Source: a virus (lineage: Duplodnaviria; Caudoviricetes). From it: a DNA stretch of 36,960 nt. The stretch is taken from positions 1-36,960 of IMG/VR virus record IMGVR_UViG_3300006810_000012; one strand, given 5' to 3'. Below, piece by piece: positions 1 to 36,960 of this stretch (within the stretch, counting starts at the first letter, position 1; each line of letters begins with the position of its first letter). The notes below the pieces were generated by a model. It saw only the letters and a list, made by a program, of their open reading frames with translations. It had not been told where the DNA came from and made no database searches. Both the position numbers and the translations under genes were made by a program.

Positions 1-123
1 CCGCCTCAAGGAGATTTGTTCTGAATGAGTATTGATAAAATAATCACGCTACCGTGGCCTAGCCCAAAGCTGACACCACATGCCAAGGGACATTGGAGGC
101 CAAAGGCAGAGGCTACGAAAGAA
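1..123. repeat. Terminal direct repeat, left copy (circularity or assembly overlap)
   Basis: 1-123 (ccgcctcaagg...ctacgaaagaa) is identical to 36838-36960; ORF 36589-36861 runs through the junction into the gene starting at 25. Confidence 0.97.
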
Positions 124-387
124 GCGCGGGCGCTATCAAAGGCAATGGCGCTAGAAAAACCGCGTGTTACATGCAACCCAGATGCAACGATATTCGTGGA
201 ATATTGGCCCAAAGCATACCGTGGCGACGTTCACAACATGCACGGCAGAATGAAAGCATACATAGATGGCATTCAGGACGCTATGGGTTGCGACGATAGA
301 AACTTCAAAGTGGACTTCCCTAGCGTTTGGGCGGGCCGCGATAAAACAGGAAAAGTTATTTTCCGCATAATGAAAGAGATAAAATAA
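25..387 (+). CDS. rusA: RusA-like Holliday junction resolvase
   Basis: N-terminal ITLPWP motif and RGDVHN..K..IDG..DAMGCDD resemble the RusA D-x-D-N..K..D catalytic region; AGGAG RBS. Confidence 0.7.
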
Positions 388-878
388 TGGCTGGATCGGT
401 AAACAAAGTTATCATCATTGGAAATCTGGGTGCAGACCCTGAAATCCGCAATTTCCAGAACGGCGGCAAGGTTTGCAATCTACGCATTGCCACTTCCGAA
501 ACATGGAAGGACAAGAACAGCGGCGAAAAGCGCGAAAAGACAGAGTGGCATACTGTTGCAATTTTTCAGGAAGGGCTTGTGCGCATTGCAGAGCAGCATT
601 TGAAGAAGGGCAGCAAGGTCTACATCGAAGGCAAGCTACAGACCCGCAAGTGGCAAGACCAGTCAGGCGCGGACAAGTACAGCACCGAGATTGTGTTGCA
701 AGGCTTTGACGGCACGCTGACGATGCTGGACGGGGCGTCAGGCGACAGAGGCTCAAGCAGCGACCCTAACGCACCAGACGCACACGGCGGCTATGGTGGT
801 CCGGCACGGCAAGCACCTGCATCACAGGGTAGCGCGATGGATGATGAAATCCCCTTTGCTCCTGTCACGCTGATCTGA
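387..878 (+). CDS. ssb: Single-stranded DNA-binding protein
   Basis: [19 protein letters not shown]...[16 protein letters not shown], Gly-rich linker, acidic DDEIPF tail; alphaproteobacterial type. Confidence 0.97.
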
Positions 879-1600
879 TGGCAATTATACGCGAAGAACG
901 TATAGGCGGGCAGCGGCTAATCTTGGGCGATTGCCTTGAGGTGATGCCGCTGCTTGGCAAGGTTGACGCTGTTGTGACTGACCCACCTTATGGGGTTAAT
1001 GGTGGCAGCGGGACAATCGGCAAGGCAAGCGATAAAACAAAGTATTCAGATGCCTTTCCTGACACCTTGGAATATTTGCGCGATGTTTCTGTTGCAGCAG
1101 TGTCTATGGCGCTGTCTATGTCTGGACGTGGGGCAATAACGCCGGGCAATCAACACGCTTTTGAGTATCCTAAACCTGACGACATGGGCATAATGTACCA
1201 ACCGGCAGCAACAGGTTTGAGCCAATGGGGCCGCTGCACTTCACAGCCCATCTTGTTCTATGGGCGCGACCCAAGAGTAGGTTTAACTATACAACCCAAG
1301 CACATCATTACAACGCGCCCATCTGAAAAGAACGGCCACCCTTGCCCAAAGCCGCTCTATGTCATGGAATGGATAGTAAACCGCGCGTCATTGCCCAATG
1401 AAACAATCATGGACCCATTCATGGGCAGCGGCACAACGCTTGTGGCCTGCCAGAAACTAGGCCGTCAGGGCATAGGCATAGAACTAGACAAGGATTACTT
1501 CGACATAGCTTGCAAGCGCGTAGATGAGGCCACACGACAGCCTGACCTATTCGTGGAACCTATAGCGCAACCAACGCAGGACGGGTTTGATCTAGGTTAA
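878..1600 (+). CDS. DNA methyltransferase (N6A/N4C, beta class)
   Basis: Catalytic TDPPY precedes HPCPKP and SAM-binding DPFMGSGTT. Confidence 0.93.
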   Translation: MAIIREERIGGQRLILGDCLEVMPLLGKVDAVVTDPPYGVNGGSGTIGKASDKTKYSDAFPDTLEYLRDVSVAAVSMALSMSGRGAITPGNQHAFEYPKPDDMGIMYQPAATGLSQWGRCTSQPILFYGRDPRVGLTIQPKHIITTRPSEKNGHPCPKPLYVMEWIVNRASLPNETIMDPFMGSGTTLVACQKLGRQGIGIELDKDYFDIACKRVDEATRQPDLFVEPIAQPTQDGFDLG

Positions 1601-1620
1601 CTGAACGCTTGTTCAATTAA
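1597..1620. promoter_or_regulatory. Operator-like imperfect palindrome
   Basis: TTAACTGAAC-GCTT-GTTCAATTAA (one mismatch) just upstream of the predicted -35 at 1627. Confidence 0.4.
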
Positions 1621-1626
1621 AAACCG

Positions 1627-1655
1627 TTGTAGAAAATCCATCCATGCTGTAGAAG
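1627..1655 (+). promoter_or_regulatory. Putative sigma70 promoter for the structured RNA
   Basis: TTGTAG-N17-TAGAAG; the start site would fall at ~1661, at the first hairpin. Confidence 0.5.
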
Positions 1656-1734
1656 AAAAAGCGGCGGCGCGAGAAGTTAATCTCTAGCGCCGCCTTGGAT
1701 GACACGAACTTTGGACGGTTCCGTGTGTCATCGA
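1652..1734 (-). ncRNA. Putative ~80-nt antisense (counter-transcribed) RNA
   Basis: Downstream of the minus-strand promoter; two hairpins, the last GC-rich and followed by GCTTTTTCTT (intrinsic terminator-like). Confidence 0.5.
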
Positions 1735-2060
1735 CAGCAAATGTATCGCAAATGCGAATGAGTTGCAACTAGAACCTTCCTGACTTTTGGCACTTTCAAA
1801 GCAAGGTGATGTGGTTTTTGTCTTATGAACCCCAATCAATAGACTAAGAACCGGGGATATCACCCGACCCTGTGCAGATCGGTCCTAACTGGACTGCACG
1901 CGAAGTGCGATAACAAACCCACCGTCTAAGAACGGGGACCGCGTAAGCGGGGTTGGAGAAAACCCAACGGGCAGCGGCTGGCCACCGAGAAAAGGCATCG
2001 CATGGATACGGTTCTGGAGGCGTTAGGTGCTGCCTTGTATATCGGGGGCAGTAACGGGTG
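1661..2060 (+). ncRNA. Putative large structured non-coding RNA or origin element
   Basis: No ORF >=60 aa; at least 8 stems, GNRA-capped CCGC-GTAA-GCGG (1939-1950), long-range helix 1769-1776/2010-2017, G-U pairs favour the + strand. Confidence 0.6.
1740..1768 (-). promoter_or_regulatory. Putative antisense sigma70 promoter
   Basis: TTGCAA(1768-1763)-N17-TACATT(1745-1740). Confidence 0.6.
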
Positions 2061-2104
2061 TGGGCCTGTGTCTAAAGCTAAGAGACTGTAACAAAAGAAG
2101 TGAC

Positions 2105-2132
2105 TTGAACAACAAAAAAAAGCGGTTAAGCT
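2105..2132 (+). promoter_or_regulatory. Putative promoter of the second methyltransferase
   Basis: TTGAAC-N16-TAAGCT, followed by the GGAAGGAAACGAAATG leader. Confidence 0.35.
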
Positions 2133-2162
2133 ATCAACTGTAATTTAACGGAAGGAAACGAA

Positions 2163-3041
2163 ATGAATGACTTAGAAACAAACTTGTTTGGCGAGGTTAT
2201 CCATGCCGACCCAATTTTGCGGGACCGCTTTATTGAGCCGCCATTTTCAGTCTTAGACACAAAAACTGGTAGTTGGCAAAAACGCAAACAGACTTGGGTT
2301 AGCAAGGGCATTGCTAGTGAGGTCGGAAGGACGGCCACAACGTTCAATTCAGCATCAAAAGAAAATACCTTTGCCGGAAAACCAGTAACAATGAACAACA
2401 CGTCTATTTTTGATCCGGCTTTGTGTGAGGTTTTGTATCATTGGTTTTGCCCAGAAGGCGGGAGAATACTTGACCCGTTTGCGGGTGGCAGTGTGCGTGG
2501 CATTGTTGCTAACTATCTTGGTTACAAATACACAGGCATTGATATTAGGCAGGAACAGATTGACAGCAACCGCGAACAAGCGGCGGATATTCTTGCCGTG
2601 AACAATCAGCCAAACTGGTATGTTGGAGACAGCAACAAGATGCTTGACGAAATGTCAGGTGAATTTGACTTTGTTTTCAGTTGCCCTCCATATGCCGACC
2701 TTGAGGTTTATAGCGACCTTGACGGAGATATAAGCAACATGAATTATGACAAGTTCATGGCGGCATATTCCGAAATAATTGCAAAATCTTGTGGGCTTTT
2801 AAAGGCTGGCGGGTATGCTTGCTTTGTTGTTGGCGAGGTGCGCGACAAAAAAGGAAACTATATTGGATTTATTCCTGACACGATTAAGGCGTTTATGGGT
2901 TGCGGCATGGGATTTTACAACGAAGCGATATTGTTAAATCAGATAGGCACGGCCATGATGCGGGCGGGTGGAAACATGAAAACCGAAAAACTGGTAAAGG
3001 TTCACCAAAATGTTTTGGTTTTCAGGAATGGCTCGAAGTGA
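2163..3041 (+). CDS. DNA methyltransferase (N4C/N6A)
   Basis: SIFDP.LCE, SAM-binding ILDPFAGGSVRG followed by catalytic FSCPPY; more AT-rich than its neighbours. Confidence 0.88.
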   Translation: MNDLETNLFGEVIHADPILRDRFIEPPFSVLDTKTGSWQKRKQTWVSKGIASEVGRTATTFNSASKENTFAGKPVTMNNTSIFDPALCEVLYHWFCPEGGRILDPFAGGSVRGIVANYLGYKYTGIDIRQEQIDSNREQAADILAVNNQPNWYVGDSNKMLDEMSGEFDFVFSCPPYADLEVYSDLDGDISNMNYDKFMAAYSEIIAKSCGLLKAGGYACFVVGEVRDKKGNYIGFIPDTIKAFMGCGMGFYNEAILLNQIGTAMMRAGGNMKTEKLVKVHQNVLVFRNGSK

Positions 3042-3385
3042 TGCTTGAAACACCAGCGGACATTCTAAGCCACTATGCTGACGCCGACGCGGTAGACAGC
3101 TTCATAAAGTGGCGCAAGGCTATCAAAAAGCCATTAACAGAGCGGGCAGCGGTTCTAATCGCAGCCACGCTAAGAAACATCAACGCAGACAACGGGGACG
3201 CCACAGAGGCGCTAGACCTTGCACAAGAGCATGGCTGGCAGACCATCAAGGCAGACTGGTATTGGAGGATTAAAAATGGCAACGGAAATAATCAAGGCGG
3301 CAGGGCTTCCGACAGTCACGCCACAACACGCGCAATCTCTTTCGCCGCAAAAGCTGCAAGAACACCGAGCGGCGATTGCTTTTGA
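3041..3385 (+). CDS. Stand-alone C-terminal domain of a lambda-O/replisome-organiser-like initiator
   Basis: F..WRK..KKPLT..A....L......EA......GWQ pattern typical of phage initiator C-termini; ATG coupled to the MTase stop; only 114 aa. Confidence 0.6.
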   Translation: MLETPADILSHYADADAVDSFIKWRKAIKKPLTERAAVLIAATLRNINADNGDATEALDLAQEHGWQTIKADWYWRIKNGNGNNQGGRASDSHATTRAISFAAKAARTPSGDCF

Positions 3386-3713
3386 CGTTGAGGTAATTCT
3401 TGACGGGTATTGGGACAGCAGACCACCTGACCACATCAAAGCGGGTATCTTGGCGGACTGGTCCGATGCGCTGCAAGACTGGACGGGCGAGCAGGTTCTA
3501 TGGGCGCTGCGCAAGTGGCGGAACGACAACCCAAGCAAGAAGCCAAACCCCGGCCATATCTTAGCAATCTGCAAAGCCAAGCGTGGCGCACGGGTAGCGG
3601 CTGAAATGCGGCAAGAGGAAACAGCGCCAGAGCCGAAGACCAAGGTGACGAAAGAGCAGGCCGAAGCGATTTTGGCTGATGCTGGATTTTCAGTGAAAAG
3701 GATGAACCAGTGA
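3276..3713 (+). CDS. Putative helicase loader (lambda P/G39P-like)
   Basis: W.DAL.DW...QV..AL..WR......P.PG.I pattern; GGAGG RBS; follows the O-like gene. Confidence 0.5.
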   Translation: MATEIIKAAGLPTVTPQHAQSLSPQKLQEHRAAIAFDVEVILDGYWDSRPPDHIKAGILADWSDALQDWTGEQVLWALRKWRNDNPSKKPNPGHILAICKAKRGARVAAEMRQEETAPEPKTKVTKEQAEAILADAGFSVKRMNQ

Positions 3714-3755
3714 GCGCAGAAAACGCACTGATGCAACACAACGAGAGGAAAGAAA

Positions 3756-4046
3756 ATGAGTGACGCACCAAAGATCATATACGCTGCACCGCCGCACGAC
3801 GATCCGCAGTGGAAGCACGGCGCGGGTGAATGGGACGTGTCTGAAGATTGGGTGGTAGAGAATAAGATGCTGTACCACCACGACGACACAGTGCAAGAAC
3901 TGCAAGCCCGCATTGCTGAACTGACCGAGGCTTTGCAAATTATGGCAGGGGCGCGGAAAACACACGAAGCATTGGGCGGTAACTATAAGTTTATAATTGA
4001 CAGATGGATAGACGCAGCTTGTTCTGCATTGGGGGCCAAGCCATGA
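3756..4046 (+). CDS. Hypothetical protein (short coiled coil)
   Basis: GAGG RBS, 96-aa ORF coupled to the next gene. Confidence 0.7.
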   Translation: MSDAPKIIYAAPPHDDPQWKHGAGEWDVSEDWVVENKMLYHHDDTVQELQARIAELTEALQIMAGARKTHEALGGNYKFIIDRWIDAACSALGAKP

Positions 4047-4360
4047 GTGATGAAATTATAAACGCATCTGCGCGGGTTCACGGCATTAGCGTGTCTGACC
4101 TTCTAAGCGAAAGCAGAGAGCGCAAGTTCATGCCAGCGCGTCAGGCTGTAGCTGTCCTACTGGACGCTAGGGGGTTGGACGCAACGCAGATTGCGCGGAT
4201 ATTAAACCGGGCGCACAATTCGTCTGCCCGGTCGCTACTAGACGCATACTTTGCAACGGCCACCCCAGAACGCGAGGCACAAATCGATGCCGTGCGTATC
4301 GTGGCTATGGTTTCGGACCTGTCCCGCGTTGTGAAAAAAACAAACGAGACTGTCAATTAG
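4043..4360 (+). CDS. DnaA C-terminal (domain IV)-like HTH protein
   Basis: II...ARVHGISVSDLLSESRERKFMPARQ.......G...TQIARILNRAH matches the Bac_DnaA_C pattern. Confidence 0.7.
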   Translation: MSDEIINASARVHGISVSDLLSESRERKFMPARQAVAVLLDARGLDATQIARILNRAHNSSARSLLDAYFATATPEREAQIDAVRIVAMVSDLSRVVKKTNETVN

Positions 4361-4363
4361 GGC

Positions 4364-4391
4364 TTGCGTGGGTGTCAACAAGGTGTATGAT
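4364..4391 (+). promoter_or_regulatory. Putative early promoter with GTGTCAACA in the spacer
   Basis: TTGCGT-N16-TATGAT; shares -35 and spacer motif with the promoter at 33073-33101. Confidence 0.55.
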
Positions 4392-4425
4392 ACCTATAGA
4401 AACACACCACACGGAGGGAAACGAC

Positions 4426-4623
4426 ATGGGTATCTTTAAGCACTTTGGGACATTGAGCCAAGCAAAGGCTTATATGCGTGAAGCTGATCCGCACGGCGAC
4501 AGTTTGACCTATCAACGCAAGTCCGGCAAGCACACCAAGCCCTATGCTGTAGCTACGCGGTTGGAGCACTTGCACTTTACACCTGACGCTTGGGTTAAAA
4601 AAACACGGAAGGAAACGACATGA
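4426..4623 (+). CDS. Hypothetical protein
   Basis: ATG after the GGAGGGAAACGAC leader; 65 aa. Confidence 0.7.
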   Translation: MGIFKHFGTLSQAKAYMREADPHGDSLTYQRKSGKHTKPYAVATRLEHLHFTPDAWVKKTRKETT

Positions 4624-4907
4624 CCTTAGAAAACCTATCTCAAATCACAACACCCTATGGTTTGCTGGAGGAAGACACCAAAAACGCCCTGCAAGCTGCA
4701 TGGGAAGCTGGGTGCGGACTTGAGGCATTTGCCGGATTAGATTGGCTTCATGTAGAATTCCCAAATTGGCATGGCCGCACAGTTTACCGAGTTAAGGCCG
4801 AGCCTGTACGCCGGACGCTATATCGGGACTTTGGCATTTCTGGCCGTCACGTTATCACCTGTGACCCAACAGGCGAAAACCCGACAGTGGAATGGGAGCC
4901 AAGCTAA
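4620..4907 (+). CDS. Hypothetical protein
   Basis: GGAAGGAAACGAC leader; ATGA overlap; P.W....VYRVK motif seen in phage accessory proteins. Confidence 0.75.
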   Translation: MTLENLSQITTPYGLLEEDTKNALQAAWEAGCGLEAFAGLDWLHVEFPNWHGRTVYRVKAEPVRRTLYRDFGISGRHVITCDPTGENPTVEWEPS

Positions 4908-4975
4908 TGACACGGACACTCGCAACCTTGGCCGTTGTGGTCGTAATCGCTCTAATGATGGGAACAATGAGATAA
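4907..4975 (+). CDS. 22-aa hydrophobic peptide (MTRTLATLAVVVVIALMMGTMR)
   Basis: Read manually; TAATG stop/start overlaps at both ends. Confidence 0.5.
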   Translation: MTRTLATLAVVVVIALMMGTMR

Positions 4976-5424
4976 TGAAGCTAACAATTATAACAATCGC
5001 GGCACTGCCATTTATCGCAGCATGTGCGCAGCCTATCACGCTTGTCTGTGACAGGAAGGCTATCCCTTACGACAAATGGGGCGAGGTCGCGGAACTGCCA
5101 GAACTATGCCAGCCGCCAGTTACGTCACCACGCCCCATAGCGCGGCATGTAGTGCATGACAGCGATGATAACGACCCACAGCCGCCTGTAGCCGAGCCGC
5201 CAAAGGAACCGCCGCATGAAGAACCTGATGCCCCTGACGTTCCTGATACTCCTAACGAGCCTGATAACCCTAGCAATCCTGACAAGCCGGATCGTGTGAA
5301 GGGCAACAACGGATGGGGTAATGGCGACCAATCAGCGCCGGGTAACTCTGGGCCAAACAACAACGCCGAGAATGACCGAGGCGGGCGCAGCCAGCGCAAC
5401 CACGGTAACGCAAACAGCAACTAA
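4975..5424 (+). CDS. Putative lipoprotein with Pro/Asp-rich linker and Asn/Gly-rich tail
   Basis: MKLTIITIAALPFIAA-C lipobox; PDxP repeats; GNNGWGNGDQSAPGNS motif. Confidence 0.7.
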   Translation: MKLTIITIAALPFIAACAQPITLVCDRKAIPYDKWGEVAELPELCQPPVTSPRPIARHVVHDSDDNDPQPPVAEPPKEPPHEEPDAPDVPDTPNEPDNPSNPDKPDRVKGNNGWGNGDQSAPGNSGPNNNAENDRGGRSQRNHGNANSN

Positions 5425-5433
5425 GGAGGGCGA

Positions 5434-5694
5434 GTGATGGAAGTTCGCAGCCTTGATTTTAAGAAACGTGACTTTGCATCCACTGAGGTTGGCGGCATTC
5501 TGGCCCCCGGCGAGTGGTTTGTCGCGTCATCTATTATCGGCGAATTTGAGATACATCGCTTCAAGGATCGCGGTGGGTACTTCTTATTCTGGCGGGACAA
5601 CAGGCGAGGTGAGGAACTTTCTACATTCATCTCTGCAAAGGCGCGCGCCGATTGGGAATATGAGCAGATTGTATTGGGCGAGATAAAGGAATAG
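5434..5694 (+). CDS. Hypothetical protein
   Basis: TAAGGAGG RBS; 86 aa. Confidence 0.7.
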   Translation: MMEVRSLDFKKRDFASTEVGGILAPGEWFVASSIIGEFEIHRFKDRGGYFLFWRDNRRGEELSTFISAKARADWEYEQIVLGEIKE

Positions 5695-5698
5695 TAAG

Positions 5699-6106
5699 AT
5701 GATGCTAGAAGACTTGGAAGACGAAAAGGCCGCAAAGGTGCGGGACCGCGCCAAAGTGACCATACCGGGCAGTGAGGATGCCTATGCCTCAATGCTGACG
5801 CAATTCAATGATGGGAAGCACGAGGGCAAGGCCCCGCGCTCTATGCCTATCTCAAATGACATTGGACACCGCGCTTATACTCTGCGCAAATGGATAGCAA
5901 AGAACCCCGGCTGCAAATCGCTGGCAATCAAGCAAGGCGCAGGGCTAGGGGCGCATGACTTCAAAAACTTCATTTCATGGCTATACACACGCGACCTTGT
6001 GTTTAAGTCCGGTGGAAAGTCATCTAGCCTGATGCAATACTTTGCCACAGAGGCCGAATTGCTGGAATACGAAGCCTTCAAGGCGTTAAAGGTGAAAACA
6101 AAATGA
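5699..6106 (+). CDS. Hypothetical protein, possible winged-helix C-terminus
   Basis: AAGGA RBS; WIAKNPGCKS..I.....LG....K.....L....LV pattern. Confidence 0.6.
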   Translation: MMLEDLEDEKAAKVRDRAKVTIPGSEDAYASMLTQFNDGKHEGKAPRSMPISNDIGHRAYTLRKWIAKNPGCKSLAIKQGAGLGAHDFKNFISWLYTRDLVFKSGGKSSSLMQYFATEAELLEYEAFKALKVKTK

Positions 6107-6246
6107 CCAAGAAACCAGACGGCGGGCATGCTTATCTGCGTGGCTACGGTTACGGCAGCAAGGGCATTCGCGCAGCAGGCGGTAACGACTTCCACAGCAC
6201 AGCTAGAGTAACGCTTGTGCCTATGCCTTGGGATGTGACAGCATGA
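6103..6246 (+). CDS. Hypothetical 47-aa protein
   Basis: Read manually (MTKKPDGGHAYLRG...PWDVTA); ATGA overlaps at both ends. Confidence 0.55.
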   Translation: MTKKPDGGHAYLRGYGYGSKGIRAAGGNDFHSTARVTLVPMPWDVTA

Positions 6247-6410
6247 TAGCGCATGGCGAAAAACCGACTTGGCATTACATCCTTCCTATTTTTGGCGTTT
6301 CTGCTTTGTGGTGGGATGCTTCGTTAATTCGCGACTTGTGGCTTATTCTGGGCGGTGTCTGGATTGGCATATTGGCCGCATGGCACTATGGATGGCGAAA
6401 GGTAGACTAA
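6243..6410 (+). CDS. Small membrane protein
   Basis: Two hydrophobic, Trp-rich segments. Confidence 0.6.
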   Translation: MIAHGEKPTWHYILPIFGVSALWWDASLIRDLWLILGGVWIGILAAWHYGWRKVD

Positions 6411-6422
6411 CACCACAGCCCA

Positions 6423-6554
6423 GCGGGTTCTTGGCGTCGTAAAGACCCGCAGCAGGGGCTACCGTGGACGGGATAGACCTTATCTGATCCACCTTCCGTG
6501 CTTAGGCATTGGTAGTGACCCTGCAAACCTATACAAAGCACCGCCAAGAGTGCT
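6423..6554 (+). ncRNA. Putative structured RNA element (three stems plus possible pseudoknot)
   Basis: Stems at 6423-6450, 6452-6524 and 6537-6554; loop CGCCAAGA is complementary to TCTTGGCG (6429-6436). Confidence 0.45.
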
Positions 6555-6584
6555 AGTATGGGGCAGTGCAACAGGAGGTCTGCA

Positions 6585-6794
6585 ATGGATGAGTATTGGG
6601 AACCATCAGACGCAGACTGGTACGTGGCTGGCTTTGCAAACGCTATGGCCGAAGACCTATCTATGCGGGACGTGTGGGAAGCTATACAGCACCACAAGGA
6701 CGGCAGAGGCTTCGACGAGGCTATCAACCTGCTAATCCAAACAATGCCGGATAAGTGTAACTGTTGCCCTGCGTTTGCTTTTGTTATAAAGTAA
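6585..6794 (+). CDS. Hypothetical protein
   Basis: AGGAGG RBS; 69 aa. Confidence 0.65.
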   Translation: MDEYWEPSDADWYVAGFANAMAEDLSMRDVWEAIQHHKDGRGFDEAINLLIQTMPDKCNCCPAFAFVIK

Positions 6795-6837
6795 CACCCG
6801 AAACAGCTAAGACCCCATAAGGGCAGGAGGCTATAAG

Positions 6838-7089
6838 ATGGCGGCTAAACGCGGAAGAACACCCGGCTTTGTGATGAGTGACGCGCACAGGGTTAAAATA
6901 CAAAACAGTAATATTCTAAGCAGCTTAATTAAGCACGTTGACGGTAAGCAAGACATGACCTCAACTCAAGTTACTGCGGGTATTGCTCTTTTAAAGAAGG
7001 TGTTGCCAGATATGGCTAACGTCACAATCAACGGCAGCGGCGAAAACGGCGAAGTCGAGATTGTGTTTAAGACGGTCATTGAGAAATAG
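6838..7089 (+). CDS. terS: Terminase small subunit
   Basis: R.KIQ.S.I...L..H..G...M.STQV.A...LLKKVLPD motif, directly upstream of TerL. Confidence 0.75.
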   Translation: MAAKRGRTPGFVMSDAHRVKIQNSNILSSLIKHVDGKQDMTSTQVTAGIALLKKVLPDMANVTINGSGENGEVEIVFKTVIEK

Positions 7090-8477
7090 TGGAACACGTC
7101 TTTAGGGTCAGGAAGTACCAAGCCCCTTTCTTTGAGGCGTGGCGCAATGGCAAAAGCAAGCGACTTATTGAGATAGCCCACAGGCGGTGGGGCAAGGACG
7201 AGATTGCCTTGAACGTCACGCGTGACCTAGCACTAGAGCGCCCGGCATCATACTGGCATTGCCTGCCTGAATATTCCCAAGCCCGCAAAGCTATCTGGAC
7301 AGCGGTAAACCCGCACACAGGCAAACGGCGCATTGATGAGACATTCCCAAAAGAAATACGCAAGACCACACAAGAACAGGAAATGTTCATTGAACTGATA
7401 AACGGCTCTACATGGCAGTTGATCGGCTCTGACCGCTATGATGCCACTGTAGGTTCATCACCAGCGGGGATTGTCTATTCGGAGTGGGCTTTAGCTAACC
7501 CGTCTGCATGGGGTTATCATCGCCCTATGGTTCAAGAGAACAACGGCTGGGCCGCATTCATTACAACGCCGCGTGGCAACAACCATGCCAAGTCGATGTT
7601 TGATATGGCGCAGAAAAACCCTGACTGGTTCGCGGAAATCAGCAGCGTGTTGGATACGGGCGCACTAGATGAAAAGCAGCTTGCCGAGGCACTAGAGGAA
7701 TACCAGGCACTGTATGGCTTAGACTTTGGCCGCGCGATGTTCGAGCAGGAATATCTGTGCAGCTTCTCTGGCGCATTGGTTGGCGCTTACTTTGGCGCAG
7801 AAATGAACCGGGCCGAGCGTGAAGGCCGCATAACCGAAGTCGAGATTGATTACAGCCAGCCCGTCCACACAGCTTGGGACTTGGGCAAGGCAGTGAATAA
7901 CCCGGTATGGTGCTTTCAGGTGCTTAACGGCAAGCCCGTCATTGTGGACTTTTACCAGCCCGAAAGCGACGACCTGCAGGACTGGCTAAAATGGCTCAAT
8001 GATAAGGGATACAACGGCAACGATTATGTGCCGCATGATATTCTAGTGACAGAGTGGGGCAGCAAGCGGACGCGGTTTGAGACACTACAGGCGCACGGGC
8101 GCAAGCCTAAGCGGTTGCCGCGGGTTTCCGTAGCTGATGGCCTACAGGCTGGCCGCACAACGATTAACGAAGCCACTTTTGCCAATAGTGAGCGTGTTCT
8201 TGCTGGTATCGAAGGGCTAAAGAGTTACCGCAGGGATTGGGATGATGACCGCAAGACATTCCGCGAAGTACCTGTGAAGGATTGGGCAGAACATATCGGT
8301 TCAGCATGGCGTTATCTTGGCCTAGCTTGGAAGGACGTGCAGCCCATACAGAAAAAGGCTGTAAAACCCACAGAATTGGTTTATACTGCAAATCCAGATG
8401 GCACCCTCAACGCAAACATGAGCGTCATGGACATTGTAGAGCAGCGGATGCGCAAGAAAAGGCTAAATGATGAGTGA
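7089..8477 (+). CDS. terL: Terminase large subunit
   Basis: Walker A HRRWGKD, Walker B GIVYSE, ITTPRG coupling motif, QEY.CSF, nuclease AWDLG. Confidence 0.93.
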   Translation: MEHVFRVRKYQAPFFEAWRNGKSKRLIEIAHRRWGKDEIALNVTRDLALERPASYWHCLPEYSQARKAIWTAVNPHTGKRRIDETFPKEIRKTTQEQEMFIELINGSTWQLIGSDRYDATVGSSPAGIVYSEWALANPSAWGYHRPMVQENNGWAAFITTPRGNNHAKSMFDMAQKNPDWFAEISSVLDTGALDEKQLAEALEEYQALYGLDFGRAMFEQEYLCSFSGALVGAYFGAEMNRAEREGRITEVEIDYSQPVHTAWDLGKAVNNPVWCFQVLNGKPVIVDFYQPESDDLQDWLKWLNDKGYNGNDYVPHDILVTEWGSKRTRFETLQAHGRKPKRLPRVSVADGLQAGRTTINEATFANSERVLAGIEGLKSYRRDWDDDRKTFREVPVKDWAEHIGSAWRYLGLAWKDVQPIQKKAVKPTELVYTANPDGTLNANMSVMDIVEQRMRKKRLNDE

Positions 8478-10509
8478 CGAATACATGGACGGCGCAGAGG
8501 AAGTCATGCCAGAACAAAGCATGAACAAGGACGAGTTGTTGCGATTGGGTCGCAAGTGGCTTGATAAGATTGCCGCGTCTGAAAAGCGCGAAGCCAAATG
8601 GATTGAAAGCGCGGAAAAGGCAGAGGCCGCTTACTTGGCCGATGATGACGCAACAACGGACGCCTTGCCGTCATTCAACATTCTGCACAGCAACGTTGAA
8701 ACCATTGTCCCTAGCATCTTTAACTCCAGCCCATCCCCTGACATTCGCCCGCGCCACAACAACGCGACAGACCCCGGCCTAAAGGACGTTGCCAATCTGC
8801 TTGAAATGGCAATCAAGACGCAGGTTGATGATAGCGCAATGGATGCCGAGGTCGAGGGTAGCGCACAGGATGCGTTCATGGCTGGACGCGGCATTGTCCG
8901 TATTCGCTTTGAGGCTGACGAAGAACCAGCGCAAATGGAAATCGTTGACCAGATTGTGATTGACCCCGTGACTGGCGAACAGATGCTGGAGCAGGTTGAG
9001 GTGGAAGTATCCCCCGCCCGCATGGTCAATGAGCGCGTTTTATACGAAACCGTTTCTTGGCGTGATTACCGCGAAGGCCCGGCAAAGCGTTGGAAGGACG
9101 TGCCGTGGATTGCGATGCGCCACGAAATCACACAGACCGAGCGTGAACGTCTTGAGCAAGACGAAATCACAGAGGCGATGTATGATGAAGACGAAAACAA
9201 GGTAGACGAAGATAAGGACTGCACCGTTTGGGAAATCTGGTGCAAAGAGACAGGCAAGGTTTATTTTGTCGTTGATGTGAGCGGCGAAGTCGTCAGCATA
9301 TCCGATGATCCGCTTGGTCTGTCGCAGTTCTTCCCCGTTGCATCGCCTGTCCAGCCCATCACAGGCACAGGCAAGCGCATTCCCGTCACGCCTTACGCTA
9401 TCTATGAAAAGCTGGCGGTAGAGTTGGACGTAGCCACAAAGCGCATCAACGCAATTATGAAGGGCTTGAAGGTTCGCGGCATTATCGCTGCTGACGCCGA
9501 GGCCGTGGAACTAATGTCTGACGTTGGCGACAATGAACTTGTGCCGATTGCGAACATCGAAAACCTAGCAGCGGCAGGCGGGCTTGATAAAGCTATCATG
9601 TGGTGGCCTATTGAGCAGTCAGTGCGCGTGTTGCAGCAGCTTTATGTCCAGCGCGAACAGACCAAAGCGGCCATTTACGAAATCACAGGCATTTCTGACA
9701 TTATCCGTGGTCAGGGTGCCGCGTCCGAAACAGCGACAGCGCAGCAGATTAAGACCGAGTGGGGCGCATTGCGCGTCAAGAAAATGCAGCGGATGATAGA
9801 ACGTCAGGTACGCGAATTGTTCCTGATTACGTCCGAAATCATTTCTAAGCATTTCAGCATCGAAACACTTGCCAAGATTACGGGTGAGGAAATCACACCA
9901 GAGGCGCAGCAACTGTTGCAGAAGCCGATGGATCACTACCGCATTGACGTAGAGAGCGACAGTACAGTGCGGGCGGACATGACCAAGAGCCGTGGCGAAA
10001 TGTCAGCGTTCCTGCAAGGCACAGCGCAGTTCTTTAGTACCATGCAGCCCGTTGTAGCATCGGCACCAGCGGCAGCAGCGCCATTGGCGAAGATGTACGC
10101 CTCATTTGCGCGTCAGTTCAATCTAGGCAAGGCAGGCGAAGACGCCATTGACCAGTTCGCACAGATGGCAGAGGAACAGGCGCAGCAGGCAGGCCAAGAG
10201 GGTCCAAGCCCAGAAGAACAGGCGATGCAGGCGCAGTTGCAGATGGAACAGCAGAAATTGCAGATGGATCAGAAAAAGATGGAGGCCGAGTTTATGAACA
10301 TGCAGGCCAAAGTCATGCTTGAAATGGAAAAGCTAAAGCTGGACACTGAAAAGATGGGACTTGAGCGCGATAAGGCTGCGGCTGAATTGGGCTTGAAGCA
10401 GCAGGAAGTTGAAATCAAAGGCGCAACGGCGGAAGTTGATGCGGCGGCGAAGGCAGCAGAGATTGAACTAGAAATTGACCAAGAACGCGCAGTGCGCATA
10501 GGAGACTAA
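8467..10509 (+). CDS. Portal protein (P22-like, long C-terminal coiled coil)
   Basis: Follows TerL; 680 aa; EITGISDI.RG...ETATAQ motif; Gln-rich helical barrel tail. Confidence 0.88.
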   Translation: MMSDEYMDGAEEVMPEQSMNKDELLRLGRKWLDKIAASEKREAKWIESAEKAEAAYLADDDATTDALPSFNILHSNVETIVPSIFNSSPSPDIRPRHNNATDPGLKDVANLLEMAIKTQVDDSAMDAEVEGSAQDAFMAGRGIVRIRFEADEEPAQMEIVDQIVIDPVTGEQMLEQVEVEVSPARMVNERVLYETVSWRDYREGPAKRWKDVPWIAMRHEITQTERERLEQDEITEAMYDEDENKVDEDKDCTVWEIWCKETGKVYFVVDVSGEVVSISDDPLGLSQFFPVASPVQPITGTGKRIPVTPYAIYEKLAVELDVATKRINAIMKGLKVRGIIAADAEAVELMSDVGDNELVPIANIENLAAAGGLDKAIMWWPIEQSVRVLQQLYVQREQTKAAIYEITGISDIIRGQGAASETATAQQIKTEWGALRVKKMQRMIERQVRELFLITSEIISKHFSIETLAKITGEEITPEAQQLLQKPMDHYRIDVESDSTVRADMTKSRGEMSAFLQGTAQFFSTMQPVVASAPAAAAPLAKMYASFARQFNLGKAGEDAIDQFAQMAEEQAQQAGQEGPSPEEQAMQAQLQMEQQKLQMDQKKMEAEFMNMQAKVMLEMEKLKLDTEKMGLERDKAAAELGLKQQEVEIKGATAEVDAAAKAAEIELEIDQERAVRIGD

Positions 10510-10511
10510 GA

Positions 10512-10748
10512 ATGTTTTATTCAGACCCGGCAGACAGAATTGTAGCGGTGACGGCAAGCGACAGCACGGACCTGACTGGTGCGCGTGGTTTGCTTGTTGG
10601 CGGCGCTGGTGACGTGGCAGTACGCATGATTAACGCACCAGACACCACAGTGACCATGACAGGCATTGTAGCGGGCGCTATCCTGCCCCTGCGTGTTACC
10701 CGCGTTATGGCCGCGACAACCGCGACAAACATTACAGCCCTGTACTAA
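10512..10748 (+). CDS. Head-spike base protein (RcGTA Rcc01079-like)
   Basis: SDPA...VAVT.SD..DL...RGLLVG.AGDV.V...AG.ILPLRV.RV.A.TTAT.I.AL. Confidence 0.8.
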   Translation: MFYSDPADRIVAVTASDSTDLTGARGLLVGGAGDVAVRMINAPDTTVTMTGIVAGAILPLRVTRVMAATTATNITALY

Positions 10749-10760
10749 GGCGGTGGCTGA

Positions 10761-11975
10761 ATGCCGTATATCCCACTTAATCGCGGTGCTGGGCGTCTGT
10801 TTGAAGACAACCTTAACCGTATGCTTGAGGAACTTTTCCTGATGCTTAACACGGTAGACAGCACCAACAGCAGCACGGTTGAGTTGGGGGCTGCTGGCGT
10901 GTTCACTGGCGAGTGGCTGGACGTTAGCGGCTACAACAGCACGATGATTGCTGTGGCCACTGATGCTGACGGTTCATATGCAGTTCAATATTCGCCCGAC
11001 GCCGTTAATGTGGATAGTTCACTGACACGGTATTATCGCGTCGGCGAAATCAACCCGCCGCACAGGTTTACAAATACGCGCCAATACATGCGCATTGTGT
11101 TCACAAACGGCGATGATGCGCAGACATATTTCAGACTGCAAGCAATGATTGGCGACTTTACGGAGTTGAATGCTCCCGTTGATGGGACGCTTTCAAACGA
11201 CTTTGATGCAACGGTGGTTCGACCGACCGATTTCCACGATGAAGTTGCACTGAACTTGCGCCAAGGGTTAGTTGCAAATCTAAAGTTTGGCTTTAATGAT
11301 GACATTGATAGTGGCGCATCGGAGGTTGTCGCGTCATTTGGCGGCACATTTACGCCACTAACAACGGCTTCGACGCTCACCATCGTTTCAACAAGCACAG
11401 CGGACACGGCAGCAGGGACGGGGGCAAGAACGCTTTTCATATCCGGCATTGGGTCAGATAGACTTTCACAGTCTGATTTTGTCACACTGAACGGCACGAC
11501 CAATGTGGTCACTACGTCTACGTGGCTAGGGATAAACAGGATCGTGGTTCTTTCATCTGGCACTGGCCAGAAAAACGCGGGCGATATTAACGTTACAGCG
11601 ACAACAGGCGGCAGCAACCAAGCGCAAATTCCAGCAGGGAAAAGCGTAACGCAGCAGGCTATCTATTTTAATCAGGCGGGTCATTCGGCCCTGATCAAAA
11701 GCATAAACGTCAGCGTTTTGAAGCTTTCAGGCGGTTCATCGCCGCGCGTCACCTTTCGGCTAAAGGTTTTCAACCCAAACGTGACAAATTCAGTTTATGA
11801 AATCAGGCGTTTTCGGCTTGATGCTAGCGTTGACAACAAGTCCCTGCGTGATTTCCCCGTTGGATTGCGGGTAGACCCCACAGACGTTGTTTGGATGGAA
11901 TGCGAGACTGATACAAATAACACGATTGTTGAGACCGAAATGGACATTATCGAATATAAGAATGCGGCAACCTGA
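10761..11975 (+). CDS. Putative virion protein, beta-rich (possible head fibre or decoration)
   Basis: In the head module; Thr/Ser/Gly-rich; KFG.N.DID..., STADT..GTGART motifs. Confidence 0.55.
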   Translation: MPYIPLNRGAGRLFEDNLNRMLEELFLMLNTVDSTNSSTVELGAAGVFTGEWLDVSGYNSTMIAVATDADGSYAVQYSPDAVNVDSSLTRYYRVGEINPPHRFTNTRQYMRIVFTNGDDAQTYFRLQAMIGDFTELNAPVDGTLSNDFDATVVRPTDFHDEVALNLRQGLVANLKFGFNDDIDSGASEVVASFGGTFTPLTTASTLTIVSTSTADTAAGTGARTLFISGIGSDRLSQSDFVTLNGTTNVVTTSTWLGINRIVVLSSGTGQKNAGDINVTATTGGSNQAQIPAGKSVTQQAIYFNQAGHSALIKSINVSVLKLSGGSSPRVTFRLKVFNPNVTNSVYEIRRFRLDASVDNKSLRDFPVGLRVDPTDVVWMECETDTNNTIVETEMDIIEYKNAAT

Positions 11976-12271
11976 TGGCGAAATATATCTATGACCGCGA
12001 ACATAACTGCATGGTGGATAAAGACACCGGAATGCCGATGCTGAACCAAGAGGAAAAAGCACGGCCATTGCAGACGCCTAAGACGTTTAGCGACCTGCCC
12101 GGCTATCAAAGCCCGATTGACGGCACATGGGTCGAGGGACGCCGCGCCCGCAAGTATGACCTTGATAAAAATAACTGCGTAGATGCTAACGACTTCACAG
12201 GGTCCAAGCCACGCGGGTTCAAAAACGAAAAGTTCGCCAAAAAGCGTGGCGTTGAGCATCTGTTAAAGTAA
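11975..12271 (+). CDS. Hypothetical head-module protein
   Basis: YQSPIDG..VEGRRAR..DL..NNC motif; lies between portal and scaffold. Confidence 0.7.
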   Translation: MAKYIYDREHNCMVDKDTGMPMLNQEEKARPLQTPKTFSDLPGYQSPIDGTWVEGRRARKYDLDKNNCVDANDFTGSKPRGFKNEKFAKKRGVEHLLK

Positions 12272-12293
12272 CCAGCAAAGAGGACTAAAACCA

Positions 12294-13415
12294 ATGACCA
12301 TTGAAGCCACTGCGCAAGCACTGGCGACTGATGAGGCACAGACCGCCCCGCAAGTCGCTGATGAAGCACCAGCAGAGATTAGCGAAGAACAGGCGTTGAA
12401 TGACGTTTGGGATGAATTGCAATCGGAAGACGTTGCAGAAAAGCCACAGAACAAAAAGGGAACGCCCGCTGATGATGTTGCCGAAACCGAAGCTGACGAA
12501 CCCGACAGTGACGAAACGGCAGAAGAAAGCGAAGACGAGGCGACCGACACCGATGACGGCGAAGAAGCCGAAGAAGACGACACGCCAGCAGTTGAGGTCC
12601 CAACAGACCTTCCAAAGTCAGTGCGCGATGCTTGGAAAGACATTCCAGAGGGAGCGCAAAGCGCAATCCTAGAAAGCCATCGCAAGATGGGGCGTCAGTT
12701 GGCCGAGCAAGGGCGTCTGGTGCAGGGTATTAAGCCCATACAAGACGTTCTAGGCCAAGCGGTAAAGGACCTACCCGCATTGGCGAACATGTCGCCTAAA
12801 GACGTGGCACAGGAAGTCATGCAGCTTGCTAAGATTAGCAACGACTTTTCGACAAAGCCCGTCGAGACAATGGTAAGCCTGATTAAGCAGCACCGCCTAG
12901 AAGAACCTCTGCGCAAGTTGTTTGCCGGGCAGACGCCGGACCAAGGGTCTATGGCTAATAATCAGCTACAGCAGCACATTCAAAAGCTGGAACGCCAACT
13001 GCAACAGGTATCAGACCCAGAGTATCTTCGCGGTCAAATGGAGCAATTCACGACGACAGCAAGTGTGCAATCGTCTGTTGAGCAGTTTTCGCAAAATGCG
13101 GAACATTGGAATTTGGTTGAAGAACACATGCCAAATGCTATACAATACATCAAAGCCACTTCGCCCGACGCCTCCCCACAGGACGTGTTGCAAGAGGCTT
13201 ACGACCTTGCCGTAGGCAAGTTTGTGCCAAACGCGAATAAGGCAACGCAAGACAGTCCCGCCAATAAAACGGCCAGACCAGCGGCAGACCCTGAAAAAAC
13301 GCAAGCAGCACGTAAAGCCAAATCAGTTAACATCAAGTCAACAGCGACAGGAAACACTCGGAAGCTTACGGAAGCCGAAGAACTATCCCGCGCCTATGAC
13401 AAGATGCAATCATAA
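12294..13415 (+). CDS. Capsid scaffolding protein
   Basis: Acidic disordered N-terminus, helical core, directly upstream of the capsid gene. Confidence 0.8.
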   Translation: MTIEATAQALATDEAQTAPQVADEAPAEISEEQALNDVWDELQSEDVAEKPQNKKGTPADDVAETEADEPDSDETAEESEDEATDTDDGEEAEEDDTPAVEVPTDLPKSVRDAWKDIPEGAQSAILESHRKMGRQLAEQGRLVQGIKPIQDVLGQAVKDLPALANMSPKDVAQEVMQLAKISNDFSTKPVETMVSLIKQHRLEEPLRKLFAGQTPDQGSMANNQLQQHIQKLERQLQQVSDPEYLRGQMEQFTTTASVQSSVEQFSQNAEHWNLVEEHMPNAIQYIKATSPDASPQDVLQEAYDLAVGKFVPNANKATQDSPANKTARPAADPEKTQAARKAKSVNIKSTATGNTRKLTEAEELSRAYDKMQS

Positions 13416-13427
13416 AGGACACGAAAG

Positions 13428-14411
13428 ATGGCAACTCCATCCGCAACGTTCACTGAAATGGTAACTACGACCCTGCGCCGCAGCGGGACCGCAGTTGCTG
13501 ATAACGTCAGTGAACACAATGCGCTTATGAACATTCTAAAGCGCAAAAACAAAATCAAAGTTTATTCAGGTGGATACGAAATCCAAGAGCCGCTTGAGTA
13601 TGCAGAAAACGGCACCTATCAGCGTTACCAAGGCTATGAAAACCTTGATACGTCTGCAAGTGACGTTCTGACCTCTGCTAAGTACGAGTGGAAGCAAATT
13701 GCTCTGCACGTAACAGCATCTGGCCGCGAAATCCGCATGAACAGCGGTAAAGAGGCTATGATCAATTTGGTCCAAGCGCGTAAGAAAAACGCGATGAACA
13801 CAGCAGCCAACAACATGTCTATTGACGTGTATTCTGACGGCGCTTTGTCTAACCAGATTGGCGGTCTTGCCAACATCATCCAGACCAACGGTCAGGGTAC
13901 AGTTGGCGGCATTAACGCAGCGACCTACGCTTTCTGGCGCAACCAGTTCAAGGAAATGACAGGCACCGATACCGCCGCGTCACCTTCCGTTGCAAACGCC
14001 GCTTCAATGAAGGCCGACATGAACGCTCTGTGGTTGTCCACAGTTCGCGGGAATGACAAGCCAAACTTGATCGTGGCTACGCATGACCTGTATTCGCTCT
14101 ATGAGTTGGGCGAACAGCAGTTGCAGCGTTACGCTTCATCTGACCTTGCCAACGCTGGTTTTGAAACGCTTAAGTACAAGTCTGCGGACGTTGTGTTTGA
14201 CGACAACACCAACTTTGGCACCACTGATGAAAAAGCCTACTTCCTGAACACTGACTACATGTACCTTGTTCAGCATAAAGAGGCACAGTGGACAGCCGAC
14301 ACAGACAAAAAGCCTGTGAACCAAGATGCTGTTGTTATTCCGATGTACTGGATGGGCAACGTCATCACAACCAATCGCGCACGGCAGGGTATCCTGTTCG
14401 ACGCAGCATAA
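13428..14411 (+). CDS. Major capsid protein
   Basis: 327 aa; ADNVS.HNAL, GG.EI..PL.Y.EN, C-terminal NRARQG.L; biased codon usage. Confidence 0.9.
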   Translation: MATPSATFTEMVTTTLRRSGTAVADNVSEHNALMNILKRKNKIKVYSGGYEIQEPLEYAENGTYQRYQGYENLDTSASDVLTSAKYEWKQIALHVTASGREIRMNSGKEAMINLVQARKKNAMNTAANNMSIDVYSDGALSNQIGGLANIIQTNGQGTVGGINAATYAFWRNQFKEMTGTDTAASPSVANAASMKADMNALWLSTVRGNDKPNLIVATHDLYSLYELGEQQLQRYASSDLANAGFETLKYKSADVVFDDNTNFGTTDEKAYFLNTDYMYLVQHKEAQWTADTDKKPVNQDAVVIPMYWMGNVITTNRARQGILFDAA

Positions 14412-14426
14412 GAAAGGATATTTGTT

Positions 14427-14897
14427 ATGGGTATCTGTCTTGGTGCTGATCTGGACCAAACATTCACGTCACTGGACGAAGGCAAAACGCCGGGCTTGGG
14501 TGATGTGTTTTGGGGTACAGGCGGCAAAGTTTACAAGTTCGTGCAGTATGATGCTGGCACGGCAGCAGTTGCGGGCGTAGCGGGTGAAGTTACCTACTAC
14601 AACGGCACAGGGGCATATGGCACGTTCATTGTCACTTCTGATGTTTCTGACACCAACGGCGTGGGCGCAGGCGTTCTGCAAGCCGCCGCCGCTGATCAGG
14701 AGTATTGCTGGGTTCAAATCAAAGGTCCAGCAACGTTGTCGATCGCTCTGACCGCTGGTGCAAATGGCGACAGCCTGACACCAACGGGCGCTGGCGACGG
14801 TACGCTTGACCTAGCGACAGCAGCGGAAACAGACCACATTTGTGCGCAAGTCGATGACGCTGCCACAAACAAGATTGTCTGCGATTTCCCTTGGTAA
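14427..14897 (+). CDS. Capsid decoration/cement protein
   Basis: Ala/Gly/Thr-rich, G.VYKFVQ and YCWVQ.KG motifs, directly after the capsid gene. Confidence 0.65.
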   Translation: MGICLGADLDQTFTSLDEGKTPGLGDVFWGTGGKVYKFVQYDAGTAAVAGVAGEVTYYNGTGAYGTFIVTSDVSDTNGVGAGVLQAAAADQEYCWVQIKGPATLSIALTAGANGDSLTPTGAGDGTLDLATAAETDHICAQVDDAATNKIVCDFPW

Positions 14898-14905
14898 GCT
14901 AAAAC

Positions 14906-14928
14906 GGCAGGGCTGTCATGGCCCTGCC
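14906..14928 (+). terminator. GC-rich hairpin after the capsid genes (stabiliser or weak terminator)
   Basis: GGCAGGGC-TGTCATG-GCCCTGCC; no U-tract. Confidence 0.45.
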
Positions 14929-14962
14929 ACTAACCCCCTCTGAAATGAAAGACAGGGACGAT

Positions 14963-15538
14963 ATGATCCGAGTAATGGAATTTAAAACAGAGTACCGCGC
15001 AGCCAAAGACCCTATCGAATGGGTTTTGATTGCTCCGCTTGGTGCTGAATTTGAGAAGACACAGACATGGCACCGCGTGGCTAAAATCAAGCCCGATGAT
15101 GATATTGAGCCGGATAAAGCTGGTTCTGCGACGTATCAGGACATGATTGCCAAATGGGCGATTATTGGCCCTGCTTATGCCGCATGGAAAAACGGGCAGG
15201 AATTGCCTGATGATGGTACGCCTCTTAGCGCGTGGTCGGGTGTAACGGCAGAACAGGCAAAGTTCATGCGTTCCGTTGGCGTCCGCACTGTTGAAGAAGT
15301 GCGCGACATGGGCGAGGCGACAGTTGAAAAGCTACGTTTCCCGAATGCACGCAAACTACCTTCCCTAGCCGCTTCATGGCTGGACGGTGAGCAGGTTGCC
15401 GAGAAAGACGCGAAAATCTTGGAAATGCAGGAAAAGATGGACGCAATGGCGGAAATGCTTGAAGAAAGCATGAAAAACGCCAAGGCAGACAAACCCAAGC
15501 GCGGACGCCCGCCAAAGCAAGAAACAGAGGCCGCATAA
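14963..15538 (+). CDS. Hypothetical morphogenesis-region protein
   Basis: GTPL..W.......G.RTVEE motif, coiled coil, KRGRPPK tail; start could be 14918 or 14963. Confidence 0.7.
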   Translation: MIRVMEFKTEYRAAKDPIEWVLIAPLGAEFEKTQTWHRVAKIKPDDDIEPDKAGSATYQDMIAKWAIIGPAYAAWKNGQELPDDGTPLSAWSGVTAEQAKFMRSVGVRTVEEVRDMGEATVEKLRFPNARKLPSLAASWLDGEQVAEKDAKILEMQEKMDAMAEMLEESMKNAKADKPKRGRPPKQETEAA

Positions 15539-16279
15539 ATGACAACGGTTGTAGCAGCACTAGACCGCATCGCTAGGCAAACTAGCGTTGCTACGCCGTC
15601 CTCATGGGTTACGGCCACAACAAAGGACCAGTTGGAAATCCGCGACGATTTCCTGCTGGAAGCTGTTGACGACATTGCAGACCGCTTGGACCTTGCAAGC
15701 CCGATTGGGCAGCAAACCACACTCACAGGCGGCGCTGGTACAACAAACGCAGACGGGTCCGAGACATTCACCCTGCCTGCTGACTTCAAACGCACACAGC
15801 GCGACGAATTGGCCCTGTATGACGTAGATCAGGACCGACCGTGCATCCCTGTTACCAATACGGGACAGTGGACAATGCTGACCGACACAGGTGCGGCGGG
15901 TGCAATCAAGTATTATCGCGTTCAGGGCTATGACGGCAATTTCACGGTTGATATTTACAACGCCCCCGGCACCGGGTCCGAAATCAAGCTGTCCTATATC
16001 TCTAAGAATTGGATGGCGACAAGCGGCGGCACGGCTGGCGATATGCTGGCAAACCTAGATGACGTTTTGCTGCTTCCTAGACGTGTTGTCGAGGTTGGCG
16101 TGGTGTGGCGCTTTCGTGAACGTCGCGGCCTGCCCTATGAAGACAAATATGCCGAATATGAAGCGTTAATGGCGCGGCTTTCTAATGATAGCCGAGGGCG
16201 GCGCGTTGTGAACTTTGGTGAACCCGATAAAGACGTGCGCTGGCAAGACTTAATTCCTGCATTTATACCGAGTTCTTAA
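15539..16279 (+). CDS. Head-tail adaptor (tail tubular protein A-like)
   Basis: Position and size; V.WRFR..RGL.Y motif. Confidence 0.7.
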   Translation: MTTVVAALDRIARQTSVATPSSWVTATTKDQLEIRDDFLLEAVDDIADRLDLASPIGQQTTLTGGAGTTNADGSETFTLPADFKRTQRDELALYDVDQDRPCIPVTNTGQWTMLTDTGAAGAIKYYRVQGYDGNFTVDIYNAPGTGSEIKLSYISKNWMATSGGTAGDMLANLDDVLLLPRRVVEVGVVWRFRERRGLPYEDKYAEYEALMARLSNDSRGRRVVNFGEPDKDVRWQDLIPAFIPSS

Positions 16280-16280
16280 C

Positions 16281-18077
16281 ATGATGCGCAGGGCTGGAAA
16301 TTCACGCGCACAGGTTACATCAACCGAGACATTCCCCGCGCCGTCTAGCGGCTGGGTTCAGTCCGGCAACATTGTGACGGCTGGTATGGATCAGGCAGAA
16401 GTGCTTGATAACTTCATTCCGACAGCACAGGGTGCAAGGATGCGTGGCGGCGCGTCTGAACACGCAGATATTGGTGCGGCGGCTGTCCGCATGATGCACT
16501 ATTCATCTGGTGGCGTTGATGACTTCTTTGCAGGCACAGAAACGGCCATATTTGACGTTGACCGCATTTCAGGCGGCGGCAGCAATGCCTTTGGCGATGT
16601 TGAGGGCTTAACGTCAGGCGATTGGACATTCGGGCAGATAGCCACGGCGGGCGGGCAATTTATGGTCTGCGCCAATGGTAGCGATTATGTCCACTATTGG
16701 GATGGGTCAAACTTCAACCCGATTACAGATGAAGCTATCTTTGATCTTGGGTTTGATGCGCAGACTGGTGCATTTACCGTTGGCTCTACACTAACGGGCG
16801 GCACGTCAGGCGCGACAGCGGAAATCCTTGGCGTCACAAAGACCAGCACAACGGCTGGCACATTGCGTCTAGGGGCTATTACAGGCACGTTTCAGGATAA
16901 TGAGACAATCACCGACGCGGCGACAGGTTCAGCAACAGAGGACGGTGTATCGGCTGCGGGGTCCACTGTAGCTATAACGGGCGTTGATACGTCTACACTA
17001 TCGCAGGTTTGGAACTTCAAAGAACGCTTTTTCTTTGTTGAAAAGGACACCGCTAATGTCTGGTATTTGCCGACAGAAAGCATCGGCGGCGCGGCGCTAG
17101 AGTTTCCGTTGGGTTCAGTATTCGGGCGCGGCGGTTCCGTTTTATTCGGTGCAACATGGTCACTGGATAGCGGGTCCGGCATGGATGACGTTTGCTTGTT
17201 TGTATCAGATCAGGGCGAGGTGGCCGTGTATGAAGGCTCGAACCCTTCCAGCGTTTCCACATGGTCGCTTGTGGGTGTCTATGAAATCGGCAGGCCGTTA
17301 AATAAGCATGGGCATTTCAGGGCGGGCGGCGATTTGGCTGTGCTGACCGAAGATGGCATTATCCCCATTTCCGAGGCTTTGAAAAAAGACCGGGCGGCGC
17401 TGCAAACCGTAGCTATTTCCTATCCGATCGAGGACGCATGGAAATCCGCAATCGCAAACCGCACAATTTCTTATCCCATTTCTGTGTCTCTTTGGCAGTC
17501 GCAAACCCTGCTCTTGATCGGCACACCCGCCAAGGTTGACGGGCTTAACGTGTCTTTCGCAGCTAACGCCAGAACTGGCGCATGGGCGCGGTTTACAGGT
17601 TGGGACGTGCGGTCAACTATCGTTGTCGCAGATCAGCTTTATTTTGCAGACAACACGGGCAAGATATTCAAGGCAGACAACGGCGGGCTTGATGACGGCG
17701 CGTCCTATACCTGCAAGTATGTCGGCAAGTTTAGCCCATCTGACCAAGTGCGGGCCGCTAACGCTGTTGGCATTACCTACAGGGCTGTGTCAGAGATTCC
17801 TGTAACCCTAGACGCTATGTCAGATTACAACGTGACGGAATTAGACGCTCCTAGCCCGATTGCGAATAGCAGTTTTTCAACTTGGGGAACGGGCGTATGG
17901 GGGACATTCGTTTGGGGTGACACAGGAACGCCCGCGACGTTCACAACGTGGCAATCGGCCTATGCTGTTGGGTATTCCCTAGCCCCTGCTGTTGAGTTCA
18001 CCAGCAACGAGACAACCAAGCCTGATGTGGAAATCCTAATGATGCGGGTTCGCAGTGAGCGGGGGTATGCGCTGTGA
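16281..18077 (+). CDS. Tail nozzle/stabilisation protein (tubular protein B or P22 gp10-like)
   Basis: 598 aa beta-rich; PAP..GW, LDNF.P, W....WG C-terminal motif. Confidence 0.75.
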   Translation: MMRRAGNSRAQVTSTETFPAPSSGWVQSGNIVTAGMDQAEVLDNFIPTAQGARMRGGASEHADIGAAAVRMMHYSSGGVDDFFAGTETAIFDVDRISGGGSNAFGDVEGLTSGDWTFGQIATAGGQFMVCANGSDYVHYWDGSNFNPITDEAIFDLGFDAQTGAFTVGSTLTGGTSGATAEILGVTKTSTTAGTLRLGAITGTFQDNETITDAATGSATEDGVSAAGSTVAITGVDTSTLSQVWNFKERFFFVEKDTANVWYLPTESIGGAALEFPLGSVFGRGGSVLFGATWSLDSGSGMDDVCLFVSDQGEVAVYEGSNPSSVSTWSLVGVYEIGRPLNKHGHFRAGGDLAVLTEDGIIPISEALKKDRAALQTVAISYPIEDAWKSAIANRTISYPISVSLWQSQTLLLIGTPAKVDGLNVSFAANARTGAWARFTGWDVRSTIVVADQLYFADNTGKIFKADNGGLDDGASYTCKYVGKFSPSDQVRAANAVGITYRAVSEIPVTLDAMSDYNVTELDAPSPIANSSFSTWGTGVWGTFVWGDTGTPATFTTWQSAYAVGYSLAPAVEFTSNETTKPDVEILMMRVRSERGYAL

Positions 18078-18535
18078 CTTATGAAATAAACCTAGAGCGC
18101 GGCGATTTGAACTATGACGAATTAGAGCCGAATTATCGCAGCCACTATGCTGAAATGAAAGCAAGGCTTGAAAGCGACGGCCTGACAGTTAGCGACTACA
18201 ACCCGCGCCTTGAGCAGTATTTTCAGTCATTCAAAGACGGGTGGCTGTTAAATTATGTTGTTAGAAAAGACGGCGTGGCCGTTGGTCATGCAAACGTATA
18301 TTTGACAAATGACATGCATAATGGGGATTTCATTGCATCTGAGGACGTTTTGTATATAATGCCAGAGCATAGAAACGGCATCGGCAAAACGCTTGTAAAG
18401 TATATTATGGCTGATTTAGACGCTAGAGGCGTCAAGCGCATACTCATCACTCCTGTCACGGACTTGAGGGTTGCGAAAATTTGGAGACGTATGGGCTTCA
18501 AAGATGTAGCAAACCTAATGACATATGAGTTTTAA
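18074..18535 (+). CDS. GNAT-family acetyltransferase
   Basis: LYIMPEHRNGIGKTL acetyl-CoA motif; WRRMGF. Confidence 0.8.
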   Translation: MTYEINLERGDLNYDELEPNYRSHYAEMKARLESDGLTVSDYNPRLEQYFQSFKDGWLLNYVVRKDGVAVGHANVYLTNDMHNGDFIASEDVLYIMPEHRNGIGKTLVKYIMADLDARGVKRILITPVTDLRVAKIWRRMGFKDVANLMTYEF

Positions 18536-18537
18536 AA

Positions 18538-19524
18538 ATGTGCGCACCATCAGCACCCAAGCCACCCGATCCGATGGAAACATCAGCGGCGCAAACTGGC
18601 ACCAACATCGGCACGGCCATTGCGAACAACACAATGGGCATGGTCAATCAGGTAACGCCTGACGGATCACTAACCTATGAAACGACAGGCACACAGTCTT
18701 ATACTGACCCCTACACCGGGCAAACGTATGACTTGCCACAGTACACGGCCACAACCGCGCTTTCGCCAGAGCAGCAAGCTATTCAGGCGCAGAACCAAGC
18801 AGCGCAGCTAAACCTTGCCAGCACGGCCAACGAGCGTTCCGATTTTCTGAAAAGCTACCTACCCGGCACAGAGGCTGTTACAGACCAAATCGACAGCAAG
18901 CTGTACGATATGGGGTCACAGCGGCTAGACCCGCGTTTTCAGCAGCAGGAAAGCGACTTGCGGTCACGTCTTGCGCAGCAGGGCATTACGCCGGGTTCCG
19001 AGGCTTTCAACCGCGAAATGACGAATATGTCGCAAGGCCGCAATGACGCCTATAACCAGCTTATGCTGTCTGGGCGCGGTCAGGCTTTGGCCGAGGTCAA
19101 CCAACCGATTAACCAAATCACGGCGCTGTTGTCTGGTTCGCAGGTTTCCAATCCAAACGTTAGCATGGCGCAGCCTGCACAGGCCGCTACAACGGATAAC
19201 GCTGGAATAATTAACAACGCTTACGGGCAGCAGATGAACGCTTGGCAGCAAAACCAGCAGAGCCGTAACGGCCTGTTAGGTGGATTGTTCGACGCTGGTG
19301 GCTCGTTGGGCAGCGCAGCTATTATGGCATCTGACGCGCGTTTAAAATCAGACATTGTACGCACAGGCGAAATCAACGGCCCTGGCGTCTATGAATATCG
19401 CTATCTTGGCAGCGCATCGCCTCAAGTTGGCTTGATGGCGCAAGAGGTTATTAAGACCAAACCGCACGCGGTCATTATTCGTGATGGATATGCAGAGGTG
19501 AATTACTTGGAGGCTCTTGCATAA
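18538..19524 (+). CDS. Ejection/pilot protein with C-terminal peptidase S74 (intramolecular chaperone) domain
   Basis: Gln/Asn/Ala-rich; SDARLKSDI...Y.YRY...GLMAQEV....P.AV...VNY. Confidence 0.75.
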   Translation: MCAPSAPKPPDPMETSAAQTGTNIGTAIANNTMGMVNQVTPDGSLTYETTGTQSYTDPYTGQTYDLPQYTATTALSPEQQAIQAQNQAAQLNLASTANERSDFLKSYLPGTEAVTDQIDSKLYDMGSQRLDPRFQQQESDLRSRLAQQGITPGSEAFNREMTNMSQGRNDAYNQLMLSGRGQALAEVNQPINQITALLSGSQVSNPNVSMAQPAQAATTDNAGIINNAYGQQMNAWQQNQQSRNGLLGGLFDAGGSLGSAAIMASDARLKSDIVRTGEINGPGVYEYRYLGSASPQVGLMAQEVIKTKPHAVIIRDGYAEVNYLEALA

Positions 19525-21290
19525 TGGCAGGTTTCATTTTCGGCGGCGACACTGGAATGACATACGAGCAGGTCCAGCGAAATCGCAAAATAGCAGATCA
19601 GCTTATGGCAGGCTCTGGGCGTTCGCGCAATGTCGGTGAAGGCATTGGTTCGTTTGCCAAGCAAATCAGCGGCGCTTTAATCGGTCGCAAGGCTGACAAG
19701 CGCGATGATGCTTTGCGGGCCGAGAGCGAGGACTTGTGGAACACCACATTTGGCGGCGGCTTTAACGGTGGCGGTTCGTCTGCTGCTACGCCTCCCCCAT
19801 ACAGCGCAGCACCCCCGCCCGTATCGACAGCACCCCTGCCGACAGAGGGCGACTTGCTAGGCAATGACGCAATGGCGGCTATCGGGCGCACGCCGAATAA
19901 TCCGACAGACGCGGCTGGACGCATTCGCGCAGGTCTAACCGAGCGCGGGCTGCCACCACACGTTGCAGACGCCTTTGTGATGAACTTCCAAGACGAAAGC
20001 GGCCTTGACGCTGGTATCAATGAGATTGAGCCAACTGTTCCGGGTTCGCGCGGTGGCTTTGGGCTTGCACAGTGGACAGGACCACGGCGCAGGGAACTTG
20101 AAGCGTTCGCGCAGCAGCGCGGAATGCCAGTGAATGATGAAAACCTGCAAATGGATTTTCTCATGCAAGAATTGCAAGGCTCAGAAAGCAACGCTGCGCA
20201 AAACATTATGTCTTCGCGCGATGCGCCAACGGCGGCGGCTGCTATCGTTAATGATTTTCTACGTCCTGCAGAGGTCAACAGGGCCAAGCGTGAGGCGCAG
20301 TACACAGGCGGCGCGCCCACCACACAAGGCGGTCAAGGCGGCGGTCCTAACGTCAGCACACAGCAGATTGTTGAACTTCTAAGCAACCCATACATTCGCC
20401 AAGACCCTGCCAAGTCAGCGGTATTGCAAAGCCTGTTGCAGCAGAACATGCAAGGCCAAGACCCAATGCGGGCGCTTGAAATGGAGCGGGCGCAGTTGGA
20501 ATTGGAAGCGTTGCGCAATCCGCAAGCGGACCCATGGGCGAATACACAAGTTATCAACGACCAAATTGTGACAATGCAAAACGGTCAGCCGCAAGTCATC
20601 GCAGACCTTGCGGACCCGCCTAAACCAGAAGTGCCAACGACCAAAAACGTCACACTGGATGACGGGTCAGAGGTTTTGGTGCAATGGAACCCAGAAACTA
20701 GGGTCTGGGACCCGGCACCTATTCCAGAGGGCGGAACAACTGGATCGGGCGGTAATCCTAACCTTACGGAAGGCCAAAGCAAGCTGACATTGTTTCAGAC
20801 GCTGCAAACGGAAACGCAGCCTGTCCTTCTTTCGCTTGAAGAACAGTTTAACCCTGCAAACCTTGGCGACCCGGCTAAGGCGCGGATACCAATTGCGGGA
20901 AACTATTTTACAAGCCCAGAATACCAAATGTACCAAACAGCCGCATCGGCATGGGCCGAGGGTGCTTTGCGTATTGCTACGGGCGCAGCAGCAACGCAGC
21001 CTGAAATTGAGCGCAATATAAAGACATACTTTGCACAGCCGGGCGACACGCCGCAGACGGTTGCGTTTAAGGCGCAGATGCGTGAAATGTACAGCCGCGC
21101 TGTAAATAATGCTCTTGGTGCGCCGAGTGACGGCGGAAGCCTGCACATTCCAACGCCAGAAGCCTTTGCAGAGCAGGTAGGTGGGCCTGATGCGGGCGGC
21201 GATACAGACGCAGCAAATGTTCCAGAAGGCATTGACCCCGCTATATGGGCAGTAATGACACCAGAGGAAAAAGCGCTATGGCAGAACTAA
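19524..21290 (+). CDS. Ejection protein with phage-tail lysozyme domain
   Basis: MNFQDESG...GFGLAQWTG.RR..L..FA...Q.DFL..EL (Phage_lysozyme2 pattern); C-terminal YF.QPGD. Confidence 0.8.
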   Translation: MAGFIFGGDTGMTYEQVQRNRKIADQLMAGSGRSRNVGEGIGSFAKQISGALIGRKADKRDDALRAESEDLWNTTFGGGFNGGGSSAATPPPYSAAPPPVSTAPLPTEGDLLGNDAMAAIGRTPNNPTDAAGRIRAGLTERGLPPHVADAFVMNFQDESGLDAGINEIEPTVPGSRGGFGLAQWTGPRRRELEAFAQQRGMPVNDENLQMDFLMQELQGSESNAAQNIMSSRDAPTAAAAIVNDFLRPAEVNRAKREAQYTGGAPTTQGGQGGGPNVSTQQIVELLSNPYIRQDPAKSAVLQSLLQQNMQGQDPMRALEMERAQLELEALRNPQADPWANTQVINDQIVTMQNGQPQVIADLADPPKPEVPTTKNVTLDDGSEVLVQWNPETRVWDPAPIPEGGTTGSGGNPNLTEGQSKLTLFQTLQTETQPVLLSLEEQFNPANLGDPAKARIPIAGNYFTSPEYQMYQTAASAWAEGALRIATGAAATQPEIERNIKTYFAQPGDTPQTVAFKAQMREMYSRAVNNALGAPSDGGSLHIPTPEAFAEQVGGPDAGGDTDAANVPEGIDPAIWAVMTPEEKALWQN

Positions 21291-23329
21291 CGCAAGAGCA
21301 AAAGCGCGTTTTGGCTGTAGCGCAAGCCCGCGCAAGGCTGGCAGCATCGCCCGAAGCGCAGCCAGCACCCCCACAGGAACGCACGTTCAAAGATGCAGTT
21401 TATGATAATATCATCGGCAACCCCGATGATGGCGTAAACTCATTTGGTGAGCGCGTTGGCACTTGGCTAAACCGAGCGGGTGAAAGTGCAACCCTTGGCG
21501 TGGTTGGCGATGAGGCATCGGCGGCGGCTACTGGTCTGTTGCCGGGCCGTAGCTATGAGGGCGAACTAGAGCGATACCGCGAAAACGAAGAAAACATGTC
21601 AGGCTTTGGCAGGCTTTCTGCTGACTTGTCTGGCGGCATTATCCCTGCCTTTGCTGGAGTTGGCGCTGTAGCCAAAGCCCCTACGGTTATGCGTGCCATT
21701 GGGCGCGGCCTTGGTTTAGGCGCGGGCGCGGGCGCTACGCAGGGCTTTATGGAAGGCGAGGGCGACGTAAACAACCGCGTGCAGTCAGGCGCTATGGGCG
21801 CAACTATCGGCGGCGTTCTTGGCGGTGCAATACCTGCTGCGGGTGCTTTAGGTTCGCAACTGGTGCGCGGCGTAAAGGGTGCTGCACGAAATTCGGCGGT
21901 GGGGAGGTCTATTGGTGAGGCGTTAAACGCTTCCCCGCAAACAGGCCGCATTGCTAGTCGATTGATTGGCGAGGGAAACCCAAACGATATGGCTGCAACG
22001 CTGCAACGCTCTGGCCCATCAGCGATGCTTGCAGACGCAACGCCCGGAACGGCAGGAATGCTTGATGCTACAATGCGCAACCCTGCGCCGGGTGCTGCAC
22101 TTGCACGGGGCCGCGTAGACCAGCGGGCCAGCCAGTCCTATTACAATGTCGTTGACGCTCTTGCGGGCGGTCAGCAGGGTCCAAGAATGCCACCCGTTGC
22201 GAACCAGACGGCACGCAGGACAGGGGCGCGGGCGACTATCAACCCGTTATATCAAAAAGCATACGACACACCAATAAACTACGACACGCCAGAGGGGCGG
22301 GCCGTAGAGGATATTCTAACACGCGCACCGCGCGGAATGGTGCGTGACGCTGTTAAAAAAGCGCAAGACAGAATGATTTATGACGGGTTCCCAGATCAGC
22401 AGATTATGGCGCGGTTTGCGGACGATGGGTCTGTGACGTTTGACGAAATGCCAAACACCATGATGGCGGATTACATAAAGCGGGCTTTTGATGAAGTGGC
22501 TGAGGATAGCAAAGACGCTATCACTGGCGCTATGTCGTCAGAAGGGCAGTTTGCAAACCGTGTTGCGCGTGACTTGCGCGGCGCTCTTGCTGATGCTGTC
22601 CCCGGTTACGATGAGGCGCTAAGTGCAGCGTCAACAGATATTCGCGGACGCGCAGCGGTCAGAACTGGTCAATCACTGTTGCGCCCCAATACGACAGTCG
22701 AGGAAATCAGCGAGGCCATTGCAGACGCTACGCCAGCAGAATTGCGGGCAATGCGTGAAGGCGTAATGGGCCAGATTGAGCATATTATGGGCAATGTTCG
22801 CGCGGCGGCAACAGACCAGAACGTTGACGCGCGGCAAGCTATGAAGCTATTTGGCGACCTTTCGTCCCCCAATTCTAAGCAAAAGATGCGGGCGCTATTC
22901 GGGGATCAGTTCGACGCCATTTCACAACAGCTTGATGAAGCGGGCGCTGCATTGCGTTTACGTTCCGGCGTAGCATCTAACAGCGCCACACAGCCGCGCA
23001 TGGCAGCAGACCAGATGATTAGCGAAGAAGTAGCGCCCGGCGCGGTTCGCAGCCTCCAGCCGCTTCAAAGTGCGCGTGAATTAGGACAGCGTGCGCTAGG
23101 GTCTGACCCTGCCTCTGTCGCGCGATTGTCTGACGATGTTAAAGGTGAACTTGCCGACCTGCTGTCACGCCCCGGCGGCGCACAAAACTTATCGTCTATC
23201 GTTCAAGCCTTGAGCGCAAACCCAATGCGGGCAAACGTAGGGCGCGGAACAAACCGAGCCATAACTGGCGCAGGGTTTACGGGACTGCCGACAGTGACTG
23301 ATGCGCTGCGTAGGCGATTACCGCAATGA
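21278..23329 (+). CDS. Large ejection (DNA transfer) protein
   Basis: Ala/Gly-rich membrane-like segments followed by a helical domain; position in the injection module. Confidence 0.7.
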   Translation: MAELTQEQKRVLAVAQARARLAASPEAQPAPPQERTFKDAVYDNIIGNPDDGVNSFGERVGTWLNRAGESATLGVVGDEASAAATGLLPGRSYEGELERYRENEENMSGFGRLSADLSGGIIPAFAGVGAVAKAPTVMRAIGRGLGLGAGAGATQGFMEGEGDVNNRVQSGAMGATIGGVLGGAIPAAGALGSQLVRGVKGAARNSAVGRSIGEALNASPQTGRIASRLIGEGNPNDMAATLQRSGPSAMLADATPGTAGMLDATMRNPAPGAALARGRVDQRASQSYYNVVDALAGGQQGPRMPPVANQTARRTGARATINPLYQKAYDTPINYDTPEGRAVEDILTRAPRGMVRDAVKKAQDRMIYDGFPDQQIMARFADDGSVTFDEMPNTMMADYIKRAFDEVAEDSKDAITGAMSSEGQFANRVARDLRGALADAVPGYDEALSAASTDIRGRAAVRTGQSLLRPNTTVEEISEAIADATPAELRAMREGVMGQIEHIMGNVRAAATDQNVDARQAMKLFGDLSSPNSKQKMRALFGDQFDAISQQLDEAGAALRLRSGVASNSATQPRMAADQMISEEVAPGAVRSLQPLQSARELGQRALGSDPASVARLSDDVKGELADLLSRPGGAQNLSSIVQALSANPMRANVGRGTNRAITGAGFTGLPTVTDALRRRLPQ

Positions 23330-23465
23330 CGGCAAAAATGAAAAGCAACGCGGCAAGATTTGACAACGGCGGCACGGGTGCAGCAATCTGTCTAAGGTTC
23401 CAGACAAATGCCGCTGTGATGAAGTTTCCGAGCAGGACTGCTAAAAGAATAACTGAAATATCCAT
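23277..23465 (-). CDS. 62-aa two-TM membrane protein (candidate superinfection exclusion)
   Basis: MDISVILLAVLLGNFITAAFVW...LAALLFIFAVIAVIAY; fills the gap between ejection genes; TTGACA upstream on the minus strand. Confidence 0.55.
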   Translation of the reverse strand: MDISVILLAVLLGNFITAAFVWNLRQIAAPVPPLSNLAALLFIFAVIAVIAYAAHQSLSAVP

Positions 23466-23511
23466 ATCTTTTATTTCAGCATTACAGCCCGAAATGTCAA
23501 GGTAAAGCGCG

Positions 23512-25551
23512 ATGGAGAGAGAACCAAGACAGCGACAGCAGGCAGCAGCGGCGGCGCGTAATCCAGCGGCTAGCCAATCTGCAAGCATTTTTGACATGCC
23601 TAACGCGCAGTTTCTGGGCGCTCTTGAGGAATTGCGCGGGCAGGGTATGCCACAGGACCGCATTGACGACCTGAAACGGCAGTATCGTTCCGCGAATAGC
23701 CCGATGGCACCACTTAACGAGGCTGCGGCTACTGCACGGCAAGAGGCTGACGCAGGCGGGCGCAAGTCTGTCATGGGCGGCATGTTCACGAAAGACGCAG
23801 GGGCGACTGGAATGGACGCTGTGCGGTCTATGCAGCCTTCACTCACAGCGGGCTTGCTAGGGGCGCTGCAAGGCGGCGGTCAGGCTATCGACGCACCTAT
23901 GGCAGCGGCACAGGGGCTTATCCCACAAGGCGACATGGCACTTGAGGCGCTAGGCACTGCGGGCGCAGCTATGACGGGCGGTGGTGCTGCTGTTGCGCCA
24001 CGGGGATCTTTGCGCATGGGCTTGGCGCTAAATGAAAAGGATATGTTCCACGGCACACCTGATGTACGCGGCCTTCGCACTGCGGGCGCATTCGATCAGA
24101 TGACGGAGGGAACGCAGAGAATATCAGACCTAGACGCATGGCGCAGGCTTGGTCAGCAAATTGACGAGGTTGGGCCATCCACACCAGAGGGCATTGACTT
24201 AACTATTGCTAGGTCAAATCTGCTAGAGCAGCAAAGGGTGAATAAGCCTGTATTTGCTACGCCGGATAGACAGATGGCGGCAACCTATGCAGACGACACT
24301 AGGGCTTTTGATTATCAAAACGCAGAGCCTGCTATTGTATCCATGCGGTCAAACCCGCAGCGCATTCTGGACATAAACGCGGGCGGCGCAGACTTTCGCG
24401 GCATTGACTTGGACCGAGTAAAAAAAGGCTTTCGTGAGGCGGGCATTCCTGACGCGGACATAGAAGATGCGCTCAATAGGTACATTGTCGCTCCGCGCAG
24501 TGATGGCAAGCTGTCCACCAATGACCTTAGCGCAGTTTCGCAAAGTCTGGGTTTTGACGCTGTTGATGTGGCTAACGTCCGCGATGCTTACAATAACAAC
24601 GGCAGATCAACGCCGGGAACTGTTCGCATGGCATTCAACAGCGATCAAATAGACGTTGGCGATATGCAAATGCTTGCCAACGCCGACACCAGCGGCGGCT
24701 TACTCGCCACGGCTGCTAGTGATGCGCTAACACCTTCACAGCAAATGGCACGCCGCATTTTAGACATGCGTGCTGCTGGACGTGCAAGCGAAGTGACCGA
24801 CGACATGATGGCGCAGGCTGACCCGCAGGTGATGTTTAACGAAACGCCGCTGCCAATGGACGTTGATAGCAGGGACGCGCGTAGGCTGGCGGCTGGTTTT
24901 AATACTGGTGCTTTTCATGGCGGGCGCGGCGGGTACGACAGGCTTGACCCTGAAATGGCGGACGGAAAGACATATGACACTGGCACTTGGGCCGCTGATG
25001 ACCCTGATATTTCGGCAACTTACAATGGCAGTGTTTTTGACGGCACACAGGCCACTTACCCACTTAGATTGCGGACGCAAAACTATGGCGTGACTGATTG
25101 GGAAAATAACGCATGGGGCGACGGGAACCAGCAAGCGCGTATGCTAAACCCAAATGAACCACGGCCTCAGAAGTTTGGCGATATTTATGAAGATTGGCAA
25201 AGCTGGGCCAGCACTGACAACGCAGCGAGAGCGGCCAACGAGCAGGGCTTAGATGGTTTGCGCATAAATAACGTGGTTGATATTGGGCCTAACATCTTCT
25301 CAAGGGCGAACAAAACGCGGCCATTGCCCGAAACTGGCACAAGTTTTTCGATAACAAACCCTACCACAGCGCGTAGCGACTTCGCCCGCTTTGACCCAGA
25401 GTTTGCGCATCTAAGCAATCTAAGCGCGGCTAATGCATCGCCCACAGCAGGCGCGTTGGCATCAATAGGCGAAGATGATACAGAAGCAAGAAAACGTGAT
25501 ATAGTGCGCAAACTAATGCCTAGCGCCCAAAACATTATAAGGAGACAGTAA
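23512..25551 (+). CDS. Putative injected protein with two ADP-ribosyltransferase-like (ART-PolyVal-type) domains
   Basis: FHGT..VFATPD...A.TYA..GFDAV...NVRD and FHGG..GTWAADD...S.TY..GLDGL...NVVD..FARFDP. Confidence 0.65.
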   Translation: MEREPRQRQQAAAAARNPAASQSASIFDMPNAQFLGALEELRGQGMPQDRIDDLKRQYRSANSPMAPLNEAAATARQEADAGGRKSVMGGMFTKDAGATGMDAVRSMQPSLTAGLLGALQGGGQAIDAPMAAAQGLIPQGDMALEALGTAGAAMTGGGAAVAPRGSLRMGLALNEKDMFHGTPDVRGLRTAGAFDQMTEGTQRISDLDAWRRLGQQIDEVGPSTPEGIDLTIARSNLLEQQRVNKPVFATPDRQMAATYADDTRAFDYQNAEPAIVSMRSNPQRILDINAGGADFRGIDLDRVKKGFREAGIPDADIEDALNRYIVAPRSDGKLSTNDLSAVSQSLGFDAVDVANVRDAYNNNGRSTPGTVRMAFNSDQIDVGDMQMLANADTSGGLLATAASDALTPSQQMARRILDMRAAGRASEVTDDMMAQADPQVMFNETPLPMDVDSRDARRLAAGFNTGAFHGGRGGYDRLDPEMADGKTYDTGTWAADDPDISATYNGSVFDGTQATYPLRLRTQNYGVTDWENNAWGDGNQQARMLNPNEPRPQKFGDIYEDWQSWASTDNAARAANEQGLDGLRINNVVDIGPNIFSRANKTRPLPETGTSFSITNPTTARSDFARFDPEFAHLSNLSAANASPTAGALASIGEDDTEARKRDIVRKLMPSAQNIIRRQ

Positions 25552-26373
25552 ATGCCAAGAAACGGTAGCGGCGTCTATAGCCTTCCGGGCGGTAGCACAA
25601 TCACAAACGGCGATACGTCAGATGCGTCTGACCTGAATACGCCACTCGCTGACCTTGTGTCAGATGCAAACGCAGCGCGGCCTATTGTTGCGGGCGGTAC
25701 GGGTGCTGTAAGCGCATCAGCAGCTTTGGTCAATCTTGGCCTGACTGCCACGGCGGCTGAAATCAACTTGTTGGACGGCGCAACGCTTGATGTGTCAGCG
25801 GTTACGGCCACGGCTACGGAGTTAAACGCACTGGACGGCATCACGGCGACTGTAACAGAGTTGAATTATACGGACGGCGTTACTTCTAACATTCAAACGC
25901 AGCTAAACGCCAAAGCACCGACAGCAAGCCCGACATTCACAGGCGTTCCAGCGGCACCAACAGCAGCGACAGGGACCGACACCACACAGGTTGCAACAAC
26001 GGCATACGTGGTTGATGAAATACCAAACCAGTTAAACGCAACAGGCACTGCGCCTATTTTTGCTTGCCGCGCTTGGGGTTTGGTGGATGCATCATCGGGA
26101 ACGCCAGTTGTATCTGGTAGCGGGAATGTCGCCAGTATTACAGATTTAGGCGTAGGCACGTTTCAGGTGAACTTTACTACAGCAATGACCAGCGCAAACT
26201 ATGCGGTGATTGGCTCAGCAAAGGGCGTAGATGACATAAACACAACACCATCTAATAGAACTATACTTTTGCCGTACTCATTAAGTACCACATCTTTCAG
26301 ATTTGTTATCACAGAGGCATCATCCAACGCCCCAACTGATGCCGCAGTGATAACCTTTGCTGTGTTTGGTTAG
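25552..26373 (+). CDS. Tail fibre/spike protein
   Basis: MPRNGSGVYSLP anchor, TAT..E.N..DG repeats, SPTFTG.P.APTA..T.TTQVATTAYV, RAW...NV.SITD.G.G tip. Confidence 0.85.
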   Translation: MPRNGSGVYSLPGGSTITNGDTSDASDLNTPLADLVSDANAARPIVAGGTGAVSASAALVNLGLTATAAEINLLDGATLDVSAVTATATELNALDGITATVTELNYTDGVTSNIQTQLNAKAPTASPTFTGVPAAPTAATGTDTTQVATTAYVVDEIPNQLNATGTAPIFACRAWGLVDASSGTPVVSGSGNVASITDLGVGTFQVNFTTAMTSANYAVIGSAKGVDDINTTPSNRTILLPYSLSTTSFRFVITEASSNAPTDAAVITFAVFG

Positions 26374-26376
26374 AAC

Positions 26377-26709
26377 ATGACCGCTGACACAAAGCTAATC
26401 GGTTTCTGGACGGTTCTAGCCTTCCTGCTGTTAGCGCCATTAATGGCGGTAGCTTATGCCTCCTATGCTTTGCTGTATTGGCTTGATGCTAGGGCAAAGT
26501 GGGCAGCTTATATTTGGCTTGTCCCCTTTGCTTTCATCAACACGCTGCACAACTGGACGATTTGCACTGTGTTGTTTCGAGAGTTTCCCCGTAGCTTTTT
26601 TACAACGCCACGGCTAAAGAAGTGGAAGACTTCAAGCGATCCGTCACGGCGTGAATTGGCGGACATGATTGGCGGCTTTCTAAATACGCACGATGAAGGC
26701 CACTATTGA
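26377..26709 (+). CDS. Membrane protein
   Basis: Two hydrophobic segments; C-terminal D.GH motif. Confidence 0.65.
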   Translation: MTADTKLIGFWTVLAFLLLAPLMAVAYASYALLYWLDARAKWAAYIWLVPFAFINTLHNWTICTVLFREFPRSFFTTPRLKKWKTSSDPSRRELADMIGGFLNTHDEGHY

Positions 26710-26808
26710 CGTATGAAATTTAACGCATTTAGGTGCAGAAATAATACATGTACAATGGCAGGGCGCTAACTTTTGCGCACATTTAATGCAATATGAGAAA
26801 CGTGTAAG

Positions 26809-27021
26809 GTGGCTGCATTGTCAGAAGAACGATTTAGAACAATCGAGGACAGAGTGGCGAAACTCGAAACCAATACAGCGGTTATACGTGCTGATCAAAA
26901 GCACATATCGCAAGGCGTTGATGAGATTAAAGACAACGTGAAGTGGCTAATGCGGCTGGTTATCGGTGCGCTTGTTTTGGCTGGCATCGCGTTTTTGGTA
27001 AACGGTGGCATGGCTGTATGA
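26809..27021 (+). CDS. XhlA-like/holin-like protein
   Basis: Coiled coil, then KWLMRLVIGALV TM helix. Confidence 0.7.
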   Translation: MAALSEERFRTIEDRVAKLETNTAVIRADQKHISQGVDEIKDNVKWLMRLVIGALVLAGIAFLVNGGMAV

Positions 27022-27422
27022 TGAAGCTAGGAAGATGGGACAAAACTGCAATATTAGCATCGCTTACGTTTTTTGCATGGCTTGCTATCCCGTCTTCTTT
27101 ATTCATCCGAGAAATCAGCACTAATGTTCTGGGAGGCGAAGTCACATTTATAAGGGAGTTGCCTCTTGGCCCTGTGACTGCAGAGTGGCAAACAGAAATA
27201 ACGCTGATAAATGAAGGCGGGTTTGAGTGTAATTCTGGCGATTGGCAAATTGCCCATTATCAGGAAATCCAAGGCAATACTGTGCGATATGAATTGCAGG
27301 ATTGGGCTGCTGCTTGCATTGACGCTGGGCCACCTTTTTACATCACAAACACTCGCCGCGTTTTGCTGTTTGGCGTGATACCTCTGCGCCGGGTGGTTTC
27401 AGTTACGGACGTTATTCGATGA
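27018..27422 (+). CDS. Membrane-anchored hypothetical protein
   Basis: N-terminal TM, two Cys; ATGA overlap. Confidence 0.65.
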   Translation: MMKLGRWDKTAILASLTFFAWLAIPSSLFIREISTNVLGGEVTFIRELPLGPVTAEWQTEITLINEGGFECNSGDWQIAHYQEIQGNTVRYELQDWAAACIDAGPPFYITNTRRVLLFGVIPLRRVVSVTDVIR

Positions 27423-27586
27423 GCGCAGCAGCCAACATACCCACGCCGCCCGCGTATGACTTCACAGACGAAGGGCTGCGGATATGGCAAGGTGGCAAAG
27501 TTGTTGATATTATCCCGAAACGCTATTACGGTAATCTTATCAAGGACTTGCTTGAGCAGATGATGAGGGATGTGAAGAATGATTAG
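27419..27586 (+). CDS. Hypothetical 55-aa protein
   Basis: Read manually (MSAAANIPTPP...RDVKND); overlaps both neighbours. Confidence 0.55.
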   Translation: MSAAANIPTPPAYDFTDEGLRIWQGGKVVDIIPKRYYGNLIKDLLEQMMRDVKND

Positions 27587-27815
27587 TGAGCAAGATATTG
27601 ACGCCTTTTCTGGCGATTTAGAAACGGCTGACCGCATTGTAGAACGTGTGAAATCTGGCGTTCCAGCAGGCCGCGAAATGATGGCTGATGAAACAATGGC
27701 ATTTATCCGCGCATACGTTTTGATGCGTGACACGGCGGAAAGGTCCGCGAAGTTCATGATGGAACTTCACCAGCGCGAACTGACTGGAATGGACATAGAC
27801 AGATCACAGGAGTGA
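27579..27815 (+). CDS. Hypothetical protein
   Basis: GAGG RBS; 78 aa. Confidence 0.6.
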   Translation: MISEQDIDAFSGDLETADRIVERVKSGVPAGREMMADETMAFIRAYVLMRDTAERSAKFMMELHQRELTGMDIDRSQE

Positions 27816-28099
27816 CTGCGATGAAATACCTAGTTTTCCCATTGGCGCTGATGGCGTCACAAGCAACGGCGCAAGAGTTCTGCGCGGATCGGCAAAGTCT
27901 GGTCAATGACCTGACAACAAAATACCACGAAAGCCAGCAGATTGTAGCCATGACGCCAGAGGGGCTTTTCATTGAAATCTTCTCTAGCGCGGGTGGCGCT
28001 TGGACGTTGTTAGCCACACGCCCTGACGGCGTTTCTTGTGTCTTTGCATATGGGCAAAGTTTCGAGATTATTGCAGAGCCGCTTGGTCAGGATGGCTAA
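27812..28099 (+). CDS. Small secreted protein
   Basis: Signal peptide (ATA-QE), C..R....L..KY.E...G.WT.....G.SC pattern. Confidence 0.7.
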   Translation: MTAMKYLVFPLALMASQATAQEFCADRQSLVNDLTTKYHESQQIVAMTPEGLFIEIFSSAGGAWTLLATRPDGVSCVFAYGQSFEIIAEPLGQDG

Positions 28100-29233
28100 A
28101 TGGGCGAAGTTACAGAAGCGCAGCGGGCCGCATATGATCTAGTTAAAGAGCATGGCGGGTTTCGTGCCGCAGTACGTGCCGCAAACCCAAAGGAAAGTTA
28201 TGCATCCATCTATAGGAAATATCAGGCCGCGATAAAGAACGGCATAGAATTTTCGGATGGTGCGCGTAATTCTGTGCAGTCTGCCGGACTTGGGTTTGGC
28301 GAGGCAAAGGGCGGTCATAGGCGCGTCTATGATGAAGACGGCAAGCAGATTGATACTGTGCGCTGGTCTGTGCCACCAGAACAATTCACAGAAGAATACC
28401 TAGAGCGCATTGCTGATGTGTTTTCGCATATCCCCGCTTCCCCGCCAATCGTTCAGAGCGAACATTCACAGGCTGGCAAGATTGCTTTCTTTCCGCAGTC
28501 TGACGTTCACCTTGGCGTAGAAATCACAGCGGATCGGGGCGGCAAGGATTATAGCCCAAAGATTGCTATGGAAAGAATGCGTGACGGGTTTTCCCAGACA
28601 CACGCGGCAATTCCACCATGCGAAACGGCAATCATCTTAGACAACGGCGACTTAACACACGCCAATGATGATAAGGACGCAACGCCGCGCAGCGACCACA
28701 GGCTAAAGGTGACAGGCTCACACCGCCAGAACCTAGAACTATCCGTTACCGCTAAGGCGTGGCAGATAGATATGGCCCTAGATCGCAGCGCACAGGTGGT
28801 CTACAGGTCCAACAGGGGCAACCATGACCCAAACACGCCCGACACGGTAGGCATAGCCTTAAAACAGCGTTACAAGGATGAGCCACGTGTAACCATCGAT
28901 GACAGTGAGCGGGAAACATGGATATACCAGCGCGGCAAGGTGTTCTTAGCAGCGCACCACGGCCACGGTATTAAGGCGGAGAAGCTGGCGGCAAACATTC
29001 CGCCCAACTTCCCAAAAGAGTTTGGCTTGGCGCGGTACTGGTATTTATTCACAGGTCACTTGCACAATCCCCGGCAAGATACGTTTGGCGCGTTTAGCTG
29101 GTTTCAACTTCCCGCTATCTGCTCAATGGACCAGCACAGCGCTGACATGGGTTACACTGACACGTCAGCCATGCGGGCGATGATGTTCTGTGAGCGCGGC
29201 GGACTTAAACATGATATGACAATCCGCTTTTAA
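28100..29233 (+). CDS. Calcineurin-like metallophosphoesterase
   Basis: SDVHLG, NGDLTH, GNHD, HHGH, GHLH motifs in order. Confidence 0.85.
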   Translation: MGEVTEAQRAAYDLVKEHGGFRAAVRAANPKESYASIYRKYQAAIKNGIEFSDGARNSVQSAGLGFGEAKGGHRRVYDEDGKQIDTVRWSVPPEQFTEEYLERIADVFSHIPASPPIVQSEHSQAGKIAFFPQSDVHLGVEITADRGGKDYSPKIAMERMRDGFSQTHAAIPPCETAIILDNGDLTHANDDKDATPRSDHRLKVTGSHRQNLELSVTAKAWQIDMALDRSAQVVYRSNRGNHDPNTPDTVGIALKQRYKDEPRVTIDDSERETWIYQRGKVFLAAHHGHGIKAEKLAANIPPNFPKEFGLARYWYLFTGHLHNPRQDTFGAFSWFQLPAICSMDQHSADMGYTDTSAMRAMMFCERGGLKHDMTIRF

Positions 29234-29250
29234 TGTGGTAGGAATACGCT

Positions 29251-29817
29251 ATGAAAATTGACCTTAACCTTGGCGACACGCAGCTAATCCTTGCAGAGTG
29301 CAGGGCTAACGGGCTATCGCGCCAGCAGACCGCCTATATCTTGGCGACCGCGCTTTGGGAAACTGCTTTGACCATGAAACCCGTTGAGGAAGCCTTCTGG
29401 CTTTCAGAGGCATGGCGACAAAAGAATTTGCGATATTACCCGTGGCATGGGCGTGGCTATGTGCAGATCACATGGGAGGTGAATTATCTGCGTGCAGGAA
29501 AGAACCTAGACATGGACCTGACCACAGACCCCGATAGCGTTATGAACCCAAAAGTAGCTGTGAAGATACTTGTGCGCGGCTGCATGGAAGGCTGGTTCAC
29601 TGGCAAGAAGTTGGGCGATTACGTCAACAAGACAAAGAAAGATTACGTTGGTGCGCGTCGTGTCGTTAATGGCACCGATAAGGCAGAAGATATTGAAGAT
29701 TTAGCGGAACAGTATGAGGCGGAAATAGGTGACGCACCCGCGCCCGTTGCTGCGCCTAGCTTCCTTGCTGCGCTTATCGCATTTATTGTTTCACTGTTTG
29801 GAAAGGCAAAGCCATGA
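29251..29817 (+). CDS. Endolysin (GH19-like)
   Basis: AYILATA.WET..TM.PV.E, GRGYVQITW..NY, ARRVVNGTD. Confidence 0.85.
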   Translation: MKIDLNLGDTQLILAECRANGLSRQQTAYILATALWETALTMKPVEEAFWLSEAWRQKNLRYYPWHGRGYVQITWEVNYLRAGKNLDMDLTTDPDSVMNPKVAVKILVRGCMEGWFTGKKLGDYVNKTKKDYVGARRVVNGTDKAEDIEDLAEQYEAEIGDAPAPVAAPSFLAALIAFIVSLFGKAKP

Positions 29818-29969
29818 TTGGCTTTATCATTGGGCTTGCAATAGGGCTAGCCGTTGCTGCATGGCTACAGTACAGGGCTGAAGCGCAGGCAGTAAGCACT
29901 TACATCGCAATCCACAACGGGAGCGCGGTGCCAGATGAAAACGGGAATATAGGATGGATAATCAAATGA
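29814..29969 (+). CDS. Small membrane protein (51 aa)
   Basis: Read manually: MIGFIIGLAIGLAVAAWLQY...; ATGA overlaps at both ends. Confidence 0.55.
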   Translation: MIGFIIGLAIGLAVAAWLQYRAEAQAVSTYIAIHNGSAVPDENGNIGWIIK

Positions 29970-30151
29970 TCGGACCTTTCGCACGTATCATCGCCCGATA
30001 CATCGCCGGGGCGCTGGTGACATACGGATTTTTCACTGCGCAGGACGCTGCTGTAATCAACCCTGACTTGGTGTTTATCATCGGCATGGTTCTGGGCGGC
30101 ATTGTAGAACTTGCTTACACATACGGCAAACGCGCAGGGTGGATGACTTGA
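29966..30151 (+). CDS. Putative holin
   Basis: ARIIARY..GALV..G and E..Y..GKR.GW; two TMs; alternative start at 29954. Confidence 0.7.
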   Translation: MIGPFARIIARYIAGALVTYGFFTAQDAAVINPDLVFIIGMVLGGIVELAYTYGKRAGWMT

Positions 30152-30378
30152 CCCGCATCTATGCCTTCTTTGCGGCTATCGGCGCGGCCTTGCTTGCCGT
30201 TATGGGCGCATGGCTATCAGGTAAACGCGAAGGAAAAGCCGATGAAAAGGCGAAAGAACAAAAGAAGGACTTAGACGCACATGACAGGATTAACAAAGCC
30301 CCTACTGGTGCTGACCTTTCTGACGATGAGCGCGTGCAGCGACTTAAACGGCTTGGGCGCGAATGGGACGGCCATTGA
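30139..30378 (+). CDS. Putative inner-membrane spanin (Rz-like)
   Basis: N-terminal TM plus charged helical domain. Confidence 0.65.
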   Translation: MDDLTRIYAFFAAIGAALLAVMGAWLSGKREGKADEKAKEQKKDLDAHDRINKAPTGADLSDDERVQRLKRLGREWDGH

Positions 30379-30493
30379 TCGTCTACGCCCTGACGCGGCA
30401 GACTGTGCAACGGCGCTCACTTCTGATATAGTTGCGGCGCGGGCGGCGTGTTTGGTATTACTTGAACGCTTAGGCGCGGCGGCGAATTGGTAA
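30281..30493 (+). CDS. Putative outer-membrane spanin lipoprotein (Rz1-like)
   Basis: LLVLTFLTMSA-C lipobox; overlaps the Rz-like gene in another frame. Confidence 0.65.
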   Translation: MTGLTKPLLVLTFLTMSACSDLNGLGANGTAIDRLRPDAADCATALTSDIVAARAACLVLLERLGAAANW

Positions 30494-30503
30494 GGACAGA
30501 GCA

Positions 30504-31892
30504 ATGCAGGTTATCGGATTAAATCTTGGGCTAAAAGGCAACGGCGTTATCGGAAGCGGCGCGTTTGCATCATACGCAGAAAATGGAATTACTCCTAATT
30601 TAGTAGGTGATTTTACAAATTCACTTTATACGAAAGACGGCAAAGCCTCTGTTGCGTTCTCTGATATATTTACGCATTCCCGCTCCGGCGGTTCTGCCGC
30701 AACATACTTTGACAGCAACGGATATTTAGCAACCGTTGCAGGTGCTGCGCCAAGGCTGGACGCTCATGTATGGGATGATACAGCGACAGCATGGATTAAA
30801 GGGGCGCTGATTGAAAGCGCCTCAAGCAATTTAGTGCCAAACAGTAGAGCGGCGGCGTCGTTTACTGCCAGTGCTTACACCAAAACGGCCAACCAATCGC
30901 TAGGCATTGATAACGCTGTGTCCATGACAGAGTTTGCAGAGACCGCAGCAAACGCTTTACACGCGGCGGGCAGCGGCCTCATCCCAACAAGTGTTACCAG
31001 TGGCTTGCCTTACACTATGAGCGGCTACGTGAAGCCAAAAGGAACTTCAAGGTATTTGCAACTGACAAATTCCGGGACTTATTTTGGCTCTGCGCAATAT
31101 GCGACATTTGACCTTATAAGCGGAACTGTTGTGCAAGCCACCTCTTGCGTAGCGCACATTGAAAAAATGGGTACGACAGGGATTTACAGAGTGGGCATGA
31201 CCGCCGTTGCAACAGGATCAGGTATAAATAACGAGATTTTCTTTATTGGTGCTAACACTTCGGGCGCTGCGCGAGCGGCGTCTTATTTGGGAAACACGGC
31301 TAACGGTTTCTTTATTGACCAAATGCAATTCGAGCAATCTAGGGTAATGACTAGCCCAATCATCACAACAGGGGCAGCACTTACGCGAAGCATTGACGCA
31401 GTAACCATTGTGCCTGCCAATCTTGTATACCCGACTGGCTCACCTTTGGCTGTTTCTTTCGCAATGGACGGGCTTATTTCCTATGCAGAAACGGGGACAG
31501 CATTTAGCACGACTGGGACATCGGCAGACGTTCTTTTCTACAGATGGCAGGCTGGCACATCGGCATTTGTAAACGCAGGGCTAGCGACAAATAACGCTGA
31601 TGATTATTTCGCGGCTACGCAGAACAATGCGGGAGTTTTTGATGAGGTTGGCGTACTTTACACGCCTGACCCCGGATATTATCGCCCATTCAATATAGCA
31701 GCTTACCACAAAGCAAACGGCCTAAACTCTGCTCGCAACGGGATTACCAGCACTGAAAATACAACGCCAACCGTGTTTCCGAACCTGACCACAGCAACAA
31801 TGCAGATTATGCAAGGCTCTGGACATTACCGAAAATTTAGAATGTGGGGTGTGTCTATAGAAAACGCAGGAATTGCGAGCGCAGTCGCGTAG
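30504..31892 (+). CDS. Head-spike fibre protein (RcGTA Rcc01080-like)
   Basis: IGLNLGL N-terminus; T.SR...ATYFD..G.L....PR....G.LIE...SNL; Q.EQ....TSPI.T......R..D. Confidence 0.75.
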   Translation: MQVIGLNLGLKGNGVIGSGAFASYAENGITPNLVGDFTNSLYTKDGKASVAFSDIFTHSRSGGSAATYFDSNGYLATVAGAAPRLDAHVWDDTATAWIKGALIESASSNLVPNSRAAASFTASAYTKTANQSLGIDNAVSMTEFAETAANALHAAGSGLIPTSVTSGLPYTMSGYVKPKGTSRYLQLTNSGTYFGSAQYATFDLISGTVVQATSCVAHIEKMGTTGIYRVGMTAVATGSGINNEIFFIGANTSGAARAASYLGNTANGFFIDQMQFEQSRVMTSPIITTGAALTRSIDAVTIVPANLVYPTGSPLAVSFAMDGLISYAETGTAFSTTGTSADVLFYRWQAGTSAFVNAGLATNNADDYFAATQNNAGVFDEVGVLYTPDPGYYRPFNIAAYHKANGLNSARNGITSTENTTPTVFPNLTTATMQIMQGSGHYRKFRMWGVSIENAGIASAVA

Positions 31893-32000
31893 CGATACTT
31901 TACCAGCACAAACGAAAGTATCGCCAGTTAACGTTGCGCGGGCGCTACCACCTATCGACCTTTCGTCATCTACCCATATCGTTTCAGATGCTTCACTCAT
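31722..32000 (-). CDS. Hypothetical protein
   Basis: AAGGA RBS and coupling to the upstream ORF, but a 171-nt convergent overlap with the fibre gene. Confidence 0.4.
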   Translation of the reverse strand: MSEASETIWVDDERSIGGSARATLTGDTFVCAGKVSLRDCARNSCVFYRHTPHSKFSVMSRALHNLHCCCGQVRKHGWRCIFSAGNPVASRV

Positions 32001-32145
32001 GGTCTGTTCCTTTTAGGTTCGTTATGTAAGCCGTTCTCCCACATCGCGGACAATACCACGGCCACAGTAATCCGCTTGGCGTTTCGATTGGTTCCATGTT
32101 CGGCGAGATAGTCCAGCGATGGCCTAGCCAGCTTTTGCACTCCAT
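31993..32145 (-). CDS. Small Zn-ribbon protein (50 aa)
   Basis: Read manually: MECKSWLGHRW...YCPRCGR; C-x4-GH...CxxC. Confidence 0.6.
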   Translation of the reverse strand: MECKSWLGHRWTISPNMEPIETPSGLLWPWYCPRCGRTAYITNLKGTDHE

Positions 32146-32186
32146 CACTCACCCCCTTTGGCTTGCTGCACCAAGTCAGCGGGTGG

Positions 32187-32585
32187 CTATATGGCGCGGA
32201 TTGTTCGAGCGGCTTGCCTTTCTACGCAGGCGGCTGGGTCAAACCTATCAAATACGTCGTTATCTAGCGCCTCCGCCGCAGCATTTAAACCCATCTGGTA
32301 AGCGCGGGGAATGGCGGCTTCGGCTTCTTCCTTGGCGTCGTAAGCTATCGAAAAATTGTGTTCGGCTGCTTTGGTGCTGCGTTCGGCTTCCATGTGGTGT
32401 CGGTCGGCTTGTTCGTAAACACCTTTCCACTCATCCCGTTCCGCCTCTACCTCGGCCAGCTTCTTTTGCAGGTCAGCGATTTCTGGCAGGCGCGATATGG
32501 ACCCAGCCATTCGGTCAACCATCCCGTCGCCAAATGGGCCGTAGCTTTGCTCAAGAACTCTGGCAATACTATCACGTAGGGTCAT
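32187..32585 (-). CDS. Hypothetical coiled-coil protein
   Basis: LAEVEAERD coiled coil; coupled to the upstream gene. Confidence 0.7.
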   Translation of the reverse strand: MTLRDSIARVLEQSYGPFGDGMVDRMAGSISRLPEIADLQKKLAEVEAERDEWKGVYEQADRHHMEAERSTKAAEHNFSIAYDAKEEAEAAIPRAYQMGLNAAAEALDNDVFDRFDPAACVERQAARTIRAI

Positions 32586-32791
32586 GGCATCACCATCAGG
32601 CTAACTGCGTCCTGCACCATCTGCACAGCACCAACCCCCACCAGCCATGCAAAGAAGGCTGCAACGATAACAGCGGTAATCCACGGCCCCCATCCATCAA
32701 ACGCTGAAATGGGCTGTGGCTGCTTTACCCGGCGCATCTGCTCATCCAATTGGGCAGTTGCGAGAATTTCCTTGATTGTACGTTCGTCCAT
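32582..32791 (-). CDS. Small membrane protein
   Basis: One TM segment; coupled. Confidence 0.65.
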   Translation of the reverse strand: MDERTIKEILATAQLDEQMRRVKQPQPISAFDGWGPWITAVIVAAFFAWLVGVGAVQMVQDAVSLMVMP

Positions 32792-33036
32792 TACGGGCGC
32801 TCCTCTGAATAAATAGCCTCTAGGCGTTCAATAGCGGACTTGTTTTCAATCTGTACAAGCTGGTCGCGGGTCAGCACGACATTGCCGCCAAGGTGCAGGC
32901 CGATAATCTCTGCGGCCATGCAATCGTTATGGTTTTCGTCTGTGCCGTGGCTGTGATAATCAACCAGAATTTCGCCGGGTATTTCGTAGCACCCAAATAA
33001 AACTTCAAACATGCTATCTGCTTTAGGCAATGTCAT
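32791..33036 (-). CDS. Hypothetical protein
   Basis: GGAAGGAAGCGAC leader and its own promoter. Confidence 0.7.
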   Translation of the reverse strand: MTLPKADSMFEVLFGCYEIPGEILVDYHSHGTDENHNDCMAAEIIGLHLGGNVVLTRDQLVQIENKSAIERLEAIYSEERP

Positions 33037-33072
33037 GTCGCTTCCTTCCTAGTGTTGCGTTGTCTTGAGTTG

Positions 33073-33101
33073 ATACTAGGCCATGTTGACACGTTACGCA
33101 A
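33073..33101 (-). promoter_or_regulatory. Putative early promoter
   Basis: TTGCGT-N17-TAGTAT with GTGTCAACA in the spacer. Confidence 0.6.
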
Positions 33102-33104
33102 TAG

Positions 33105-33443
33105 CTAATCGCCATAAAGCAGAAAATTAACGCGGGGCAGAAATTCATAGTCTGGACCATTCGCGGCAACCCATGTGCGCTTGGCCGCGTGATAGCCGTT
33201 TGGCCCTTGGTGGCAATCATAGCAGAGCGGGATTGTGCGCAGATCATCGCGGGGCAGCTTATCGCCCGTGCAGTGATGTGCAGCGCTAGGCGGCGGACAG
33301 CCACACACAGCGCAAGGCAGGCCCTTTACCCTACCCATGTGCGCTAAACCGTCCTGACGCGCCTGTGAGGACATATATGCGGCCCGTTTAGGGCTACGCT
33401 TGCGCATAGGCTTGGTGCCGCGCTTAATTGGGGTGCGCTTCAT
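33105..33443 (-). CDS. Ref/DUF968-like HNH-type nuclease
   Basis: Basic N-terminus, LPCAVCG..AHH..TIPLC..CH.G..GYH. Confidence 0.7.
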   Translation of the reverse strand: MKRTPIKRGTKPMRKRSPKRAAYMSSQARQDGLAHMGRVKGLPCAVCGCPPPSAAHHCTGDKLPRDDLRTIPLCYDCHQGPNGYHAAKRTWVAANGPDYEFLPRVNFLLYGD

Positions 33444-33832
33444 GTCTCCTCATAGGGGTTTGGCTCTGACCAAGCGACATTGTGGCGGTCGCCATATTCA
33501 TAGATGAATGTTAAAAGGTCGCCAAAGTCCTGCTTGCCTAGCGTTGATGATGAGAAGCCAATGGGAAACGGTCGCCCATCCAAACCCATCTCAAAGCGGG
33601 TTTCATGGCCTAGCGCCTGCATAAATAAACACTTCCACACCTCCGGCGTTGCCATGCGGCCTTCCGGCTTGGCCCGCGATATATCTGACAGGCTGGCCCA
33701 CATGCGGGCATTCTGGTCTTTGTTTCGGGCTTCCGGCTTGACGCTTACAACGGCGTTATCAGGCGCGGCGCGGATCAAGTCACACGCTAGCGCCCTTTGT
33801 GCAGGACCGCGAAGGATTACGGTTTGGGCCAT
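33440..33832 (-). CDS. ninB: NinB/Orf recombination protein
   Basis: R..DQNARMWA.L.DIS...E.WK.LF...SS.L....F.DL..FI..YG..H.V.W. Confidence 0.88.
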   Translation of the reverse strand: MAQTVILRGPAQRALACDLIRAAPDNAVVSVKPEARNKDQNARMWASLSDISRAKPEGRMATPEVWKCLFMQALGHETRFEMGLDGRPFPIGFSSSTLGKQDFGDLLTFIYEYGDRHNVAWSEPNPYEET

Positions 33833-34341
33833 TATTCTGCCCTACCAAACGCGCCGTGCAGTTCCGCGCTTGCTTTACGATAAGCCAAGTGGGCAGAAGT
33901 AGCACACCGAAAAGAACCGAGGTGCTTATACTTGCCGTTCACTCCAATTCTACACAAAAATACGTTATCACGCTTATTCCACCACACACCCTTATATCCG
34001 CTGGTGTTGTTAATCGGTGTCCGGCTATTGTGTGCATTCTGCGCCTTGGTCGCCAACCTCAAGTTACATCTTGAATTGTTAAGGCCGTCGCCGTCAATGT
34101 GGTCAACCTCTAGCTTGTCTGGTGCTTGGATAAGTAGTCGGTGCATTATGACCATCACACGTTTCCCCCCGCGGCAACTATTCTTAGCCGCGTAGACGGA
34201 ACGTGGTGACACCATTGCGTGCCAGTTATATTTTTCGACAATAGGAACGTCTGATGCGTCAATAACTGCCTCATATCCTTTTGTCAGCGGCACGTAGGCA
34301 ATATTGCCTTCAATGCGGATTGGGCGTATCTTGAGTGTCAT
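33832..34341 (-). CDS. HNH homing endonuclease with AP2 domain
   Basis: MHR....VDHIDGDGLNN.R.NLR.AT..QN, then NTSGYKGV.W...HLG.F...A..AY...LHG.F; GAGGAG RBS. Confidence 0.92.
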   Translation of the reverse strand: MTLKIRPIRIEGNIAYVPLTKGYEAVIDASDVPIVEKYNWHAMVSPRSVYAAKNSCRGGKRVMVIMHRLLIQAPDKLEVDHIDGDGLNNSRCNLRLATKAQNAHNSRTPINNTSGYKGVWWNKRDNVFLCRIGVNGKYKHLGSFRCATSAHLAYRKASAELHGAFGRAE

Positions 34342-34415
34342 TGGCGAACTCCTCTTTGCTGATATGGGCGGGTTGAGTGTTTCAGCACTCCCCGCCCACA
34401 CCATAAGGGAATATG

Positions 34416-35078
34416 TTAGAAATTAACAGCCTGAAAACGCTTGTGTATCTCGCGGACCTTTTCGACATCCGAACGACAATAGCTGGCGATTTTGTCGTGT
34501 TCGCCGTTAGCCCATGCCTCTGCTACCATTGAGCCGTCGAAATCGCCCTTGCCCTCAATGCCTAATGCGGCGCACAAGTTATCCAAACTTATGTTATCCT
34601 TGGGGCCGCACCACCCGTACATCGTATCGAAGATGCCTTTCCCCCACGGCTTTACATCGCGGGGTATGCAGCGCGGTATCTTTACGCCCAAGATGATAGC
34701 CCGATTGATGATAAACCGCAGGTCAAACCCGCTGATGTAGTGGCCTACAAAAGTGGTGTCGTGGAAGCTGTCGATAGCGCCGAAGAAGTTTTCAAGCATT
34801 AGCGCCTCGCTTCTCAATTCGCTGGTATATGAACACCTCACGTCCATGTCATCAATCGCATAGCCAATCGTGCATATATGACCGTGGGCAGGGTCAAACG
34901 ATGTTTTCGATAGCCTTTCCCGCGCCACCTTTTCGCGGTTCTCATCTAGCCATGCCGCTATGCTGTCCTCTTTCTTGTACTGCGCAGGGGCGGTGACTTC
35001 CGCCATGAATTTCGCCAGCAGGTCAGGGTCTTGGCTTGGGATGGTTTCAATATCCAGATATACGGTGCGCTCGCCCAT
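34416..35078 (-). CDS. 3'-5' exonuclease (DEDDy, PolB-exo-like)
   Basis: YLDIET, GH...FDL.F, FDTM, SLD.LC..LG, YC.SDV. Confidence 0.88.
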   Translation of the reverse strand: MGERTVYLDIETIPSQDPDLLAKFMAEVTAPAQYKKEDSIAAWLDENREKVARERLSKTSFDPAHGHICTIGYAIDDMDVRCSYTSELRSEALMLENFFGAIDSFHDTTFVGHYISGFDLRFIINRAIILGVKIPRCIPRDVKPWGKGIFDTMYGWCGPKDNISLDNLCAALGIEGKGDFDGSMVAEAWANGEHDKIASYCRSDVEKVREIHKRFQAVNF

Positions 35079-35680
35079 TATTTTGCTCCCTCAAATGTTG
35101 GCAGTTCGTCACCACCCAAGTCTGCGTTTTCTAGTTGCTTCCGCCGCATAAACCCAGCTTCAAGAACCTCTTTATTCGTTTTCAAGTGGGCGGATAACTG
35201 TTGAAACGAAACTGTGAGCAAATCACTAGAGGGCGCAGACGCAAGAATTTTGCAAGCATCTGCGACACTCATTTGCGGCACCTTGGACTGTTCGCGGTTG
35301 TCCATGCTGTCTACGTCTTGGCTTTCGTCTTCAATAGCAAAGAGGCCGTTGAGCGCATACTTGCGGGCGTAGCTGGATGCCGTGCCTGTGATTTGGCTGG
35401 CGTCCATACCCTTCTTTTCAAGCGGGTGCATAGCGTGGCCCTGCGTTTGAATGAAGTCTTCACCGATTAAAAGCGTGGCCGTTGCCGTGACGAATATCTG
35501 ACCCGCGACTTCTTGCATTGTGTCCGAGCAAGTCAGCGCCGCGCCCTCTACGCCGAGCGATTTAAAAGCGGCAAGGATGCCCTCTGCGGTGCGGTATTTG
35601 TATTTGCCAAAGGTGTTTGTTTTTTTCTTCGGCGCGTGCATTTGGCTTTGAATTTCAGCCAGTTGTGCGTAAATCTTCAT
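35078..35680 (-). CDS. erf: ERF-family single-strand annealing protein
   Basis: K...N.FGKYKYR.AE.I...Q.TG.ASSYARKYAL.GLF.I...D.D. Confidence 0.92.
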   Translation of the reverse strand: MKIYAQLAEIQSQMHAPKKKTNTFGKYKYRTAEGILAAFKSLGVEGAALTCSDTMQEVAGQIFVTATATLLIGEDFIQTQGHAMHPLEKKGMDASQITGTASSYARKYALNGLFAIEDESQDVDSMDNREQSKVPQMSVADACKILASAPSSDLLTVSFQQLSAHLKTNKEVLEAGFMRRKQLENADLGGDELPTFEGAK

Positions 35681-35829
35681 GTCATTTCCTTCCATTGTTC
35701 TGTAGGTATTCCGCGCATCAGCCAAACGTATTTCCGTGCGGCATTGCTGCGCCATTTATGCTCTGCGGTTCCGGCGGCAAATCGCCGCCTTTCGCGCATG
35801 ATGTTCCTGAATAATATCCGCGCGTTCAT
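35677..35829 (-). CDS. Hypothetical basic 50-aa protein
   Basis: Read manually (MNARILFRNIMRERRR...QWKEMT); ATGA overlaps at both ends. Confidence 0.55.
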   Translation of the reverse strand: MNARILFRNIMRERRRFAAGTAEHKWRSNAARKYVWLMRGIPTEQWKEMT

Positions 35830-36083
35830 GTGGCTACGCCCTCAATCGCGGGAATGTCAGAAACTGCGATAGCGGTTTGCACAAATTCCTGAATTTGGAT
35901 TTGTGCGGCTTGCGCAATTTCATCCCCTGCAAGGGCCAAAATGCGGCGACAAGTTTGATCGTTCAACTTAACTTGCATTGTAGTATCATTATAGCTGACT
36001 TTGAGTCTTGCAATATAGGGATTATCAGGCCCAGCCTCACCGTAAGGGTTATTTAATTTGATTGATAGGTTTTCAAGTTTCAT
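35826..36083 (-). CDS. Hypothetical protein (first gene of the leftward operon)
   Basis: GGAAGGAAACGAC leader; 85 aa. Confidence 0.7.
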   Translation of the reverse strand: MKLENLSIKLNNPYGEAGPDNPYIARLKVSYNDTTMQVKLNDQTCRRILALAGDEIAQAAQIQIQEFVQTAIAVSDIPAIEGVAT

Positions 36084-36104
36084 GTCGTTTCCTTCCGTTG
36101 CATG

Positions 36105-36142
36105 TCTTGACATACTGGCCGTTATTGTTGATAGTGTCAAGA
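36105..36142. promoter_or_regulatory. Fully overlapping divergent promoters bounded by an inverted repeat
   Basis: + strand TTGACA(36107)-N17-GATAGT; - strand TTGACA(36140)-N17-CAGTAT; TCTTGACA/TGTCAAGA inverted repeat. Confidence 0.7.
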
Positions 36143-36163
36143 GGCCATAATGGAGAAAAGCCA

Positions 36164-36376
36164 ATGACAGACAATATTGAGGCGCTGCGCACGCGGCTAA
36201 AAGAGCATCACCAGCACAATTTGGGGATGAAAGAGGAAGGCACGGTCAGCATCCGCGCAATCTCTAACGCTACCGGGTTAAACTACTGGACGCTGCTGCG
36301 GTTCGCCAATGATGAACGGACAATGATGCCAAAGAGCCGCGCCAAGCTGGCGGAATACTTTGAGGGGGTGGAGTGA
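36164..36376 (+). CDS. Cro/XRE-like HTH regulator
   Basis: SIRAISNATGLNYWTLLRF helix-turn-helix, KLAEYF; first gene after the divergent promoters. Confidence 0.75.
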   Translation: MTDNIEALRTRLKEHHQHNLGMKEEGTVSIRAISNATGLNYWTLLRFANDERTMMPKSRAKLAEYFEGVE

Positions 36377-36570
36377 TGCTAGAGACTGTAGGAATTTTGG
36401 CCATTTGGGTGACTGGTGGCGTCATATCTTTCTATGCGCCGCTTTTGTCTTGTGGATGGTGGGCGAATACTGGTGACGGGCTTTCTGACTTGGCCGCAGG
36501 TATTGGGGTGGGATCAGTTGTTCTTGCCGTATATCTTATCTCTACAATCATTTACTTTGTAGCAACATGA
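36373..36570 (+). CDS. Small membrane protein
   Basis: Two hydrophobic segments. Confidence 0.6.
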   Translation: MMLETVGILAIWVTGGVISFYAPLLSCGWWANTGDGLSDLAAGIGVGSVVLAVYLISTIIYFVAT

Positions 36571-36588
36571 GCGAGGCCAAAGAATGAA

Positions 36589-36861
36589 ATGCCGCATAAT
36601 TCAGCGCACAACTGCATCGCCTGCGCCAAGGTCGGCATTGCAAAATATGGTGCCAGAGGTTTCTCGGTCTGGAAAGCCGTGGCTAGTCACGAACTTGGGT
36701 CAACAGGGTATGTGTGGGCTTGCGCAGAACACATTGAAGCAGTCGAACAGCGATGGCAGAAAGAGCATGGAACTAGCCCAAAGCCGCGCAAAGAAGCTAT
36801 ACCCGCACAGCCCAAGGAAGCAGCGCCAGTATCTAAACCGCCTCAAGGAGATTTGTTCTGA
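36589..36861 (+). CDS. Hypothetical Zn-binding protein
   Basis: CIAC...G..G...WACAEH, C-terminal QGDLF; GAGG RBS. Confidence 0.7.
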   Translation: MPHNSAHNCIACAKVGIAKYGARGFSVWKAVASHELGSTGYVWACAEHIEAVEQRWQKEHGTSPKPRKEAIPAQPKEAAPVSKPPQGDLF

Positions 36862-36960
36862 ATGAGTATTGATAAAATAATCACGCTACCGTGGCCTAGC
36901 CCAAAGCTGACACCACATGCCAAGGGACATTGGAGGCCAAAGGCAGAGGCTACGAAAGAA
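36838..36960. repeat. Terminal direct repeat, right copy
   Basis: Identical to 1-123. Confidence 0.97.

What the first reader, a model, noticed from the sequence alone, without database searches (positions are those of the whole stretch)
1601..3713. Candidate RNA-based replication system: large structured ncRNA in place of the initiator's DNA-binding domain
Seen: the longest ORF-free stretch of a very compact genome (~560 bp) lies in the replication region and is densely base-paired. Downstream, past an inserted MTase, is a 114-aa protein resembling only the C-terminal domain of lambda-O-type initiators, followed by a helicase-loader-like gene. I found no N-terminal HTH, iterons, primase, helicase or polymerase. 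Known: O-type initiators use an N-terminal DNA-binding domain on iterons and a C-terminal domain to recruit the loader and helicase; ColE1 initiates from a folded RNA primer/R-loop. Inference: the structured RNA, or its extruded ssDNA, may specify and open the origin and recruit the truncated O-like domain and loader.
Basis: partly seen in the sequence, partly recalled or inferred. Interest (0 to 1): 0.9.

Follow-up and report, generated by a model that had tools for sequence, protein, structure and literature searches.

The report
RNA origin replaces phage initiator's head
In these marine phages a conserved folded non-coding element of about 420 bases sits in the genome slot that relatives fill with the DNA-binding half of their replication initiator, and it likely works as a plasmid-style RNA primer that starts phage DNA replication, a role not yet tested.

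Summary
Window 1601-2162 has no credible gene. It holds a conserved structured element with no Rfam match: a two-hairpin leader and a ~290-nt core whose long-range helices covary (0/500 shuffles). An antisense sigma-70 promoter sits in 42 of 45 leaders, predicting a ~79-nt RNA I-like transcript. Protein 3041-3385 is a family of stand-alone initiator C-terminal domains.

In loci collected with a neutral bait (the downstream gene), 14 of 16 headless initiators have the element upstream, against 0 of 22 full-length ones. One exception has a stand-alone HTH gene with iterons in the element's slot. The core also lies in Rhodobacteraceae satellites where no primase or helicase was found.

Best reading: a ColE1/MRB-like RNA-primed origin feeding a phage helicase-loading pair. 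Transcription and origin activity are untested. Specific recognition of the RNA by the protein is not supported, because cores and C-domain families are interchangeable.

The parts
1627..1655 (+). predicted sense sigma-70 promoter (-35, 17-nt spacer, -10 lacking the last T) for the long RNA
   Evidence: same position and mostly 17-nt spacing in 42 of 45 leaders; read from the sequence; no shuffle control
1661..1733 (+). two-hairpin leader; 5' end of the predicted long RNA
1653..1733 (-). predicted ~80-nt antisense RNA: two stem-loops and a U-rich tail (RNA I-like or oop-like)
   Evidence: fold -36 kcal/mol; predicted lengths 74-89 nt in 43 of 45 leaders
1740..1768 (-). predicted antisense sigma-70 promoter, 17-nt spacer
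   Evidence: score of 8/12 or more in 42 of 45 leaders, 2.3 expected from shuffles
1790..2077 (+). structured core, type A: long-range helices 1847-1853/2009-2015 and 1905-1910/1998-2003, conserved junction 2004-2009, candidate pseudoknot 1862-1865/2056-2059, G5 tract 2044-2048
   Evidence: alignment and covariation in 21 distinct sequences
2066..2162 (+). conserved terminal motif (2066-2077; candidate RNA-DNA switch point) followed by an A+T-rich tail
   Evidence: shared by types A and B; tail 63-67% A+T on average; its role is inferred
2163..3041 (+). DNA methyltransferase; variable cargo, not part of the module
   Evidence: Pfam/PHROG; other genes or none in this slot in relatives
3041..3385 (+). 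headless initiator: stand-alone C-terminal domain of O-like replication initiators
3276..3713 (+). putative helicase loader (G39P/lambda P-like), overlapping the initiator gene
   Evidence: 745 relatives; nearest named Atlas clusters G39P_N and lambda P at 0.92; no Pfam or PDB hit

Best explanation
The element is likely an RNA-primed replication origin, working like ColE1/MRB, that replaces the HTH-plus-iteron origin-recognition half of a lambda-O-type initiator, while the phage keeps the C-terminal half and a likely helicase loader. Inferred steps: (1) host RNA polymerase transcribes ~420 nt from 1661; (2) the folded core and the G-rich 3' end keep the RNA hybridised near 2045-2075 as an R-loop; (3) the RNA end primes DNA synthesis, or simply holds the duplex open, next to the A+T-rich tail; (4) the headless domain binds the displaced strand and, with the loader-like protein, loads the host helicase; (5) the ~80-nt antisense RNA tunes this by pairing with the leader. 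Shown here: conservation, covariation, promoter patterns and the mutually exclusive gene context. Not shown: transcription, R-loop, origin activity, protein binding.
For: Neutral-bait control: 14 of 16 headless loci carry the leader and/or core (12 with a recognised core) against 0 of 22 full-length loci; Fisher p 1e-8 before dereplication; the two kinds are intermixed on the loader tree. The same slot holds a stand-alone HTH_36 gene with three tandem repeats in L472 and a full DUF1376 initiator in L470. In L375 a DUF1376 initiator gene lies upstream, only ~100 nt of the element remain and the headless gene is broken. The core sits between integrase/AlpA/small genes and the packaging genes of Rhodobacteraceae satellites; none of their ORFs scanned is a primase or helicase. 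Covariation: 23 of 50 pairs change on both sides, 0/500 shuffles, slid controls collapse. Length and sense/antisense layout parallel MRB (RNA II ~465 nt, two-hairpin 68-nt RNA I; PMC3035462) and ColE1 (PMC5043065). The complete genome has no other initiation genes.
Against: No transcript or origin data. Folded ssDNA would covary equally (PMC5737381). The unbiased G-U versus A-C count favours the plus strand only weakly in type B (26:21 in stems, 70:9 in flanks, composition ratio 1.34) and not in type A (20:30, 48:73). The last 350 nt of seven type-B elements did not fold better than crude shuffles (z -0.9 to +1.8). An antisense promoter and hairpin also precede the protein-type module of L472 (read), and lambda's oop RNA has little role in replication (PMC3985674). 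The core persists on plasmid CP081164 and in L452, both with their own Rep genes, and in L043 beside an HTH initiator. Satellite copies lack the phage leader. Divergent elements in full-length loci would escape my profiles. Loader and ssDNA-binding roles rest on weak hits.
Confidence: 0.58

Rival explanations
1. It is the origin but acts as folded single-stranded DNA, extruded by transcription or supercoiling and recognised by host primase or restart proteins (like G4 ori or phiX174 pas; both recalled).
For: Same gene-context evidence as the best explanation; both strands fold about equally; no G-U excess in type A.
Against: Conserved sense and antisense promoters frame it. One-sided changes in helices 5, 9 and 10 are C-to-U or A-to-G wobbles on the plus strand. 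A multi-branch fold with a pseudoknot is more typical of RNA (general knowledge).
Confidence: 0.14
2. It is a regulatory leader (antiterminator, attenuator or antisense-controlled switch) for the downstream replication operon, and the origin lies elsewhere.
For: It starts at a promoter and precedes variable cargo plus the replication genes; oop-like antisense layout; in satellites it precedes the packaging genes.
Against: Does not explain why it alternates with HTH-iteron modules in the same slot, nor how a headless initiator would find an origin.
Confidence: 0.17
3. It is a selfish or catalytic RNA (ribozyme or mobile-element RNA) that targets this site.
For: Cores swap between identical flanks (L109). 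Type C cores are followed by HNH genes. Conserved junction nucleotides suggest a tertiary core.
Against: No Rfam intron or ribozyme match; no linked RT or nuclease next to types A and B; a parasite would not predict loss of the initiator's head.
Confidence: 0.08

Closest known systems
ColE1 replicon (RNA II primer, RNA I antisense)
   Same: Promoter, long folded RNA, short antisense RNA over its 5' end, and a G tract before the end. The type-B terminal motif resembles ColE1 1179-1191 (similarity by eye, not tested statistically).
   Different: No sequence or Rfam match; two rather than three antisense hairpins; lies in a phage that encodes its own initiator C-domain and loader-like gene.
MRB plasmids of Vibrionaceae (PMC3035462); PAGEV motif (PMC5737381)
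   Same: [quoted passage not shown]
   Different: No match in Rfam or in the plasmid searches; Alphaproteobacterial phages and satellites rather than plasmids; paired with replication proteins.
Non-RepA mycobacteriophage prophage origins (PMC7157519)
   Same: Phage-borne RNA-expressing region standing in for an initiator gene and exchangeable with it.
   Different: Those serve parABS plasmid-prophage maintenance and lack initiator genes; here the element sits in the lytic replication operon with half an initiator kept.
lambda O/P module with pO-oop
   Same: Gene order, homologous C-terminal domain, loader-like partner, short antisense RNA upstream.
   Different: N-terminal HTH and iterons are missing; a ~290-nt covarying core is in their place.
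ARRPOF and GEBRO motifs (PMC5737381, PMC12990946)
   Same: Large structured motifs linked to replication regions; ARRPOF has pseudoknots.
   Different: Plasmid-borne, other phyla, no Rfam match.

Membership tests
ColE1/MRB-type RNA-primed replicon | long structured RNA gene with a promoter at the origin region | tested here: met
   sequence level only: promoter pattern and covarying fold
ColE1/MRB-type RNA-primed replicon | short antisense RNA over the 5' end with own promoter and terminator | tested here: met
   predicted in 42 of 45 leaders; transcript not observed
ColE1/MRB-type RNA-primed replicon | homology to ColE1 RNA I/II or PAGEV/MRB | tested here: not met
   no Rfam hit; plasmid searches gave no ColE1 or MRB record
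ColE1/MRB-type RNA-primed replicon | no element-encoded replication protein | tested here: not met
   phages encode a headless initiator and a loader-like gene; satellites may meet it
ColE1/MRB-type RNA-primed replicon | persistent R-loop, RNase H and Pol I dependence, autonomous replication | not testable with these tools
   needs experiments
lambda O-type initiator | C-terminal helicase-loader-recruiting domain | tested here: met
   PHROG 678; matches the C-terminal part of 220-360-aa proteins
lambda O-type initiator | N-terminal winged-helix domain and iterons in the gene | tested here: not met
   absent; HTH_36 or DUF1376 in 23 of 30 full-length relatives
DnaD/DnaT-like ssDNA-binding domain | DnaD C-terminal fold | tested here: inconclusive
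   2i5u Z 4.4, rmsd 2.5, 61 aligned; 2zc2 Z 3.6; tied with unrelated helical bundles
G39P / lambda P helicase loader (3276-3713) | homology to the loader families | tested here: inconclusive
   Atlas neighbours at 0.92 with G39P_N on 34% and lambda P on 11% of members; no Pfam or PDB hit
Any catalogued Rfam family | score at the gathering threshold | tested here: not met

The most novel reading that the evidence does not exclude
A widespread hybrid replication strategy of tailed phages and their satellites, in which origin recognition has moved from protein to a family of exchangeable folded RNA modules (at least four core types, antisense-controlled) that plug into an unchanged phage helicase-loading machinery. 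An analogous module with the same terminal motif would extend to Gammaproteobacterial phages such as Stenotrophomonas phage S72.
Probability: 0.45. Interest if true: 0.93.

Novelty: new variant of a known kind. Interest (0 to 1): 0.85.

Why it matters
Many small phage and satellite genomes show no recognisable way to start replication. This supplies a concrete, testable answer and a new ~420-nt RNA family with a conserved core. It would show that the origin-binding half of a lambdoid initiator can be swapped for an RNA, linking plasmid RNA-primed replication to lytic phage replication. It could also give small protein-free origins for Rhodobacteraceae vectors. A cultured relative (Sulfitobacter phage phiGT1) carries the leader, a type C core and the headless gene.

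Tried and rejected
A hidden or recoded N-terminal domain in 1601-2162: rejected; no long frame and the conservation follows base pairing, not codons. A simple truncation or pseudogene: rejected; 89 relatives of about the same length. The DnaA-domain-IV-like gene 4043-4360 as substitute DNA binder: not specific, present in 6 of 22 full-length and 8 of 16 headless loci. Rep-less plasmids carrying the element: none found in three plasmid searches; the one real hit has its own Rep. Expression: no RNA holder listed. Foldseek against PDB gave no match at E 0.001 or better. No structure model of the loader-like protein was obtained. The generic promoter scan missed both promoters at its threshold. 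GC skew follows the coding strand and does not locate an origin. Most short-pattern hits were unrelated and were filtered by profile search. Literature: seven searches listed no paper describing this element; supplements were not read, including those of PMC5737381.

Full report
Setting. The window is a complete 36,960-bp phage genome with direct terminal repeats. Its closest cultured relative in this region is Sulfitobacter phage phiGT1. Of 47 ORFs scanned, none is a primase, helicase, polymerase or initiator N-terminal domain.

Observation. 1601-2162 has no credible gene. It folds better than shuffles on both strands (z -3.6 and -3.5), has no iteron-like repeats and no Rfam match (none either for the related elements in six other loci).

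The proteins. 3041-3385 matches only the C-terminal part of PHROG 678. It belongs to a family of 89 proteins, mostly 110-120 aa (only 62-200 aa were searched). A profile search found the same domain at the C-terminus of many 220-360-aa proteins; 23 of 30 of these that I scanned carry HTH_36 or DUF1376. The model gives only weak DnaD-C-like matches. The overlapping 145-aa gene has 745 relatives and is loader-like only as a lead.

Conservation of the element. Of 19 viral loci fetched with the protein, 14 (one identical to the window, one partial) have the element upstream. Four headless loci without it end within 590 nt or inside cargo genes, and the one full-length locus has none within 1.3 kb. 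The genes between element and initiator vary freely. All phage copies share a two-hairpin leader. The core comes in types A (window), B, C (phiGT1, L306, L493) and at least one more (L498). L109 has the same protein and the same flanks as the window but a type B core.

Structure. Types A (22 sequences) and B (27) give the same two long-range helices around a conserved junction. For A, 96.7% of cells pair and 23 of 50 pairs change on both sides; 0 of 500 shuffles reach this and slid controls fall to 35-46%. The structure was derived from these sequences and relatives share changes, so this is strong but not a formal probability. A 4-bp pseudoknot to the 3' end is kept in all 22 when read without gaps, with A-U in 16 and C-G in 6 at its outer pair. 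Against: type-B 3' regions are not unusually stable in a crude shuffle test, and G-U versus A-C counts do not settle RNA versus DNA.

Promoters. 42 of 45 distinct leaders have an antisense sigma-70 pattern at a fixed place (2.3 expected), predicting a ~79-nt two-hairpin RNA with a U tail. A sense pattern sits just before the first hairpin. This matches the layout described for MRB plasmids (PMC3035462; parts 1, 3 and 4 of the text read) and ColE1 (PMC5043065, passages). It also resembles lambda pO-oop, whose RNA matters little for replication (PMC3985674, passages), so it is not diagnostic on its own.

Neutral control. The loader-like gene fetched 53 viral loci. Seven had no assignable adjacent initiator, and six full-length and two headless loci had under 1.4 kb upstream; these 15 were dropped. 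Of the rest, 0 of 22 full-length loci and 14 of 16 headless loci carry the leader and/or core (12 with a recognised core). Judged by eye from the tree, near-duplicates reduce this to about 0 of 19 and 11 of 13, and the two kinds are intermixed on the tree. The two misses are L012, whose contig ends in cargo, and L472, which has a stand-alone HTH_36 gene with three tandem repeats in the element's slot. L470, one of the seven, has a full DUF1376 initiator in that slot. L375 shows a decayed element and a broken headless gene beside a DUF1376 initiator gene. L043 keeps the element but has a broken headless gene and an HTH initiator downstream. Elements found by DNA pattern alone often lead to a second headless family, the C-terminal domain of PHROG 270/9327 (L026, L276, L288, L306, L323, L347).

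Satellites. The type A core was found in 11 of 401 genomes of the family (two hits marginal), the headless protein in 1 of 401. Of eight regions fetched, three show small genes, the core, then terminase and capsid genes; L448 is a whole island from integrase to portal. The other five are partial islands or remnants, one with RepA nearby. None of the 28 ORFs scanned is a primase or helicase. That capsid-forming PICIs normally carry primase and origin at this place is recalled knowledge.

Wider reach. The type-B terminal motif also closes unrelated ~400-nt gene-free regions in distant phages with HTH-less initiators, one of them near-identical to Stenotrophomonas phage S72. Homology of those regions to this family is not established.

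Mechanism and verdict. The slot is the origin-recognition slot of the replication operon, and it is filled either by an HTH protein with iterons or by this element. I put about 0.72 on an origin of some kind and 0.58 on an RNA-primed or R-loop mechanism. The headless domain likely acts on opened DNA rather than reading the RNA, since cores and domain families mix freely. It works like ColE1/MRB but is not a member (no homology; proteins are kept). Phage RNA-based origins are known for mycobacterial plasmid prophages (PMC7157519, abstract and discussion read), and replication-linked structured motifs for plasmids (PMC5737381 and PMC12990946, passages). Seven literature searches listed no description of this element; supplements were not read.

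Noticed in passing
L003:3800-4660 (phiGT1), L306:4000-4900, L493, L140: Type C core: a different structured region after the same leader, followed by an HNH or other ORF; in L306 and L140 a remnant of the type-B 3' end follows that ORF, as if type C had displaced a B core.
   Followed up: partly
L292, L310, L314, L335, L294, L289/L295: Unrelated ~400-nt gene-free regions ending in the same 3' motif in distant phages, several with HTH-less initiators and a loader-like or DnaB-like gene; L292 matches Stenotrophomonas phage S72.
   Followed up: partly
L048:835-1460, L446:10313-11094, L450:10294-11165: Two small conserved genes of no known family directly upstream of the core in Rhodobacteraceae satellites; candidates for satellite replication helpers.
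   Followed up: partly
L010:3177-3242: Rfam int-alpA motif just downstream of the element; a similar stretch leads the cargo genes in many relatives but not in the window.
   Followed up: no
L472:2751-3215: Naturally split initiator: stand-alone HTH_36 gene with iterons, about 2.5 kb of cargo, then the C-terminal domain.
   Followed up: yes
window 4043-4360: Stand-alone DnaA domain IV-like HTH gene after the loader; common in these phages whatever the initiator type.
   Followed up: partly
L154:13830-14150 (plasmid CP081164): Divergent core copy upstream of a small terminase gene on a Rep-encoding plasmid; probably a satellite remnant.
   Followed up: partly
window 23512-25551: 679-aa gene among the virion genes with no PHROG match; some relatives' proteins or insert domains were not examined.
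   Followed up: no

Follow-up and report, generated by a model that had tools for sequence, protein, structure and literature searches.

A conserved structured RNA with a predicted antisense leader in the replication module of roseobacter-type phages: a candidate ColE1-like primer RNA

Replication started by an RNA has been described for ColE1, for the marine RNA-based (MRB) plasmids and, among mycobacteriophages, for some whose prophage is a plasmid (PMC5043065, PMC8683028, PMC3035462, PMC7157519). As described there, ColE1 and MRB replicons combine a long RNA with promoters that converge and with antisense hairpins at its 5' end (PMC5043065, PMC3035462, PMC8683028). In ColE1, a short antisense RNA (RNA I) is fully complementary to a long non-coding transcript (the RNA II pre-primer) over its first ~100 nt, and the ColE1-type forms of Vibrionales and Pasteurellales are described with two antisense stem-loops (PMC5043065, PMC8683028). 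The MRB plasmid replicons of Vibrionaceae are reported to have a Rep-less, iteron-less origin region with an RNA I of ~70 nt ending in a terminator and a longer RNA on the opposite strand; the RNA I module is conserved and the rest can be non-homologous, as in pES213 (PMC3035462). The non-RepA cluster A mycobacteriophages reportedly require a non-coding RNA for replication, which alternates with an initiator gene among relatives. According to the same source, these RNA origins serve the plasmid prophage state beside parABS, and phage Miko can do without its RepA in lytic growth (PMC7157519). The structured motifs ARRPOF, GEBRO and PAGEV (223-349 nt) have been linked to plasmid replication regions, with the remark that replication-linked motifs may act as single-stranded DNA (PMC5737381).

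The window, by which we mean the whole stretch of DNA analysed, is a complete virus record of 36,960 bp with terminal repeats. Its nearest cultured match is Sulfitobacter phage phiGT1, and this match and the structural genes suggest that the window phage is a podovirus of roseobacter-type hosts. The RNA element sits between two DNA methyltransferase genes in a gap of 562 nt (1601-2162), where the longest stop-free stretch is 53 codons on the + strand and 75 codons on the - strand. The methyltransferase gene that follows (2163..3041, +; phrog_498, PF01555) is a variable passenger of the slot, being missing or substituted in homologues. In lambda O/P-type initiator modules (PHROGs 678, 270 and 9327), a C-terminal initiator domain is followed by the P-position gene, and the window shows the same gene order and the same C-terminal domain. 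Its 114-aa protein (3041..3385, +) is a stand-alone C-terminal domain of an O-like replication initiator, matching solely positions 224-301 of the 346-position O-like initiator family phrog_678. The lambda P position is taken by an ORF with a match to phrog_6055 and no Pfam match (3282..3713, +), for which we infer a helicase-loader role from position only. The N-terminal DNA-binding domain of the lambda O type and its iterons were not found in the window genome.

Among proteins of 62-200 aa, the sole length range searched, the 114-aa protein has 89 homologues. It has no Pfam match and no Foldseek match at E 0.001. Its structure model (mean pLDDT 76) is weakly DnaD-like, with Z scores of 4.4 and 3.6 against DnaD-domain rows; the comparison with 2i5u (VIA-align) gave Z 4.4 and an rmsd of 2.6 over 61 residues, a level at which unrelated rows tie. 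Elsewhere in the window genome there was no match to HTH_36 or phrog_270, local N-domain and primase profiles gave none, and no full polymerase, primase or helicase was present among the ORFs scanned. No iteron-like repeat array was seen, the 20 largest of 30 repeat families all being two-copy, and the GC skew tracks gene orientation and marks no origin. Integrase, repressor and partition genes were not recognised among the ORFs scanned. The phage encodes SSB, Erf recombinase and NinB, and its Erf, exonuclease, NinB and HNH genes lie on the minus strand. A protein resembling the C-terminal HTH of DnaA (4004..4360, +) matches PF08299 at E 9.5e-7, below the cut-off. A 135-aa ORF at 5699-6106, a winged helix by eye, has no Pfam or PHROG match; ORFs resembling it at the same position in genomes G407 and G425 give weak initiator N-domain matches.

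The element proved larger than the initial annotation stated, since a conserved leader unit (~1627 to 1768) belongs to it and its conserved end lies at 2075. We predict a rightward promoter for the long RNA at 1627..1655 (+; TTGTAG, 17 nt, TAGAAG) with a start near 1661, and TTG- and TAG-type hexamers at 17-nt spacing recur in the leader alignment A8 of 22 sequences. A leftward promoter is predicted at 1740..1768 (-; TTGCAA, 17 nt, TACATT); TTG(C/A)A and TATA(T/C)T-type hexamers at the same spacing are found in nearly all of 42 distinct leaders. Because a consensus promoter scan at a 9-of-12 threshold called no site (the leftward promoter scores 8/12), the promoter predictions rest on conservation. 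The predicted antisense RNA is RNA I-like, ~80 nt long (1653..1733, -), and comprises two hairpins (1698-1732 and 1663-1694) followed by a U-run. The hairpins have variable loops, the minus strand of 1658-1735 folds with a z of -6.4, and 19 of the 27 predicted pairs of the antisense unit covary in A8. The leader is thus predicted to comprise promoter-like sites that face each other and an antisense RNA with two hairpins, which covers the 5' end of an RNA of ~415 nt. This layout, a short stem-loop antisense RNA with a U-run that is complementary to the 5' end of the long transcript, is predicted for the 22 aligned and 42 listed leaders.

The long RNA is RNA II-like and is predicted to run from 1661 to 2075 on the + strand (~415 nt), with its structured body at 1769-2075; covariation and the lack of a long ORF support this assignment. 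The initial annotation had proposed a multi-branched RNA fold within this body, and all the strings it named are present where it placed them. Its expectation that the body would fold better than shuffled controls held marginally by energy (z of -1.2 to -1.7). For 1769-2060 on the + strand, z was -1.69 and 6/150 shuffles were as good (minus strand: z -1.27, 17/150); for 1760-2065(+) the values were -1.17 and 13/100, and for 1800-2060(+) -2.49 and 0/150. It is the comparative evidence that decides for structure. We aligned 19 type-A homologues by sequence only with MAFFT (alignment A5) and took a corrected structure from RNAalifold on an earlier 12-sequence alignment, of which 11 rows are common with A5. 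In A5 this four-way-junction fold is paired in 94.1% of 775 cells and shows two-sided changes at 24 of 41 pairs. None of 500 shuffles was as high, the shuffle being one that ignores kinship, and slid-partner controls reached 34-45%. G-U cells outnumber A-C cells across the alignment (84 vs 11), which indicates that the + strand is the folding strand. Covariation and G-U bias thus bear out the proposal of a selected, multi-branched RNA structure on the + strand, and by these sequence comparisons the structured element is real.

The course of the helices differs from that first proposed. The core junction (1847..2015, +), defined by covariation, contains P3, P4, P5 and P6. Its closing helix P3 joins 1847-1853 to 2009-2015, with 133 of 133 cells paired and 7/7 pairs covarying. 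The initial annotation had instead closed the fold with 1769-1776/2010-2017, which is paired in 54% of cells and has zero two-sided changes. Two further helices that it had drawn, 1805-1812/1857-1864 and the inner 1813-1819/1846-1852, are each paired in 45% of cells; jointly the three reach 47.6%, a value attained by 415 of 500 shuffles. Moreover, the pairing of 1805-1812 is excluded because hairpin P1 (1791..1808, +; 1791-1796/1803-1808), which is common to types A, B and C in the alignment folds, uses 1803-1808. The loop of hairpin P2 (1820..1844, +) is C-rich and complementary to the G-rich tail at the 3' end, and RNAalifold pairs the P2 arm with this tail. A pseudoknot between the P2 loop and the tail is possible from this complementarity; among P2 arm-tail duplexes, the cognate ones were no better than permuted ones (p 0.43).

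Within the junction, P4 (1854-1856/1863-1865) is followed by hairpin P5 (1871-1900), a linker near 1901-1904, P6 (1905-1910/1998-2003) and a conserved GGATAC (2004-2009), all on the + strand. The hairpin seen at 1872-1899 by the initial annotation agrees with P5, being 93.6% paired with 6/6 pairs covarying. The variable domain within P6 (1911..1997, +) holds hairpins at 1922-1935, 1939-1950 (GUAA loop), 1952-1968 and 1981-1996, which had also been listed. The one at 1952-1968 is well supported (82% paired, 4/5 pairs covarying). That at 1981-1996 is 98% paired and nearly invariant, and is therefore uninformative, and those at 1922-1935 (43/75 cells) and 1939-1950 (60/74) fall in a variable, poorly aligned domain. 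The GNRA character of the GUAA loop is not a conserved feature. The 3' hairpin P8 (2029..2052, +), proposed as 2028-2053, is 90.8% paired, with changes that are mainly C-G to U-G.

The initial annotation could not match the body to a tRNA, tmRNA, RNase P or intron, and the searches agree. There was no relevant Rfam match at the gathering score or E 10, none to ARRPOF, GEBRO or PAGEV under the same limits, no Rfam covariance-model match to known small ribozymes or to group I or II introns, and no ARAGORN call in the window. No intron-style interrupted gene was found on either side, and the downstream gene varies among homologues; the suggestion of splicing or self-cleavage has no support from context. 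The initial annotation missed the upstream antisense unit, the headless initiator downstream and the swapping of the slot with initiator genes, and it is these three that point to replication.

Homologues were gathered via the 114-aa protein, via DNA motifs and via a search of 401 genomes. Of 28 matches to the leader pattern, five without a leader by profile were dropped as chance and 12 repeated known loci; two of the eight places from the 401-genome search (L111 and L112) were dropped as coding DNA. Among the 42 distinct leaders, 41 precede a non-coding element and one (L089) precedes a full-length DUF1376 initiator gene. By alignment or profile, the bodies were assigned to types A (14), B (14), C (6) and E (1), and the remainder were sorted by eye into types D (3), F (2) and G (1). 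The junction of type A recurs in type B, where 40 of 75 predicted pairs covary. C(UNCG)G loops occur in 13/14 type-B elements, where UUCG and UACG interchange. These loops and the G-U bias indicate that RNA rather than DNA is the folding molecule. A type-A core covariance model finds 12/13 type-B and 3/6 type-C elements (E 2e-10 to 0.015, with rough calibration) and finds nothing in ColE1, in types D-G or in terminase-selected controls.

Type E is a separate fold of ~300 nt, with covariation at 31 of its 58 predicted pairs (11 sequences); examples are L220:1735-2075, L223:1110-1460 (minus) and L076:3610-3937, the last in a phage. It had no Rfam match in the four loci scanned, and no body type matches Rfam. 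Locus L029 is identical to the window over the O piece (345/345 nt) and agrees with it at 136/153 positions of the leader, and its body is of type C (166/328). Because L029 keeps the O piece and leader and differs in the body, bodies are exchanged between near-identical phages. The gene behind the element also varies freely and may be a methylase, a ParB-like gene, a helicase pair, an HNH gene or a terminase.

Conservation falls beyond the TG(T/C)CTAA-type motif that, with a G-rich tail, closes most bodies. The last 26 nt contain 7-15 G in 36 ends, and no U-run stands behind the end motif in 30/33. In the window, the G-rich tail and the conserved TGTCTAA end (2069-2075) occupy 2055..2075 (+), and conservation drops after the motif across the 36 distinct ends. 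We predict that this segment is the R-loop and RNA-to-DNA switch region. In ColE1, a G-rich stretch lies just before the RNA-to-DNA switch site. A matrix built from the phage 3' ends ranks the ColE1 G-run site 8th to 149th of ~13,260, a weak resemblance. Behind the end, a promoter-like site for the next gene was noted by eye at 2105..2132 (+; TTGAAC, 16 nt, TAAGCT), and TTGAC lies within ~85 nt behind the end in 9/33 homologues, compared with a shuffled mean of 1.9 and a maximum of 7.

The initiator genes of RNA-bearing phages were compared by searching 31 records with phrog_270 and phrog_678, namely 27 with the RNA and four controls without it. A C-terminal-only match was found in 24/27 RNA-bearing records and a full-length initiator ORF in 0/27, whereas all four controls carry the N-terminal part or the full-length protein. 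Ten of the 27 had been found via the C-domain, so the link is circular there, and several records are close kin. Counting just the 17 records that a DNA motif alone had brought up, 14 match solely the C-terminal part of phrog_270 or phrog_678, which are two domain families. Another of them, the complete phage G411 (L113), retains its type-A RNA intact alongside a broken O C-domain and has in addition a distinct 164-aa HTH_36 initiator ORF accompanied by a pair of repeats; the remaining two have neither. One genome with neither initiator family, G415, has a type-B-like 3' end. Weak N-part matches were seen in distant winged-helix ORFs of two records.

We also examined 41 terminase-selected loci with enough upstream DNA. 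Full-length or N-domain initiators without the RNA were found in 13, as predicted, and 22 had no recognised initiator. The remaining six have a C-terminal-only initiator with no leader and no type A or B match; five of these, read by eye, were negative for type E as well, and one is cut by the locus edge. The prediction that every C-terminal-only initiator adjoins an RNA failed on these six loci. In one of them, L171, the C-domain stands alone in the early operon, and an HTH_36 ORF with direct repeats lies beyond the repressor region (570-960 and 4435-4824). Judged from these genes, L171 has a split protein initiator, and the protein partner of a headless initiator can be encoded elsewhere.

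The slot swap was tested most strongly in satellite-like loci, reached through a small gene which precedes the RNA in three viral contigs and has 28 matches in 26 of the 401 genomes. Behind this gene stands a type A RNA in three loci and a type E RNA in 17 by profile, 10 of which built the profile, and in two more by eye. Of the other loci, three have an HTH_36 ORF in the slot, two a protein of the Prim-Pol or AAA_25 kind, and one a different set of genes. In L217 and L221, the HTH_36 ORF leads into the terminase start that is also seen in RNA-type loci. The type E RNA loci fall within L211-L234, in addition to the type E RNA of phage L076. In nine regions of 10-20 kb around RNA-bearing islands, local profiles gave no initiator or primase match. 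Pfam searches on 45 of 133 listed ORFs of four islands recognised genes for heads and packaging together with a single integrase, and gave no match to a primase or initiator. L205, L236, L237 and L238 are small islands in chromosomes that encode capsid, protease and portal proteins, a terminase in three and an integrase in one; from this gene content they look like capsid-forming satellites.

How far, then, does the element resemble the described systems? The predicted layout is that of ColE1, with a long non-coding transcript and a short antisense RNA complementary to its first part, and the two antisense stem-loops are as in the Vibrionales and Pasteurellales forms (PMC5043065, PMC8683028). 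ColE1 has no origin-binding protein; in the window genome none was found, yet the initiator C-domain is kept and a DnaA-C-like HTH is present. The element is shorter (~415 vs 550 nt), resides in tailed phages and satellites instead of plasmids, is accompanied in most cases by a P-position gene and an initiator C-domain that has been kept, and has no Rop-like gene that we could see. Membership of the ColE1 family by sequence was rejected, since the type-A nhmmer profile and covariance model had no match in NC_001371 and there was no Rfam RNAI match. The MRB replicons, as described, share the layout of RNA I and a longer opposite RNA, and their conserved RNA I module with non-homologous remainder parallels our types A to G behind one leader; they belong to another host group and element type (PMC3035462). 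In a blastn search of the RNA bodies against plasmids, no Vibrio plasmid was among the matches; the one real match in the plasmid collection was a Rhodobacteraceae plasmid with its own rep gene. The mycobacteriophage RNA origins resemble the element in being phage non-coding RNAs that alternate with an initiator gene, and in the replication role proposed here; they serve the plasmid prophage state whereas the present element lies in an early replication module (PMC7157519).

We consider 1661-2075 to be a ColE1-like primer RNA under antisense control which replaces the origin-binding half of the initiator, with a probability of roughly 0.6. That the RNA likely starts DNA replication follows from the related phage and satellites which carry an initiator gene in the same slot. 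From the conserved fold, the antisense leader, the C-terminal-only initiators and the slot interchange, we infer the following biochemical steps. Host RNA polymerase would transcribe the long RNA from the promoter at 1627-1655. The fold would keep the G-rich 3' tail hybridised to the template in an R-loop ending near TGTCTAA (2069-2075). The RNA end could then prime DNA synthesis by host enzymes, or the displaced strand could be exposed, or both. The stand-alone initiator C-domain and the P-position protein would load the host helicase on the displaced strand. The 80-nt antisense RNA from 1768-1740 would pair with the 5' end of the long RNA and limit initiation, like ColE1 RNA I. Against the primer reading, headless initiators also occur without the RNA, G411 holds the RNA together with an HTH_36 initiator, and the DnaA-C-like HTH of the window could bind the origin. 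A broader proposal is that many tailed phages and their satellites have swapped the origin-binding half of the initiator for interchangeable RNAs that open and prime the origin in cis, with the orphan C-domain and P-position protein completing a split initiator of RNA and protein and loading the host helicase in lytic replication; this we put forward tentatively, with the odds somewhat against it. The proposal further holds that two or more unrelated folds (A/B/C as one, E as another; as many as five by eye) serve behind one antisense unit, which is to be taken with similar reserve.

The RNA might instead be a cis-acting, antisense-controlled leader or antiterminator of the put- or EAR-like kind that tunes downstream replication and late-early genes while a separate HTH protein binds the origin; in the window, the DnaA-C-like protein (4004..4360) is a possible origin- or DNA-binding partner of this sort. 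The element does head replication genes, the antisense unit also precedes the full-length initiator gene of L089, C-terminal-only initiators exist without the RNA, L171 has its separate HTH_36 ORF with repeats, and G411 combines RNA and HTH_36 initiator. This explanation is a poorer fit, because the gene that follows is variable and is often preceded by a new TTGAC site (9/33 vs 1.9) or an int-alpA RNA (3/20 loci), because the conserved fold includes no start codon or terminator and 30/33 ends lack a U-run, and because a leader would not alternate with initiator or primase genes between the same flanking genes in satellites. A fixed place before one gene family, with overlap of a terminator or ribosome-binding site, was not what we found. 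We regard a cis-acting leader as unlikely.

Replication could also be served by the DNA form. The fold might arise in single-stranded DNA as a primosome-assembly or single-strand origin signal that recruits host primase or helicase once a fork or recombination exposes the + strand, in keeping with the replication context, with the SSB, Erf recombinase and NinB of the phage and with the remark on single-stranded motifs in PMC5737381. However, the interchange of UUCG and UACG (13/14 type B) and the excess of G-U over A-C cells (84 vs 11) are expected of RNA, and the conserved promoter and antisense layout would be without a role; a DNA signal is hence very improbable. The element might also have spread with homing endonucleases, either as a selfish or catalytic RNA (an intron or ribozyme that went unrecognised) or as an RNA that acts in trans and has no part in replication. 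The HNH genes inside the L062 element region and right behind the phiGT1 element, and the exchange of bodies between near-identical phages, would suit such spread. Most copies have no adjacent endonuclease, though, no Rfam intron or ribozyme matches, neither side carries an interrupted gene, and the alternation with initiator genes would be left unexplained. We think this origin quite improbable too.

The element represents an uncatalogued structured RNA family that is real; should the mechanism hold, it would be a new form of RNA-based initiation of replication. The analysis adds two or more uncatalogued folds of ~300 nt each. If true, the primer reading would place RNA-started replication in the early module of marine roseobacter-type phages, of a Stenotrophomonas phage group and of capsid-encoding satellites, and would explain initiator-gene fragments in phages and the replication of primase-less satellites. 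Two cultured phages, phiGT1 (MT584811) and SBP2phi2 (PQ074228), carry slot elements, making the proposal directly testable, and small protein-free origins for roseobacter vectors could result. We found no description of the element in the literature; it may stand unnamed among the candidates of PMC10690425. Five element motifs are absent from supplementary files 3, 5 and 6 of that paper, and the words 'replication' and 'noncoding' are absent from the phiGT1 paper (PMC10386132).

Several loci show further arrangements. In 3/20 loci scanned, the element is closely followed by the int-alpA RNA motif (RF02996; L012:2677-2742, L033:3362-3428 and L062:2872-2936), and similar sequence was seen by eye in several more. 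In L062 (~3000-3900, minus), a type-D body and a type-B 3' end are separated by an HNH endonuclease gene, and in phiGT1 (L002:2920-3986) an HNH gene is directly behind the element. The type-B 3' end motif occurs without the roseobacter leader at L203:3594-4025 (PQ074228), L060, L063, L059 and L066; a C-terminal-only initiator is nearby in SBP2phi2, L060, L063 and L066 and absent from the 93-kb phage of L059/L061. What is left of a type-A RNA at L106:438-1586 (G001:C40) is its 3' third, directly behind a DUF1376 N-domain ORF and a 151-aa ORF; this arrangement is either a module swap or an assembly chimera. A type-A copy before a terminase small-subunit gene on a Rhodobacteraceae plasmid (L075:5871-6133; CP081164) is probably a satellite remnant; as replication evidence it is uninformative, the plasmid having its own rep gene. 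At L103:2787-3265, five tRNA genes are clustered just upstream of the leader on the opposite strand.
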